NCBI GenBank assembly: GCA_963726455.1
Contig: CAVSCK010000003.1
Coordinates: 320,001-384,000, forward strand
Direction: 5' to 3'
From: an uncultured bacterium
GTDB taxonomy: Bacteria; Zixibacteria; MSB-5A5; CAIYYT01
DNA length: 64,000 bases
Positions 1 through 64,000 of the stretch are shown here, piece after piece. Under the pieces are notes generated by a model. That model did not search any database. It was not told where the DNA came from and was given only the letters and a program-made list of their open reading frames with translations. Both the position numbers and the translations under genes were made by a program. How positions within the stretch are numbered: the first letter of the stretch is position 1; each line of letters starts with the position of its first letter.

Positions 1-1531
1 TAGAGATTGACCTTCTCCGATCTGCGAAAACGCCGACGACACAACGATGCCGACCATCATGATTCCAAAACCCATGTGCGTCACGAATCCACCCCAGCGA
101 AGGCCAACATTGCCCGGCTGTTGATAGACCACCGCGATGTTGCCAAACAACGCAAAGCAGGCGAAGAATATCATCAGCAGATACAGAATCTGGGTCACTC
201 CAAAAATGATCGCGACAACCGTTCCAACCAGCGACAGAACCAGAGGCAACGCCAGCCGCTTCATAACGGACTGCAACGTCTTTTCCTTGGCCGACAAGAA
301 CGGCGACACGCCTGCCAGCAGCGCGATGATAATCGCCATCGGCAGCGCGGTCGTGTTATAGAACTGCGTCGATACATTCGACGGCTTGCCAAATATCCGC
401 GTCATCAACGGCGCCGACGTGCCGACTAAGGTCAGTACCGACAACAGCACCAGGAAAAACACGCCGATCACAATGGCGAAATCGACCGAATACGGATCCT
501 TGATACTGGCCCCGGTCTTGGCACTTTTCGCCCGCACCACCAACAGCACCACCGACAGCGCCAGGAAGAAAACCATGAAGAAGATCAGATAGCCGGAGAT
601 GCCAAGATCGGTAAACGAATGAACTGAGAAATCGGCCAGCACGCCTGATCTCGTCAGGAATGTGCCATATATCACCAATAAGAACGAGAACATCGCCAGC
701 AGCAAATTCGAGCGCCGAAATACGCCTCGGCTTCGTTCAATCAACAGCCCATGCATCAACGCCAGATTGAGCAGCCACGGAATCAGCGACGCATTCTCGA
801 CCGGGTCCCAGGCCCAGTAGCCACCCCAGCCCAGAGTCTCGTACGCCCAATATCCGCCGATAAATATTCCCGCCCCCAAAAATAGCGAACCTAGCGCCGT
901 CCAGGGAAACGCATTCTTAACCCAGTCCTGGTAGTTGTTGCGCGCCAGCGCTCCCAGCGCATACGCAAACGGCACCGCCAGAAGCGAAAATCCGATAAAC
1001 ACGATCGGCGGATGAATCACCATCCAGTAATTCTGCAGCAGCGGATTCAAACCCTGCCCATCCGGCGGTACGCCACCGGGGAATTGCGCCAGAATCTCGG
1101 GGCTAATCGTGGCGAAAGGCGAACGTGCAACCAGCAAAGTCAGGAAGAACGAGATCACCAGCATGTAAAAGAACATCACCGCCGAATGATTCTCGGTCTC
1201 GCGCCGCAGCACGAAAATCCCGATGATGGCCATACACAACAACCAGAGCGTGAACGAACCAACCTGTCCCGCCCAGAATGTCGATATCAGAAATCCGAGC
1301 CCCAGATCGCGCGACGAATAATCATGCACGTAAATCAGCGAGAAATTGTGATTGAGAATCTTGATGCAGAAAATAGACGCTCAGCGCCACCACGGCCGCC
1401 GCGAAGACGTAGTACGCCTTGCGCGCCAGCGACACATAATTGCTGTTGTTGAAAAGCGTCATGCCGTAGCCGACGGTGGAGATAACCGCCATCGCGCAGG
1501 CAATCGCGAGAAGCGTATTTCCGATTGGCAT
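1..1531 (-). CDS. ccmF: Cytochrome c biogenesis heme lyase CcmF (3' end outside window; frameshift near 1345)
   Basis: Reverse-strand translation of ~780-850 gives WAYETLGWGGYWAWDPVENASLIPW (WWD domain), and ~990-1020 gives IHPPIVFIGF. The N-terminus MPIGNTLLAIA starts at 1531 in another frame. Lies in a ccm operon. Confidence 0.93.
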
Positions 1532-1534
1532 GAA

Positions 1535-1903
1535 CTAGGATTCTCCCTGATACTTCGAGGGGCATTTGATCAGCAATTGCTCGGCCTGAAAGACCTGACC
1601 GTCTATACTTGCCCACGCATACCGCATGAGTGGCCTGTCCGAAATTGCCCGGCATGGTGCCGTTGTATCTGACCAGCATCGTGACGCCGGCCGTATCGGT
1701 GATCGGAAACATTAGTTGCTTCTTATCAACATCCCAGCTGACCTTGTCATGGTCGATCGCTCCCATCACCTGCACGCGCTGCGGCTCGTTTTTGCGCTTC
1801 GTTGAAGGTGACATACGAGGTCATCGACTTGGTGAAGGACGAAAACGCCCACACGGCGACGACCGCCACAATCACCGCCGGCGATTATCAGCTTGAACTT
1901 CAT
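1535..1903 (-). CDS. ccmE: Heme chaperone CcmE, CxxxY variant (several indels)
   Basis: Stitched frames give MKFKLIIAG...AFSSFTKSMTSYVTF...RVQVMG...VRYNGTMPGNFGQATHAVCVGKY...FQAEQLLIKCPSKYQGES*. The start overlaps the ccmD stop (ATGA). Confidence 0.85.
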
Positions 1904-2010
1904 TTCATCTTCTCCAAGTTGGAGATCTTCTTGTCGAGACGGAACAGAAACAGGAATATCCCTGCCCAGATAACCAGGTTTGCAAACATCACCGTGTAAT
2001 TACTGGTCAT
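1900..2010 (-). CDS. ccmD: Heme exporter small subunit CcmD (36 aa, below ORF-track cutoff)
   Basis: MTSNYTVMFANLVIWAGIFLFLFRLDKKISNLEKMK*: one TM helix plus a charged tail, between ccmC and ccmE. Confidence 0.8.
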   Translation of the reverse strand: MTSNYTVMFANLVIWAGIFLFLFRLDKKISNLEKMK

Positions 2011-2019
2011 ACAATCTTC

Positions 2020-2685
2020 CTACGCCTCTTCGGCGCGTGCCAATTGAAGTTTATGAAGCCGGATGCCCAATCCGAACATCCAGAAATAGATCACCGTAAA
2101 GCAGAACAGCGACATGAAGAAAATCGGTAATTCCGTCCTCCCCATCGTGAACTTCAGATTCTTGTCAATCACCGAATCCGCCGGATGCAACGACAGCATC
2201 ATGCGCGGCATCACGAAAATGAAGAACGGCACCGTCGGAAACGCAAAGATCGAATACGCCGAACTCAGCACGCCCTTGCGTTCCGGGTTCGGTATCGCCG
2301 CGCGCAACGACAAATACGCGCCGTATATCAGCAGCAGAATAAAAATCGACAGCATACGCGGCTCACTCCAGGTCCAATAAACACCCCAGGTAACTTGCGC
2401 GAACATCGATCCGGTTATCGTCGCCAGAACGCAGAACATCGTCCCCAGTTCCGCCGACCAGAGCGACCGATAGTCGTCAATCTCCTTTCGTGTCTTGAGG
2501 AAGCGAACCGCATAGATCAGATTTACGGCGTAGGCCAGAACCGTCATCCACGCCATCGGGATGTGATAATAGAAAATTCGCGAGGCGTCGCCGATTTGCC
2601 TCTGCGGCGCTGGCGTGGCAAAGCTGAAGTAGATTACTCCCGCCAGCACGACAAACAGACCTATTTGAAGATATCTTCTAACCAT
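2020..2685 (-). CDS. ccmC: Heme exporter/cytochrome c assembly protein CcmC
   Basis: RIFYYHIPMAW, WGVYWTWSEPR (WWD-like) and SLHP motifs; multiple TM segments. Confidence 0.92.
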   Translation of the reverse strand: MVRRYLQIGLFVVLAGVIYFSFATPAPQRQIGDASRIFYYHIPMAWMTVLAYAVNLIYAVRFLKTRKEIDDYRSLWSAELGTMFCVLATITGSMFAQVTWGVYWTWSEPRMLSIFILLLIYGAYLSLRAAIPNPERKGVLSSAYSIFAFPTVPFFIFVMPRMMLSLHPADSVIDKNLKFTMGRTELPIFFMSLFCFTVIYFWMFGLGIRLHKLQLARAEEA

Positions 2686-3353
2686 TCCACACAAAATCGA
2701 ACAAGACCACCGACGCCGTTATCATTATAACAGCGTAGGCGGCCAAAAGTTTAAGGTGATTTTCCGCTCCCGCCCAACCGGCCTCCTCCAATGCCGCATT
2801 GGTGCCGCCCATTGCCGCCACCAATAAAGGCAATAGAACCGGAAACGACAACACCGCAAATAACGCACCGCGTACATTCGCCTTGGCGACGATCGCGCCG
2901 ATAATCGTTGTCGCCCCTGCCAGGCCGATTATCCCCAACACAATCACAACCATAAACAGCGACCAATCGGGCACGGTGACGTTCATAAAGATTACGAACA
3001 AAGGCGTTAGCAGGACGCACAGGAATCGCCAGCAACAGCATGTTGTAAATCAGCTTGCCGGCATAAATCACCGACGGTCTTGCAAAAAGCCGCAATGTCT
3101 GCGCGGTCTTGGTGTCCTCTTCCTTGACAAACACGCCCGCCAATGCCGACATCGCCGAGAAGAATATGATTATCCAATACAGTGCCGACAGTACCTGCGC
3201 CGACAGTCCGAGCTGCCCCAGTGAAAAACTGATCACCACCAGCGTCGTAAACGCAAACATGAACAGCGCATTCAGCGAATAGCGCGTCCGCAATTCGGTG
3301 CGAATATCTTTCGCCAGCACCGCCAGCGCTTTAGTCGCCCAGCCGGATGACAT
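2678..3353 (-). CDS. ccmB: Heme exporter permease CcmB (frameshift near 3010)
   Basis: KDIRTELRTRY N-terminus; LFAVLSFPVLLPLL C-terminal half in a second frame. Confidence 0.88.
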
Positions 3354-3956
3354 TCTCTACCTGCTTTAAGTCCTCTGATTCATTGGTCGCGATAACAACT
3401 ATTCCATCCGACTTCTGCTTCGCGATAATCTCGGCAACGATCTTCTTGCCGGCATCGTCCAGATTCGACGTCGGCTCATCCAGCAGCAAAATCCCCGGCT
3501 TGGCCAACAACACCACCGCGTATTTCAGCCGCTGCTTCATTCCCGACGAATACCCCGCTACCAGATCATCCCCACGGCCACTCAAGCCGACTCTCTCCAG
3601 CAGACTCATCCTGATCGGTGCGATTCTGCCGCACTCCCGCAAGAGTGGAAAAGAATGCGAGATTCTCATACCCGGTCAGCATCTCGTACATCGCCATCTC
3701 CGGGGAGATCATCTTGATGTGGTTGATATAATCGGCCGGTTGAATCTCGGTCTCGCCGTCAAGCACGGCAACTTTGCCCCGCGTGGCGGGCGCCAACTGG
3801 CACAGGATCTTCATGAGTGTGGTTTTGCCCGAGCCGTTGCGGCCCGTGATGCCGAGTGAACCGGGAGCGTTGACTTCGAAATTCAAGATTCTGGAAGACT
3901 TTGCGGGTGCCGAAGCTTTTGCTGAGCTTGTCGACCGATAGCGTTAACGCCACCAA
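3331..3956 (-). CDS. ccmA: Heme exporter ABC ATPase CcmA (two frameshifts)
   Basis: Walker A GRNGSGKTT, signature YSSGMKQRL and Walker B LLLDEP are spread over three frames. Confidence 0.88.
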
Positions 3957-4062
3957 TTCTCCTTTGGAACCGTCACCTGTCTGTCCTGCCCTTTACGGAA
4001 AAGCAAAATATCGCAAACGCGGAGAAAAGCAACCCATCATTATTACAATTCGCTGGGCGCCG

Positions 4063-4770
4063 CTAGGTCAGTACCTGCCCCAACCGATCCCAACGCACCC
4101 GCTGGTTGAAATGAACCAGGTTATACCACAGATTCGGAAACGGGTTGAGCCAGCTCCAGGCCGGGCAGGCCGGATCGGTCGCCCACGACCAGTGCACTAC
4201 CAGCGCTTTGCCGAGAATGAACCGTTGCGGCACCGGACCCCAAAAACGCGAATCATACGAGTCGTCGCGATTGTCGCCCATCATGAAGTAGGATCCTGCG
4301 GGCACCTTATACGGCCCGAAGTTATCGCGCTGCCGGTCGATGTTCGGATCAACGTGCTTCGAAAATGGATAATCTTTGAATTCGACGCCATCAACCCAGA
4401 CCCTCTTGTCGCGCACTTCGACAACTTGTCCGCCGACGGCGATACAACGCTTGACGAAGTTGGTGGAGGAATCGCGCGGAAACTTGAACACCACGATATC
4501 GCCCGGCCGCGGGTCGCGGAGTCCTTTGAAACTCACGTCAACGAGCGGAATCCTGACATTATATATGAACTTGTTTGCCAGCAGGAAGTCGCCCACCAGG
4601 ATCGTGTCTTCCATCGAGCCGGTCGGGACATTATATGCCTCAATCACTGAGTACTTGATCAACAGCGCGCCGATCAGGGCAATCACCAGTGATTTCAAAG
4701 TGTTGAAGCCCGATACTAGCGCAGCTTTCGAGCCGGAGGCCTTTTTCTTCCTGGTCGGTGTGGTCTTCAT
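4063..4770 (-). CDS. lepB: Signal peptidase I (copy 2)
   Basis: PTGSMEDT (catalytic Ser), FVKRC (catalytic Lys), MGDNRDDSYDSRFWG. Confidence 0.95.
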   Translation of the reverse strand: MKTTPTRKKKASGSKAALVSGFNTLKSLVIALIGALLIKYSVIEAYNVPTGSMEDTILVGDFLLANKFIYNVRIPLVDVSFKGLRDPRPGDIVVFKFPRDSSTNFVKRCIAVGGQVVEVRDKRVWVDGVEFKDYPFSKHVDPNIDRQRDNFGPYKVPAGSYFMMGDNRDDSYDSRFWGPVPQRFILGKALVVHWSWATDPACPAWSWLNPFPNLWYNLVHFNQRVRWDRLGQVLT

Positions 4771-4778
4771 TAACTCTC

Positions 4779-5525
4779 CTAACTCACGACGCTGAACACT
4801 CTGCCCCAGCGCACGCGGCTGGACAGGTGGCGTACATTATAACCCATACTTTTCAACAATGAAAGTGGTTTTGTCATGGTCACGGGCGGCGCTTGTGCGT
4901 CCGGCGCCCACGACCAGTGGATAAACGACGCCTTGGCAATGATCAGATTCTTCGGCACGCAGCCCCAGTAGCGCGAATCCGAGGAATTGTCGCGATTATC
5001 GCCGAGCATGAAGTACTGGTCGGGCGGCACGATAATCGGCCCGAAATTGTCACGCGGCTGATTCGAACTTCTGGGCATCACGATCTGGTCGAAATGCACC
5101 GCGTAGGCCGCATCGTCGATGACGTTATGATTCACGAACAGCGTCTTGTTCACGATTTCCACCGTGTCGCCGCCGGCAGCAATGATCCGCTTGATGAGAT
5201 TCACGCGCCTGTCTTCGGGAAAGCGAAACACCACGACTTCGCCAATCCTCGGTGCATGAACTGCGGGCAGCCGAATGTTGGTGAAGGGAACGTAAGCGCC
5301 ATACACTAATTTGTTCGCCATCAGGAAGTCGCCCACCAGCAGCGTATTCTCCATCGATTCCGACGGAATCCGGTACGCTTCCACCACCGATTCCTTGATC
5401 GCGAACGCCAGGATCAGCGAAAACAACAACAGCCGGAAATAGTGCCAGAGATCCCGGCTCCTGTGTTTTCTATTTGCTGTTCCCCAGGTTGCCTGGTACC
5501 CCGATTGACTATCGTTTATTGCCAT
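4779..5525 (-). CDS. lepB: Signal peptidase I (copy 1)
   Basis: PSESMENTL, LIKRI, LGDNRDNSSDSRYWG. Confidence 0.95.
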   Translation of the reverse strand: MAINDSQSGYQATWGTANRKHRSRDLWHYFRLLLFSLILAFAIKESVVEAYRIPSESMENTLLVGDFLMANKLVYGAYVPFTNIRLPAVHAPRIGEVVVFRFPEDRRVNLIKRIIAAGGDTVEIVNKTLFVNHNVIDDAAYAVHFDQIVMPRSSNQPRDNFGPIIVPPDQYFMLGDNRDNSSDSRYWGCVPKNLIIAKASFIHWSWAPDAQAPPVTMTKPLSLLKSMGYNVRHLSSRVRWGRVFSVVS

Positions 5526-5769
5526 AATCCTGTAATCATTAGTCGTCAGTTCGTCAAAATCAATCAGCTTTTATAACGCCGCGCCGACACTTAAGTTTCA
5601 CACTAATATATTCGACGGATTTCAGCGCGAATCGGCACAGCCGCAATAAGTTCTCTTGAACATAAGTTTTACTGCTGCGTCTCAATTATGGCAGCTACCA
5701 AACAGAATATTATATTGAGCAGGGGTATCGACCGGTCATAATTTGCAGATGCTTTTGGGGAGGTTGACG

Positions 5770-7332
5770 ATGCTGCATATCGAAATTTCGACTGCACGTT
5801 TTCTTGCGGCGATTCTGATTCTGCTTGTCTGCCTGGGTATTGGCTGCACCACCTTGGAGATCCAGGGACTTGGCTATGATTACCGCCGCGAGACCTACTT
5901 AGCTACGGTGCCGAACGATTCCACGCGCGCTTATCTGCTGAAGGTTTATCGGATCATCGAAATGCTCGACGATTCACTCTCAAGGAAATTGCAATACCTC
6001 GATGCCGAATACGATCGGGCTGCTATCGACAGTCTGGTCGAGGCCTTCATACGGGAGAAGGATTTCGAGACCCGCCCCGACACTCCCAACCGTAACGAAT
6101 GGTGGGACGAAATCTGGAACGTCCGCGCGGCACACTGTGATTCGTTCTACCACACGACCGCGATGAAACAATGGTGGGATATACGCGCACGGCCCGTGAT
6201 CATGATGGGTCTTCCCGAATCCGAGCAACTAGGTGCATGCGAGACCTGCGGCCTTGGGACCTGTCAGTTTTACGCGATGGATTGGATGAGCAAAGGCCTC
6301 TGGCTGGAGTTCATCGATGCCGGCTGCGACGGTGACTACGAGGACACCGTGTCTTCGCGCGAAATCTTCGTGCAAGCGCTCGGGCCGAAACTCACTGCCT
6401 TCGTCGATCACCAGCCGAAGTTCAAGCCATATCCCGAAGTCACCAAACAAATCAAGTCCGCCGTCGATATCGTTTCCTTTCCCGACTCGGGTGGCTTTGC
6501 CCTCTGGGTCAGTTCCGGCGTAGGCCTCAATCAGTACGTCCCTGACTCGGCGCAGATGGTCAGCTTTCATCAACAGATCACGATCAATCGGATGGAGACG
6601 GTGCCAAAACTGGTCTATCTCGACAGTACGCCTTCCATGACAATGCTGCTCCCCGACACGACCGAGAAACTCGACGACTACTGGTACCCCGTCTATCTGG
6701 GCGGCTGCATCCTCGCGGCGGGAACCTATGACATCTTTCTAACATTGTACGACGACCACGCGCCGGAGCATCGCGGCGCCTACCGCGCAACCGTTACGCT
6801 GCCCACGGCACACGCATCCAAAGACATGAGCGACATCCTGGTCGCACTGAAACCCGCCGAATATACCTGGGAGGCCGGCGACAACAGAATTGTCAGGGGC
6901 AAGTATTCGTTGATGGGCAATCCCGCCTACTATCACCGCGGCGACTCAATTCACCCTTATGTCGAGTTTGACATTACCAAGTTTGCGAAACAAAAATCGG
7001 GCGAACGAGAATACTCGATAACGGCCAGTCTCTACCGCGCCAAAGAAACGTTCGGCAAACCGACAACGGAAATCGGCAGCGTTTTCGAGGTCTCCCATGA
7101 CACGCAGGACACGGGGCCATCGGCTGCCCATTTGCGCAAGCCGCGGAAGAATGATGAGGCCATGATCTTCTCCGCGTCGCGAGTGGCTGCTGATCATCAG
7201 GTGACATTCCAGGCGCCAATAGCGTTACCGAGCAATCTCCCGGCGGGGAAATATTATCTCGTGGTTGCCGTTCAGGACTCATACAGCCGCAACTATCTGA
7301 CCGGTTGGAGGGAAATCCGCATCAAGAAGTAG
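5770..7332 (+). CDS. Putative lipoprotein with a degenerate GWxTD-like domain and beta-rich C-terminal modules
   Basis: GGGAGG RBS before the ATG at 5770; hydrophobic signal ending LGIGC; PDTPNRNEWWDE and WWDIRARPVIMMGLP resemble the GWxTD family core. Confidence 0.6.
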   Translation: MLHIEISTARFLAAILILLVCLGIGCTTLEIQGLGYDYRRETYLATVPNDSTRAYLLKVYRIIEMLDDSLSRKLQYLDAEYDRAAIDSLVEAFIREKDFETRPDTPNRNEWWDEIWNVRAAHCDSFYHTTAMKQWWDIRARPVIMMGLPESEQLGACETCGLGTCQFYAMDWMSKGLWLEFIDAGCDGDYEDTVSSREIFVQALGPKLTAFVDHQPKFKPYPEVTKQIKSAVDIVSFPDSGGFALWVSSGVGLNQYVPDSAQMVSFHQQITINRMETVPKLVYLDSTPSMTMLLPDTTEKLDDYWYPVYLGGCILAAGTYDIFLTLYDDHAPEHRGAYRATVTLPTAHASKDMSDILVALKPAEYTWEAGDNRIVRGKYSLMGNPAYYHRGDSIHPYVEFDITKFAKQKSGEREYSITASLYRAKETFGKPTTEIGSVFEVSHDTQDTGPSAAHLRKPRKNDEAMIFSASRVAADHQVTFQAPIALPSNLPAGKYYLVVAVQDSYSRNYLTGWREIRIKK

Positions 7333-7440
7333 AATGGGCGGGAAGATTGAACGAAATCGCCACTTAATCGTAAGACCATTAGATCAACAATCACGGTGCG
7401 GCACTTTAACGGCTGCTAAAACCTTGCGGAAAACTTCGGG

Positions 7441-8631
7441 ATGACGATGGAGAAGAAACTGGGACCGGTCAGATATGCCGCCTTGTGTCTCACTCACAAC
7501 TGCAACCTGCGCTGTCGCTACTGTTACGCTGGCGCTAAGACCAACAAACGCATGACATCTGTTATCGCGCGACGTGCCATTGACTTCCTTGCCGACCAGA
7601 CACCCGACAAGTGCACTGTTACCTTGTTCGGCGGCGAACCCTTGCTCGAATTCCCGTTGATCAAACAAGTCGTCAGCTATTCGCACGAACAATATCCGGC
7701 AAAGATCGACTTCCGCCTCGCCACCAACGGGACCCTGATCACGCCTGACATGCTCGACTACTTTCGCGACAACGGCATTTACTTTGCGCTGAGTCTCGAT
7801 GGCAGCCGCAGCCAGCACGACGCCGTGCGCTGTACCTCTGACGGTGGCGGCTCATATGATCTGATCAGTGCGCACTTGTCGGAAATCCTCAGCTTCAATC
7901 CGTACACGATCGCCGTCTCCGTCATTGTGCCGGAGACCGTGCCAATGCTGTCTGCCGGCGTGCAGGATCTGTTTGCCAAGGGGTTTCGGTACATTCTGCA
8001 GACGCTCGATTTTCCCGCCGGCTGGCAATCGGAAGACATTGCTGCCCTGAGCAAACAATACAGCGATCTCGCCGATTTCTATTTCACCCAGCTTAGTAAG
8101 GGCGCCAAAATCTATTACAGCCCCTTCGATGAGCGCATCAAAACCTGGGCGCAAAAACCGTACAAACCGGGCGACCTCTGCGACATGGCCAATTCGCAAA
8201 TCGCCATTGCCGCGTCGGGACGGATCTATCCCTGCGTCCAGTTCGTCAATGCCGACGATGACACCTGCCGCTCGAATTCGATCGGCAATATCTTCGACGG
8301 TCTTGATCTCGACCAACGCGAACGCTTCGTCCGCGAGAATCATCAGGAAAAGGAATCCTGCACCGGCTGCGCTCTCGATGGCCGCTGTGCCACCTACTGC
8401 GGCTGTGTCAACTGGCGCGCCACCGGCAGCATCAGCCAGGTGCCGCCGATCGTCTGCGAATATGAGCGCATGCTGATGCCCATCGTCGATCAACTGGCAA
8501 ACAAACTGTGGAAAAAGAATGTCACTCTCTTCAAACGCAAGTTCTACGAGCGCACCTTTCCGGTTTCATCCTATATTGAAGATTGTCTGATTAGCAGGAG
8601 GCAGCCCGATGCTAAGAGTCAAACAGGTTAG
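7441..8631 (+). CDS. Radical SAM / SPASM domain protein
   Basis: CNLRCRYC, FGGEPLL, TNGTL, SLDG; SPASM cysteines C..GRIYPC..CTGC-x5-C-x3-CGC..C. Confidence 0.93.
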   Translation: MTMEKKLGPVRYAALCLTHNCNLRCRYCYAGAKTNKRMTSVIARRAIDFLADQTPDKCTVTLFGGEPLLEFPLIKQVVSYSHEQYPAKIDFRLATNGTLITPDMLDYFRDNGIYFALSLDGSRSQHDAVRCTSDGGGSYDLISAHLSEILSFNPYTIAVSVIVPETVPMLSAGVQDLFAKGFRYILQTLDFPAGWQSEDIAALSKQYSDLADFYFTQLSKGAKIYYSPFDERIKTWAQKPYKPGDLCDMANSQIAIAASGRIYPCVQFVNADDDTCRSNSIGNIFDGLDLDQRERFVRENHQEKESCTGCALDGRCATYCGCVNWRATGSISQVPPIVCEYERMLMPIVDQLANKLWKKNVTLFKRKFYERTFPVSSYIEDCLISRRQPDAKSQTG

Positions 8632-9147
8632 AAATTACCGCGTCGCGAAATACCCGCGCGCAACCTACCAACACCCGCCGACATTTGCCGTGCCCGATCT
8701 GCTGAAACACAGCGCAGCAGCTACCGTGATGATGTTCCTGCTCGAATCATGTGATTTTAGCAAGCCAACATCGGGCTTGCCGAGAGTCGACTTCGTGACA
8801 GAAACCGAGGCCCGGCAGGTCCTGAACAACGTATTGCAGCGAAACGGCATTAGCTTCAAGTCCGACGTCGTCATTAATCTCGACCTGGGCATTCACGGAA
8901 GCGGAGTTCTGGTAGTTGATGCCTATAACGATTCGCTGCGAGTGGGCTATGAATACCTGCTCGCGGAAGATGTCGGCTCCTTTGACGGCACGGTTACGAT
9001 GCGCTTGATTCTTTGGCTTGTGCCCAGGGACCATACATCGACGTGATCGCCGCGGTCACGAAGCGAGATCACTTTGAGCACTACCAACTGCTCGACTCGA
9101 CCATGCAGCAGTTTCTCGACACACTGCGCGCCCACGGAGTTATTTAG
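8609..9147 (+). CDS. rSAM-coupled putative lipoprotein with an N-terminal basic leader (frameshift near 8995)
   Basis: Overlaps the rSAM gene and has an AGGAGG RBS. MLRVKQVRNYRVAKYPR leader, then VMMFLLESC. A second frame supplies ...QQFLDTLRAHGVI* ending at 9147. Confidence 0.7.
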
Positions 9148-9161
9148 GCGCGACTCCCGAC

Positions 9162-10562
9162 TTACGGGCTGACGTGGTCAAGTATCTGTTTGGCGATGGT
9201 CTGGTAATCGCCGCCGAAATGGTGTCCGCCAGACATCTGTATCGACGTCACGAAACTGGTATCGAGATCAAGGCAAATCGAATGTTTTTCCTCCGATCCA
9301 TAGAAGCACAGGACGCGTTGTCCCTTGAGTTTGTCCACTTCCGGCTGCACGGGCAACGCCGTCTTGGGATTGCCACCGGACAGCCAGTCGGTCAGATGAA
9401 ACTGGAAGTCGACCGACTCTTCGAGACCCAGCAGCGCTACGCCGACGACCTGGTCCAGAGTGGACGCCGGTAGTCGATTCGCCATGAAGGGCAAAACGTC
9501 AGCGCCGCGAGAATAACCAACGAGCAACACTTTGTTTTTCTTCCAGGCGTCTGTGTAGTGGCTGATGATACGCAACAGGTCCATGCTGGCACCTTCGGGT
9601 GTTTTGCGATTCCAGAAATACTTCAGTGAATTGAGCCCGACTACGGAAATTCCCTGTGAGGAAAAGTACTCTCCCAGTTGCTTGTCGATATTTGCCCAGC
9701 CGCCGTCACCGGAAATGATCACCGCCAGTAAATCTTTTGAATCACCCGTTGCGGGCAGTTCCACCAACGGCAAATCGCTTAGATTCGTTGAACCCGGCAC
9801 CGCCAGGGATGTATCCGTAGGAATCGTAAGTCGACCGAAGGCATGGCGCAGTTGCGGCAACCAGTTCTTTTGCACGGCAAAACCATGGCCGACCTTGGGC
9901 AATAGCTCGAGTTGGGCGTTCTTCACCTGCTTGACGAATTCTTCGACATTCTTGGCGTCGCAAACTTGATCGACCACTCCCTGAAATGCAACCCATTGCT
10001 GCTCCAGATGCTTTGCCGGCAGGAAACTATACCCCTTCCCTTTCGGGCCGGCCGTCCATTCCAGTCCGCTTCCTTTACAAAGCGGTTTAGTCAACGGCAG
10101 ATCGGGACAGAATCCCATACTGATGGCGCCTGCGAAGGTGTTTGGCGGCGCCTCCACCAACGCGGCATATACCAGCGTTGCTCCGGAGGAATAACCGATA
10201 AGCACCGGCGGCTGGTAAGTCGGCAACTCCAGTTTCTTCTGCGTGTACTGGCTCAACGCCTCGAAATCGGCGGCAACATACGAGCACTGGTCATTCGCGA
10301 CAGCCAGTTCCTTTAGATAGTGGATGATGTCAAACCCGATGACGAGCGCGTTTTCGCCCGCCAGCGACCGCGCCATTTCGACGACACCCAGATTCCAGCC
10401 GCCGTCGCCCGATACGAAGATTGCCACGCGCTCCGGTTTCGGCGTGGTCTGGTAGAGATATACTTTTCCGAACTTGCCAAACCGCAGTGTGTCCTCTTGC
10501 ACACCCCACGCCGTGGCTGACATCAAGAACAGCACTAACAAGAGACCCGTTAGTTTTCTCAT
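9162..10562 (-). CDS. acvB: AcvB/VirJ family lysyl-phosphatidylglycerol hydrolase
   Basis: Signal peptide; two alpha/beta hydrolase halves, each with SGDGGW; GYSSGA and GYSRGADV; GGHHFGGDY. Coupled to mprF. Confidence 0.92.
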   Translation of the reverse strand: MRKLTGLLLVLFLMSATAWGVQEDTLRFGKFGKVYLYQTTPKPERVAIFVSGDGGWNLGVVEMARSLAGENALVIGFDIIHYLKELAVANDQCSYVAADFEALSQYTQKKLELPTYQPPVLIGYSSGATLVYAALVEAPPNTFAGAISMGFCPDLPLTKPLCKGSGLEWTAGPKGKGYSFLPAKHLEQQWVAFQGVVDQVCDAKNVEEFVKQVKNAQLELLPKVGHGFAVQKNWLPQLRHAFGRLTIPTDTSLAVPGSTNLSDLPLVELPATGDSKDLLAVIISGDGGWANIDKQLGEYFSSQGISVVGLNSLKYFWNRKTPEGASMDLLRIISHYTDAWKKNKVLLVGYSRGADVLPFMANRLPASTLDQVVGVALLGLEESVDFQFHLTDWLSGGNPKTALPVQPEVDKLKGQRVLCFYGSEEKHSICLDLDTSFVTSIQMSGGHHFGGDYQTIAKQILDHVSP

Positions 10563-13115
10563 TTCTTAACCACTCCTGATATGCCTCCGGAAATCATGGA
10601 GGCAATATTGGTCAAAATCCTGAATACTGCTACGCCGCCCGGCGACGCCAGATAGCGCGGCGCCCAGACCGGCTTGTACTTATCTTTATACTGCCGTAAG
10701 CCCTGGAAATTATAGAAATGCTCGCCATGCCGAAAGATAAACGTCCCCAACTGATTCCAGAATGGCGCTATGGCACGATTCTCCAGCCCGGATAATGGCG
10801 CCATTCCCAGATTGAACCAGCGGTAGCCCTGTTCCTTGCCGTACAGCATCAATTCGATAAACATATAATCCATCACGCCCACCGGCGCGTCGGGCAGATG
10901 CCGCATCAAGTCGATGGAAAGTTCTTCACAGTCACCCGTGGCCCAGATATTGGCAAACGCGATGATCTGTCCTGTCCTTCCACACCAGGGCCATCGGCAT
11001 CCGCGTAAGATACGGCTCGTAGAAATAGCCCAGCGAGAATCGTTTCTCGCGGGTGTTCTTGTATTCCAGCCAGGAGTCGGATATCTCCCGCAATCTTGGC
11101 AGCAACGCCTTCACTTCCTCCGGCGGCACAATCTGGAACGAGCATCCTTCACTCTCCGGCTTGCGATGCCAATGCCGAAACGGCTTGTTGGCATGGCCCT
11201 CAAGCGAAAACCCACTCAGCGGCACGATTGCCTCTTCCCCCAGTTTGAGCAGACTTAATCCCATTTCCAGATAGAGCGGCAAATTCTCCGCATCGACCTG
11301 ATAGAATGCCGTCCAGCCCCCATGGCGATCAGACATCTCATGAAATTGCCAGAGCAACTCTTTCCATTCCTCGCGTGATCCCACCGGATCCCCCATGGCC
11401 GCCCAGGTTCTGCCGGAGATTCCATACATTATAAACGCCCGTCCGTTCCGGCTGAACAGCAGTTCCTTGTCTCCGATCAATGCCAGATGCGAAACTGAAC
11501 TCGAACAGCTTTTGACAATCGGCATTGTGTTGTCAAGAACCTCCAGACTTGGCAAGGTCGGTTCCGGCGGCGCCGGTCGCAGCAATCGCCAGATCGCCAA
11601 CAACAGCGCCGCGCTGACTACTCCCGCGCCGGCGCGCAAAGAACGTGGCGCGTCGCCGAAGAACTCGAATTGCCACCAGAGTTTGCTGCCGTACTCAACG
11701 TGTTTGAACGAGAACATGGTTAACCAGAACGAACACGCCAGCACGACCACGATCGCGCCGATCCAGGCCGGACTTAACGACCTTCCCAGCAGCGAGGACT
11801 TGCGATAGAAATATGATCTGGACGGCAGCAGCAACAGCAGCATGAGCGACAGTATCAGTGCTTCTTCATAGTCGAAACCCTTTAGCAAAGACACCACGAC
11901 ACCGACACCCAGCAGAAACAAACTCAGCACGTAGGCCGCATCAACACGGCGCTGCAATCCGCGCGCGAGCAACAACAATCCCAGCCCGGCGATACTCCCG
12001 ATAAAATGCGACAGTTCGATGACCGGCAGCGGCAGGAAATCGCGCAGCAACTCCATGCGTTCGCTCTCCGCCGGCGTGGCGCTCGAAAACAGCAGCACGA
12101 CACCCGATATGAACACGAGAAACGAAAACAACTGCGGCGCAATCATCGAAATCCAGCGGCCCACATTCGCCGCCAATTTCATCAAACCTTCACGCTTGCG
12201 CGAAATCTCGAACGCCGCCAGCGAACTTGCCGCTACGAAAAGTGGCACCAGATAGTAGACGATGCGGTAGGCCAAGAGCGACCCAACCAACTCCGCCGGT
12301 GTTGCCACCGGACCGATGAGAAGAATAAAGACGGTTTCGAAAACTCCCAATCCCCCAGGTATATTGCTGATCAATCCCGCGATTTGCGACAGCAGAAAAA
12401 TTCCCAGCACATGGAAATAGCTGACCTGCGCCGAGTCGGGCAATACTATGTAGATTGCGCCTGCCGCCATCAGCCAGTCGAATGTGCCCAGCGCCATCTG
12501 CGCGAATGTGGTGGGCAGGGTCGGAATATCGAATTGCCAGCCCTTGACCTTGATCGGGCTGCGGAACAACGTGATCTTGACCAGGTAGGCGAGCAATAGT
12601 CCCACGAAGAACAGTCCCAGGGGAATTGTCGAGACGAACGGCAGCCGGATCTGTTCCGGTATCATGACCGGTGCGGTCGTCAAGACTATCGCAGCGGTCG
12701 TCAAGTAACCCAGCCAGAAGGTAGCGACTCCGAATCCCATCAGTGTCGTAATCTCCAGCGCGGACAAACCCCACGCGCCATAGATTCGATAGCGCAACGA
12801 ACCGCCGGTGAAGACTGAGAAACCGAGATTGTGAGCGATGGCGTATGTTATGAACGAGGTCATGGCGACCTTGGGATATTCCAATGGGTGCTTGATGTGC
12901 CGCAACGCCAGCATGTCGTAGCCCGACAGCGCCAGGTAGCTCAGCAGCGAGAACATCAGCGCCATCAGCACATGCGGAAACGGTATCGACCGAAATTGAG
13001 CGATAATGTCCGCCAGCCGATGATGCCCCAGTTCCCGATGCAGCACCCACAGAGCTGCCAGGAATAACCCGATTGCGATAACCGACCCGATTACTTCGAG
13101 CAGTCTTTTGTTCAT
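10559..13115 (-). CDS. mprF: Bifunctional aminoacyl-phosphatidylglycerol synthase/flippase MprF (frameshifted near 10930-10980)
   Basis: Multi-TM N-terminus (PGGLGVFE), MGDPVG, LKLGEEA, EKRFSLG; FNLGMAPLSG and YNFQGLRQYKDKY in a downstream frame. Confidence 0.93.
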
Positions 13116-13270
13116 ATAGCTCCCACCAAATCAACAGAGTGGTCGCATGGGTGTCAAGTTTGAGTTAGATAACCGGTGCTTGGCATTTCCTCGCCCACCT
13201 TGCTCCGATACGCTTATGACCGGCCTGCCGTTGGCGTTGTATCGCTATGGCCTATCGTTCGCAGGGTATA

Positions 13271-13352
13271 GTAGGTTGAACATTCCTGTTTGACATTCCC
13301 CAACTGTCATTAGAGTAGCCAAAAACAGGACAAGCAGGCATGCTCATTCTAC
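13271..13352. repeat. Inverted doublet of 24-bp GTAG-type REPs (REPIN-like) with a 34-bp spacer
   Basis: GTAGGTTGAACATTCCTGTTTGAC (13271-13294) and GACAAGCAGGCATGCTCATTCTAC (13329-13352). The same family recurs at 24.9-29.2 kb. Confidence 0.75.
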
Positions 13353-13383
13353 TCCGCGGGGAGAGAGAATGTGACGGAGTGCA

Positions 13384-14196
13384 CTACATGAACCACTTCT
13401 TCTTTTGATGGATGATGTCACCGAACTTCTTCATAAATTCCATTTCGTCGGGTGACAGCGGTCCCTTGCTCAGGCCTTTGATATTCTCCAGCAGTTGTTT
13501 TTCGTTCAGCGGCGCATTCAAGCAGACGTCAACATTCGGATTCGACAGTACAAAACGATAGCACTGATCCGCGCTCGGAATCGGTGCATCCGCCGGATAG
13601 CCGCCCGGACGCCGCAACAAATATCCCCAACGCGTGGCGGTATAGCTGACGACTCCCGGATCGTGCGCTGCCAGGTGCGGAAAGATATCCTGTTCCGCGC
13701 CACGGTGGGCCGCATTGTAACGCATCATCGTGACATCAATCGCCCCGGCGGAAATCAAATTCCCGATAAACTTCCGATCATGGCACGACATTCCGATCGA
13801 CCGCACCTTGCCTTCTTCGCGGAACTTGCGCATCTCTTCGAGTTCGCGCTCTCCGATGTGTTTCGGCTTGGTCACCCCGAGAAAGAGGAACACATCGATG
13901 TAATCGGTCTTGAGCTGGCGCAACCGCTTTTCCAGAGTGCGACGCAAATTGGGATGGCCAACCAGCAAATTGTACGCGCCGGTACTGATGACAAGCTTCT
14001 CGCGCTGTGTCGCCGAGAATTCCCGCAGCGCTTTGGTCATCTGCCAGTCAAAACCATAACAGAAGAAGTAGTTGACGCCGGCGTCGAGTGCTTTGTGAAT
14101 GGCGTTCTTACCGGGACGATAGGTACCCGACAGACCGAGGCGAAATACCTTCAGCCCGGTGTTGCCGAGCGTGGCATGCAGAAAGTCATCATTCAT
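13384..14196 (-). CDS. Aldo/keto reductase family oxidoreductase
   Basis: LGNTGLKVFRLGL, LRQLKTDYIDVF, GKVRSIGMSCH; probable start MNDDF at 14196. Confidence 0.85.
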   Translation of the reverse strand: MNDDFLHATLGNTGLKVFRLGLSGTYRPGKNAIHKALDAGVNYFFCYGFDWQMTKALREFSATQREKLVISTGAYNLLVGHPNLRRTLEKRLRQLKTDYIDVFLFLGVTKPKHIGERELEEMRKFREEGKVRSIGMSCHDRKFIGNLISAGAIDVTMMRYNAAHRGAEQDIFPHLAAHDPGVVSYTATRWGYLLRRPGGYPADAPIPSADQCYRFVLSNPNVDVCLNAPLNEKQLLENIKGLSKGPLSPDEMEFMKKFGDIIHQKKKWFM

Positions 14197-14356
14197 GTTT
14201 CTGGTCTCCGATTGGCAGTGATGTTCCACTACAAGATCGCCGTCGGAGCGCCAAACAGCAACAAAAACGATGACTTTGTAACTTACTTGATATGAACTGA
14301 GATTGTTCGCGCGCGGCGTACGAGGTACGTACACCGCGCCCGATTAGAAATCGAAC

Positions 14357-14860
14357 TTACTCCAGACAGTCCGCGAGTTTGTCGAACATCTGGTTCCACC
14401 CGTCCTTGCATTCGTCATTTATCTTACCGGCTGGTATCCCGACATGCGTCAGCGTCATTCTGGTTTTGCCGTTTTGTTCGTGGAACGTAACGGTGATGCG
14501 CGTTTCCATCGGGAAGTCCCCTTCAAAACCGTAGTGCTTCGCCGAAACGGGATTACCCTTTTCGTCGGCGAATGAGTCGGTTACAGTGATGCGTTCATTC
14601 TTGACAATTTCGCGATAGGTGCCGGTGGTGTAGGTGTCCTTCCCTTCCGGCGACCGCATACAACCGACATACTTGCCGCCCACGCGGAAATCAATTTCAG
14701 CCATCGGCGTAGTATAACCGTTCGGCCCCCACCATTTCTTGAGGTATTCCGGTTCCGTCCAGGCCCGCCATACGTGTTCGCGCGGCGCATCGAACACACG
14801 ATTGATTACGATGTCTGTCCCCTGCTTGGTCTTTTGACTAACACTGTGCTTGGATGACAT
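14357..14860 (-). CDS. SRPBCC/AHA1 (START-like) domain protein
   Basis: RVFDAPREHVWRAWTEPEYLKKWWGP, DFRVGG, GWNQMFDKL; GGAGG RBS. Confidence 0.9.
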   Translation of the reverse strand: MSSKHSVSQKTKQGTDIVINRVFDAPREHVWRAWTEPEYLKKWWGPNGYTTPMAEIDFRVGGKYVGCMRSPEGKDTYTTGTYREIVKNERITVTDSFADEKGNPVSAKHYGFEGDFPMETRITVTFHEQNGKTRMTLTHVGIPAGKINDECKDGWNQMFDKLADCLE

Positions 14861-15075
14861 ATTTCCTCCAGTCTGTCCTGTTGTGGATCAACTCTCTTAA
14901 CTCGGTCACCTGACGATACGGGACATCATTGATCCGCGTTGGACATGATCGGCACAGCCCCGGACGTAATCAGCGGCAGTGACTTCGTAATTCCGCCTAC
15001 TGTATGGGCTTTCTCATACTGACGACCAGACTCCGTTGCCCCACAGGACATTGGCCGTGCCCGCCGACATATATC

Positions 15076-15104
15076 TTGCCTGAAACGCTCCTGTTTACTA
15101 TCAT
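15076..15104 (+). promoter_or_regulatory. Putative sigma70 promoter of tpl
   Basis: TTGCCT-17 bp-TATCAT, 47 bp upstream of the start codon. Confidence 0.55.
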
Positions 15105-15127
15105 CCCTCGGCACATGTTGAGCATGA

Positions 15128-16541
<1,414 letters not shown>

Positions 16542-16553
16542 CTCTATCGTCTG

Positions 16554-16794
16554 ACCCGTAGGAACACCCGTAGGGACACCCGTAGGGACACCCGTAGGGG
16601 CGCACGGCAGTGCGCCCAGTTTTACGTAGGTCGGCGTTCATGTTGTGTCAGGTCCTGCGCACGACGAAGTCGGGCGTGAGACCTGACACTTTCATATTCG
16701 CGCCGTCAACTCGTGCGCTGTCAGGAACCCCTTCCTGACGGAACCATCTTGCATGTCCCGGAGCTATGTCATTCCCGCGAAGGCGGGAATCCAG
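16554..16794. repeat. Cluster of different REP-like hairpins at the left edge of the low-GC island
   Basis: Three ACCCGTAGG(G/A)AC 12-mers lead into GTAGGGGCGCACGGCAGTGCGCCC; then GTCAGGTC..GACCTGAC, GTCAGGAAccccTTCCTGAC and GTCATTCCCGCGAAGGCGGGAATCCAG. Confidence 0.75.
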
Positions 16795-16876
16795 GCTGAT
16801 TTCGTTTGCCGAGGGCCCGGCTCGCCCCTTTCGACTGTGACCTATTGCAAGATCGTTCATTACACCGAAATAACAC

Positions 16877-16929
16877 TTGACACGCCTCGACAAGAACGCA
16901 ACCTTAAAGGCGATATTGTCGTTGACAAT
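16877..16929 (+). promoter_or_regulatory. Putative island promoter with a downstream palindromic operator
   Basis: TTGACA (16877) with a weak -10 (CAACCT/AACCTT, ~16900), and the inverted repeat ATTGTC-GTT-GACAAT (16915-16929). Confidence 0.4.
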
Positions 16930-17014
16930 CCATGGGAGGGATCACAAAGTGTCAGAACCGGAGAGGTTCGACCCATTGGGACGCGTAGTCTTCTGACTTT
17001 AACAAGGGAGAATT

Positions 17015-17272
17015 ATGAACGAGGAGTTGTTATACTCGATTGATCGTAGTCTTAAGGCTCTGCTTGGGCTTATCGTTTCAATTCGCGACGACAAGCCTCT
17101 TTCACTACGCGAACGAATCGCACGACTGCACGATTTGGGATTTAAGCCAAAGGAGATCAGCGAGATCCTAGGGCGGACGGGAAAGTTTGTTAGTAAGGAA
17201 CTGTCAGAACTTCGCAAGATAAAGAGCAAAGGTGGTAAGAAGAATGGCAAAGGTGCAAAACAAAAAGACTAG
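17015..17272 (+). CDS. Small HTH protein 1 (85 aa)
   Basis: AAGGGAG RBS; LHDLGFKPKEISEILGRTGKFVSKELSELRK fits an HTH pattern; basic tail. Confidence 0.75.
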   Translation: MNEELLYSIDRSLKALLGLIVSIRDDKPLSLRERIARLHDLGFKPKEISEILGRTGKFVSKELSELRKIKSKGGKKNGKGAKQKD

Positions 17273-17450
17273 CCAAAAGCCGGAAAAACAGATCAAGCCC
17301 AGCACCACGACGGAGGACTTGTTACGTGACCTGATGATGATCCAACTCGGATTAGCTGGTGTATCTCAGGAAAATATCAGAACCATTGTCGGCGTCGACA
17401 ATAACCGTGTAAGTTGGATTGTACGACACGTCAGAAAGGGGGATAAATAG
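17244..17450 (+). CDS. Small HTH protein 2 (68 aa)
   Basis: Overlaps the previous gene; LAGVSQENIRTIVGVDNNRVSWIVR HTH pattern. Confidence 0.7.
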   Translation: MAKVQNKKTSQKPEKQIKPSTTTEDLLRDLMMIQLGLAGVSQENIRTIVGVDNNRVSWIVRHVRKGDK

Positions 17451-17451
17451 A

Positions 17452-17646
17452 ATGGCCGCCAAGAAAACGACACCAACAAAGAGAGTGCCCCAGGATGATC
17501 CAGACTACCTGCTGAACTATTTGGTGGCGTTAGAACTCTTTAAGCTTGGGCTGTCGCAGGTGGATATTGGAAAGCGTTTGCGTCTGCAGACGGCTATCGT
17601 CAACCAAATGCTCAAGGGCATTGATAGGAAGAAGCTCAATCAATGA
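17452..17646 (+). CDS. Small HTH protein 3 (64 aa)
   Basis: AAGGGGGA RBS, start 1 bp after the previous stop; KLGLSQVDIGKRLRLQTAIVNQMLKG HTH pattern. Confidence 0.72.
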   Translation: MAAKKTTPTKRVPQDDPDYLLNYLVALELFKLGLSQVDIGKRLRLQTAIVNQMLKGIDRKKLNQ

Positions 17647-17780
17647 AATCTGAAAACAGAGTCAGAATCCTCATTTGGAGCAGGAAATGGTCTCGTCCAC
17701 GGAGTGACATAACACGGACTTTCGGTACACCGATCAAGACTGTTCGAACGCTATTAACCCCGAAAGGGTGTAAGGCGTAA
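17643..17780 (+). CDS. Small HTH-like protein 4 (45 aa, not in ORF track)
   Basis: MKSENRVRILIWSRKWSRPRSDITRTFGTPIKTVRTLLTPKGCKA*. ATGA overlap with gene 3; the stop is 1 bp before the next ATG. Confidence 0.55.
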   Translation: MKSENRVRILIWSRKWSRPRSDITRTFGTPIKTVRTLLTPKGCKA

Positions 17781-17781
17781 T

Positions 17782-18498
17782 ATGGCTCGAGCTAGGCTTG
17801 ATCCTAAGTTGATGCAGAAGGTGGCACAGAAACTGAGGCTCGCCAAGAACCGAGTTAATGTCAAGATCAGCAAGAAGGCAAACAGGCTCGGGATATCCTC
17901 TGAAGCAGCTCTTGCCATCTTGGCGAAAGAACTTGGTATCGCTACCGGGGTATATCAGAGAAGACTTGACCCAACGATCCAGTCAGAGATCAGGATGGCG
18001 CTGCCTACCATAATGCCCTCTCCGAACATACCTCCACCTAGAGTAAATCTACGTCACAAATCCGGTGGAACCGCAGTCGGAAATCAGCGTACCGCATTAA
18101 AGGCCGCTGCTGAATATGTCATTCAAGACGAGGAACTTCGGTCCAGATGCACTGATCTACTTCTGGGTAAGAAGCACTTTGATAGAGCTGTGAATCAAGC
18201 GACGTTGGTTCTTGAAGATAGACTGCGACACAAAGCACAGCCAACAGCGCGACTGGTCGGCGAGAATCTAGCTGGGCATGCTATCAACAGCGATCTTGTA
18301 AAGACAGTATTGAAGGTGAGCGATAATCAGGACGAACAGAGAGGCATTTCAGAGATTGTCAGAGGCATCGTTCCAGCATTTCGCAACACCACGCATCACC
18401 ACCTAGTCGATAGTTTTACTCGCGAAGACGCATTGAGGGTGTGTGGGTTCATCGATGTATTGTTACGCATCATCGATAAGTCAACGAAAGTAAGGTAG
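17782..18498 (+). CDS. TIGR02391/Ymh-like protein with a HEPN-type RxxxxH motif and a basic helical N-terminal domain
   Basis: FDRAVNQATLVLEDRLR, LVGENL, DEQRGISEIVRGIVPAFRNTTHH and EDALRVCGFIDVLLR match the Ymh pattern from memory; Pro-rich linker. Confidence 0.75.
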   Translation: MARARLDPKLMQKVAQKLRLAKNRVNVKISKKANRLGISSEAALAILAKELGIATGVYQRRLDPTIQSEIRMALPTIMPSPNIPPPRVNLRHKSGGTAVGNQRTALKAAAEYVIQDEELRSRCTDLLLGKKHFDRAVNQATLVLEDRLRHKAQPTARLVGENLAGHAINSDLVKTVLKVSDNQDEQRGISEIVRGIVPAFRNTTHHHLVDSFTREDALRVCGFIDVLLRIIDKSTKVR

Positions 18499-18552
18499 AG
18501 TTTACGATTTTAGGGATCGCGAGCATGTGCTTTAGGTTCCGCAACAACCAGT

Positions 18553-19437
18553 ATGCCACAGAACGTTACTGACATTCGCTCTAATCTCAACGACCAGATT
18601 GCAAATGCTGCCAAGATCATTGGAAGGTCCAAACAAAGACAAATTGTGTTCAAAGAGATTTACAGAGGCAAGCAGAGAACCAAGACGATTGCGGAACTGG
18701 TGGATGCCACTGGATTAACAAATATCCGCGTTTTGCAGGAAGGAAGTCGCCTAGCACAGCATCAACTAGTTGAAAAGGTTAAGAATGGCTATCGTAAGGA
18801 CCCATTCTATTCGCTTCATTATCGAAGGATTCTTAACTTCGCTCAAAATCCCAATCGACTCAAGAGACTGCCGACTAAAGTCTCTCCCAATATTGCGTCG
18901 CAGAATGTCCGTGTCACTTTTCCTGCTACTGCGGCGAAGGCTATTCACATTACAATGGACGATATTGACTCTTTTAGCATGGTACGACAAGTAAAGATCT
19001 CGACTTCTGCAGTTGACGATCAAAAGCTTTATGAAGCTCACATCAAGTCAGCCGTGAAGAGCTTGATTGGCGAGTCGGGCAAATTCAAAGACTGGGGTGG
19101 CGAGAAGAATGACCTTTTCACGACAAAGGTCAAAATTAAGGGGAGGCGCAGACCAGCGGCATTTGCATTCAAGGGTAGAGCAACGAAGGGAACCCTCACT
19201 CTTGACAAAATGGGTAAACGTGCGGATCAGGTAATTAGACTTTTCTCTGATTCGGTAGCAGAAGTGTACTTGATTGTCTACCAAGGGCAGATAGCTCCGG
19301 TGATATTAGATCAGATGAAGGCTCTAGCCGTCGCAAAAGCTATCGGTGGTGAGAATATCTACTATGGAGTGCTCGATGGGGATGATCTAAGGCGACTCAA
19401 AGCTGCTTACCCCAGCTTCTTTAAGGTGCATAAGTGA
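18553..19437 (+). CDS. wHTH + restriction-endonuclease-like (PD-(D/E)XK variant) protein
   Basis: N-terminal KTIAELVDATGLTNIRVLQEGSRLAQHQLVEK (wHTH-like); C-terminal LYE..DWGGEKNDLF..AAFAFKG..ADQVIRL. Confidence 0.65.
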   Translation: MPQNVTDIRSNLNDQIANAAKIIGRSKQRQIVFKEIYRGKQRTKTIAELVDATGLTNIRVLQEGSRLAQHQLVEKVKNGYRKDPFYSLHYRRILNFAQNPNRLKRLPTKVSPNIASQNVRVTFPATAAKAIHITMDDIDSFSMVRQVKISTSAVDDQKLYEAHIKSAVKSLIGESGKFKDWGGEKNDLFTTKVKIKGRRRPAAFAFKGRATKGTLTLDKMGKRADQVIRLFSDSVAEVYLIVYQGQIAPVILDQMKALAVAKAIGGENIYYGVLDGDDLRRLKAAYPSFFKVHK

Positions 19438-19601
19438 AGGGAAAATTGCGTTGCCTCATGCGCTAATTCCAGTACCGTAGGTCAGGAGCCCGCCACGGTA
19501 CCCCACTCAGCGGGTGGGAACTTCCGGCGACTACTGCTCCCCTCAACTTTTTCATCTCACTCTGACCTGAGCAACTACCAACAAGACCACTACAAGCCCC
19601 C

Positions 19602-19711
19602 AAAATATTTTTCCCCGTTCCGGCACTTCCTGCGCCGCGCCTAACCTCTTGTCTGCGAGTGTCACATCTCATTGCGGCGGGTGAACTGCCGGAATTTCTC
19701 AAAAATATTTT
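19602..19711. repeat. 110-bp imperfect inverted repeat followed by a T-run
   Basis: AAAATATTTTT..TTCCGGCA (19602-19625) pairs with TGCCGGAA..AAAAATATTTT (19687-19711). Confidence 0.6.
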
Positions 19712-19916
19712 CACTTTTTTTCTCCCTCCTATCACCCTCATTTCGTCTCCTGTGACTCCATCCACGTTTCTACTATCCTCTCCCCCAACCACTTACCCTC
19801 CTTTCGAGGATAAATCTCAAGACCCCATATAAGTAGAACGCAGGTTGCGGCACCGAAGGTCACCCCGGAGGGCTTTGTGGGTCTGGTGATTAGCGGCTGA
19901 GCAAAATGGGAGTTTT

Positions 19917-20537
19917 GTGAATCAACCTTCTACCGATCAGGAATCCCCGACGACAACACGGTTACGACTAAGCTATCCATGCCGAACTCTAACCGTGTCG
20001 TCCCGGGCATACTCGTCCTTCGCCGTGGTGAGTGAGTCTGTCGCTGTAAACCTTGTGGTTCGCGCTGTCGGATACCCGCCGTCCCCCCGACACGCTTTGA
20101 TGTACCGCGCCGTCAGGAATCCTTTCCTGACGGAACAGGTACTCCACAGCTTGCTGTGGGTGTACTCGCCACATCATCGCACCGGTGCCCCATCCGCTTG
20201 CGGTGGGTTTCGTATGTCTTCCTTACCGATTGTCTTCGGTTTGGCTCACGCCTGTCAAGACGGTCTCTATCGACGAACAGTTCACACCGTCGGAGGGAAC
20301 CCAGTAATAGAGCGTATCGCGACAACCGTGAATCCGATCAACTTCGCTACCAGGGCGAACAACGGCGAAGTTGGTGGCTCAATGGAGGAGCGTCCCCTTA
20401 TCCCCGCAACACGTTCGGCGTTTCCGGGTCTCGGCAGTGATCAAGTCCCCGATCCAGCTGGAGCATCGACTTCTCGTGGCGGTGCAGGCGCCATATCGGC
20501 CTGCTATGACGGCACAATGCCGCAGCACGAGATATAA
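19917..20537 (+). CDS. Orphan ORF (206 aa), doubtful
   Basis: GGGGAG upstream of the GTG; no recognisable domain; contains a REP hairpin at 20110-20133. Confidence 0.25.
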   Translation: MNQPSTDQESPTTTRLRLSYPCRTLTVSSRAYSSFAVVSESVAVNLVVRAVGYPPSPRHALMYRAVRNPFLTEQVLHSLLWVYSPHHRTGAPSACGGFRMSSLPIVFGLAHACQDGLYRRTVHTVGGNPVIERIATTVNPINFATRANNGEVGGSMEERPLIPATRSAFPGLGSDQVPDPAGASTSRGGAGAISACYDGTMPQHEI

Positions 20538-20704
20538 GATACCCAGGCCGGACTAACGGAGTTAATCCGTCACCGGAACACGCGTTTAAAGGTTCGCTTG
20601 GTCTTTGACATCGCGAATTGTAATGATTCGCGCCATATACGTTTGACACGTCTGCCATGACGTGACGCCTGGAGCGCCCGTAGTCTAGCCCCTTGTGGGC
20701 GTTT

Positions 20705-20783
20705 GCGGCGCACGAGGACGTACGCCGCGCACGGAACTGGACACGGCAGGCGAGGACGACTGCCGCGCACAAAGCCGCGCACA
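20705..20783. repeat. REP-like hairpins GGCAGGCGAGGACGACTGCCGCGCAC downstream of glyQS
   Basis: Intact copy at 20745-20770 with degenerate neighbours. The same motif occurs at ~25632, 28207, 28394 and 28531. Confidence 0.7.
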
Positions 20784-20790
20784 GCGAAGG

Positions 20791-22122
20791 TCAGGCGTCG
20801 ATCTTCTTTTTGAAGGTCGGGATGAGGTCGGCGATTTTGACGCGGGATTGTTCCATCGTGTCGCGGTCGCGGATCGTGACGGTCTCATCCTCTTTGGTCT
20901 GGCCGTCGATGGTTATGCAATAAGGCGTGCCGATTTCATCCATGCGGCGGTAACGTCGACCGACCGCACCGGAATCATCATAGAATGCCTTGAAGTGTTC
21001 TTTGAGCTCGTGGAAGACCTTCATCGCGATTTCGGGCATGCCATCCTTGTTAACCAGCGGGAAGACGGCGACCTTGACCGGCGCGATTTTGGGTGAGAAT
21101 TTCAGCACCACGCGCGTTTCGCCTTTGACTTCTTCTTCCTGATAGGCGTCGACCAACAGCACCAACAGCGTGCGGTCACAGCCGGCGGAGGTTTCGATGA
21201 TGTAGGGAATGAATTTCGTCTTGGTCGGTTCGTCGAAATAGCTTAAATCCTTGCCGGTGGCCTCGGCGTGACGGCTGAGGTCGAAATCGGTGCGGTTGTG
21301 GATGCCTTCGAGTTCTTTCCAGCCGAACGGGAATTCGTATTCGATGTCGTAGGCCTTTTTGGCGTAATGCGCGAGTTCGTCCTTGCCATGTTCGTGATAA
21401 CGGAGCTTGTCCTTGTTGATGCCGAGTTCGTAGTACCATTTCAGGCGTTCGGCCTTCCAGTATTCGAACCACTGGTCGTCATCGAACGGATTGATAAAGA
21501 ACTGCATTTCCATCTGTTCGAATTCGCGCGTGCGGAAAATAAAATTGCCGGGCGTGATTTCGTTGCGGAAGGCCTTGCCGATCTGGGCAATGCCAAACGG
21601 CACTTTCTGGCGCGACGGGCCCATGACATTGAGGAAGTTGACATAGATGCCCTGTGCTGTCTCGGGACGCATGTAGACGACGGCGGATGAATCCTCGACT
21701 GGGCCCATGAAGGTTTTGAACATCAGGTTGAACTGGCGCGGTTCGGTGAGTTCGCCGCCGCATTCCAACGGTGATTTCGAGGGTTTCATCGGGCAGCGCG
21801 CGGTTTCCAGTTGATCGGCGCGGAAACGGGCTTTGCATTTTTTGCAGTCGACCATGGGATCGGTGAAGTTGGCGACATGGCCGGAGGTTTCCCAGACTTT
21901 GGGGTGCATGAGAATCGCGGCGTCAATGCCTTCGACATCGTCGCGTTTCTGGGTCATGGCCTTCCACCAGAAATCCTTGAGGTTGCGTTTGAGTTCAACG
22001 CCGTAAGGGCCGTAATCCCAGCAACTGCCGAGGCCGCCGTAAATCTCCGACGACTGAAATACAAAGCCGCGCCGTTTGCACAGGGAAACTATCTGCTCCA
22101 TTCTGTCAACTGTCTTCGCCAC
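20791..22122 (-). CDS. glyQS: Glycine--tRNA ligase (alpha2 homodimeric type)
   Basis: SSEIYGG, RPETAQGI, FRNEITPGNFIFRTREFEQME, GRRYRRMDEIGTP; GTG start at 22122 with a GGAGG RBS. Confidence 0.96.
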   Translation of the reverse strand: MAKTVDRMEQIVSLCKRRGFVFQSSEIYGGLGSCWDYGPYGVELKRNLKDFWWKAMTQKRDDVEGIDAAILMHPKVWETSGHVANFTDPMVDCKKCKARFRADQLETARCPMKPSKSPLECGGELTEPRQFNLMFKTFMGPVEDSSAVVYMRPETAQGIYVNFLNVMGPSRQKVPFGIAQIGKAFRNEITPGNFIFRTREFEQMEMQFFINPFDDDQWFEYWKAERLKWYYELGINKDKLRYHEHGKDELAHYAKKAYDIEYEFPFGWKELEGIHNRTDFDLSRHAEATGKDLSYFDEPTKTKFIPYIIETSAGCDRTLLVLLVDAYQEEEVKGETRVVLKFSPKIAPVKVAVFPLVNKDGMPEIAMKVFHELKEHFKAFYDDSGAVGRRYRRMDEIGTPYCITIDGQTKEDETVTIRDRDTMEQSRVKIADLIPTFKKKIDA

Positions 22123-22903
22123 GGATTCCTCCATCCTGATGCATAAGATCCAACTTGCGCAGGAAATCGAACGATTTGAGATCAGCCCGTTTCCCGATGT
22201 GATACTCGGTGAGCGCGACCAGCATCTGCCGAATCTGTTCGGCCTGCGCCTTGGCCAGCGTGACTTTCCGATTATCACTGATGTCGGTACCCGCCAGTTT
22301 TTCCAGCGCCTTGACCGTGCCACGGTCGAGGGGAATTGTCAGGCGGTCGCCGACACATTTCTTACAAAGCAGCCCACCGCTCGCCGGGTCAAACATCAGC
22401 CGGTCGCCGACGATCTTGTCGCCGCACTCGACACAGGCGCCCAGCTCGGGGGCGTAGCCGGAGAATATACAGAGCAGATACCAGAAATGCAAAAGCTCCC
22501 TGCGGAAACTCTGCTCGGAGGAGTTGTTCATCAGACGCAGGAATTTCTTGAGTGTGAAGTAGAGCTGGCTGTTGACCTCGTCCTCGGGCAGGAAAAGATT
22601 GGCCAATTCGAGCGCCGCCGAACCGTAGCCGAATTTCTGTTCGTCCTGGGCGATGTTGTCGAAGCTTTCCACGACTTCGGCTTTGGAGATGTAATCGGCC
22701 GATTCGCTTTCGCGCTGGTAGAAGACGACATCGGCAACGACAAAGTATTGCAGCGATTCGGCGCTGGCGGAACCGGGGCGCGTGGCGGAACGCGCCACTA
22801 GCGGCAGTTTGCCGTAGTCACGCGTGAGACAGATCAGGAAGAGCGAGCTTTCCTGAACTTTGGTTCGTTTCAGAACCAGCAATTCGGTTTTCTTAAGTGA
22901 CAT
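22106..22903 (-). CDS. recO: DNA repair protein RecO
   Basis: LTRDYGKL OB-fold start; GYAPEL and a CxxC..GGLLCxxC zinc finger; recO-glyS synteny. Confidence 0.9.
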   Translation of the reverse strand: MSLKKTELLVLKRTKVQESSLFLICLTRDYGKLPLVARSATRPGSASAESLQYFVVADVVFYQRESESADYISKAEVVESFDNIAQDEQKFGYGSAALELANLFLPEDEVNSQLYFTLKKFLRLMNNSSEQSFRRELLHFWYLLCIFSGYAPELGACVECGDKIVGDRLMFDPASGGLLCKKCVGDRLTIPLDRGTVKALEKLAGTDISDNRKVTLAKAQAEQIRQMLVALTEYHIGKRADLKSFDFLRKLDLMHQDGGIRGEDS

Positions 22904-22917
22904 GGCCGTGAAGCCGG

Positions 22918-23220
22918 CTAAAACTCGATGATGGTTTCGCCGGGGCGTTTAAGCTGGAAATTCTTGCGGGCAACCTTTTCGATGTAGAGCGAGTCGTTCA
23001 GAAGGCGATCGCGCTTGAGTTCGAGATCGGCGACCTGTGCTGAGAGCTTGAGCTCTTCGGCTTTGAGCTCGGTGATCTGTTTCTTGAGTTCCATCATGTT
23101 CAGGAAACCGTATTCGCCGACGAACAGTTTGAAGCCGACTGCGAGGAAAATGGCAAGCAGGATGAAGCGCAGGACTTTGACGCGGTAGCCGGGTTTGGTG
23201 TCTTCGGTGTTCTTGCGCAC
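22918..23220 (-). CDS. ftsB: Septum formation initiator FtsB/DivIC
   Basis: One TM helix, a coiled coil and YIEKVARKNFQLKRPGE; directly downstream of eno. Confidence 0.85.
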   Translation of the reverse strand: MRKNTEDTKPGYRVKVLRFILLAIFLAVGFKLFVGEYGFLNMMELKKQITELKAEELKLSAQVADLELKRDRLLNDSLYIEKVARKNFQLKRPGETIIEF

Positions 23221-23238
23221 GTGGTTTCCCTTTCACTA

Positions 23239-23376
23239 GCGTCAGGTCACACCATTCGCCTCGCGGGGCGAGGCGAATGGCAGGACCTGACGCAACTATT
23301 AGGAACTTCTCTCGAGTCGTGTCAGGTTACTTTGACCATTCCGTTCGACGGGACAGTCGGCAAGACCTGACGCAAC
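23239..23376. repeat. Two tandem ~58-bp hairpin elements GTCAGGT..GACCTGACGCAAC (80-bp period)
   Basis: Copies at 23239-23296 and 23319-23376; related to the element at ~16647-16689. Confidence 0.7.
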
Positions 23377-23385
23377 AATTTTACC

Positions 23386-24705
<1,320 letters not shown>

Positions 24706-24878
24706 TTAGACTGCGAATTTATCGAGCATTACGATACCCAGCAACATAAAATTTAAACCGTTACTTTAAGGGGTTGCGGCGGCGAACGATGGGCGCAAGT
24801 TGTTGTTATGCTGTGAGATAGAGGGACGTTCCGGGGTTGCCCGTCTGCGGTTAAGGCGGATATGGTTGGAGAAAACGG

Positions 24879-25716
24879 GACAAACAGGAATGCTCATCCT
24901 ACTGGGGCGCCGAAAATGCGGCAGGGATGTTCACTGCGGACTTACGCGCTCCCTCACCCCCGGCCCCTCTCCCAAAGGGCGAGGGGAGAAACGAAATCGA
25001 CAAACAGGAATGTTCATCCTACTGAGGCGCCGAAAGTGCGGCAAGGGTGTTTCCTGCCGACTTGCGCGCTCCCTCACCCCCGGCCCCTCTCCCAAAAGGA
25101 GAGGAGAGGAATTGGGATCTTCGTCTTGCTGGAGCGCCGAAAGTGCAGCAAGGATGTTTCCTGCGGACTTACGCGCTCCCTCACCTCCGGCCCCTCTCCC
25201 AAAGGGCGAGGGGAGGAATGAAATCGACAAACGGGAATGTTCATCCTACTGGGGCGCCGAAAGTGCGGCAAGGGTGTTTCCTGCCGACTTGCGCGCTCCC
25301 TCACCCCCGGCCCCTCTCCCAAAGGGCGAGGGGAGGAATGAAATCGACAAACGGGAATGTTCATCCTACTGAGGCGCCGAAAGTGCGGCAAAGATGTTTC
25401 CTGCGGACTTACGCGCTCCCTCACCCCCGGCCCCTCTCCCAAAGGGCGAGGGGAGAAATGAAATCGACAAACAGGAATGTTTATCCTACTGAGGCGCCGA
25501 AAGTGCAACAAGGATGTTTCCTGCGGACTTACGCGCTCCCTCACCCCCGGCCCCTCTCCCAAAGGGCGAGGGGAGGAATGAAATCGACAAACGGGAATGT
25601 TCGTCCTGCTGGGATTGTGGTGGGACGTCGCGGCAGGCGAGGACGACTGCCGCGCACGAACTGAACGGACAATCGCCGCGCACGAGGGGTTTGGCGCGCT
25701 CCCTCACCCCCCGGCC
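24879..25716. repeat. Tandem array of ~120-bp composite REP units (BIME-like), left of blaI
   Basis: Units start at 24879, 24999, ~25114 (short variant), 25226, 25346, 25466 and 25586. Each has GACAAACRGGAATGTTCATCCTAC plus CCCTCACCCCCGGCCCCTCTCCCAAAGGGCGAGGGG. Confidence 0.92.
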
Positions 25717-25729
25717 GTGATCGCGGAGA

Positions 25730-25789
25730 TGCTAAAAATTTAGCAAATAGCCCTTGACAGATTGAGGGCGAGATGCTAAATTATTAGCA
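25730..25789 (+). promoter_or_regulatory. blaI promoter with two palindromic operators TGCTAA-N4-TTAGCA
   Basis: Operators at 25730-25745 and 25774-25789; TTGACA at 25754, 17-bp spacer, extended -10 TGcTAAATT inside operator 2. Confidence 0.8.
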
Positions 25790-25850
25790 GATAGGGTTAA
25801 TTGAAAATGATAATGGGATTGGCCAGGAACAGGCAGGTCGTGGTAAGGCA

Positions 25851-26240
25851 ATGAAGAAACAGGCGATCGAGCATTTGAGTCGCAGGGAGAGGCAGATTAT
25901 GTATGTGATATACCGTCAGGGGGAGGCCTCGGTCACCGATGTTCGCGACAACCTGCCTGATCCTCCCGGCTATTCTGCGGTGAGGGCGCTGCTGGTACTG
26001 CTGGAGGGCAAAGGGTACGTGAGGCATCGGAAGGTCGGCCGAGCTTATTTGTATAAGCCGGTCGTCAGCCGAGATAAGACACGATACGCGGCGCTAAGAC
26101 AGATGATACATACGTTCTTTGACGGCTCGGTGGAAAATGTCGTAGCCGCGCTATTGGGGTCATCGCCAAAGCTGTCGGAAGATGAACTGGTGAGAATCGA
26201 AAAGCTTATAAAGGAGAAGCGGGGAGGAGATAAGGAATGA
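25851..26240 (+). CDS. BlaI/MecI/CopY family transcriptional repressor
   Basis: LSRRERQIM, YSAVRALLVLLEGKG, FFDGS motifs. Confidence 0.93.
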   Translation: MKKQAIEHLSRRERQIMYVIYRQGEASVTDVRDNLPDPPGYSAVRALLVLLEGKGYVRHRKVGRAYLYKPVVSRDKTRYAALRQMIHTFFDGSVENVVAALLGSSPKLSEDELVRIEKLIKEKRGGDKE

Positions 26241-27640
26241 GTCTGTTCGAGTCAATGGTGCGGCCGGCAGGATCGGCTGAGATACCGGTGCTACTGATCG
26301 TAAGCTTTCTGAAGGTCGCGATCTTCGTTGGCCTGGCACTTCTGGTCAGGAATTTCATGTCGGACGCCCACCCGGATCGACGGCACTTGTTGATGCGGCT
26401 GGCGCTGGCGATTTCCGTACTCCTGCCAGTGACGTCGTTCGCGTTTTCGATCTTCAACTCGCGACTGATCAGTGCGATTTCGACCACGATATTCCTATCT
26501 GTCCCGGGATTGATCGCAACGAGTTCAGCCGGCGACCGGCTACCTTCGAGCGCAGTCGCTGATTTTCCATGGATGGGATTGGCGGTAGTGATTTGGCTGG
26601 CGGGCGCCAGCGCGGTTCTGCTCCGGCTTGGGTATGGGCTGATATTGAGATCGAAACTCTTGCGCCAATCACAACCTTTTGACACGGACGACGGTCAGCA
26701 GTTGGCACAGCAGCTTACACAGGAACTTGGAATTAAGAGGCGTATTCGGTTGGCGATCTCATCGGCGATCAGCGGTCCCGTCGCCTGGAGTCTTCCAAGG
26801 GCGACAGTAATATTGCCGTCGGAGTCACTCACCTGGAGTCGGGATGAATTGAGAGTAGCGCTGGTACATGAGTTCAGTCACATAAAACGTCGCGACGATG
26901 TTTGGATGCTGATGGGGGTACTGGCCACGGCGATTCATTGGTTCAATCCACTGGTGTGGTTGACAAAGGGGAAACTGATTCTCGATGCGGACAGCGCCTG
27001 CGACAGCATGGTTGTTAATTCGGGCTCTGACGGAAACATGTATGCCCGCTTCATGCTGGCGATGGCACGTCGATGCAGTATGACCAAGATATCGATAGCG
27101 ATCGGATCAGAGATTTTCGGCAGAAAGCAATTGGAGGAAAGAATCATGGCAATTCAAAATGGAAGCGTTCGCTCGCATCAGGTGAGGCGATCACTCGTCG
27201 GATTAGCATGGATACTGTCATTGTCCATCAGTATTCCGGTGGCTGGGGCGCGAATTGCGGGCAATACCGATGCGGCTGATAATGCACAGAAGACCGAAAC
27301 GGCAAAACCCGCGCAATTTCCAGCGCCGGACTCGTTCGTAGACGTGTCGGAACAGCCCGTGATGCTGCACGCGGAGAATCCGGCGTATCCGGACTCGGCC
27401 AAGAAGGCCGGTATAGAGGGTAGTGTGTGGGTACAGGTGCTTGTTGATACAGCGGGCCATGCGGCTGACGTCAGAATCAAGCAGACGTCCAACTTTGAGC
27501 CGTTTGACAAGTCCGCTCTGGCGGCGGCCAAGAAGACTGCCTGGAAGCCGGCAGAGTTTGAGGGGCGCAAAGTAGCGGTGTGGGTTGTTTACCAGATCAA
27601 ATTCACCTTGGGAGATAAGACCGCTAAGCCGGGGAAATAG
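26237..27640 (+). CDS. M56 (BlaR1-like) metallopeptidase fused to a TonB C-terminal domain
   Basis: HEFSHIKRRD, HWFNPLVW, ACD and LEERI; C-terminal PAYPDSAKKAGIEGSVWVQVLVD..WKPA. ATGA overlap with blaI. Confidence 0.92.
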   Translation: MSLFESMVRPAGSAEIPVLLIVSFLKVAIFVGLALLVRNFMSDAHPDRRHLLMRLALAISVLLPVTSFAFSIFNSRLISAISTTIFLSVPGLIATSSAGDRLPSSAVADFPWMGLAVVIWLAGASAVLLRLGYGLILRSKLLRQSQPFDTDDGQQLAQQLTQELGIKRRIRLAISSAISGPVAWSLPRATVILPSESLTWSRDELRVALVHEFSHIKRRDDVWMLMGVLATAIHWFNPLVWLTKGKLILDADSACDSMVVNSGSDGNMYARFMLAMARRCSMTKISIAIGSEIFGRKQLEERIMAIQNGSVRSHQVRRSLVGLAWILSLSISIPVAGARIAGNTDAADNAQKTETAKPAQFPAPDSFVDVSEQPVMLHAENPAYPDSAKKAGIEGSVWVQVLVDTAGHAADVRIKQTSNFEPFDKSALAAAKKTAWKPAEFEGRKVAVWVVYQIKFTLGDKTAKPGK

Positions 27641-27664
27641 TCGGTGGGAAGACAAACGGAAAAA

Positions 27665-28644
27665 CTTACGCGCTCCCTCACCTCCTGCCCCTCTCCCACG
27701 GTGAGAGGGGAGAAATTGGGATCTTCGTCTTGCTGGGGCACCGATAGTGCGGCGAGGTTATTTCTTGAGGCCCGCGCGCTCCCTCACCCCCGGCCCCTCT
27801 CCCAAAGGGCGAGGGGAGAAATGAAATCGACAAACGGGAATGTTCGTCCTACTGGGGCGCGGAAAGTGCGGCAAGGGTGTTTCCTGCGGACTTACGCGCT
27901 CCCTCACCCCCGGCCCCTCTCCCAAAGGGCGAGGGGAGAAATTGGGATCTTCGTCTTGCTGGGGCACCGATAGTGCGGCGAGGTTATTTCTTGAGGCCCG
28001 CGCGCTCCCTCACCCCCGGCCCCTCTCCCAAAGGGCGAGGGGAGGAATTGGGATCTTCGTCTTGCTGGGGCACCGATAGTGCGGCGAGGTTATTTCTTGA
28101 GGCCCGCGCGCTCCCTCACCCCCGGCCCCTCTCCCAAAGGGCGAGGGGAGAAATGAAATCGACAAACAGGAATGTTCATCCTACTGGGGTTGTGGTGGGA
28201 CGTCGCGGCAGGCGAGGACGACTGCCGCGCACGAGGGGATTGGCGCGCTCCCTCACCTCCTGCCCCTCTCCCACGGTGAGAGGGGAGTTAGTAGGATAAA
28301 CATTCTTGTTTGTCCCGTTCGAGCGTGAAGTTCAGTTGAGGAGCAATGGACAAACAGGAATGTTCGTCCTACTGGGGTTGTGGTGGGACGTCGCGGCAGG
28401 CGAGGACGACTGCCGTGCACGGGGGATTGATGCGCACCCTCACCCCCCGCCCCTCTCCCAAAGGGCGAGGGGAGAAATGAAATCGACAAACAGGAATGTT
28501 CATGCTGCTGGGGGTGTGGTGGGACGTCGCGGCAGGCGAGGACGACTGCCGTGCACGGGGGATTGATGCGCACTTTCACCCCCGGCCCCTCTCTCAAAGG
28601 GCGAGGGGAGGAATGAAATCGACAAACGGGAATGTTCATCCTAC
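27665..28644. repeat. Second composite REP array, right of the M56-TonB gene, same orientation as the first
   Basis: Eight CCCTCACC..GAGGGG hairpins (~27674, 27781, 27901, 28007, 28113, 28250, 28437, 28573) interleaved with GTAG-REP and GGCAG..CTGCC modules. Includes an inverted REP doublet at 28291-28372. Confidence 0.92.
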
Positions 28645-28802
28645 TTAGCTCAGATGACGGGCAGCAGGTGACTTAGGGTCATGCCTGGAAAAGGGGCACC
28701 CCCGGCCCGTGGGGAACCGGGGGTGGAACTGGTCTCATGGCAGTCATGGGATCAGAGTATTCTTGCGGCCTCCATCTTGCACGCGATGCTCGCACGACGC
28801 AG

Positions 28803-29244
28803 CAGTCCGTCAGGAAGGGGTTCCTGACGGCGCAATCGACTAATCGACTGATGCCGAAGAGAAAGTGAAGCAGACGGGAGCTCTACCGCCGTCGAAATGA
28901 CACCGTAAGGAATGTCAACACCGATGCGGTTTAGACCTACGTGTCTGCACACAGCGTCAGCGAGTCCGTCAGGAAAAGGTTCCTGACGGCGCGGTGGAAG
29001 GGATTCCTGAGGGCGCGATGCGCGGACGGGCATTAAGGCTCGTCGAGATTGACACACATGAAAGTGTGTCCTACGGCGGTGACCAAGATTGTTCATTCTA
29101 CTCGACTCACAAAGGTGCTCCTCGTACATGGACAAACAGGAATGTTCGTCCTACTGGATGGACAAGCAGGAATGCTTATCCTACTGGATTCCCGCCTCGC
29201 GGGAATGACAACACTTATGACACGCAGGAATGGGCATCCAACCG
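28803..29244. repeat. REP cluster downstream of ftsZ
   Basis: CCGTCAGGAA-N4-TTCCTGACGG at 28807 and 28966; GTAG-type REPs at ~29051, 29131 and 29161; CTGGATTCCCGCCTCGCGGGAATGAC at 29184. Confidence 0.75.
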
Positions 29245-29260
29245 CGTGTGCAGTTCCGCA

Positions 29261-30433
29261 TTATCGCGGACGATTTCTCAGGAATGCCGGAACATCGAGA
29301 TCGTTAACGTCGACGGTCTCGTTATTCTCGGATACTAATTGTTCCTGTGGAAGTGAGCGGTCGAGACCGGCAATCCGATTTACAAACGGCATTTCGCCGC
29401 GTTTTTCAAACAGGTCAACCGCTTCGGGCTGCTCCATCTTCTCCATCATCTGGCGTTTCGCCGTACCGAAACCGGTGGCGATAACGGTCACGCGAATTTC
29501 GTCCTCCAGAGCGGGATCGATGACCGCGCCGAAAATGATGTTGGCATCAGAGCCGGCGGCATCATAGATCACCGTGGTCGCTTCGTTGACTTCATACAGC
29601 GTCAAGTCAGGCGAGCCGGTGACATTGACCAGCACACCTTTGGCGCCGGAGATGCAGACATCCTCCAGAAGCGGCGAATTGATAGCCATACGTGCGGCGT
29701 TGGCAGCTTTGTTTTCGCCGGTGCCGACTCCGGAACCCATCATGGCATCGCCCATTTCCATCATGACCGTGCGAACATCGGCAAAGTCGCAGTTGATCAG
29801 GCCGGGAATCGTGATGAGATCGGAGATACCGCGCGTGGCGCGAAGCAGCACGTCGTCGGCCATAATGAATGCGTCGGTCAGGCGCGTGGACGGGTCGACG
29901 ATCGACAGGAGCCGCTGGTTCGGGATAACAATCAAAGTGTCGACACGGGTTTTGAGTTCGTCGATTCCAGTGAGGGCGCGATTCATGCGCTTGCGGCCTT
30001 CGAATTCGAATGGTTTGGTGATGATCGCCACTGTCAGAGCGCCAATCTCGCGCGCGATTTCCGCCGCAATCGGAGCGCCGCCGGTGCCGGTACCGCCACC
30101 CATGCCGGCGGTTACGAATACAAGGTCGGCTCCCTGCAATAACGCCGCGACGCGTTCGCGGTCTTCTTCCATGGACTGTTTGCCGATTTCGGGGCGAGCA
30201 CCGGCTCCGAGACCGCGGGTTATGTTGCCGCCGATCTGGAGTTTGACGTCGGCCTTGGAGAAGTCGAGCGCCTGTGAATCGGTGTTGATCGAGATGAACT
30301 CGACGCCAGTCAGGCCCTGCGCGACCATGCGGTTGACGGCATTGCCGCCCGCGCCGCCCACACCGACTACTTTGATTTTGGCATAGTTTGCGTAGTCGGA
30401 TGCGAATTCCAATTTCATCGGGCTGTCACTCAT
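29261..30433 (-). CDS. ftsZ: Cell division protein FtsZ
   Basis: [11 protein letters not shown] and the tubulin signature GMGGGTGTG; C-terminal LDVPAFLR. Confidence 0.98.
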
Positions 30434-30454
30434 CGTTTCGCCTTTCTCTATACT

Positions 30455-31684
30455 TTAGAAATTAAACATCGAGTTAAACACCTTCTCCAACCGGCTGAAG
30501 GCGCGGTTGAACACGCCGGCGTCACGTCTCCCCTTTTCGGGATGATCAATGCCGTAGCGCACGAGGCCGTAAGCCGTCGAATAGATCGGATTGCTGACAA
30601 TCGCTGACATACCGGTGAATCCCTTGGGAATGCCGACACGCACCGGCATATCGAATATTTGCTCGGCGAGTTGGTCGATGCCACGCAGCAACGAGCCGCC
30701 GCCGGTCAGGACGATACCGCCGGCAACGGACTGGTAGAAGTTGGTGCGTTTGAGTTCCATCAAGACCAGCTTGAAGATCTCCTCCACGCGCGGTTCGATG
30801 ATGTTGGCGATGACGCTGCGTGAGACCTCTTTGGGAGGACGGTCACCCACAGTCGGAACGGTGACCATTTCTTCCGCATCGACGAGACTCACCATGGCAG
30901 CGCCGTAGTCGATCTTGATTTGTTCAGCGTGATCGACGGGAGTACGCAGGCCGATGGCCAGGTCGTTGGTGATGTTGCGACCGCCGAGGCCGATGACAGA
31001 GGTGTGCCGGATTGAGGAATCGGTAAACAGCGCCAGGTCAGTGGTGCCGCCGCCGAGGTCGATCAGCACGGTGCCCAATTCCATTTCATCGTTGTTGAGC
31101 ACGCAGAGGGCGGACGCCAACGGCTGCAGGACGAGGTCGTTGACTTCGTAGTCGGCGCGCCTGATTGATTTATAGATGTTCTGCGCCGAGGTAATCGCGC
31201 CGGTGACGATGTGGACTTCGGCTTCCAGGCGCACACCGGACATTCCAACCGGGTCCTTGATACCGCCCTGGTCATCGACGATAAATTCCTGCGGCAGGAT
31301 ATGGATAATTTCACGGTCGGCGGGAATGGCCACGGCCTTGGCGGCGGCAATGACGCGCTCGACATCATATTCGGAAATTTCGTTATCGGATCGGCTGACA
31401 GCAATTACGCCGCGCGAATTGATGCTTTTGATATGGTCACCGGCGATGCCGGCGTAAACGGAATCGATTTCGATTTTGGCCATTTCCTCGGCGGCAGTGA
31501 CGGCGCGCTCGATGGAGCCGATGGTCTTTTCCAGATTGACAACCACACCGCGCTTGAGTCCTTCAGACGGCGCCGTGCCGATACCGATGATCTTTTCCTC
31601 GCCATCGGGGGACACCTGACATATCAAGGCACAGATTTTGGTGGTGCCGATATCCAGTCCGCAAACGATTCTTTCAGATGCCAT
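30455..31684 (-). CDS. ftsA: Cell division protein FtsA
   Basis: GLDIGTTKI, DPVGMSGVRLE, IDLGGGTTD, VLTGGGS. Confidence 0.97.
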   Translation of the reverse strand: MASERIVCGLDIGTTKICALICQVSPDGEEKIIGIGTAPSEGLKRGVVVNLEKTIGSIERAVTAAEEMAKIEIDSVYAGIAGDHIKSINSRGVIAVSRSDNEISEYDVERVIAAAKAVAIPADREIIHILPQEFIVDDQGGIKDPVGMSGVRLEAEVHIVTGAITSAQNIYKSIRRADYEVNDLVLQPLASALCVLNNDEMELGTVLIDLGGGTTDLALFTDSSIRHTSVIGLGGRNITNDLAIGLRTPVDHAEQIKIDYGAAMVSLVDAEEMVTVPTVGDRPPKEVSRSVIANIIEPRVEEIFKLVLMELKRTNFYQSVAGGIVLTGGGSLLRGIDQLAEQIFDMPVRVGIPKGFTGMSAIVSNPIYSTAYGLVRYGIDHPEKGRRDAGVFNRAFSRLEKVFNSMFNF

Positions 31685-32396
31685 TGCTTGCCTCTCTATT
31701 TATAGTTCTTGTTCTCAAAACAGCCAGGTCAACAAGCCGGAGATCGAGGTCGAGCCCGGGATTCTTGTTGCCGGTCAGGATATTTTGCAAACGATCAATC
31801 TTCTTGTCATTGTCCCCCCACCCGTAGTTGACGACGATCGAGCCGGGCTCGAAGATGAGGCCCAAGCCGGATGCGTTGACGCGCACCTCGGAAAGGTTGG
31901 CGAAGACGTCGGGGCGCTTGCTACGTAGATCGACGACCAGCCGCAGCGCCGAGCGCAGTTCGGGCTTGTCGATGATCTGGTACATCTGGACGGTGTCGAC
32001 ATGCAAACCCTGAATCACAGGGAGCGAGAAGATCGTGTCGGCGATATTGGTCGGCACGAGTTCACAGCGCGATGTGACACCGTAGAGATCATCCAACAGG
32101 ATATAAGCGACCGGAACTTTCTCGGTGACGTTCACGAGAAGTTTGCCGGTGTGGTCGATGCGGGCGTAAACCCGCTCGACGAAATGGTGACCGTAAACGG
32201 CATTGACCACGCGCGTGAGATCGGTATTGAGCACATTCTCACCCAGCGTGACCGGAAGGTTTTCGGCCGTGATTCTGGTGCTGCCGGTGATTTCGATGTC
32301 GCGGAGCGTGATGACCGGGTATTGCTTCATGGCGTAACCGGCGCCGAGCAGCAGCAGCGAAAACAGAAACAGCAATTTGGGAAGCGCACGCTTCAT
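31674..32396 (-). CDS. ftsQ: Cell division protein FtsQ/DivIB
   Basis: One TM helix, POTRA-like region, C-terminal LDLR; sits directly upstream of ftsA. Confidence 0.85.
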   Translation of the reverse strand: MKRALPKLLFLFSLLLLGAGYAMKQYPVITLRDIEITGSTRITAENLPVTLGENVLNTDLTRVVNAVYGHHFVERVYARIDHTGKLLVNVTEKVPVAYILLDDLYGVTSRCELVPTNIADTIFSLPVIQGLHVDTVQMYQIIDKPELRSALRLVVDLRSKRPDVFANLSEVRVNASGLGLIFEPGSIVVNYGWGDNDKKIDRLQNILTGNKNPGLDLDLRLVDLAVLRTRTINREASNGI

Positions 32397-33772
32397 TTCT
32401 TCAACGCCTCCAGAATTTTGGGGGCCGTGCGATAGATGTCGCCGGCCCCGATCGTGAACACAACGTCGCCCGGCTGGGCATACTCAGCTACGGCGGCGGG
32501 AATCTTTGTGACGTCTTCGATATAGCGAACATTCTTGTGTCCGAACTGGGCGGCCGCATCCGAAATCATCTGCGCAGTGACTCCGGGAATGGGTTCCTCG
32601 CGGGCAGGATAGATCCTGGCGAGGATAAGCATGTCGGACATCAAGAGTGACTTGGCGAAGTCCTGATAGAAATCGCGGGTGCGACTGAACAGGTGCGGCT
32701 GGAAGACGGCAATCACGCGGCTTTTGAAAGCGACTTTGGCGGCGCGCAAGGTGACGTCAATCTCGGTCGGGTGGTGCGCGTAGTCATCGTACACTTTGAT
32801 GCCGTTATGTTCGCCGATCAGGTCGAAGCGGCGGTTGACGCCTCGGAAACTCTCGACGGCGCGCTTGATAGTTTCAAAGGGCATATCGAATTCGAGCGCG
32901 ACAGAAATCGCCGCGAGCGCGTTCTTGACGTTGAAGATGCCGGGCAACGGCAGGCGAATGTGACCGAGACGATAGTGGTGATAATAGAGATCGAAATCAG
33001 TGGCGGTGCCGTCCGGGACAATGTTGTCAGCGCGAGTCTCGGCCTGAGCTTTCATGCCGAAGGTACGAATCGGGCGTATCAGGTCGGGAATCAAGCTGAC
33101 GACATTGGAATCGTCGAGGTTCAGATGAATCGTGCCGTAGAATGGCACCTTGTTGGCAAACTGAGTGAAGGCGGCGTTGATTTCCGCGAGGTCTTTGTAG
33201 TAGTCGAGGTGGTCTTCCTCGATCGTGGTCAGCACGGCGAGCGACGGCGTGAGACTCAGGAACGAGCGGTCGTATTCATCGGCTTCCGCAATGAGGAGGT
33301 CTCCCTCACCGAGTTTGACGGTGGTCTTGAAGGAGATGACGCGGCCGCCGACCATGACGGTGGGGTCCATACCGGCTTCGACAAAGAGATGTCCGAGAAT
33401 CGAAGTGGTTGTCGTTTTGCCGTGAGTTCCGGCGACGCCGATGCCGAATTTGAGGCGCATCAGTTCGCCCAGCATTTCGGCGCGGCGAATTACCGGAATC
33501 TTACGACGTTTGGCCTCGGTGACTTCGGGGTTGTCAGCATGCACGGCGGACGAAATCACGACGCAGTCGGCGTCATCAATGTTGACGGCGACGTGCCCCT
33601 GCATGACCTTGATGCCGATCTCTTGCAGGTGATCGGTGACTTCGGTCATTGAGAGGTCGCTGCCCGTAATGACATAACCCTGGTTGTGCAGCACTTCGGC
33701 TATGCCGCACATACCGATGCCGCCGATGCCGACGAAATGAAGCTTCTTGACTTTCCCGAATTTCATCTCCAC
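32393..33772 (-). CDS. murC: UDP-N-acetylmuramate--L-alanine ligase
   Basis: HFVGIGGIGM, AGTHGKTTTT, EADEYD, DDYAHHPTEI. Confidence 0.97.
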   Translation of the reverse strand: MEMKFGKVKKLHFVGIGGIGMCGIAEVLHNQGYVITGSDLSMTEVTDHLQEIGIKVMQGHVAVNIDDADCVVISSAVHADNPEVTEAKRRKIPVIRRAEMLGELMRLKFGIGVAGTHGKTTTTSILGHLFVEAGMDPTVMVGGRVISFKTTVKLGEGDLLIAEADEYDRSFLSLTPSLAVLTTIEEDHLDYYKDLAEINAAFTQFANKVPFYGTIHLNLDDSNVVSLIPDLIRPIRTFGMKAQAETRADNIVPDGTATDFDLYYHHYRLGHIRLPLPGIFNVKNALAAISVALEFDMPFETIKRAVESFRGVNRRFDLIGEHNGIKVYDDYAHHPTEIDVTLRAAKVAFKSRVIAVFQPHLFSRTRDFYQDFAKSLLMSDMLILARIYPAREEPIPGVTAQMISDAAAQFGHKNVRYIEDVTKIPAAVAEYAQPGDVVFTIGAGDIYRTAPKILEALKK

Positions 33773-34860
33773 CCCATATATTCAAATATTCTTTGCACAA
33801 TTGCTTCGGCGGCATCACGCCGACCGAGTGACAGACTTGCCATTGACATCGAGGTCAGCCGGGGCTCGTCTTTAAGTAGCAGGGACACCAGACCGGCAAG
33901 GTTGAGTTCTGGAAGCTGGGAATCCTTGACGATCATGGCGGCGCCGTTTTGTTCGAGCGCCTGCGCGTTTTTCGTCTGGTGGTCGTCGGTGGCGTACGGA
34001 AACGGCACCAGGATCGCGGGTTTGCCGGTGGCGGTGATTTCGGCTAGGGTCAAGGCACCGGCGCGCGAAAGCACGAGATCGGCGGCAGCATAAGCGGCAG
34101 GCATGTCGTCAATGAACGGCAGCGCGAAGCCGGCGACACCGGAGGATTTGAAGGCGTCGATGTCGGCGGGATAATTGCCGAGCTGCCAAATGAGTTGCAG
34201 ATTCGGTATGGCTTTCAACTCGCTTAAGGACTGGCGAATCTTGCCGTTGATAGATTTGGCGCCCTGACTGCCACCAAGAATTAGAAGCGTCTTTTTCGCT
34301 GGATCGAGGTGAAAGCGAGCGATGGCATCATCGTGTTCAACGGTTCCCAGTTTCGGATTGACGGGATTGCCGGAGAGGATGCACTTATTGTGAAATTTGA
34401 TATTTCGCAGTGATTCTTTGTAGGCGATGAAGATGAGATCGGCGAAGCGCGCCAATTTCTGGGTGGCGATGCCGGCGTACGAGTTTTGTTCCTGAATGAA
34501 AGCCGGACGATTCGTGAATTTGGCGGCAAACACGGCCGGAAATGAGAGATAGCCGCCGGTACCGACGACAAAGACGGGATCGTAGCTGATGACTTTGGCG
34601 ACGGCTTCCATCATGCCGAAAAACAGAATCGGGAAGAACATGGTGTTGCCAACAAGTGTGCCCCGGCGCAGACCACGGACGTGAATACGGGAGGTGCCGT
34701 AACCGCGAGAGGTAATCAGCTTCATTTCGATATCGCGACCGGTGACGAAGAAACGGATTTCGCAGTCGTTGGGCAGGCGGCGTTTGAATTCTTCCGCCAA
34801 CGCAAATGCCGGAAAGAGATGTCCTCCGGTGCCGCCTCCTGCAAACATGATCTTCTTCAT
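33763..34860 (-). CDS. murG: Lipid II GlcNAc transferase MurG
   Basis: GGGTGGHLFP, GGSQGA, SRAGA, DHQTKNA. Confidence 0.97.
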   Translation of the reverse strand: MKKIMFAGGGTGGHLFPAFALAEEFKRRLPNDCEIRFFVTGRDIEMKLITSRGYGTSRIHVRGLRRGTLVGNTMFFPILFFGMMEAVAKVISYDPVFVVGTGGYLSFPAVFAAKFTNRPAFIQEQNSYAGIATQKLARFADLIFIAYKESLRNIKFHNKCILSGNPVNPKLGTVEHDDAIARFHLDPAKKTLLILGGSQGAKSINGKIRQSLSELKAIPNLQLIWQLGNYPADIDAFKSSGVAGFALPFIDDMPAAYAAADLVLSRAGALTLAEITATGKPAILVPFPYATDDHQTKNAQALEQNGAAMIVKDSQLPELNLAGLVSLLLKDEPRLTSMSMASLSLGRRDAAEAIVQRIFEYMGWR

Positions 34861-35978
34861 TCCGCCCTCGACCTGAATAGCTGTGGTGTAGTGACGGCAT
34901 ACTTGCTGATGTTTAGCAGCATCCCGATGCCAATCGAGGTGAACACCATCGAGGAACCGCCGTAACTGAGGAACGGCAACGGCAGCCCGGTCGCGGGAAT
35001 CAAGGCAGTGGCTACCAGAAGATTAGTCGCAGTCTGGACGAAGATCAGCATCGTGATTCCCAGCGCGAGATAGAAGCCGAGCAGGTCGGGCGAATAGAGG
35101 GCGGTGCGAATGCCGCGCCAGACCAGCAGCGCGATCAGAATCAGAACGATCAGAGCCAATAAGAAGCCGCCTTCCTCAGCAAGCGTGGCGAAAATGAAAT
35201 CGGTGTGAGGCGCTGGAAGATAGAACAGCTTGGCGCTGCCATGACCGAGACCGCGACCGAGAAAACCGCCGGAGCCGATGGCGAGAACGGATTGCTTGAT
35301 CTGATAGCTGGCCAGCATCGGATCGGAGACGGATGCCAGGAAGGTGTCGACACGGGCGCGTTTGTAGCCGATGACAAATACCATAAGAAAGGCCACCGAA
35401 CTAATGCTGGTCAGAAACAGCGCCAGTAACCGGGCACGGACACCGGCGAGGAAGAACAAAACGAACACCACGGCAGCAAGCACGAGCACAGTGCCGAGGT
35501 TGGGTTCGAGCAAGATCAAGAGAAAGCCCACGAAGATCAGCGGACCGGCAGGCAACAGAACTGACTTGAGATTCTTGATCTTTTCTTTCTTCACCGAGAG
35601 CATCACGGAAAGGAAGATGATCAAGACATACTTGAAGATCTCCGACGGCTGGAAACTGACAAAGCCGAGACTGATCCAGCGTTTGGCGCCATTTATCTCC
35701 CGGCCAAAGAGCACCACCACGAGGAGTATCAGAGAAACGACCACCAAAGGCCAAACCAGCGGGATTAGTTTTTGATAATCGAAACGCGAAGCGAAATAGA
35801 GCGCGATGGCGCTGATTGCCAGCCAGAGGAGTTGGCGTTTGAAGAAGAAGGCGTCGCCATTATAACGCGTGTCAGCGAGCATGGCGGAGGCCGAATAGAC
35901 CATGACAGTGCCGACCAGGAGCAACAAGCCAACAATGATGATGAAAGTGCGATCAACGCTTTTGAGATGGCGTATCAT
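34857..35978 (-). CDS. ftsW: SEDS peptidoglycan glycosyltransferase FtsW
   Basis: NGAKRWI, FQPSE, HTDFIF, LPFLSYGGSS. Confidence 0.95.
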   Translation of the reverse strand: MIRHLKSVDRTFIIIVGLLLLVGTVMVYSASAMLADTRYNGDAFFFKRQLLWLAISAIALYFASRFDYQKLIPLVWPLVVVSLILLVVVLFGREINGAKRWISLGFVSFQPSEIFKYVLIIFLSVMLSVKKEKIKNLKSVLLPAGPLIFVGFLLILLEPNLGTVLVLAAVVFVLFFLAGVRARLLALFLTSISSVAFLMVFVIGYKRARVDTFLASVSDPMLASYQIKQSVLAIGSGGFLGRGLGHGSAKLFYLPAPHTDFIFATLAEEGGFLLALIVLILIALLVWRGIRTALYSPDLLGFYLALGITMLIFVQTATNLLVATALIPATGLPLPFLSYGGSSMVFTSIGIGMLLNISKYAVTTPQLFRSRAE

Positions 35979-37357
35979 TGGCTCCCCTCCTTGCGGGCGA
36001 GATCGAGGACGGCCTGTTTGAATTTGTTGCCGCGATCTTCATAGTCGGTGAATTGATCGAAGGAAGCACAGCCGGGAGACAGCATGACAACGTCACCTGG
36101 TGCGGCGTTACGATACGAAGTCTGAATGGCGTCGACAATGTTGGCGGCTCTGACTGTATCAGTGGCGCTGCCCAGAGCGGCTTCGATCTTGTCGGAGGCT
36201 TCGCCGATCAGGACGAGCAATTTGACATGCTGCTTGACGAGCGCTGACAGAGTGGTAAAATCGCCGCCCTTGTCGCGACCTCCCATTATGACGATCAAAG
36301 GGTGCTCTTCCGACTGCAAGGCATAGAAAACGGAATCGACATTGGTGGCCTTGGAGTCGTTGATGAAATTCACACCTTTGATTTGGGCGACCGGTTCCAG
36401 ACGGTGCGCGATAGGACGGAAGGTTTCGAGACCATGAGCGACCGCATCGGCGCGTATTCCGAGGGCCATTACCATAGCGGCAGCGGCAGCGGAATTGGCG
36501 AGATTGTGCGGACCTTTGATGCCCAGCTTACCCGTCGGGCAGATCGTCCTTGATCTTCCTCCCGACGAGTAAACCAGATTTTCTGAATCGGCATAGACGC
36601 CGTTTTCGACTTGCTTCTTGATCGAGAAATGAAGGAGTTGCGGCTTGCCCCAGAAGGAAGCGCGCTCGAGAACGGGATCGTCGGCATTCAACACAAGAAA
36701 GTCGGACTCATCCTGCGAGTCGGCGATCCGGCATTTCATTTTGGCATATTCGTCAAAGCTGCCGTAACGGTCGAGATGATCGGGAGTGATATTCAGGATT
36801 GAGGCGACCTTGGGCTTGAAAGTATCGGTGGCTTCGAGCTGGAAGCTGGAAATTTCGACGACGGCAAAGTCATCCTCGGTCAGGCCCTCGATGTCAGCGG
36901 CAAACGGCGAACCGATATTGCCGGTGGCGACGGCTTTCTTGCCGGCGCTTTTGAGCAGATGCGCCACGAGTGCCGTGGTAGTGGTTTTGCCGTTGGTACC
37001 GGTAACGGCGAGGACGGTCGCTGGGCAGAGCCAGGAAGTGACTTCGACTTCAGAGAAGACGGGCAGATGGCGCAATTCGATTTCTTTCATAAAGGGCGAA
37101 GTCGGTGGCACGCCGGGCGAGACGACGATATAATCAACGTTGTCGAGCGCCTGTGACGTGTGGCCTCCGGTTTCGAAATCGATTCCGGCGATCTCCAGCA
37201 TCTGGGCCTGGGTCGCGACTTTATCGTAGGGCTTCATTTCCGTCACAAAAACCTCGGCGCCGTATTTTTGCAGGAGCACCGCAGCCGCGCTACCGGAGCG
37301 AGCCATGCCGACAATGGTAATTTTCTTTTCATTCACAAGATCCGGCCGAGTCCTCAT
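35975..37357 (-). CDS. murD: UDP-MurNAc-L-Ala--D-glutamate ligase
   Basis: VTGTNGKTTT, EISSFQL, NDSKATN, SPGCASFDQF. Confidence 0.97.
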   Translation of the reverse strand: MRTRPDLVNEKKITIVGMARSGSAAAVLLQKYGAEVFVTEMKPYDKVATQAQMLEIAGIDFETGGHTSQALDNVDYIVVSPGVPPTSPFMKEIELRHLPVFSEVEVTSWLCPATVLAVTGTNGKTTTTALVAHLLKSAGKKAVATGNIGSPFAADIEGLTEDDFAVVEISSFQLEATDTFKPKVASILNITPDHLDRYGSFDEYAKMKCRIADSQDESDFLVLNADDPVLERASFWGKPQLLHFSIKKQVENGVYADSENLVYSSGGRSRTICPTGKLGIKGPHNLANSAAAAAMVMALGIRADAVAHGLETFRPIAHRLEPVAQIKGVNFINDSKATNVDSVFYALQSEEHPLIVIMGGRDKGGDFTTLSALVKQHVKLLVLIGEASDKIEAALGSATDTVRAANIVDAIQTSYRNAAPGDVVMLSPGCASFDQFTDYEDRGNKFKQAVLDLARKEGSQ

Positions 37358-38442
37358 CTGACCTTAAAGGTTGACAGTGCCACCAGCGCCAGAAGAACGC
37401 CGACAATCCAGAACCGAACGACCACCTTCGATTCGTGCCAACCGAGTAATTCAAAGTGATGGTGAAGGGGAGCCATCTTAAATATCCGTGTTCCCCGCAA
37501 TTTGAAAACGGATACTTGCAGTATGACTGATAAAGCTTCAGCTACAAAGACTCCCCCTACTATCACCAATAGCATTTCCTTTTTCAACAACAGCGACAGC
37601 GCACCCAGCGCGCCACCCATTGCCAGCGCACCGGTGTCGCCCATGAAGACCTGCGCCGGATGAGTGTTATACCAGAGAAAACCAAGACCGGCGCCGATCG
37701 CCGCTGAGCAGAAGACGGTTAGCTCTCCGGCGCCGGGTAGGTAAACAATGTCGAGGTAGTTCGTAAAATCGAAGCGACCGGTAATGTAGGCCATGCCGGC
37801 AAAAGCGACCAGGCAGATCATCGACAGTCCGATGGCGAGGCCATCAAGGCCGTCGGTGAGATTAACGGCGTTCGAGAAACCGGCAACGATGATGATGACG
37901 AACGGGATATATAGATAGATCGGAAAATCGAGATAGTAATTCTTGAAGAACGGCAGATCGGTTTTGAGATCGAAAGTCGGCGTCGGCGGATAGTAGTAAA
38001 GAATCAATCCGAGGGCTATGCTGAGAACGATCTGTCCTGCGAGTTTCTTGCGTCCGACGAGGCCTTTCTTCTGGTGCTTGATCGCTTTGAGATAATCATC
38101 CATGAAGCCGATGACACCGAGCCATAGTGTTACCAGCAGGATATAGATCGTGAAGCGATTGCTCAAATCGGCCCAGAGCAAGGTCGGAATGACGATCGCG
38201 GCGAGAATAATCAGGCCTCCCATGGTGGGAGTACCGGCCTTGGATAAATGAGTCTGGGGACCCTCGGCGCGGATTTCTTCCTTCACCTGATGATTCTTCA
38301 GCATGCGAATCAGCATCGGACCGAGAATGAGACTGATAATGAGCGCCGTGATCGTGGCGCCGGCACTACGGAAAGTGATATAGCGGAACAGATTGAAATA
38401 GCTGACGTGATGGCTCAGAGGATAGAGGAGATGGTACAGCAT
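37354..38442 (-). CDS. mraY: Phospho-MurNAc-pentapeptide translocase
   Basis: GTPTMGG, NAVNLTDGLDGLA, FMGDTG, APLHHHFE. Confidence 0.98.
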   Translation of the reverse strand: MLYHLLYPLSHHVSYFNLFRYITFRSAGATITALIISLILGPMLIRMLKNHQVKEEIRAEGPQTHLSKAGTPTMGGLIILAAIVIPTLLWADLSNRFTIYILLVTLWLGVIGFMDDYLKAIKHQKKGLVGRKKLAGQIVLSIALGLILYYYPPTPTFDLKTDLPFFKNYYLDFPIYLYIPFVIIIVAGFSNAVNLTDGLDGLAIGLSMICLVAFAGMAYITGRFDFTNYLDIVYLPGAGELTVFCSAAIGAGLGFLWYNTHPAQVFMGDTGALAMGGALGALSLLLKKEMLLVIVGGVFVAEALSVILQVSVFKLRGTRIFKMAPLHHHFELLGWHESKVVVRFWIVGVLLALVALSTFKVR

Positions 38443-39839
38443 CAGTTTCTCCTCCCGAGCGTGGCCTTGAGGCCGCTGTCAATTTTTTCGAAGGCCATGG
38501 CGCGCGAGGCCTTGAGCAACAACAGGTCGCCGGGCTGCAGCATCTTTGCGAGACGGTCAACGACATCTTCCAGAGATTGCGAGACTTCGATAGTTGCCGG
38601 TTCCAGTCCATCAGCGACGGCGGCCTTGCGCATTACCTCGGCGAATTCACCGACGACGATCGTATGATCGGGGCGGCAATGCGCCAATTTGCGGCCGATC
38701 TGACTGTGATATTCTGCGGCCTTGTCACCCAGTTCGAGCATGTCGCCCAGGACGACGACACGCTTGCCGGTGATCTTCATGGCGGTGACGGTATCAAGAG
38801 CGCCAATGACCGAAACGGGATTGGCGTTGTATGCATCGTTGACAACGGTGACGCCCCGAACATCCTCGACGCCCATGCGGTTATTGTCGGGCACGAAGTT
38901 TTCGATGCGTTCGCGCACCAGCGCATATGGCACATCGAGAACGCGCGCCACGGCGAGCGTTGCGAGAACGTTGGAGACATGATGCATACCCAGGATCGGG
39001 AGCTTGATTTCGTGGCCTTTGTAAATGATGTGGGCGTGTCCGGAACCGTTGGTGAAGACTCTCTCAGGATGGACTTCGTACTCGCGCGAGGTGCCGTAAG
39101 TGATGCGATTCAGGCGATAGCGATAGGAACGCGAGCGGATATTGGGATCGTCCATGTTCAGGACGGCCCAGTCGGTTTCTTTGGCGTGATGCAGTATCTC
39201 GAATTTGGCCTCGGCAATGGCGTCGATGGACTTCATAGTCGCCAGATGCGCGGGACCGATGTTGAGAATGAGGCGAATTTCGGGATCGAATAAATCGACC
39301 AGCCGGATGATTTCGCCCGGCGTGGACATCCCGAATTCCATGACGGCGACTTCGCAGTCGTCGTCGAATTCGAAGATCGACAGTGGGACGCCGAACTGGT
39401 TGTTGAGATTGCCGCGCGTGGCGCAGGTGCGGTAACGGGCGCTGAGCACGGCGGCGATCAAGTTCTTGCTGGTGGTTTTGCCGTTGGTGCCGGTCAGGGC
39501 AATCTTGCGCGGATGAATCTGGTTGAGGTACGCGCGCGCTAACTCCTGCATTGCCCTCAGCGTGTCATCGACGGCGACGAAGGTGACGCCGGCAGGTTTG
39601 TCGAGCCCCGCAAGTTTGGTGCGGTTGACAACGATGGCTTTCGCGCCATGAGCGGCGGCATCGGCGATGAAGCTGTGCCCATCATGTTTTTCACCGGCGA
39701 TACAGAAGAAGATATTATCGCGAGTTACGACGCGGCTATCGATGGAGACCCCACGGAAAGCAGAGTCCGTTGCGGGCGCGCCGACGATGCTGTGGTCGCC
39801 AAAGGCAGCGACATATTTGTTTAGAGTGCCGGCGATCAA
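38442..39839 (-). CDS. murF: UDP-MurNAc-tripeptide--D-Ala-D-Ala ligase
   Basis: GNLNNQFGVP, NDAYNANP, LGDMLELG, LLKASR. Confidence 0.96.
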   Translation of the reverse strand: MIAGTLNKYVAAFGDHSIVGAPATDSAFRGVSIDSRVVTRDNIFFCIAGEKHDGHSFIADAAAHGAKAIVVNRTKLAGLDKPAGVTFVAVDDTLRAMQELARAYLNQIHPRKIALTGTNGKTTSKNLIAAVLSARYRTCATRGNLNNQFGVPLSIFEFDDDCEVAVMEFGMSTPGEIIRLVDLFDPEIRLILNIGPAHLATMKSIDAIAEAKFEILHHAKETDWAVLNMDDPNIRSRSYRYRLNRITYGTSREYEVHPERVFTNGSGHAHIIYKGHEIKLPILGMHHVSNVLATLAVARVLDVPYALVRERIENFVPDNNRMGVEDVRGVTVVNDAYNANPVSVIGALDTVTAMKITGKRVVVLGDMLELGDKAAEYHSQIGRKLAHCRPDHTIVVGEFAEVMRKAAVADGLEPATIEVSQSLEDVVDRLAKMLQPGDLLLLKASRAMAFEKIDSGLKATLGRRN

Positions 39840-41302
39840 CGCATCTTCTCCCTGAGGTAATTCTCGATGATTTCGCGGTCATCGAAATGAATCTTGTGGG
39901 TGCCGAGAATCTGATAGTTCTCGTGGCCTTTGCCGGCGACGACCAGCAGGTCGTTTTCTTTACAGAGCGATAGCGCCAGTTCAATAGCTTTATGACGGTC
40001 GGGCTCGACGATGATCTCTTTGCGAGAATCGAGGCCGGGCTTGATGTCTTCGATGATGGCAAGCGGATCCTCAGTGCGCGGATTGTCGGAAGTAACGACG
40101 ACAACATCCGCAGCAGCGCTGGTCACCTGCCCCATCAGAGGACGCTTGGAGCGATCGCGGTCTCCCCCACAGCCGAACAGTACCAGCAGCCGACCCTTGG
40201 TCAGTTGCCGGCCGGTTTGGAGAATGTTGGTGAGCGCGTCGGGAGTGTGGGCGTAATCAACCAGCACGGTAAACGGTTGGCCGGCATCGACACGCTGGGC
40301 GCGTCCCATCACAAAGGTGCGGTCGCTAAGACCCTTGGCGATCATCCAGGGATCGAGGCCGATGGCGAGCGAACAGGCGGCGGCGCAGAGCGCGTTTTCG
40401 AGATTGAATTTGCCGACGAGTTGATAATTGACATGTTCCGAGCCGAGCGGCGTGACAAGTTTGAAACTGGAACCAGAGGCGGTCATTTCGATGTCTTCGA
40501 GACGAACCTCGGCCTTCGGATCAGAAAGCGAGAAGGTCAGGTAAGATGACTTTACGCGCGGCATCAGGTAGTCGAAGCTCTTGTCATCGCGATTGAGGAC
40601 CGCCCACTTTTCCTCGCCGGTGACCAGGTCGAGGATATGCGCTTTGGCGTCGCGGTAGTGTTCAAAATCCTTATGATAGTCGAAATGATCCTGAGTGATG
40701 TTGCTGATGGCAACGACGCGGAAATCAAGCTCCTCGACTCGCATCATTGAGAGAGCATGGGAGGAGACTTCCATAACGGCGTAGCGGAGTTGCTCGTTGT
40801 TCATGATGGTGAACAGCCGTTCGAGTTCGATCGGCCCCGGCGTTGTATTGAGCGCTTCAAACGAGTGTTTGCCGGTGAAATAGCCGAGGGTGCCGATCAC
40901 GCCAACCGGCTTGCCACGGTTTTCCAGAATTGATTTGAGCAGGAAGGTGATCGTGGTTTTGCCGTTGGTGCCGGTGACGCCGATCAGTCGGAGCTGGCGG
41001 GTCGGAAACGCATAGAAGCGCGCGGCGATTTTGGCGGCGGCGCTGCGGATGTCATTGACTACGATCTTGCAGCGAACGTCCTGGGGGAAATCACTGCCGG
41101 CGACAATGGCAGCGGCGCCCCGGGCGAGAGCGTCGGGGATATACCTGATGCCGTCGTCCTTTTCGCCGGTGATTGCCACAAAGAGATCGCCCTCGGTGAC
41201 AAGGCGGCTGTCGACCTCGATCTTTTTGACTGCAACCGAAGTGTCGCCGGTAATCGCGGCGGCATTGAGAGACTCAATAAGTTCTTTGACCGTAATCATC
41301 AT
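39836..41302 (-). CDS. murE: UDP-MurNAc-L-Ala-D-Glu--DAP ligase
   Basis: GVTGTNGKTT, VDYAHTPD, DNPR (meso-DAP specificity), AGKGHE. Confidence 0.96.
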   Translation of the reverse strand: MMITVKELIESLNAAAITGDTSVAVKKIEVDSRLVTEGDLFVAITGEKDDGIRYIPDALARGAAAIVAGSDFPQDVRCKIVVNDIRSAAAKIAARFYAFPTRQLRLIGVTGTNGKTTITFLLKSILENRGKPVGVIGTLGYFTGKHSFEALNTTPGPIELERLFTIMNNEQLRYAVMEVSSHALSMMRVEELDFRVVAISNITQDHFDYHKDFEHYRDAKAHILDLVTGEEKWAVLNRDDKSFDYLMPRVKSSYLTFSLSDPKAEVRLEDIEMTASGSSFKLVTPLGSEHVNYQLVGKFNLENALCAAACSLAIGLDPWMIAKGLSDRTFVMGRAQRVDAGQPFTVLVDYAHTPDALTNILQTGRQLTKGRLLVLFGCGGDRDRSKRPLMGQVTSAAADVVVVTSDNPRTEDPLAIIEDIKPGLDSRKEIIVEPDRHKAIELALSLCKENDLLVVAGKGHENYQILGTHKIHFDDREIIENYLREKMR

Positions 41303-41311
41303 CCTCTGCGC

Positions 41312-43394
41312 TTAATCCACCCCGCAAATGACTTGTACGCTGCGTGGTCCCGCGACGGCTACGGAATCGGGTACCAACGGAACAATGCTTTTCACAAAAC
41401 CGGACCCCTGAATGGCGAAGTTGTAACCCCATTCCATCAACTTGGGAACGGCTGACCGCAGGGACATGCCGACCAACTCATTGAGCTGGTTGGTGTAGGT
41501 TGTATCCGGGTCGGCGAGATAAAGTATCAGACGATCGCCCGCGAGCAGCGGTGTGCCTGCGGCAGGAATCTGACGCGTGATAATATCGCCGGCATTGATA
41601 AAGGCGATATCGAGCTTAAGAGTATCGAGCAGGTCTTCAACCGTTGACAGCGTGTGTCCCTGCAAGTCGGGAACTCTGATTTTCACCGGCGCCTGCTTGA
41701 CCTGTTTGGCGGCATATTCAGGAGATGTCGGAAGATGCTGCATCGTGGCGATACGCTCGGCGATGTTCTTGAAAATTCTTCCGGCGGTCATGCCGGCATA
41801 ATGCACGGGCTGGGGATCATCGAGCACCACGACACCGACGGCGATCGGATTGTCGGTCGGGAAAATATCCGGCAAATGTAGAGGTATAGCGATTCTGGTA
41901 GTAACCACCGTTTTGCGGGTCGGGTTTCTGGCCGGTGCCGGTTTTGCCGGCGAAATCGACCATATCGGATTTGCTGTATTTGGCGGTGCCGCTGTCGACG
42001 ACTTCTTCCATGAATTCGCGAATGATCGCACAGGTTTTCGGCGAGAGAAAGGTTCTGATCTTGTTCGGTTCGGTTCGCGCGATGACGTTGCCATCCGGCC
42101 CGATCACTTCTTTAACGATATAGGGCTGATAAAGTGTGCCATTTGACGGGATCACACTGAAGGCCGAGGCCAATTGCAGCGCGGTGATGCTGACGCCATG
42201 TCCCATCGCCATCGAGGCAGTAAAGAAATCAGACCAGACCGACGGCTCATGCATGAGGCCGTTGGCCTCGCCGGGAAGATCGATGCCGATTTTTCTGCCG
42301 AAGCCGAAGTACTTGGCATATTTGAAAACATTCTTGGATCCGAGACGAAGGGCGACGCGCGCAATGCCGATGTTCGACGATACCTTGAATATTTCACGGG
42401 TCGACAGGGCGCCGTGCCGGTGGTCATCGTGAATCAGTTTGCCGGAGAAGTTGGCGACACCATTGCCGCAGTCGAAGCGCTGTTCGGGACGCACCGCGCC
42501 ATCTTCGAGTGCGCCGGCGGCACTGACCAATTTGAACACGGAGCCGGGCTCGAAAACGTCGGAGATCGATTCATTCTTCTGTGACGCGCCGCCGGCGGAA
42601 TGAGGATAATAGGCGGCCATCGCCAGGACAGCGCCGTCATTCGGTTTAAGCAGGATGACGATTCCGGATTGCGCTCCGAACGTATCGACGCCATGTTGCA
42701 GTTCCTCTTCGATGATGGATTGCCAGTCGAGGTCGATGGTGAGGGTGACATTGTTGCCGTTGCGCGGAGCGACGACGTCTTTACTGCCAACACGATAGAT
42801 TTTGCCGACGGCATCGCGCTCGACTCTGGATTTGCCGTCGGAACCGATCAGGCGCGGATTGAGGGCATATTCGAGTCCGGAGATGCCGTTGTTATCAACA
42901 TCGACGACGCCGAGCAAATCACGGCCGAGTTCATCATTCGGATAAACGCGCTGCATTTCTTTCTGGTGAAAGAGCCCGGGCAGTTTGGCGGAAGCCAGAA
43001 GTTCGCTTTTGTCGTCGGGTAGCTTACGCGCCAACCAGGTGAAGGCATCGAGTCGCGAGGAGAGGGTTCTGCGAAGCTGATTCGATGGCACGCCGACGAA
43101 GGGGGAAACTTGATCGGCAATTTTGAAGGCATCCTGCTCATTCTGGGGATAGGCGAAAAATGAACGCCGGGCAACATTGGCGGCCAAGGCGCGTCCTTTG
43201 GCGTCATAGATACCACCGCGCTCGGCGGGAACGATGATCTCACCGTTGGTTTGATGGCTGGCGATGCGGTAATAATCGTCGCCGTGCACGAGCTGGATGC
43301 TGACCAGACGTGCGACGAGGGTACACCAGACCGCGCAGAGCAAACCGATCAGGAGATATACTCTGCCACGAGAAATGAAGAACCCCGATGTCAT
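41312..43394 (-). CDS. ftsI: Class B penicillin-binding protein FtsI with PASTA domains (frameshift near 41860)
   Basis: RGGIYD, EPGSVFK (SxxK), SSN and GKTGT; the PASTA-like VPDLQG tail is in a second frame. Confidence 0.93.
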
Positions 43395-43397
43395 TTT

Positions 43398-43967
43398 CTA
43401 CTTGATAGCTTTCTTGCGCGCCGCGGGCGCTATTGATTTTGCCGTCGGTTTGGCAGCGAGTTGCTGCTTATCGTCTTTCCGTTTACTATCGAGCTGTTGC
43501 GTCTTGGCGGATTTCTTATGCGGCGAAGCAGATTTCGCCTTCACGGTCGCGGATTTCTTGGCAGTCGGTGTGGCTTTGGCAAGTACGGGCGTTTTGGCCG
43601 CAACCGGAGTCGTCACGGATTCGGCGTTGGCCGGTGTGACGTTCGGCTTGGTGGTGGTGAAGCTGGCCAGGAGCAGTTCCTGTGGCGGCAACAACGCCAG
43701 GTCGCGGCGGGCAATGTCTTCGATGCGCTTAAATGAGGCGAGTTGATTGATGTCGAACTCGAGCGACTGCAGGCGATCCTTAAGGTCGTGCACCCGCTGA
43801 CGCGTCTGGGCATTTTCCGCCGCCAGCCGCAATGTATAAACACGCTCCCAGACAAACAGATAGCACAGGCCAACGAACAGCACCAGCAATCCGGCTGAGA
43901 GCAGAAACGTCCGTTTGCGACGGCGCACAACGCCGTCCTCGTACTTAGTCCTCTTTTTCCCTGTCAC
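43398..43967 (-). CDS. ftsL: Cell division protein FtsL with a long Lys/Ala-rich tail
   Basis: Basic N-terminus, TM helix, coiled coil ending RIEDIARRDLAL; between rsmH and ftsI. Confidence 0.8.
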   Translation of the reverse strand: MTGKKRTKYEDGVVRRRKRTFLLSAGLLVLFVGLCYLFVWERVYTLRLAAENAQTRQRVHDLKDRLQSLEFDINQLASFKRIEDIARRDLALLPPQELLLASFTTTKPNVTPANAESVTTPVAAKTPVLAKATPTAKKSATVKAKSASPHKKSAKTQQLDSKRKDDKQQLAAKPTAKSIAPAARKKAIK

Positions 43968-44015
43968 GATCGCTTCCTTGCATTCGTCTCGGTGCCGAGA
44001 CTGATTACGCCCTTA

Positions 44016-44951
44016 TCAAACTGCCAATTTGCGAGCCGCGCGCAGCCGTGCGCTGCGAGCCCGCGGATTTGCCTCAATCTCATCCGCAGACGCTTTAATC
44101 GCCTTGCGGGTAATTTTTTCCAACATGGGCTTGCGACCACACACGCATTGCGGCAGGTCGCGCGGACAAGTGCAGGGATTCTCCTGAGTGTTAAAGAATT
44201 CCTTCACCATTCTGTCCTCAAGCGAATGGAAACTGATAACCGCCATCACGCCGCCGGGCCGCAAGCTCGCTTGCACTCTACCCAATCCGGTTTCCAGTTG
44301 GCCGAGTTCGTCATTGACCCAGATTCTCAGCGCTTGCCAGATCTTGGCGAGATACTGATTGCGTTTACCGCCACGAAAGTGTTTGGACACCACATCTCTC
44401 AAATCTGCCACTGTATGCAGCCGCCCTTCGTTGGCAGCATCAGTGATGCTTCTCGCAATTCGCCCCGCATTGTCGACTTCGCCGTAGTTCCGAAGTATCG
44501 TTTTCAGCTCTTCAGCCGAGACTGTTGCCAGTTTTACACTCAGCGGTTCACCTGAGGTCCGGTCAAAGCGCAAATCGAGTGTATCCGTTGCCTGCTGGAA
44601 AGCGAACCCGCGCCCGGAGGCCTCGAGTTGGAGTGAGGACAGCCCCAGATCCAGCAGTGCGAAATCGACCGCGCCGAATTTGTCGGCCGCCAGATGGCGG
44701 TCGATATCGGCGTATGAGCTATGAACGAAAGTTATCTGATTCGGAAAATGCGCCAACCGCTTCCCTGCGATTTCCAGCGCATCGACATCCCTGTCAAAGC
44801 CGACCAATTCTGCCTCTCTCCCCAACTGACTAAGAATTGCCTCCGCATGACCACCACCACCGACGGTACAATCGACCACGATCTTCGCCGAGTCGGGTAC
44901 GATTGCCAAAACTTCTGTTAGCAGCACCGGTTTATGAAGCCGGTTGTTCAC
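44016..44951 (-). CDS. rsmH: 16S rRNA m4C1402 methyltransferase
   Basis: HKPVLL, DCTVGGGGH, DLGLSS, ISFHSLEDR, NPRARSARLR; probable GTG start at 44951. Confidence 0.96.
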   Translation of the reverse strand: MNNRLHKPVLLTEVLAIVPDSAKIVVDCTVGGGGHAEAILSQLGREAELVGFDRDVDALEIAGKRLAHFPNQITFVHSSYADIDRHLAADKFGAVDFALLDLGLSSLQLEASGRGFAFQQATDTLDLRFDRTSGEPLSVKLATVSAEELKTILRNYGEVDNAGRIARSITDAANEGRLHTVADLRDVVSKHFRGGKRNQYLAKIWQALRIWVNDELGQLETGLGRVQASLRPGGVMAVISFHSLEDRMVKEFFNTQENPCTCPRDLPQCVCGRKPMLEKITRKAIKASADEIEANPRARSARLRAARKLAV

Positions 44952-45396
44952 CTTTGCCGTACAGTTTCTCCTGCACTTTCGATCGAGGTTGGTTCTTCTT
45001 GGCCAGATATTCCTTGAAGTTGGCCTCAGTCCAAATCTCAATCTTTCTGCCGGCGCCGAGAATGAGCACTTCCTTGTCGATTCCGGCCTCCTCCATTAGG
45101 AAGGGCGGAATTATGATCCTCCCCTGGGGATCTGTGGGAGCAGGTACTGCGTTGGAGTAGAAGAGGCGGTTGAAATGATTCTCGTCCTCACCCTCCAGCG
45201 CGTTTTGGGGTCCCAGCTTGTCAACGATGGCATCCCAATCCGTCTGGCAGTAAAGTTCGAGACATCTTTCCGTCCCATTGTTCAACATGAAGTTGGAAGA
45301 GCCGCGGATCACAGCAGTGTCCCGCAATCTCTTGGGAACGGCAATTCTGCCCTTTCCATCCACAGCAACTATGTAACGACCGAAATACGATGCCAC
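44932..45396 (-). CDS. mraZ: Transcriptional regulator MraZ
   Basis: DGKGRIAVP and DPQGRIIIP repeats; first gene of the dcw cluster. Confidence 0.93.
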   Translation of the reverse strand: MASYFGRYIVAVDGKGRIAVPKRLRDTAVIRGSSNFMLNNGTERCLELYCQTDWDAIVDKLGPQNALEGEDENHFNRLFYSNAVPAPTDPQGRIIIPPFLMEEAGIDKEVLILGAGRKIEIWTEANFKEYLAKKNQPRSKVQEKLYGKGEQPAS

Positions 45397-45410
45397 GAGA
45401 ACCTCTTACT

Positions 45411-45474
45411 CACCACGATTCCCCCTGTTTCCCCACGAATGCCCAAATATTGGGTTAAAATCCCAATCTGTCAA
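45411..45474 (-). promoter_or_regulatory. MraZ-binding direct repeats and putative dcw promoter
   Basis: The minus strand reads TTGGG/GTGGG/AGGGG/GTGGT at 10-bp period; TTGACA at 45474-45469 just upstream. Confidence 0.7.
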
Positions 45475-45692
45475 GCAAAAAACGTAAAAATCTTACGGTT
45501 TTCCCAACTCCCCACAGGTATGGGAATTAGCCGATACCATTTTCGACCTCTGAGGATGCCTAAACTGGATGTTTCAATCTGGGATAGGGCTAGTGAGATA
45601 CCGGACAAAGGATTACAGACCGATTCTTCAGTTCCCTGACTGCGGCACGGGCTTTGCGAATAGATGTGCTGTAGAAAGTGAGCGCATAAAAC

Positions 45693-48071
45693 ATGAGAAG
45701 AAGTCTGTTCTGGGTGGCGGTGCTGGCGATTGTGGTTACGGGTTCAAACGCATTGGCCGAAAGCCGGTTATCGTTTGAGTACGATTGGCAATCTCTCCAA
45801 AGTGCGGGTATTCCGAGCAACAGCAAAAGGTTCGTAAGCGGGACTTCCCTATCGTCCCTCTCCAGTCGTGGGCTACGCGAAATCAGCCACCTGCAGTTTC
45901 TCGTCCTTAGCGGGCAGGTGGATTCGGTGATGGTAAACAGATCGGAACCGTTTTCGGTGGAGAGCGCGAAGATAGAATCGGAACATGCGGTGACGACTTT
46001 CTCGGGGGACGATATTCGCGGCGAGGACTATTATCGACAGGCGATTGATACTTATTCGATGCGTGACCGTGAGATAAATCCCGCTCAGATAATCGAAAGC
46101 AAGACGAACGTGGGCGGCAAGGAACTGCTGACTGTCGGAGTCAAGACGATTGATCAATGTCAGCCGCAGCTGTCGGCGACCGGGTTTGGGAAGATCGCTC
46201 TAGTATTTTATGGCAGCGATGATCTGCAGGTTGAGCAGATTACTGATGCGCGCGAGTTGATGCAACTTGCGGCGGAGGAATCGCGTGACTGCGTTCTCAG
46301 CGGATCGGCGGCGAAAGTGACGGGTGATTCGTATCCGGAATATTTGATCATAACCAATGATGATTTGGCACCCGCGTTCCAGCCGCTGCTGCGGTGGAAG
46401 TCAATCAAGGGCCTGGCGTCCGGAATAATAAGAATGAATCAAGTGTTAGCGATTTCGTACGGCGTGGACGATGCCGAGAAGCTGCGCAATTTCCTGATTG
46501 AGATGTACAACAACGGCACGCGCTATGTGCTGTTGGGTGGTGACGAAACAGTGGTGCCGGTGCGCTACGCATTTCCCTCGAATACGACATCCATGCCGAC
46601 ACTGGACATACTGCAATTGTGCGATCTTTACTATGGCGACGTAAACGGCAACTGGGATGTTGATGGCGACGGAGTTTACGGCGAGCCGACGCAGGACAGC
46701 CCAGATCTCAACGCCGAGTTGCTGGTGGGACGATTGCCTGTCTGCACACCCGCGCAGGTTACAGACTATGTCAGCAAGCTGATCACGTACGAGCAGAATC
46801 CGCACAACGGAGACTATGCGTATTTGAACAAGTCGCTGTTCGTGGCAGCAGACCAGATGCGCGATTACGGTGGCGGCGTGGGACAACATACGTTGTTGGC
46901 GCAGTCGATGCCGGCACAGGTGATTTCCGACACGACCGACTTGATTGAAGCGCCAACTGGTTTTGCGGACAATCCCTCCTATCCCCTGGCGGCGAATTCG
47001 ACGGCGAAGTTGGGAGACGGCTGGGGCATAATCTCGCTCTTAATACACGGAAGGGGCGACGGCTGGATCATTCGTTCGAATCAATACAATCAGTGGCCGA
47101 AGTCATTTATTCTCACCGCGACCGGCACGGATGATGGACACGGGTATATGTCAAATATCCGGTCGAACGGCATGCCGGGGCTGGTTTATTCGGTGGGCTG
47201 CAACAACGGGGCGTTTGATCTGGATTTGCCGCCGTTTCCCTCGGCCAATCCTACGGTGGCGACGGCGTTTCTGACCAAGCCGGATGGTGGCGCGGTGGTG
47301 TTTGTGGGATATTCACGCTGGGGCTGGGTAACGACCTCGTGGCAAATTGAACAGGCGTTTCTCGACTATCTGTACAACACGAACGCCAATCCGGCGGAAG
47401 CGTTAAGGTATGTCAAGTTGCAGTATTCGTATTATCGCGACGAGTGCTATGGCCTGAATCTTGACGGCGATCCGGAGATGAAGATCTGGACAACTTTGCC
47501 ACAGACGATGACGCTGTCGGTTCCGCAGAGTTTACCGGCCGGTGCGGGTGAGTTCGAAGTGACGGTGAGGTCGGGATCGACGCCGGTTGCTGGCGCGCTG
47601 GTGTCAGTGGTCAAGAATGATTCGATTGCGACACAATTGCTGACGGATGCGAGCGGCAAAGTCACGATGCCGATTGAATACAGCGTGTCGGATACATTCA
47701 AAGTATATGCTTTCAAAGCCGGCTATGCCACGGCGACGCAACGGCTCAATCCCCAGTTAGTGCTTGGAACGGATGACGACGTGCAATTGCCGAAGGCGTT
47801 CGAGGTCTTTCAGAATTATCCCAATCCGTTTAATCCGGCGACAACGATTGCGTTCCAGACCGATCGTACGGGTGATGTAACGCTGGAGATCTTCAATATT
47901 CTCGGCGAGAAGGTTAAGACGGCGATGGCAGAACCGCTGGCGGCGGGTCGCCATGAAGTCTCGTGGGACGGTTCGGATGATTCCGGTGTGCCGGTGAGTT
48001 CGGGCGTCTACTTCGCGAGAATCCGGACAGAAGATCAGAGCGCGATAGTTAAGATGTGTTTGATGAAGTAG
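45693..48071 (+). CDS. C25 (gingipain/PorU-like) cysteine peptidase with a T9SS-type/FlgD-Ig C-terminal domain
   Basis: Signal peptide; EYLIIT, YVLLGGD, DLYY, VGRLP; catalytic HG and GC; QNYPNPFNPATTI..SGVYF CTD. Confidence 0.9.
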   Translation: MRRSLFWVAVLAIVVTGSNALAESRLSFEYDWQSLQSAGIPSNSKRFVSGTSLSSLSSRGLREISHLQFLVLSGQVDSVMVNRSEPFSVESAKIESEHAVTTFSGDDIRGEDYYRQAIDTYSMRDREINPAQIIESKTNVGGKELLTVGVKTIDQCQPQLSATGFGKIALVFYGSDDLQVEQITDARELMQLAAEESRDCVLSGSAAKVTGDSYPEYLIITNDDLAPAFQPLLRWKSIKGLASGIIRMNQVLAISYGVDDAEKLRNFLIEMYNNGTRYVLLGGDETVVPVRYAFPSNTTSMPTLDILQLCDLYYGDVNGNWDVDGDGVYGEPTQDSPDLNAELLVGRLPVCTPAQVTDYVSKLITYEQNPHNGDYAYLNKSLFVAADQMRDYGGGVGQHTLLAQSMPAQVISDTTDLIEAPTGFADNPSYPLAANSTAKLGDGWGIISLLIHGRGDGWIIRSNQYNQWPKSFILTATGTDDGHGYMSNIRSNGMPGLVYSVGCNNGAFDLDLPPFPSANPTVATAFLTKPDGGAVVFVGYSRWGWVTTSWQIEQAFLDYLYNTNANPAEALRYVKLQYSYYRDECYGLNLDGDPEMKIWTTLPQTMTLSVPQSLPAGAGEFEVTVRSGSTPVAGALVSVVKNDSIATQLLTDASGKVTMPIEYSVSDTFKVYAFKAGYATATQRLNPQLVLGTDDDVQLPKAFEVFQNYPNPFNPATTIAFQTDRTGDVTLEIFNILGEKVKTAMAEPLAAGRHEVSWDGSDDSGVPVSSGVYFARIRTEDQSAIVKMCLMK

Positions 48072-48074
48072 GCG

Positions 48075-48240
48075 GATTGCTTCGTCGCCCCGCTCCTCGC
48101 AATGACAGGGCGTAGTTCTACCAGAAAATAAACGCCCTCACCCTCGGTTCGTATTCCAAAGAATAAACGCCCTCACCCTCGGTTCGTATTCCAAAGAATC
48201 AACGCCCTCACCCTCGGTCCCTCTCCCAAAGGGAGAGGGA
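48075..48240. repeat. REP-like hairpins between convergent genes, with a 35-bp tandem stutter
   Basis: GATTGCTTCGTCGC..CTCCTCGCAATGAC (48075-48106); AACGCCCTCACCCTCGGT three times at 35-bp period, the last copy completing CCCTCTCCCAAAGGGAGAGGG. Confidence 0.75.
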
Positions 48241-48272
48241 AGAATGCGCACCTCACGAAGATGGGCTCAGTC

Positions 48273-49145
48273 TTAGGAGGCGGTGATGGAGATGGCCTCG
48301 CGGTAGATTGCGCGAAGGATGGCGCTGAGGGAGAGAATGGCGGCGGCAACGGGACGCAGCGCTGCTTTGGAGCCGCGCAACTCGTGTTTGGAAAGATAAC
48401 GGTAGAAGCTGCGATGCGAGCTGAAGACGATCCAGCCGCGTTCCTTGCGGGTCGATCCGGCGACGGCATGGTAGGCCCTGGCGTCGGGATCGAAGAGAAT
48501 GCGATGACCGGAATCGATCAGGCGTTTGCAGATGTCGACGTCGGAGAAGAAGATGAAGAAAAGTTCGTCCCACGCGCCCAACTCTTGCTGAGTTGAGCGT
48601 CGCATCAAGAGCGCCGACGACATGGGTTGTTCAACGTAAGCGCGGGTCTGGTGATCGAAGTAAAGATTCTTCCACCTACCAAAGCGAGGATTGCGTCGAA
48701 ACAGGCGCGACAGTCCGCAATGCTCGTAGATCAGAGTTGAGAAGGCCGGGAAGTTGCGAACGCTGAACTGAATAGAACCATCGCGGTGCAACAACTGCGG
48801 CGCGACAGCACTTACCGGCGGGTCGGATTCGAGATCGGAAATGAGAAGTCGAGTGCAATCGGGCGTAAGTTCGACATCGGGATTGAGAAAGAAGAGGTAG
48901 TCGCCGGTCGCGGCTGCGATCGCCTGATTCACGGCTTGTGTATACCCCTTATTTTCAGAATTGACGATGATTTTGGCTTGCGGCGACAGCGACGTCACGA
49001 TGCGGCAGCAGTTGTCGGCGGAGTAGTTGTCGACCAGAATAATCTCGCGCTCGAAGTTGCCGGATTGCTGCTGGATCGACGTGATGCCAGCGGCAATGGT
49101 GTCATTTGACTTATAGGCCACCAGCAGGTACGAAACCAACGCCAT
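48273..49145 (-). CDS. Glycosyltransferase family 2
   Basis: VDNYSAD, NKGYTQAVNQ, FLNPD, WDELFFIFFSDVD. Confidence 0.88.
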   Translation of the reverse strand: MALVSYLLVAYKSNDTIAAGITSIQQQSGNFEREIILVDNYSADNCCRIVTSLSPQAKIIVNSENKGYTQAVNQAIAAATGDYLFFLNPDVELTPDCTRLLISDLESDPPVSAVAPQLLHRDGSIQFSVRNFPAFSTLIYEHCGLSRLFRRNPRFGRWKNLYFDHQTRAYVEQPMSSALLMRRSTQQELGAWDELFFIFFSDVDICKRLIDSGHRILFDPDARAYHAVAGSTRKERGWIVFSSHRSFYRYLSKHELRGSKAALRPVAAAILSLSAILRAIYREAISITAS

Positions 49146-50395
49146 CAGAATAACTCCTCAATCTTCGCCAACAGGCCCGCGAGCTCGCTCTGTCGTTCGA
49201 AGTGATCGACTCCGGTGCGGATGTACCTAGAGGAAGTACTTTCTCTGGTCGCGACTTGCTTCATCGCGTCAACGAATTGCGCGGCGGTATCGACAATAAG
49301 AACGCCGGGGAAATTGTATTCCTCCAATAACAGGCGTGCGGCATTTCTGGGCGGGAGAATCGCGATCAGGGGCGGTTCCGCGCGCAGTAATTCGAACAGC
49401 TTGGAAGGAATAATATAGGATGTGTCGAGCGAATCCGAGAGCATGATGATGTTGGCGGCGTGGCTGCGAACGGCCTGAATACTTTGACGATGTGGAAGGT
49501 AGCCCAAACATTGGAATCTCTCTGCTAGTTGATAGCGCGCCAACAGGGCGTCGAAGTTCGGAAAGTCCAGGTAACCGATGTGCCGCAAAGAAATCGGCGT
49601 GCCGGAAGCGCTTCGTGCCTGACCGATCCAGTCAAAAAGCTTCTCGATGCCTACGAGCTCATTCAGAGTGCCGTAGATGCCGAAGCTGGAGTTGCGCTCG
49701 ACGACGCGGTCGGCAAAGTCTGATTCGTCATAGCCGTTAGGGAGGAAATGATAATCGACGGCAGCATTGATTTCGGTGCGAAGATACTCAATCGTCAGCG
49801 GCGACGTGGCGGTGATCAGATCAGCGACATCGGTAATATCTTTCAGATATGACGCTGCCTTGGATCTATATGAGTCGGATTGCTCGGCCAGCGGAAGCGA
49901 TCCCCAAATATCGCGGAAGTCGGCGATCCAGGCCGGGTTCTTGTGCCCGCCGAAATTGAGTCCGAGTTGATGAAGAGACACGGGCGGAGACGTGGTTATC
50001 AAGATGTTTCGTACGTCAGGCCGCAATATCTTTGATAACTCAACTGACGCCGGACGGACGAAGCCAACTTTGGAATCAGGAAAAAGTGCGTCACTCGCAG
50101 TCGATTTGAATTTTCTGCCCAGCTTCAGCAATGGTTTCAGGAAAGGAACTCTTCTCGCTAATCGCGCTGGATCAGTTGAGCCGGCACGGTAAACTTTGAC
50201 AGCGGAGCTGAGTTGGTCTAGTTGCGTGCGGTCATATACGGGATATGAGATCGGTTTAACAGTCAGCACAGACACGGGGTATCCCAGCCCGGCGAAGAAG
50301 TTCGCCAGCGCCAAAGGCCGCGCGGTTCCTGCCAGCCCGAGTGGCGGGAAGTAGTAACTCGCGATGATGAAATGTCTATCGGCGTGGGTATTCAT
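49145..50395 (-). CDS. Glycosyltransferase family 4-like
   Basis: YYFPP, ITTSPP, ADFRDIW, PNGYD, PSKLFE. Confidence 0.85.
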   Translation of the reverse strand: MNTHADRHFIIASYYFPPLGLAGTARPLALANFFAGLGYPVSVLTVKPISYPVYDRTQLDQLSSAVKVYRAGSTDPARLARRVPFLKPLLKLGRKFKSTASDALFPDSKVGFVRPASVELSKILRPDVRNILITTSPPVSLHQLGLNFGGHKNPAWIADFRDIWGSLPLAEQSDSYRSKAASYLKDITDVADLITATSPLTIEYLRTEINAAVDYHFLPNGYDESDFADRVVERNSSFGIYGTLNELVGIEKLFDWIGQARSASGTPISLRHIGYLDFPNFDALLARYQLAERFQCLGYLPHRQSIQAVRSHAANIIMLSDSLDTSYIIPSKLFELLRAEPPLIAILPPRNAARLLLEEYNFPGVLIVDTAAQFVDAMKQVATRESTSSRYIRTGVDHFERQSELAGLLAKIEELF

Positions 50396-51437
50396 CGATC
50401 AACTTTCGAAAGGCGAGATCGGCAATTCGCATTTGGTCCTCGCGGATGCCCTTTTGGGCGAGCAGAGGTTCGTACCCGGCGTATGCCTGTTCGCGCGACT
50501 GACGTAATGCACCAAGTCTGATTTTTGCCGCAAGGTCGGCTGCATTAGAGGGCTGAAAGAAGTGTCGGTCATCCGTCAGCCACTCGCGATTGCCGGGAAT
50601 ATCAGTGACGACCGGATAGATTTTCTGCGACATGGCTTCTAACAACGACACCGAAGTCGTGTCCGACAGCGCGGTCGAAACGTAAATGTCGGAGCGGCGA
50701 TAGGCATTGAAGAGCTGTTCGGCGCCGAGCGCTCCTACAAAGGTCACGCGATCTTTGATTCCCAAAGTAGCAACAAGTTTGCGAAGGTCGCCGTCAAGCG
50801 ATCCGGAACCGGCCAGAGTGAGATGGAAACCGAAACCGTCCTCCGCGAGTATTTTGGCAGCGCGAATGAGAGTTTGCAGGTCGTAGAGTGGCTCCAATTG
50901 GCGGCAGCCAAAGATCTGCAGAACGTCAGTGTCCGTAAGGGGACGCACCCGGCCACTTTCGTACCAGGCGCGGCTTACGCCGAAGCTGACGATCAACTGC
51001 CTTTTGAGAGGAGCAAACTTTGAAGCGGCGTCGATGGCACATTGCGCATCGGCAACCACGAGATCGGCGCGACGCAACACAAAGCGACTGCGCCAGCGAC
51101 GTAACGCGCCATGATCGGCGGAAAGCAGGATATCCGAGCCCCAGAGCGTGAGCGCCATAGGATGAACATTGACCATGGCGGCGGTCAGGCCGTACGTCGG
51201 GAGAAAGTGGGCGTTGATCAGATGCGGCTGGAATTCGGCGACTAGATTTTGCACCTGGTCAATTATGGAAATATAGCGCAGCGGGCCGGCGGCGGATTTG
51301 GTAACGAGCCGGTGGCCGCTGAAGCCCTCGATAAAATCGCATGAGGCAACCAAAGTCTCCCAGCCAAGTTCGTTGAATTCCTTTTGCCAACGAGCGATGT
51401 GGGGCGAGATAGCTTCGGCGAGAAAGAGGATTCTCAC
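50376..51437 (-). CDS. Glycosyltransferase family 4
   Basis: HIARW, INAHF, WGSDI, SDTTSVSLLEAM, VTDIPGNRE. Confidence 0.88.
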   Translation of the reverse strand: MRILFLAEAISPHIARWQKEFNELGWETLVASCDFIEGFSGHRLVTKSAAGPLRYISIIDQVQNLVAEFQPHLINAHFLPTYGLTAAMVNVHPMALTLWGSDILLSADHGALRRWRSRFVLRRADLVVADAQCAIDAASKFAPLKRQLIVSFGVSRAWYESGRVRPLTDTDVLQIFGCRQLEPLYDLQTLIRAAKILAEDGFGFHLTLAGSGSLDGDLRKLVATLGIKDRVTFVGALGAEQLFNAYRRSDIYVSTALSDTTSVSLLEAMSQKIYPVVTDIPGNREWLTDDRHFFQPSNAADLAAKIRLGALRQSREQAYAGYEPLLAQKGIREDQMRIADLAFRKLIDEYPRR

Positions 51438-52372
51438 GGCCTTCCCCTCACCATGTCGGCGATACGTTTGGCAAAGGAACGCCGGTGGTACTCGTGGTAA
51501 GTGACGGGTTGTGCGCCCCAGCCGGCCTTGAATCGCTTGAGTCCCTCGTCGGTTTCAGGAGAAGCGCCGAAGTTGAAGCGTTGCCGTCCGAAGTCGCGGC
51601 TGCGGGAAATCATAAGGTCAAAGAGGAAGAAATTCGCGGCGAGCTCAAGTCCGACGGCACTGGCATAGCCATCGAAGTAGAAAACATCGGACGGGCTGAC
51701 GAAGTAAAAGTGCAGGGCAAGGAGACTGTCGTCACGAAAAGCGCCGACCATGGTGACGCCGCTGTCATCGGATTGACTTAGTATGTAGAGGGCGGCATAA
51801 AAGGTTTCCGAGAGACGGCGCTCTTCTCCGGTTCGGTCAATATGGTCGCGACGAAGTTGATCGATGGCGACGATATCGGCGATGCCAAGGCGACGGCTGA
51901 CCAATCCCTGTTGTTGGGATTTCCTGACGTTGCGGAGAGTGTTCTCGGAGTATGAGGAGGGTATCGAGAGATCGAGAACATGCGTCGTCAATTCATGCCT
52001 CTGATATTGATCGGGGTATTTCAAATCGAAGGACGGCGACATTTGGACGATGCGTTCGTCGATAAAACGCTGGTCTTGCAGCCAGGCGAATACCTGTTCC
52101 TTGAATGCGGGGTCAGAAGAGCCACCGAGAAAACCGCCATACCATCCGAATGGCAACGAGTAGAACGTGGTGCCAAGTGCCATCTTCTTGCGGAAGCCGA
52201 CAAACAATTCCTGCCCGTCGGATAAAGCGACTCCGTCCCAACCGTACACTTGCTCCCAGATTGCCAGCAAATCGCGGGTGTAAAACATCCCGGGGAGTCC
52301 ATAGCCCTGCGCTGGTTGAAGAACGGAATCAGGAATTTGTGAGACAGGAATTATATCGAATGACATCGGCAC
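51434..52372 (-). CDS. GNAT/FemAB-like N-acyltransferase
   Basis: SLPFGWYGG, RNVRKS, FNFGAS..GLKRFKAGWGA. Confidence 0.8.
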   Translation of the reverse strand: MPMSFDIIPVSQIPDSVLQPAQGYGLPGMFYTRDLLAIWEQVYGWDGVALSDGQELFVGFRKKMALGTTFYSLPFGWYGGFLGGSSDPAFKEQVFAWLQDQRFIDERIVQMSPSFDLKYPDQYQRHELTTHVLDLSIPSSYSENTLRNVRKSQQQGLVSRRLGIADIVAIDQLRRDHIDRTGEERRLSETFYAALYILSQSDDSGVTMVGAFRDDSLLALHFYFVSPSDVFYFDGYASAVGLELAANFFLFDLMISRSRDFGRQRFNFGASPETDEGLKRFKAGWGAQPVTYHEYHRRSFAKRIADMVRGRP

Positions 52373-52375
52373 ACA

Positions 52376-54529
52376 TCACTTGCGCACGACAAATAACTTT
52401 CCGGTATGACGGCTCTTATCTTCGGCGATGATGTGATAAATATAAACTCCGGAAGCCACGAGAGCACCCGCATCATTGCGGCCATCCCACCCCCGGTCGA
52501 CATCCGTAATCCGTATCAGTTCGCCGGCCACGTTGTAGATTCGCACCTCGGCGCGCTGATTGATCTTGAATTGCAGTGTGGCATTTCCACCGAGTTGAAT
52601 TACGAAAGGATTGGGGTAAGCATAGTTTTGTGCGGCGGAATCGACGGGGCTTAACGAATAATCGAGAATCGACAGGCCGCCGCGCGTGAAGATCAGGAGC
52701 TTGCCGGATTCGTGATCGAATGAAAGACCCTGAATTTCATTGGCGACCAGCTCGGAGTTGTCGGTATTGAAAGCAATCTTCTGCGACTGACCATACGAGA
52801 TGAAGGCCAGTCCGTCGGTGGTGCCGACCCAAAGATTGTTTCTGCTATCGGATGCCAAAGCGCGCACATCAGAGCTGACGCCATCCGGCAATGCCACGAT
52901 GTGGAAGAAATCGATGTCGGCGTCAAAATAGGCAAGCCCGAGAGGTGTGCCGACCCAGAGGCGGTTGTCGCGGTCGAAAATCATGGTGTTGACCGTAGCA
53001 GACGGAAGCAATACGGAGCGGCTATAGTATTTGAGTGTGTCGCCGGAGTGATTAAACGGATCGGCGCCGTAACGGACAAGCATGACACCCTGGCTTTGGG
53101 TGCCGAGGGCAGCCATGCCGATTCCGGCAGCTACGCAAGTGCAGTTGGAGTCGACGACGCCGTCGGAGGCATCGAACCAGGTCCAGAGCGAATCGTGCGG
53201 ATCGAACATGACGAGCGGGCGCATAGGAGACGCCTGATATGACGAAAACCAGATGCGACCGGCTGGGTCGGTGTACATACCGTTGATGACACCGACGCTG
53301 TCCGGATACAGATTCGGACCTTTTAGTTGGGAATTTCCACCGTGGAAGTTGCGGCGGGTGCCAACGGGGAGATACTGCATCGCTCCCCGGGCAAAGGTGC
53401 CGACCCAGAAGGAACCGTCGTCGCCGATGGTGGACGAAATCTTTTCGGCGTCGGGAGCGGTGAGCGTGTCCCAGACATTGTTCTTCATGCGCGCGGGATT
53501 TCCCTGTCGACTGACAGCGTAGAGGTACCCGTCGGGCGTAATGCCGCCGCCGATGAGGTCGTTGCTGGTGGGGCCGGGGACGGGAACGCGGATGTAAGTA
53601 AACTGGCTGTAATGGTAGATGCCGCTTTGAGTCGTCCCGGCAAATGAATACTGCAGGAAGTTCAATTGGTCCGGAGGGAATACATTCAGTTGCTCGACTC
53701 CGATGCGGTCGTCATACACAAGATAGGTCATGTTACTATCGGAGATGACAAGCAGTTGACTCCCGGAAGGAGACAAGCTTCTCACTCGAACACCGGTATC
53801 TCTAACGGTTAGAGCCGTGTCGCCGTCCATCAGATACGAGAACCCGTTCGTTCCCCCAATCCACAAGCGATCGACTATGATGCAGAGATTCGTAAGTGAG
53901 TTCTGATCAGTAGGGATGTTCTTCCACTCGTTGGGATCAAGCAGGAATAGATTAGTGTCGTCGGCATAGGCGAGACCCTCGCCGGTGGCGGCGTAGATTT
54001 TGCCGTTGAAGATCGCCACGTCGTTCACCGGTATTTCGGTGCCGAAGTTGCCGAGGGTGCGGTAGATTTCTTTTACCTCACCGCCGTTGCGGAAGCGGTC
54101 GAACTTGATGACGCCAATACTCGACGCAATCCAGAGATAGCCGGCGGAAGTGTCAGCATGGAATAATTCGACATTGGCGCCGTCGCGGCCGGTGAAGGTG
54201 TAGGTGGTGAAGCTGATATCGCGCAAGTCGAGCCGGTTGAGCACGCCGTCGGCGGAGCCGAAGTAGGCAATTGAGTCGCCGGCGTAGCACGAGAAATTCA
54301 GATCGATACTGCCGAGACCGTCGTTCTTGACATAAGTCACGATCGTATCAAGCGATTGAGTAAACTTCACCAACCCGCCGGTCGTGGTCGCCCAGACAAA
54401 ACCACCGAAGTAGTTTAGAGAAGTGATGGCGTCCTTGTTGGTGTAGGTTTGCCAACTGTACAGTTGCGCCCGGGAGACGTTGCTGACTGTGAGTATGACG
54501 GTGATGATGAGTAGCGCGCGGTTAATCAT
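52376..54529 (-). CDS. PorZ-like beta-propeller protein with a T9SS-type C-terminal domain
   Basis: Signal peptide, WQTY start, repeated DxxNxLWVGTxxGL blades, FNTDNSEL; YAYPNPF..WDGRN..ASGVY..GKLFVVRK CTD. Confidence 0.75.
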   Translation of the reverse strand: MINRALLIITVILTVSNVSRAQLYSWQTYTNKDAITSLNYFGGFVWATTTGGLVKFTQSLDTIVTYVKNDGLGSIDLNFSCYAGDSIAYFGSADGVLNRLDLRDISFTTYTFTGRDGANVELFHADTSAGYLWIASSIGVIKFDRFRNGGEVKEIYRTLGNFGTEIPVNDVAIFNGKIYAATGEGLAYADDTNLFLLDPNEWKNIPTDQNSLTNLCIIVDRLWIGGTNGFSYLMDGDTALTVRDTGVRVRSLSPSGSQLLVISDSNMTYLVYDDRIGVEQLNVFPPDQLNFLQYSFAGTTQSGIYHYSQFTYIRVPVPGPTSNDLIGGGITPDGYLYAVSRQGNPARMKNNVWDTLTAPDAEKISSTIGDDGSFWVGTFARGAMQYLPVGTRRNFHGGNSQLKGPNLYPDSVGVINGMYTDPAGRIWFSSYQASPMRPLVMFDPHDSLWTWFDASDGVVDSNCTCVAAGIGMAALGTQSQGVMLVRYGADPFNHSGDTLKYYSRSVLLPSATVNTMIFDRDNRLWVGTPLGLAYFDADIDFFHIVALPDGVSSDVRALASDSRNNLWVGTTDGLAFISYGQSQKIAFNTDNSELVANEIQGLSFDHESGKLLIFTRGGLSILDYSLSPVDSAAQNYAYPNPFVIQLGGNATLQFKINQRAEVRIYNVAGELIRITDVDRGWDGRNDAGALVASGVYIYHIIAEDKSRHTGKLFVVRK

Positions 54530-56033
54530 GATGCCCTTTCGTGAGCATCAGAATAAACGCAGCTAGCGCGGTAACGGCAAGACAAATCTTCGAGAGGAGC
54601 AGGCCGTAGGTGTCGAACAACGTGGTGCGCGTTTTGTCGCCGATCATGCCTGAGAGTATAGTCGTCTCCCGCAATTTGGTTTTCGCCACGATTCTGCCGT
54701 TGGGATCGATAATTTCACTGACGCCGGTGTTGGCGGAACGCACGATCCAGACACGATTTTCGACGGCGCGGAAGATCGGAATGGCGGCGTGCTGATAAGG
54801 ACCGGCGGTAGGCCCGAACCAGTCATCATTGGTGATGGAGGTCAGGAAATTCGCACCGGAGTTGACCATTTCGCGGACATACTCGGGATATACAGTCTCA
54901 AAGCAGATCAGCACACCGAAACGGTGACCGTGGGAGGTAAACGTGACCAGCGAATCGCCCGGCTCAAAGTCGGAGATATCGAGGTTGAGTTTGTTCTTGA
55001 CGAATTCGCGGAACGACGCCAGGAAGCCAATTTTGTCGGCGTATGGCATGAGTTCGCCGAATGGCACGAGGATGTGCTTGTTGTAAGGCACCTTGTTCAT
55101 GCCTTGCGGAGTGAACATGAAGGCAGAGTTGTAGAAGTGTTTCTTGAAATCCTCGGTGCGGACCAGATGCAAAGCGCCGACGAGCATATCGACGCTGTCG
55201 CGTTTGGCAATTTCCTCCAGCCAGGTGATATAATTGTCCTCGTAGTACAAATATGCCGGAACCGCTGATTCCGGCCAGATGAACAGCTTGGCGGAATCGG
55301 CAGCAGCAGCAGCCGCGAGACGTTGATAATCCATAAAGCTGCGGTCAAGCCCACCTGGCTGCCACTTCTGGCTGATCGGAACATTGCCCTGCAAGGCGGC
55401 AACTTTGAAATCGCCGGTGACCGGCTCGACGCGCGTCGCGCCCCAGAGATACGCTCCAGCATAAACCACCAGTGCTATCGCAAAGACTATCGAGGAGCGG
55501 AGTGGATGATGAACATTGCGATAGCCGAGATAGAGCAGGATGCCAATGACAACGACGAAGAAGCTGACAACGGCGTCGCCACTAAGTTCGGAAAGCTGGA
55601 CAATCGGCAGATTAGCTGCCTGGGTGTACGACAGGTTAAGCCACGGAAAAGAGACCTCGGTCAGCGAGCGAAGATATTCGACGGCGACCCAGACGAACGG
55701 CAGCAGAATCAGGCCGCGGGTACCGTAGCGGCGTGTTGACGCGGCCAGGAGTCCGGCGATGACGGCGTAGTAAATCGCGTGCACGACAATCAGCAGGATC
55801 ACGCCGGTGATGGTGACATAGACGACCCAGTAGAGGGTCAGAAATGAGATCACCATTCCGAACATGTAGCCGCTGCGAAGGCCTTCCTTGAAAGTGAGCC
55901 CGCGCGTGGCGGCGATGAAGATCGGAACAAAGAAGTAGGCCAGAAACCAGAACGGCAGCGGCTCGAATGATAGACTGAAAAAGATGGCGGCAACCAGAAG
56001 AGCGAACCAGCGCTGCGGAAGCTTGAATCGCAT
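54522..56033 (-). CDS. lnt: Apolipoprotein N-acyltransferase
   Basis: WPESA, YNKHILVPFGE, ICFE, TNDDWF, RSANTG. Confidence 0.95.
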   Translation of the reverse strand: MRFKLPQRWFALLVAAIFFSLSFEPLPFWFLAYFFVPIFIAATRGLTFKEGLRSGYMFGMVISFLTLYWVVYVTITGVILLIVVHAIYYAVIAGLLAASTRRYGTRGLILLPFVWVAVEYLRSLTEVSFPWLNLSYTQAANLPIVQLSELSGDAVVSFFVVVIGILLYLGYRNVHHPLRSSIVFAIALVVYAGAYLWGATRVEPVTGDFKVAALQGNVPISQKWQPGGLDRSFMDYQRLAAAAAADSAKLFIWPESAVPAYLYYEDNYITWLEEIAKRDSVDMLVGALHLVRTEDFKKHFYNSAFMFTPQGMNKVPYNKHILVPFGELMPYADKIGFLASFREFVKNKLNLDISDFEPGDSLVTFTSHGHRFGVLICFETVYPEYVREMVNSGANFLTSITNDDWFGPTAGPYQHAAIPIFRAVENRVWIVRSANTGVSEIIDPNGRIVAKTKLRETTILSGMIGDKTRTTLFDTYGLLLSKICLAVTALAAFILMLTKGHHD

Positions 56034-56053
56034 TGAGGACGTTCGCGGTTCCG

Positions 56054-57570
56054 TTACAGGAACAGCGACCTGCCGGTCATTTCGGGTGGCACGTTCATTT
56101 TGAGTAACTGTAACATCGTGGGGGCAATATCGGCTAATATTCCACCGGAACGCAAGCGAGGTTTAACGGACTGGTCATAAAAAAGCAGCGGCACCGGATT
56201 GGTCGTATGTGCCGTGAACGGTTTGCCGGTCTGCTTGTCGATCATGGTTTCGGCGTTGCCATGGTCTGCGGTGATAATGGCGCTGCCGCCGAGTTCCTCG
56301 ACTGCTGCCAGCACCTGGCCGACTCCGGAATCGACAGCTTCGATGGCTCTGACTGCGGCCGGAATTATGCCGGTGTGGCCGACCATGTCGGGATTGGCAA
56401 AGTTCAATACGACAACATCAAATTTCCGTGAGCGAATATGCTGCGCGCACTTGGCGGCAACTTCGGGCTCGGACATTTCGGGCTGCAGGTCGTAGGTGGC
56501 AACCTTGGGAGAATGAATCATCTCACGAGATTCGCCGGGGAATGGGATTTCCTCGCCGCCGTTGAAGAAGTAGGTCACGTGAGGATATTTCTCCGTCTCG
56601 GCGATTTTCAAGTACTTCTTCCCTGCTTCAGAGAGAAGCTCGACCAGAATTCGACTCGGTTTGTGATATGGGAAAGCGACGGGAAAATCGAACTTCTCGT
56701 CATACAGAGTCAACGAGACAAGATTGACGTCGGGACCTTCGGGATGTGGGAAGGCCGACTCAGTATGTTTATACAGGATCGACGAAAGCTGGCGAACGCG
56801 ATCGGCGCGGAAATTGAAGAACAGGCAGAGATCGCCGCTCGTGATGCTGAAGGGATGAACCGTGTCGATGACAACCGGCTCGATGAATTCGTCGGTGACG
56901 CCTTTGGCGTAAGAGTCTTCTACGGCCTTAACGGGGTCGCTTGCGTGAACGCCAATGCGTTTGACGATGGCGTTGTAGGCCTTTTCGACGCGATCCCAGC
57001 GTTTGTCACGATCCATGCCCCAGTATCGTCCCATCACCGTCGCGACTTCGCCGAGGCCGGCTGACGCAAATTTGGTAACGCGCTGTTTCATGAAGCCAGC
57101 ACCGGAGGTTGGTGAAGTGTCGCGGCCATCCATGAAGGCATGCAGGAAACAGCTTCTGCACTTTCTCCTTCTTCGCCATATCGATCAAGCGCATCGAGAT
57201 GCTTGAGCGATGAATGGACACCGCCGTCGGAGACCAGGCCGAACAGATGCACGGCATTGCCTGATTTGGAGGCGTTGTCGAAAGCGGTTTTGAGCACGGT
57301 GTTGGTGAAGAAGTCGCCGTCGTCGATAGCTTTGTCGATACGGGTTATTTCCTGATAGATTACGCGCCCGGCGCCGATGTTGAGGTGGCCGACCTCGGAG
57401 TTGCCCATTTGACCAACGGGAAGTCCAACTGATAAACCGGAGGCGCCGATTTGCGTGTGCGGATAGGAAGCAAAGAGTTTGTCGAGGTTTGGCTTTCTTG
57501 CAAGTGAGATGGCGTTACCCGGACCGGGGGCATCAATTCCGTAGCCATCCAAGATCATCAGCAGCAGCAT
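56054..57570 (-). CDS. gpmI: Cofactor-independent phosphoglycerate mutase (frameshifted near 57140-57190)
   Basis: ILDGYG, GNSEVGH, FRADR, NPDMVGH, TADHGN. Confidence 0.95.
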
Positions 57571-57577
57571 TGGGTCC

Positions 57578-58615
57578 CTATTGTAAATCGACTTTGCGTT
57601 CGCCCTTGACGACTTCGCCTATTATATACGCGTTGAGGTGCATTCTCTTGAGCAGCGCCATGGCTTTGTCGGCCTGTTTTGGGTCGACGACTGCCGTCAT
57701 GCCGATGCCCATGTTGAAGGTTTGATACATGACGCCATCGGCGACACTGCCGTTCTTCTGGATGAAGTGATAGAGAGCCGGAATCGGCCAGCCCGATTTT
57801 TCAATTACGGCGCGGCAACCTTTGGGCAGAATTCGCACCAGGTTGCCCGGAATACCGCCACCGGTGATATGAGCGAGGCCGTGAATGGCCACGGATTCTC
57901 TCAACTTCATGATCGGTTTGAGATAGCTACGGTGGACCGCCATCAATGCTTCGGCAACTGTGCAGCCAAGGTCGTCGATGCGTTGGTCGGGCTGAAGTTG
58001 CAGTTCGTCAAAAAATAATTTGCGCGCCAGCGAGAAGCCGTTCGTGTGCAAGCCGGTTGAAGCCATGCCGATCACGACGTCGCCAAGTTTGATCTTCTTG
58101 CCGTCGATGATCTGTTTCTGATCGACCACGCCGACGATAAATCCCGCGAGGTCATATTCGCCGGGCTGATACAGCGCCGGCATTTCGGCAGTCTCGCCAC
58201 CGATCAACGCACAACCGTTTTCCTTGCAGGCCTTGACCATGCCGGAAACGACGTCGGCAACCACGTCAGGTTCAAGCTTGCCGGTGGCATAGTAGTCGAG
58301 GAAGAACAGCGGGCGTGCGCCGTGAACGAGAATGTCATCGACGCAGTGATTGACGATGTCCTGTCCGACGGTCGTATGAATGCCGGTCATAAATGCAAGC
58401 TTGACCTTGGTGCCAACCGAGTCAGTTGAAGAAATCAACACCGGCTGACGCATACCGGGAAATTTGCCGGAATAGAAGCCGCCAAACAGGCCGACTTCGT
58501 TGAGGACATTCTTGTTGTAGGTTTGCTTTACGAGCTTCTTGATACGGGAGGCAGCTTCATCACCTTTGGCAATATCCACCCCCGCGTCTTTGTAGGTTAG
58601 TGATTTTGAACTCAC
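57578..58615 (-). CDS. purM: AIR synthetase
   Basis: YKDAGVDI, GGETAEMP, GLHTNGFSL, HITGGG, FNMGIG. Confidence 0.97.
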   Translation of the reverse strand: MSSKSLTYKDAGVDIAKGDEAASRIKKLVKQTYNKNVLNEVGLFGGFYSGKFPGMRQPVLISSTDSVGTKVKLAFMTGIHTTVGQDIVNHCVDDILVHGARPLFFLDYYATGKLEPDVVADVVSGMVKACKENGCALIGGETAEMPALYQPGEYDLAGFIVGVVDQKQIIDGKKIKLGDVVIGMASTGLHTNGFSLARKLFFDELQLQPDQRIDDLGCTVAEALMAVHRSYLKPIMKLRESVAIHGLAHITGGGIPGNLVRILPKGCRAVIEKSGWPIPALYHFIQKNGSVADGVMYQTFNMGIGMTAVVDPKQADKAMALLKRMHLNAYIIGEVVKGERKVDLQ

Positions 58616-59298
58616 AGAAGTTTATATCCGTTTATATCAAGTTCGAATCTCATTTTCAGGTAAACCGCTGCGGCGCGGCAAAGCGACATACGCGAAAGGA
58701 ATATTTCGAAGTACTCCATCACGGACGCGATGGAATCATCAATTTTGATTTCCAGGGCGATGGTTTGTTTCTCCGGATCGACGCGCAGAGAACGAGGATT
58801 TGGCGGCGTAGTTGACGCGGTCATGAATATCGGAAGTCAATTGCTGCAAGGTACGCACGCGCGAGGAATGCACGTCTGATTTGTCGGCAAGGATAACGGC
58901 GGCGGCAATATCGGATACGGGCTGAGTGTCCATATCGTCATGATTGCCGATGGCGGCGGCGACGTCAATCGCCTCGTCGACGGCATACCGATTTGGCTGA
59001 GCAGGTTGTACGCCAATAACGCGCCGGTTTGAGCGTGAAATCTGCGATTGATAGCATTGCCAATGTCATGCATATAGGCCGCGATAGCTGCCAGTTCGCA
59101 CAGCCGTTCGCTGCGTCCGGTGCGTTCGAGAATGTTGAAGGCGATCTTGGAAGTCAGGCGGCAGTGGCGCTGCCCGTGTTCGGTATAGCCCACCTGGCCG
59201 AGATAGAAATCGGCCTTGGCGATCCAGGCGTTGATTTCTTCAGTGTGCATCACCTGATCTATGGTAACTGATTTCGGACGCGTTATTGTCTTCTCCAT
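58612..59298 (-). CDS. HD-superfamily phosphohydrolase (two frameshifts)
   Basis: GYTEHG, MHDIGN, IGNHD, LADKSDVH, IHDRVNYA and YFEIFLSRM, spread over three frames. Confidence 0.85.
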
Positions 59299-59326
59299 GC
59301 TCGATGTCCTCACTGACAGGATGTGG

Positions 59327-59354
59327 AAGTTAACGATAACCCTGATGTTGTCAA
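59327..59354 (-). promoter_or_regulatory. Putative sigma70 promoter of the HD-purM-gpmI operon
   Basis: Minus strand TTGACA-16 bp-TAACTT. Confidence 0.45.
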
Positions 59355-59366
59355 GGCAGAATCTCC

Positions 59367-61772
59367 TTACATCATATCGACCGCGTCGACATCGACTATT
59401 ACGTTGAGTTTCGCAGATCGTTGGAATTCCTTTGTGGAAAGCACTTCGTGCATAAACGACAGGGTCATCTTGACGCGCGTGGTCTTGAGCAGCAGGTGAA
59501 AACGGAACAGATTCCGGCGTTTGAACATCGGCGCCGCGATCGGGCCTTTGAGGTGGTACAAGCGCCGGTCGAACTTTGCCAGTTGCTGACGGAGGTTTTT
59601 GGAGGTGGTTTCGGCGAGCGAAGCGTCGGGAGACTGGACCTCGATTAATATCAGATGGGCAAACGGCGGGAAATGGAGGTCGCGCCGTTCGGCGATCTCG
59701 CGGTTGTAGAAACCAAGATAGTTGTGCTCGGTAGCCAGTGAAATGATTGTGTCCTCGGGATGCAGGGTCTGGAGGAGCACTTCGCCGGCGAAATTGAGGC
59801 GCCCGGCCCTGCCGGAAACCTGCGTGAGAAGTTGGAAGGCACGTTCGCGCACGCGAAAGTCGGGAAACTCGAGGGCAGTATCGGCGGAGATCACACCGAC
59901 CAGGGCAACATCGGGGAAATCAAAGCCCTTGGAGATCATCTGGGTGCCGATTAGAATCTGCGCGGTGCCCGACTTGAAACGATGGTAAAGATCGGCAAAG
60001 CTACCCTTGGTGCGTGTCGAATCCAGATCCATGCGAATTGCGGCTGAGTCAGGAAAACGGCGGCGAACTTCCTCCTCGAGCTTTTCAGTGCCAACGCCTT
60101 TGTAGAGAAACAGGTTGCTGCCACAAGTGGGACATTTCTCGGGATAGGGTTCGTCATAGCCGCACAGATGGCAGATCAGGCGGTGCTTGCCCTTGTGGTA
60201 GACCAGCGCTACAGCGCAGTTCTGGCAGGTTATTTTGGCGCCACAATCAAAGCAGTGAACGGACGGAGCGAAACCGCGACGGTTCAGCAGGAGCATGACC
60301 TGCCCACTCGCCGCGAGCGTGAATTGCATTCGCTTGACCAGCGGATCGGAAAGATACGCAAAACCGCGCTTCTTAAACTGCTCGCGCAGATCGACCGTGG
60401 TGACCTGCGGCATGAGCCGTTGATCGATGCGATAGGGCAATTCCAGAAGACGGTACTTGCCGGTGGCGGCGTTGTAATAGCTTTCAATTGAAGGTGTGGC
60501 TGAGCCGAGCACGACGGTGCAGTCTTCCTGCTGGGCGCGGAAGACGGCTAAGTCGCGGCCGTGGTAACGAGGCGCCGGCGAGGATTGTTTAAGCGACTGA
60601 TCATGTTCTTCATCCACGACAATCAGTCCAAGGTTTTGGAGCGGCGAGAAAATAGCGGAGCGGGGTCCGAGGATGATCTTGATTTCGCCCGATTTCGCTT
60701 TCTGCCAGATATCGAAGCGTGCCTTGCCGGTCAGGCGGGAATGAATCAGCGCGAGTTGGTTGCCGAAAACGGATTCGAGCCGATAATAAATGGCCTGCGA
60801 CAGGCCGATTTCGGGCACCATCACGATAGCCGATTTGTTGTGGCTGACGGCGTGTTGAATAGCTCGGATGTAAACTTCGGTCTTGCCGGAGCCGGTAACA
60901 CCATGGAGCAGGAACGGCGTGTAGGTCGCAGCGGTGATCGAATCGATCAGCGATTGGACGGCGATTTGCTGAGGTTCGTTCAGGGCAATGCTTTGCGGAA
61001 CAATCTTTCGCGGCTCGTCGACAAACGGAGGTTTTTCGACCAGCTCGACGAGTCCGGCTTTCGTCAACTTGGTGACGAGAGCACGGGAAACCTTCATCTC
61101 GCGGCGAAGTAATTCGAAATCAGCGCCTCCCCTATCGGCAAGATAGGTGAGCAGGGATTTCTCGCGAACGCCAAGACGTTTCGGTTCGGGAGCGCCTGCG
61201 ATCAGTCGAACTTCGTATTCCTGATCAGCGCTCCGCTCCTCTTTGAGCTGCCAATGGAAACTGATGACGCCTTGATCGCGATATGTCTTCAGCTTCTCTG
61301 CGGAAATACCGGCCGCTCGTTGCGAAGATATCGAAGTGCGTTTTCCCAGAAGGGCGAGCAGCTTGACCGCTGCTCTGTCGCCGGATTCGGCGAGTTGTTG
61401 CAGAAGCTCCCGCGAGAGCAGTTCTAGCGACTGATTCAGGCGCGCGGTCAGTGCCTGGGGCAGGTACGCCTTGATGGTTTCATTCAGCGAGGCGAAGTAA
61501 TATTCGGCGACAAAACGGCAAAGTTGCAGTTCCGCTTCGGTCATAACCGGCTGGAGATCGGGAAAGGAATCGATTGACTTCGTTTCGCCCGCGAAGGAGA
61601 CATCCAGCGCGGTAATGATTCCAAGCTGTTTGCGCCGTCCGACGGGCACGACGACTCGGCGACCGACGAGTTCAGCGTCGCCGAGGTCACGTGAGACGCT
61701 ATAAGTCAGCGGCTTCTTTAGCGAGGCAAACAGGCAAACCTCCACCAGGCGGATGTCAGCAGAATTTGTCAC
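59367..61772 (-). CDS. priA: Primosomal protein N' (replication restart helicase)
   Basis: GVTGSGKTEVY, VDEEHD, GSATP, four CxxC pairs, QVSGRAGR. Confidence 0.97.
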   Translation of the reverse strand: MTNSADIRLVEVCLFASLKKPLTYSVSRDLGDAELVGRRVVVPVGRRKQLGIITALDVSFAGETKSIDSFPDLQPVMTEAELQLCRFVAEYYFASLNETIKAYLPQALTARLNQSLELLSRELLQQLAESGDRAAVKLLALLGKRTSISSQRAAGISAEKLKTYRDQGVISFHWQLKEERSADQEYEVRLIAGAPEPKRLGVREKSLLTYLADRGGADFELLRREMKVSRALVTKLTKAGLVELVEKPPFVDEPRKIVPQSIALNEPQQIAVQSLIDSITAATYTPFLLHGVTGSGKTEVYIRAIQHAVSHNKSAIVMVPEIGLSQAIYYRLESVFGNQLALIHSRLTGKARFDIWQKAKSGEIKIILGPRSAIFSPLQNLGLIVVDEEHDQSLKQSSPAPRYHGRDLAVFRAQQEDCTVVLGSATPSIESYYNAATGKYRLLELPYRIDQRLMPQVTTVDLREQFKKRGFAYLSDPLVKRMQFTLAASGQVMLLLNRRGFAPSVHCFDCGAKITCQNCAVALVYHKGKHRLICHLCGYDEPYPEKCPTCGSNLFLYKGVGTEKLEEEVRRRFPDSAAIRMDLDSTRTKGSFADLYHRFKSGTAQILIGTQMISKGFDFPDVALVGVISADTALEFPDFRVRERAFQLLTQVSGRAGRLNFAGEVLLQTLHPEDTIISLATEHNYLGFYNREIAERRDLHFPPFAHLILIEVQSPDASLAETTSKNLRQQLAKFDRRLYHLKGPIAAPMFKRRNLFRFHLLLKTTRVKMTLSFMHEVLSTKEFQRSAKLNVIVDVDAVDMM

Positions 61773-61806
61773 CGCCTATACTAACGCCTGTGGGGAGTGA
61801 TTACGC

Positions 61807-61835
61807 AAAAAAAAGGAGCGTACGAACGCTCCTTT
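61807..61835 (-). terminator. Intrinsic terminator of the TPR gene
   Basis: The minus strand reads GGAGCGT-TCGT-ACGCTCC followed by T8. Confidence 0.8.
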
Positions 61836-61856
61836 GTCTCCGAATTTCATCAGATC

Positions 61857-63116
61857 CTATTTCTTTTCGCACTTGGCGTTGGCCTCTTCGTAGGCCTTGG
61901 TATCTTTCAACTTGGCATACACCAGCGCCAGCTGGCACCAACAATCCTTGTTGTCGGGCTTTTCTTCGACGCACTTTGTGTAGGCCTCCTTGGCTTCACC
62001 CAGTTTATCGGTCAGCAGTGCGGCGTAACCATACCAGTTCCAATACTCGGGCTCTGTCTTAATGGCCTCGGCAGCGAACTTGAAATCGGGCAGCGCTCGC
62101 TGATAGAACCCGAGCCGGTACGCCACCAGGTTGGCACGAGCTTGTTCAAGCGCCTTATCGTTCGGGCGCAGGTTAATGAGACTATCGAGTGTCCTCGCTG
62201 AATCGGCAATGGATTTCCCGGCGGCTTTGCGCACTATGAGAACGCCGCGCTGATAGTGAATCTCGGCGTTCTGTGGATTGGCTTCGAGAATTCGGTCCAG
62301 TACCTTCTCGAGTTTGTCCTCTTCCTTGAGTGCCTGATAGCACATGGCCTCGTTAATCAGCGCCGCCTCACGATTCAGGGTGTCCGCCACCGCGAAGGCA
62401 TCATAATACACGGCCGCAGAATCGTACTGCTGCAGCGAAAAGTAGGTGGTACCCAGCGTAAAGAGTATTTGCTGATCCTTGGGGTTTAGCTGGTGAGATT
62501 TGGCATACATTTCCAGCGCTTTCTGGGTGTTGCCCTTCTTGGTTTCCACCAGCCCCAAATTGGTGTAGACAAACGCCACCGTGTCATCGATCTGCAGGCA
62601 ATCGCTAAACAAGCTCTCTGCCTTGTCAAATAACGCTTGTGCATTCTTTTGCTTAAGCGCTTTGGCGCTATCGTCAGGCATGGACGAGGCTTCATTGGAC
62701 AAGGAGTCTGCTATCTTCAGTTGCGCGACCCCCTCATCGAAACTTTTCTTCAGCGCCGACAAACGCAGATTATTGACCTGCTCGGGCATTTTGTTGGCCT
62801 CGCAGGCCTTGATCAGCTTCTTGTCGCCGGATGCCTTGGCCTTGGCGTAGATTTCCTCATACTTCTTGATGTGAACCATCATTTCCTTGTACTGCGCCTT
62901 GTCGAAATAGATGGTGCTGATGAGCGATTGGGCCTCGGGCTGATCGGGGTAGTTGTTGACCGCCGAATCGAGAAACTGCTTGGCTCGCTCCGAGTCCTTA
63001 GTGCCCATATAGATTTTGGCAGACCGGATCAGAACGTCGTAAGGCGCCGACTTCTGCTGGGCGTAAGCCACAGCCGCGAAAGAGATTACGAACAGGATGA
63101 TTGCTATTTTTTTCAT
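61857..63116 (-). CDS. Exported tetratricopeptide repeat protein
   Basis: Signal peptide; repeated TPR helices (YTNLG..KALEMY, LFTLG..YDSA). Confidence 0.85.
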   Translation of the reverse strand: MKKIAIILFVISFAAVAYAQQKSAPYDVLIRSAKIYMGTKDSERAKQFLDSAVNNYPDQPEAQSLISTIYFDKAQYKEMMVHIKKYEEIYAKAKASGDKKLIKACEANKMPEQVNNLRLSALKKSFDEGVAQLKIADSLSNEASSMPDDSAKALKQKNAQALFDKAESLFSDCLQIDDTVAFVYTNLGLVETKKGNTQKALEMYAKSHQLNPKDQQILFTLGTTYFSLQQYDSAAVYYDAFAVADTLNREAALINEAMCYQALKEEDKLEKVLDRILEANPQNAEIHYQRGVLIVRKAAGKSIADSARTLDSLINLRPNDKALEQARANLVAYRLGFYQRALPDFKFAAEAIKTEPEYWNWYGYAALLTDKLGEAKEAYTKCVEEKPDNKDCWCQLALVYAKLKDTKAYEEANAKCEKK

Positions 63117-63199
63117 CGGAAAACCTTCCTCTTAAGTGAACGCATTCACAAATTCAGCGCCTAAACTAATAAACTGCCAATTCCAAGTCAAAGAAAATG

Positions 63200-64000
63200 T
63201 CACATGGTTATCCGCACCCGAAACTTCAACACCGCTTCGCCATCTTTGGCAACCGGCACAGTGAACTCCATTTGCCGGGCGCTCTTCTTTACCCAATTGA
63301 AATTGCTTTCCAACACATCCCAGTCGCCCCACAGATTATACAAAGCACTGACCGTGACGTCCTCTTTTTTGTGGTTGCGGAGCTTGACCTGCATGGTCAG
63401 TTCCTGGACGCGGTCGGAGATGCGCTTGGTGTCGAGAGTCGTGGTTTCGCCGACGACATCGAAAGCGTTGCCAACTTTGATCTCGACTTCTTCATCTTTC
63501 GGCGTGTGATCGATTTGGTCCTCGCCGAGGAATTCCTCTGAGCCATCAGTGTCCGCCTTGGTCAGCCGAATCTTGCCGGCAGGCAGAGGCATGCCGAGAT
63601 CGTTGGCCTCCGAGTTCTTGAAGCTGACGGCAACGTTGACGTCCTTGTTGCCGTCGGCAATGGTATAGCGGTAGAGTTTTTTGATCGGGGTCGTAGCCGG
63701 TTCGAACAAGCTGACCTGTTTGGTTTCGTTGTCGGCGATAGTGGTCGGACGACCGAGCGTGTACATGTGATATTCGAAAAAGGTTTTCTCTTCAAAGCCG
63801 CGTGCTGCCGTTGCCATATCCATTTGCGCGCCTTTGGCGTACATAACCGGCGGCTGCGGTTGGACGCGGTTTATGTCGCCGGCGACCAGTTTGAGTTTGG
63901 CGTCGCGGTAAGTTTTGCCCGACTTGTTGTCCAGCGAGACCCAGCCCGAAAGTTGCAGTTTGGTGTCGTTGGCATCGAGCAGCGCGATGTATTCAGCATG
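63200..64000 (-). CDS. DUF4139-family protein (5' end outside window)
   Basis: SGWVSLDNKSG, KLVAGD, FFEYHMY, LGMPLPAG, FLGEDQIDHTPKDE. Confidence 0.8.
   Translation of the reverse strand, partial: HAEYIALLDANDTKLQLSGWVSLDNKSGKTYRDAKLKLVAGDINRVQPQPPVMYAKGAQMDMATAARGFEEKTFFEYHMYTLGRPTTIADNETKQVSLFEPATTPIKKLYRYTIADGNKDVNVAVSFKNSEANDLGMPLPAGKIRLTKADTDGSEEFLGEDQIDHTPKDEEVEIKVGNAFDVVGETTTLDTKRISDRVQELTMQVKLRNHKKEDVTVSALYNLWGDWDVLESNFNWVKKSARQMEFTVPVAKDGEAVLKFRVRITM

Follow-up and report, generated by a model that had tools for sequence, protein, structure and literature searches.

The window analysed here, a 64,000-nucleotide stretch of DNA from an uncultured Zixibacteria bacterium, contains a 2.4-kb block (positions 17015-19437). 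We interpret this block, with a probability of roughly 0.55, as an operon gained by horizontal transfer and belonging to a widespread, modular kind of conflict system (defence, abortive infection or toxin-antitoxin) that seems not to have been described. The constant part of this system would be an ordered array of paralogous 60-80-aa helix-turn-helix (HTH) proteins resembling sigma-70 region 4, encoded by genes that would be translationally coupled to each other and to the effector. The variable part would be the effector itself; in the window a Ymh-HEPN protein, a predicted RNase, stands behind a canonical D-E-C-G array (the letters A-H denote small-HTH subfamilies), with a second effector, a winged-helix protein of PD-(D/E)XK fold and a predicted DNase, appended downstream. 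We infer that the HTH proteins are nucleic-acid binders that govern the effector transcriptionally and/or by contact with the effectors' N-terminal domains, that the effectors are toxic nucleases, and that a trigger, for example phage infection, would release nuclease activity on RNA and DNA, with a possible role in immunity.

The earlier note had described six co-oriented genes, and all six ORFs (g1-g6) were recovered from the ORF list of the window, closely packed on the plus strand, among the following features.

16720-16739, unstranded: REP-like palindrome, left copy (repeat search of the genome)
16915-16929, plus strand: 15-nt palindrome ATTGTC-GTT-GACAAT, overlapping a TTGACA box (sequence, inverted-repeat scan)
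17015-17272, plus strand: g1, 85 aa, D-type small HTH protein (smD HMM 5.9e-24, whole-genome scan)
17244-17450, plus strand: g2, 68 aa, E-type small HTH protein (smE 5.4e-25, whole-genome scan)
17452-17646, plus strand: g3, 64 aa, C-type small HTH protein (smC 1.8e-19, whole-genome scan)
17643-17780, plus strand: g4, 45 aa, truncated G-type small HTH protein (G model, alignment)
17782-18498, plus strand: g5, 238 aa, N-terminal domain and Ymh-family HEPN domain (Pfam, TIGR02391)
17782-18018, plus strand: adaptor-like N-terminal domain of g5, residues 1-79 (conservation)
18127-18474, plus strand: HEPN domain of g5, residues 116-231 (Pfam PF09509)
18382-18399, plus strand: Rx4H motif of g5, R201-H206, RNTTHH (family alignment)
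18553-19437, plus strand: g6, 294 aa, predicted winged helix, linker and restriction-endonuclease-fold domain (AlphaFold, fold matches)
18565-18867, plus strand: predicted winged-helix domain of g6, residues ~5-105 (Z 8-9.7)
19030-19413, plus strand: predicted restriction-endonuclease-fold domain of g6, residues ~160-287 (best Z 8.0)
20112-20131, unstranded: REP-like palindrome, right copy (repeat search of the genome)

With RBS-supported starts, g1 and g2 overlap, g2 and g3 are separated by 1 nt, g3 and g4 share an ATGA overlap, g4 and g5 lie 1 nt apart and g5 and g6 54 nt apart, in agreement with the earlier description of the first five genes as overlapping or 1 bp apart; coupled starts and RBSs are intact across the block. 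The start of g2 is ATG 17244, preceded by the RBS AAGGTGG in an ORF open from GTG 17232, and that of g3 is ATG 17452 in an ORF open from TTG 17419.

Four tandem HTH-like proteins had been proposed for the first part of the block. This stands for g1, g2 and g3, which are intact HTH genes (1e-19 to 1e-25 against subfamily HMMs), but not for g4, a gene of a fourth small-HTH type that has lost its 5' part. It covers only positions 56-77 of the 79 positions of the G model (the last ~22 residues), measures 45 aa against about 78 aa in the family and 83 aa in the G176 homologue, and retains the HTH core and LLTPK tail of the C-terminal part; its N-terminal part was not found in any frame. The D-type protein g1, whose type usually opens the array, is 68% identical to its homologue in G176; the values for g2 and g3 are 56% and 58%, g3 and its homologue having a common MAAKK start.

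The proteins g1-g3 appear to resemble sigma-70 region 4. In a specificity control on the genome from which the window comes, the small-HTH HMMs picked out, from 30,637 six-frame ORFs, only g1-g4 and five weak others, four of which were ECF sigma factors aligned through their region 4 (E 6e-5 to 1e-3 genome-wide). Against Pfam, g1-g4 gave no match to the sigma profiles Sigma70_r4 and r4_2, and g1 matched TerS_N (0.0092) and HTH_23 (0.019) weakly; against PDB sequences the D family returned only generic, weak HTH matches (a designed repeat at 0.0018 and a small-terminase HTH at 0.12). Subfamilies A-G are mutually homologous, with hhalign probabilities of 51-99%, and on this profile comparison the small-HTH subfamilies are one superfamily. 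The idea that the small HTH proteins are copies of the effectors' N-terminal domains was rejected (hhalign at most 12.5%).

The arrays and effectors are linked across genomes; effectors of the g5 and g6 families are written here as [5] and [6]. Under a strict contiguity rule, at least one small-HTH gene lies directly upstream in 64 of 77 g6-family loci, and a loose count finds a same-strand upstream small-HTH ORF in 73 of 80. For the g5 family, small-HTH HMMs built from the g6 loci alone were applied to 67 independent metagenome loci with at least 400 nt of upstream sequence, and under the strict rule 62 of these have an array upstream. A contiguous array is absent from 13 of the 77 g6 loci and 5 of the 67 g5 loci, some of these misses being explained by the ORF rule. 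The earlier note had named a lack of conserved linkage between small genes and effectors as grounds for refutation; the linkage is clearly conserved, in most loci of both families.

Subfamilies A-H stand in a preferred order, arrays reach 3-6 different paralogues in that order, and the median intergenic gap is 2 nt. The order seen in the window, D-E-C-G-[5], was found again in 23 metagenome loci, and the 1-nt G/[5] spacing also recurs elsewhere. The proximal HTH type tracks the effector type: G is next to [5] in 43 of 62 arrays, and of the 64 g6-family loci that have an array, 51 place B or C directly before [6]. When sampling was done by HTH, the D-type profile matched 6 of 285 genomes of the phylum, and in all 5 positive genomes other than that of the window the array leads to a Ymh- or Swt1-HEPN effector.

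One element of the earlier interpretation did not survive this comparison, namely a fixed dual RNase/DNase effector pair: the g5 and g6 families occur together in only 3/80 and 4/80 loci, and such two-effector loci are canonically DECG[5]B[6] or EG[5]C[6]. The two proteins are alternative effectors, and the conserved unit is the HTH array plus one effector. Other effectors found after arrays include Swt1-like HEPN (4.8e-12, 1.8e-13), Schlafen AlbA_2 (2.1e-18) and NucS_C/YhcG PD-(D/E)XK proteins (4.8e-09), with weak matches to a TIR-like protein and a DUF4420 protein.

Minimal two-gene forms also exist (B-[6] in 13 loci, B-[5] in 7 and G-[5] in 5), and their adjacent small partner and effector reproduce the gene arrangement of type II toxin-antitoxin systems. 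These forms, the overlapping or abutting genes with their 2-nt median gap, and a patchy distribution among varied, mostly housekeeping flanks would suit a pure addiction or toxin-antitoxin module devoid of an immune role, in which the effectors would be toxins that arrest growth, the HTH proteins would serve both as labile antitoxins and as autorepressors, and persistence would be selfish. We regard this as rather unlikely, given that 3-6 ordered paralogues are more than a toxin-antitoxin pair requires and that some flanks, together with the PDC-M34B match described below, suggest defence islands.

The effector g5 scores above the curated cut-offs of both PF09509 (Hypoth_Ymh; 1.8e-16, 60.5 bits, cut-off 25) and TIGR02391 (6.9e-12, 45.5 bits, cut-off 39.45) and carries the RNTTHH motif, as had been read from the sequence. 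The motif FRNxTHHH (F200, R201, N202, T204, H205, H206, H207) is invariant in 25/25 g5-family sequences, and the same seven residues are largely invariant also in a set of 39. We predict from these matches that g5 is an RNase of the Ymh-family HEPN type; a search with g5 returned 326 proteins at E <= 0.001. Five array-linked Swt1-HEPN proteins carry an N-terminal domain homologous to that of g5 (hhalign 97.7%, E 1.6e-12), a relationship that was insignificant when one Swt1 effector alone was compared with the g5 family (9.5%) and emerged at 97.7% with the five-sequence alignment. The domain common to these proteins may be adaptor-like.

For g6, a winged HTH with a restriction-endonuclease-like C-terminus had been suggested, and both parts find support, the C-terminal domain by fold only. 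AlphaFold models have pLDDT values of 85.6 and 90.2, the latter for the model of the C-terminal domain, which contains the alpha-beta-beta-beta-alpha-beta core fold of the PD-(D/E)XK superfamily. The top fold matches of this domain are AF1548 (Z 8.0), FokI (7.5), MspJI (7.1), AspBHI (6.6) and LlaBIII (6.5), followed by N.BspD6I (6.2), the Avs4 nuclease (6.0), NucS (5.5) and Can2 (5.5). These scores are moderate overall (Z 5.4-8.0); Foldseek gave no match at E <= 0.001 for the domain, the best being MspJI at 8.3e-3, and sequence-profile searches with g6 gave none to Pfam, NCBIfam or PADLOC nuclease models, nor to PDB sequences. Seven residues are invariant in the family (E161, D180, E184, D187, K207, D225 and Q226), of which E161 lies in the first helix, D187 starts a strand and K207 ends the next strand. 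The (D/E)xK site is non-canonical, A/F-x-K, with A or F two residues before the lysine, and on the model the invariant E184, D180, D225 and Q226 might substitute in the catalytic signature. We accordingly describe g6 only as a predicted DNase of PD-(D/E)XK fold. Its linker is conserved, with PTK and IDDIDSF motifs, and its family comprises 1337 representative clusters. In the Atlas, a cluster of the family carries the automatic name restriction endonuclease and an Mrr_cat neighbour lies at 0.82, both of which we treat as leads.

In FokI and MspJI, DNA recognition and cleavage lie within one chain. A split enzyme of this sort, with the small HTH proteins and the winged helix as separate DNA-recognition subunits that steer the PD-(D/E)XK domain to particular (e.g. 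modified or foreign) DNA, would account for the likeness of the C-terminal fold to the FokI cleavage domain (Z 7.5), MspJI (7.1), AspBHI (6.6) and the LlaBIII nuclease (6.5), and both the automatic name of the Atlas cluster and the lack of a methyltransferase gene in the ORF list of the block would agree with it. However, arrays also serve HEPN RNase-type, Schlafen and TIR-like effectors, for which no DNA-site targeting is needed, and we consider the split enzyme very unlikely.

The block is AT-rich, as hand counts had indicated; these proved exact (GC 24/60 at 18961-19020 against 40/60 at 16081-16140). Its GC content is 0.470 compared with 0.536 genome-wide, and a fraction of only 0.0007 (the lowest 0.07%) of 3026 same-size windows of the genome are as low. 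None of 40 related genomes yielded a g6 relative, and for g5 they gave 2 weak matches only; in a same-genus genome, glyQS and the AKR gene are present but the island is absent. A foreign, horizontally acquired origin is supported by this low GC and by the absence from the related genomes. The placement of the block between tpl and glyQS was also confirmed, with a tpl-like gene on one side and glyQS on the other. The tpl-like gene is frameshifted. No integrase-like ORF was seen among those judged by eye in 14000-23000, as had been stated, and the window gave 0 Rfam matches and 0 genes in a tRNA scan. The REP-like palindrome does flank the block, at 16720 and 20112, but its proposed role as an island border was rejected: with 35 copies in the genome, it is a generic repeat and not a boundary.

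Loci of the g6 family occur in about 20 bacterial phyla, CPR and 7 archaeal lineages. In a sample of 133, the nearest flanking genes were mostly unrelated housekeeping genes, with defence or mobile genes a minority. The viral contigs searched held no g6 relatives and no full-length g5 architecture; two g5-HEPN relatives were found there, with a different N-terminus, beside a methylase and without arrays. We give hardly any credence to a reading of the small proteins as ordinary transcription factors of a mobile element, with g5 and g6 as non-toxic nucleic-acid-binding regulators. HTH and winged-helix domains prevail in the block and the weak PHROG matches are to transcriptional regulators, but 160 loci show no conservation of further element genes near the module, the catalytic-type residues of g5 and g6 are invariant, and the viral contigs lack the g6 family and the g5 architecture.

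The local copy bears on two of the readings. Genes g1, g2, g3, g5 and g6 are full length, and both effectors keep every family-invariant residue. An intact effector-proximal HTH gene is nevertheless wanting for both, since G is truncated before g5, and neither a B- nor a C-type gene lies directly upstream of g6. An essential adjacent antitoxin is therefore hard to fit to this locus, which weighs against a simple model of that kind. The roles of antitoxins, sensors or a hetero-oligomeric regulator, put forward in the earlier note for the small proteins, are conjectural. The same features could mark a decaying, non-functional remnant, in which D-E-C-G-[5] was joined to [6] with loss of part of G and of a B-type gene. 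The truncation of g4 to family positions 56-77 of 79, the canonical DECG[5]B[6] or EG[5]C[6] form of two-effector loci and the frameshift in the adjoining tpl-like gene are in keeping with decay; the five full-length genes with all their family-invariant residues, and the intact coupled starts and RBSs, speak against it, and we judge it quite unlikely.

The 15-nt palindrome lies 86-100 nt 5' of g1 and is a candidate promoter or operator, a function that is speculative because the other 72 loci do not conserve the palindrome 5' of their D-type genes. No recurrent palindrome that could be a shared operator was found upstream of 73 D-type genes; TTGACA is present upstream in 43/73, as promoters would predict, and a promoter scan gave no plus-strand sigma-70 match ahead of g1. 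At the level of a long shot, and very unlikely indeed, the small proteins could be free-standing mimics of sigma region 4 serving as baits. Phage proteins that capture or block host sigma factors or RNA polymerase would bind these decoys or displace them from -35-like DNA, freeing or activating the HEPN, restriction-fold, Schlafen or TIR effector in a guard-type immunity over the transcription machinery, and the A-H diversity would represent a range of sigma mimics.

If the modular conflict system is real, one genomic signature, an ordered set of tiny HTH genes of sigma-region-4 type that abut an effector carrying a shared N-terminal adaptor or a winged helix, would mark it in many bacterial phyla, CPR and archaea. 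It would extend the known prokaryotic conflict systems by one family, give a function to two sizeable hypothetical-protein families (g5, 326 proteins; g6, 1337 clusters) and raise the mechanistic question of why several ordered paralogous mini-HTH proteins are needed. At only about 1.9 kb, the canonical operon of five genes is easy to test.

The earlier note did not recognise the gene order as a named system, and comparison of the six proteins with PADLOC HMMs leads to the same view. The only match was a weak one of the g5 HEPN domain to PD-Lambda-3_B (5.7e-06); component A had no match among the six proteins, so the two components that PD-Lambda-3 calls for were not found together. None of the PADLOC defence-system models covers the small HTH proteins, and PDC-M34 models had no match from g1-g6 or from the 19 small-HTH proteins tested. 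The Swt1-HEPN effectors of related arrays match PDC-M34B strongly (1.3e-46, 8.8e-53), whereas g5 and g6 do not, the M34B matches coming only from the Swt1-HEPN proteins of other loci. The small-HTH arrays had no PADLOC HMM match and no description that we found in the literature, and the system is apparently undescribed so far.

Ymh-family HEPN domains are placed in conflict and defence contexts, for example R-M operons and Abi-type fusions, in the part considered here of the 2013 survey of the HEPN superfamily (PMC3710099), which presents the family as solo proteins or fused to paraMORC, AbiJ-NTD1 and AbiTii. The g5 domain belongs with this family by its above-cut-off scores and conserved Rx4H motif, although that part of the paper mentions neither small-HTH arrays nor a g5-type N-terminal domain. 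With MspJI, AspBHI, FokI and AF1548/Mrr-like proteins g6 appears to share its layout, in which a PD-(D/E)XK fold comes after a DNA-binding domain (Z 8.0-6.5); it differs from them in having no sequence-level relation, an A/F-x-K motif, no methylase or SRA-like reader, and a tie to small-HTH arrays.

Type II toxin-antitoxin and abortive-infection pairs such as AbiE and HEPN-MNT combine an HTH partner with a nuclease toxin. By analogy, the arrays may be likened to these compact, mobile and patchily distributed modules, whose HEPN or nuclease effector gene lies downstream of a small partner gene and is coupled to it. Unlike these pairs, an array has up to six HTH paralogues in a preferred order, its partner is sigma-region-4-like and not Xre, MNT or AbiEi, and one array type works with many effector families. 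PanA/Panacea is a hyper-promiscuous antitoxin domain, one partner family found with many unrelated effector families. The arrays differ from it in fold and in carrying several paralogues per operon, and neutralisation by them is hypothetical; the analogy lies in a constant partner family that would likewise serve many families of effector.

Six genes on one strand, all present as the earlier note described them, lie between the tpl-like gene and glyQS. Open reading frames (ORFs) were called as the longest open frames with no gene finder, and the starts of g1 to g6 were chosen by ribosome-binding sites and homologues:

17015-17272, + strand: g1, ORF for a small HTH protein, subfamily D
17244-17450, + strand: g2, ORF for a small HTH protein, subfamily E
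17452-17646, + strand: g3, ORF for a small HTH protein, subfamily C
17643-17780, + strand: g4, ORF for a small HTH protein, subfamily G, truncated
17782-18498, + strand: g5, ORF for a Ymh-family HEPN protein
18553-19437, + strand: g6, ORF for a protein with a winged helix and a restriction-endonuclease-fold domain

Successive genes from g1 to g5 overlap or lie 1 nt apart, and a gap of 54 nt separates g5 from g6.

Profile searches started from g1, g2 or g3 and iterated all reach one superfamily; our own clustering of the small HTH proteins gave subfamilies A-H and placed g1 in D, g2 in E, g3 in C and g4 in G. These subfamilies are mutually homologous (hhalign, 51-99%) and group as {A, D, F, G} and {B, C, E}. 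Run against all 30,637 ORFs in the six frames of the genome that contains the window, the small-HTH HMMs returned only g1-g4 and five weak matches, four of them ECF sigma factors matching in region 4; the small proteins, which carry basic tails, are thus solo HTH domains nearest to sigma-70 region 4. The four tandem HTH genes proposed earlier belong to one superfamily, with g4 truncated rather than intact: it has 45 aa against the usual ~78 aa of G-type proteins, of the G model's 79 positions it covers just 56-77, and its missing part was sought in all frames and not found. Identity to the closest module found (genome G176) is 68% for g1, 56% for g2, 58% for g3 and 66% for g5, while g4 aligns with its counterpart over 20 residues only. 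Outside the window, a 1584-aa ORF in the same genome (contig C2, 52039-56793) weakly resembles profiles A, B and D at its C-terminus (~1498-1566; E-values of 7.5e-07 to 2.7e-05 when five proteins were searched and of 0.0046 on the genome-wide scale).

The g5 protein matches Pfam Hypoth_Ymh (1.8e-16, 60.5 bits, cut-off 25) and TIGR02391, and by sequence is a member of the Ymh HEPN family; Hypoth_Ymh is assigned to the HEPN class in PMC3710099. The motif FRNxTHHH is invariant among 25 full-length relatives, which identifies R201/H206 as the HEPN Rx4H pair. Residues 1-79 make up another domain, which is strongly conserved.

The g6 protein has no match in Pfam, NCBIfam or PDB sequences. Its AlphaFold model (pLDDT 85.6) has an N-terminal winged helix of ArsR/MarR/ORC type (Z 8-9.7), and the C-terminal 175 residues, modelled separately (pLDDT 90.2, pTM 0.87), find as best fold matches nearly exclusively PD-(D/E)XK nucleases: AF1548 (Z 8.0), the FokI cleavage domain (7.5), MspJI (7.1), AspBHI (6.6), LlaBIII (6.5), N.BspD6I (6.2), the Avs4 nuclease (6.0), NucS (5.5) and Can2 (5.5). 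Foldseek agrees weakly (MspJI, 8.3e-3). Residues E161, D180, E184, D187, K207, D225 and Q226 are invariant in the family; the catalytic signature is non-canonical, as A or F stands two residues N-terminal of K207, and nuclease activity is predicted. Among 1.84 billion representative clusters the family numbers 1337 at E <= 0.001 and 456 at 1e-30; no relatives were found in 2.9 million viral contigs. A related Ymh domain is encoded on two viral contigs; its N-terminus differs, a methylase gene lies next to it and arrays are absent.

Linkage of the small HTH genes to the effectors, a check put forward in the earlier note, was borne out in two samples. The first comprises 80 g6-family loci from species-representative genomes of ~20 bacterial phyla, five lineages of CPR bacteria and seven of archaea; 73 have one or more small-HTH ORFs upstream on the same strand, and under a strict contiguous-gene rule 64/77 have an array of 1-6 genes. 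In 80 independent metagenome loci of the g5 family, searched with HMMs trained on g6 loci alone, an array is present at 62 of the 67 having at least 400 nt upstream. Since related loci are not independent, these counts are descriptive, not statistical. The commonest g5-locus array is D-E-C-G-[5], where [5] denotes the g5-family effector (23 loci), identical in order to the array in the window and with the same 1-nt spacing between G and [5]. The effector-proximal HTH gene varies with the effector, being G before [5] in 43/62 arrays and B or C before the g6-family effector, [6], in 51/64. As for the dual RNase/DNase effectors envisaged earlier, the HEPN and restriction-endonuclease folds held up, and the pairing is rare (3/80 g6 loci, 4/80 g5 loci; orders such as DECG[5]B[6] and EG[5]C[6]). 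The window thus contains a canonical D-E-C-G-[5] module followed by an added g6 gene. At some loci (L141-L143, L033, L040, L044) a D-E-(C)-G array is read divergently from a g5- or g6-type gene and is not upstream of it on its strand, so that linkage persists even without co-transcription.

In the same sampled loci, arrays also precede Swt1-like HEPN proteins, a ~170-aa Abi_2/Swt1-like family, a Schlafen AlbA_2 protein, a NucS_C/YhcG PD-(D/E)XK protein and, by weaker matches, a TIR-like and a DUF4420 protein. Sampling seeded with HTH proteins agrees with that seeded with effectors: the D-family profile matches in 6/285 genomes of the window's phylum, and in the other five the array is followed by Ymh-HEPN (2) or Swt1-HEPN (3). 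Five array-linked Swt1-HEPN proteins have N-terminal domains homologous to that of g5 (hhalign 97.7%, E 1.6e-12), indicating one adaptor-like domain fused to two different HEPN families; in g6 and two more effectors a winged helix takes its place.

The block has a GC of 0.470 against 0.536 for the genome; of 3026 genome segments of its size, only a fraction of 0.0007 have a value as low. A recount reproduced the earlier hand counts of G+C exactly. A search of 40 related genomes found no relatives of g6 and only two weak matches to g5. In one genome of the same genus, glyQS and the aldo-keto-reductase gene are both present, and neither the tpl-like gene nor the island lies between them. The REP-like palindromes noted at the flanks are real (GTCAGGAAnCCnTTCCTGAC, 16720-16739 and 20112-20131); as an island border they were rejected, because 35 copies (21 exact) in the genome mark a generic REP-like repeat. 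Some copies cluster locally, for example four in ~700 nt on contig C4.

A frameshift near 16290 interrupts the tpl-like gene (tyrosine phenol-lyase/tryptophanase family, 15143-16541), which may mean a pseudogene or an error in the assembly; a 467-aa same-genus orthologue aligns up to 16291 in one frame and from 16290 onward in a second (90.9% and 95.2% identity). One of three same-genus genomes has the orthologue, and the other two a ~50% paralogue alone. Just 3' of the stop codon of the tpl-like gene lie ~4 head-to-tail copies of the 12-nt unit ACCCGTAGGGAC (16554-16601), then a GC-rich hairpin with a T-run (16598-16617). Between g6 and glyQS, 19438-20790 (1.35 kb) contains no convincing gene and no Rfam match, and C is in strong excess over G there (GC skew -0.34 for 19400-19800); parts are kept in one same-genus genome (20275-20426, 83%; 20561-20637, 78%) and another (19829-20103, 68%).

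The nearest large flanking genes, of which 133 were sampled and judged by the best 25 families per library, are for the most part unrelated housekeeping genes. A smaller share of those listed are defence or mobile genes (among them AbiEii-type ATPases, methylases, AriA, AbiEi, SoFic, recombinases, PIN), at most suggestive of a defence context.

Taken together, these features fit the pattern of modular conflict systems: the array is constant, ordered and translationally coupled, the nuclease-type effectors are swappable, an N-terminal adaptor is shared, the distribution is patchy and horizontally spread, and the composition is foreign. The HTH array would be a core for regulation, neutralisation or sensing, presumably contacting the effectors and responding to a trigger; once released, HEPN effectors would degrade RNA and PD-(D/E)XK-fold effectors DNA, with toxic consequences, and we infer a role in phage defence. 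The simplest model, an essential adjacent antitoxin, is argued against by the local copy, in which G is truncated, g6 lacks its usual B or C partner and both effectors keep every invariant residue. Here the distal HTH proteins may be enough, control may be transcriptional, or the copy may be decaying.

The fold of g6 is that of restriction endonucleases, but at the sequence level the protein falls into no curated family. The system is a member of neither PD-Lambda-3 nor the candidate PDC-M34 in PADLOC; the Swt1-type array effectors match PDC-M34B (1.3e-46, 8.8e-53), and 19 small-HTH proteins gave no PDC-M34 match and no significant PADLOC match of any kind. The literature searched, mostly outside subscription journals and including the available part of PMC3710099, holds no description of small-HTH gene arrays with these effectors. 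We rate the system as a toxin-antitoxin or abortive-infection-like module, of which the multi-paralogue HTH core is the novel part.
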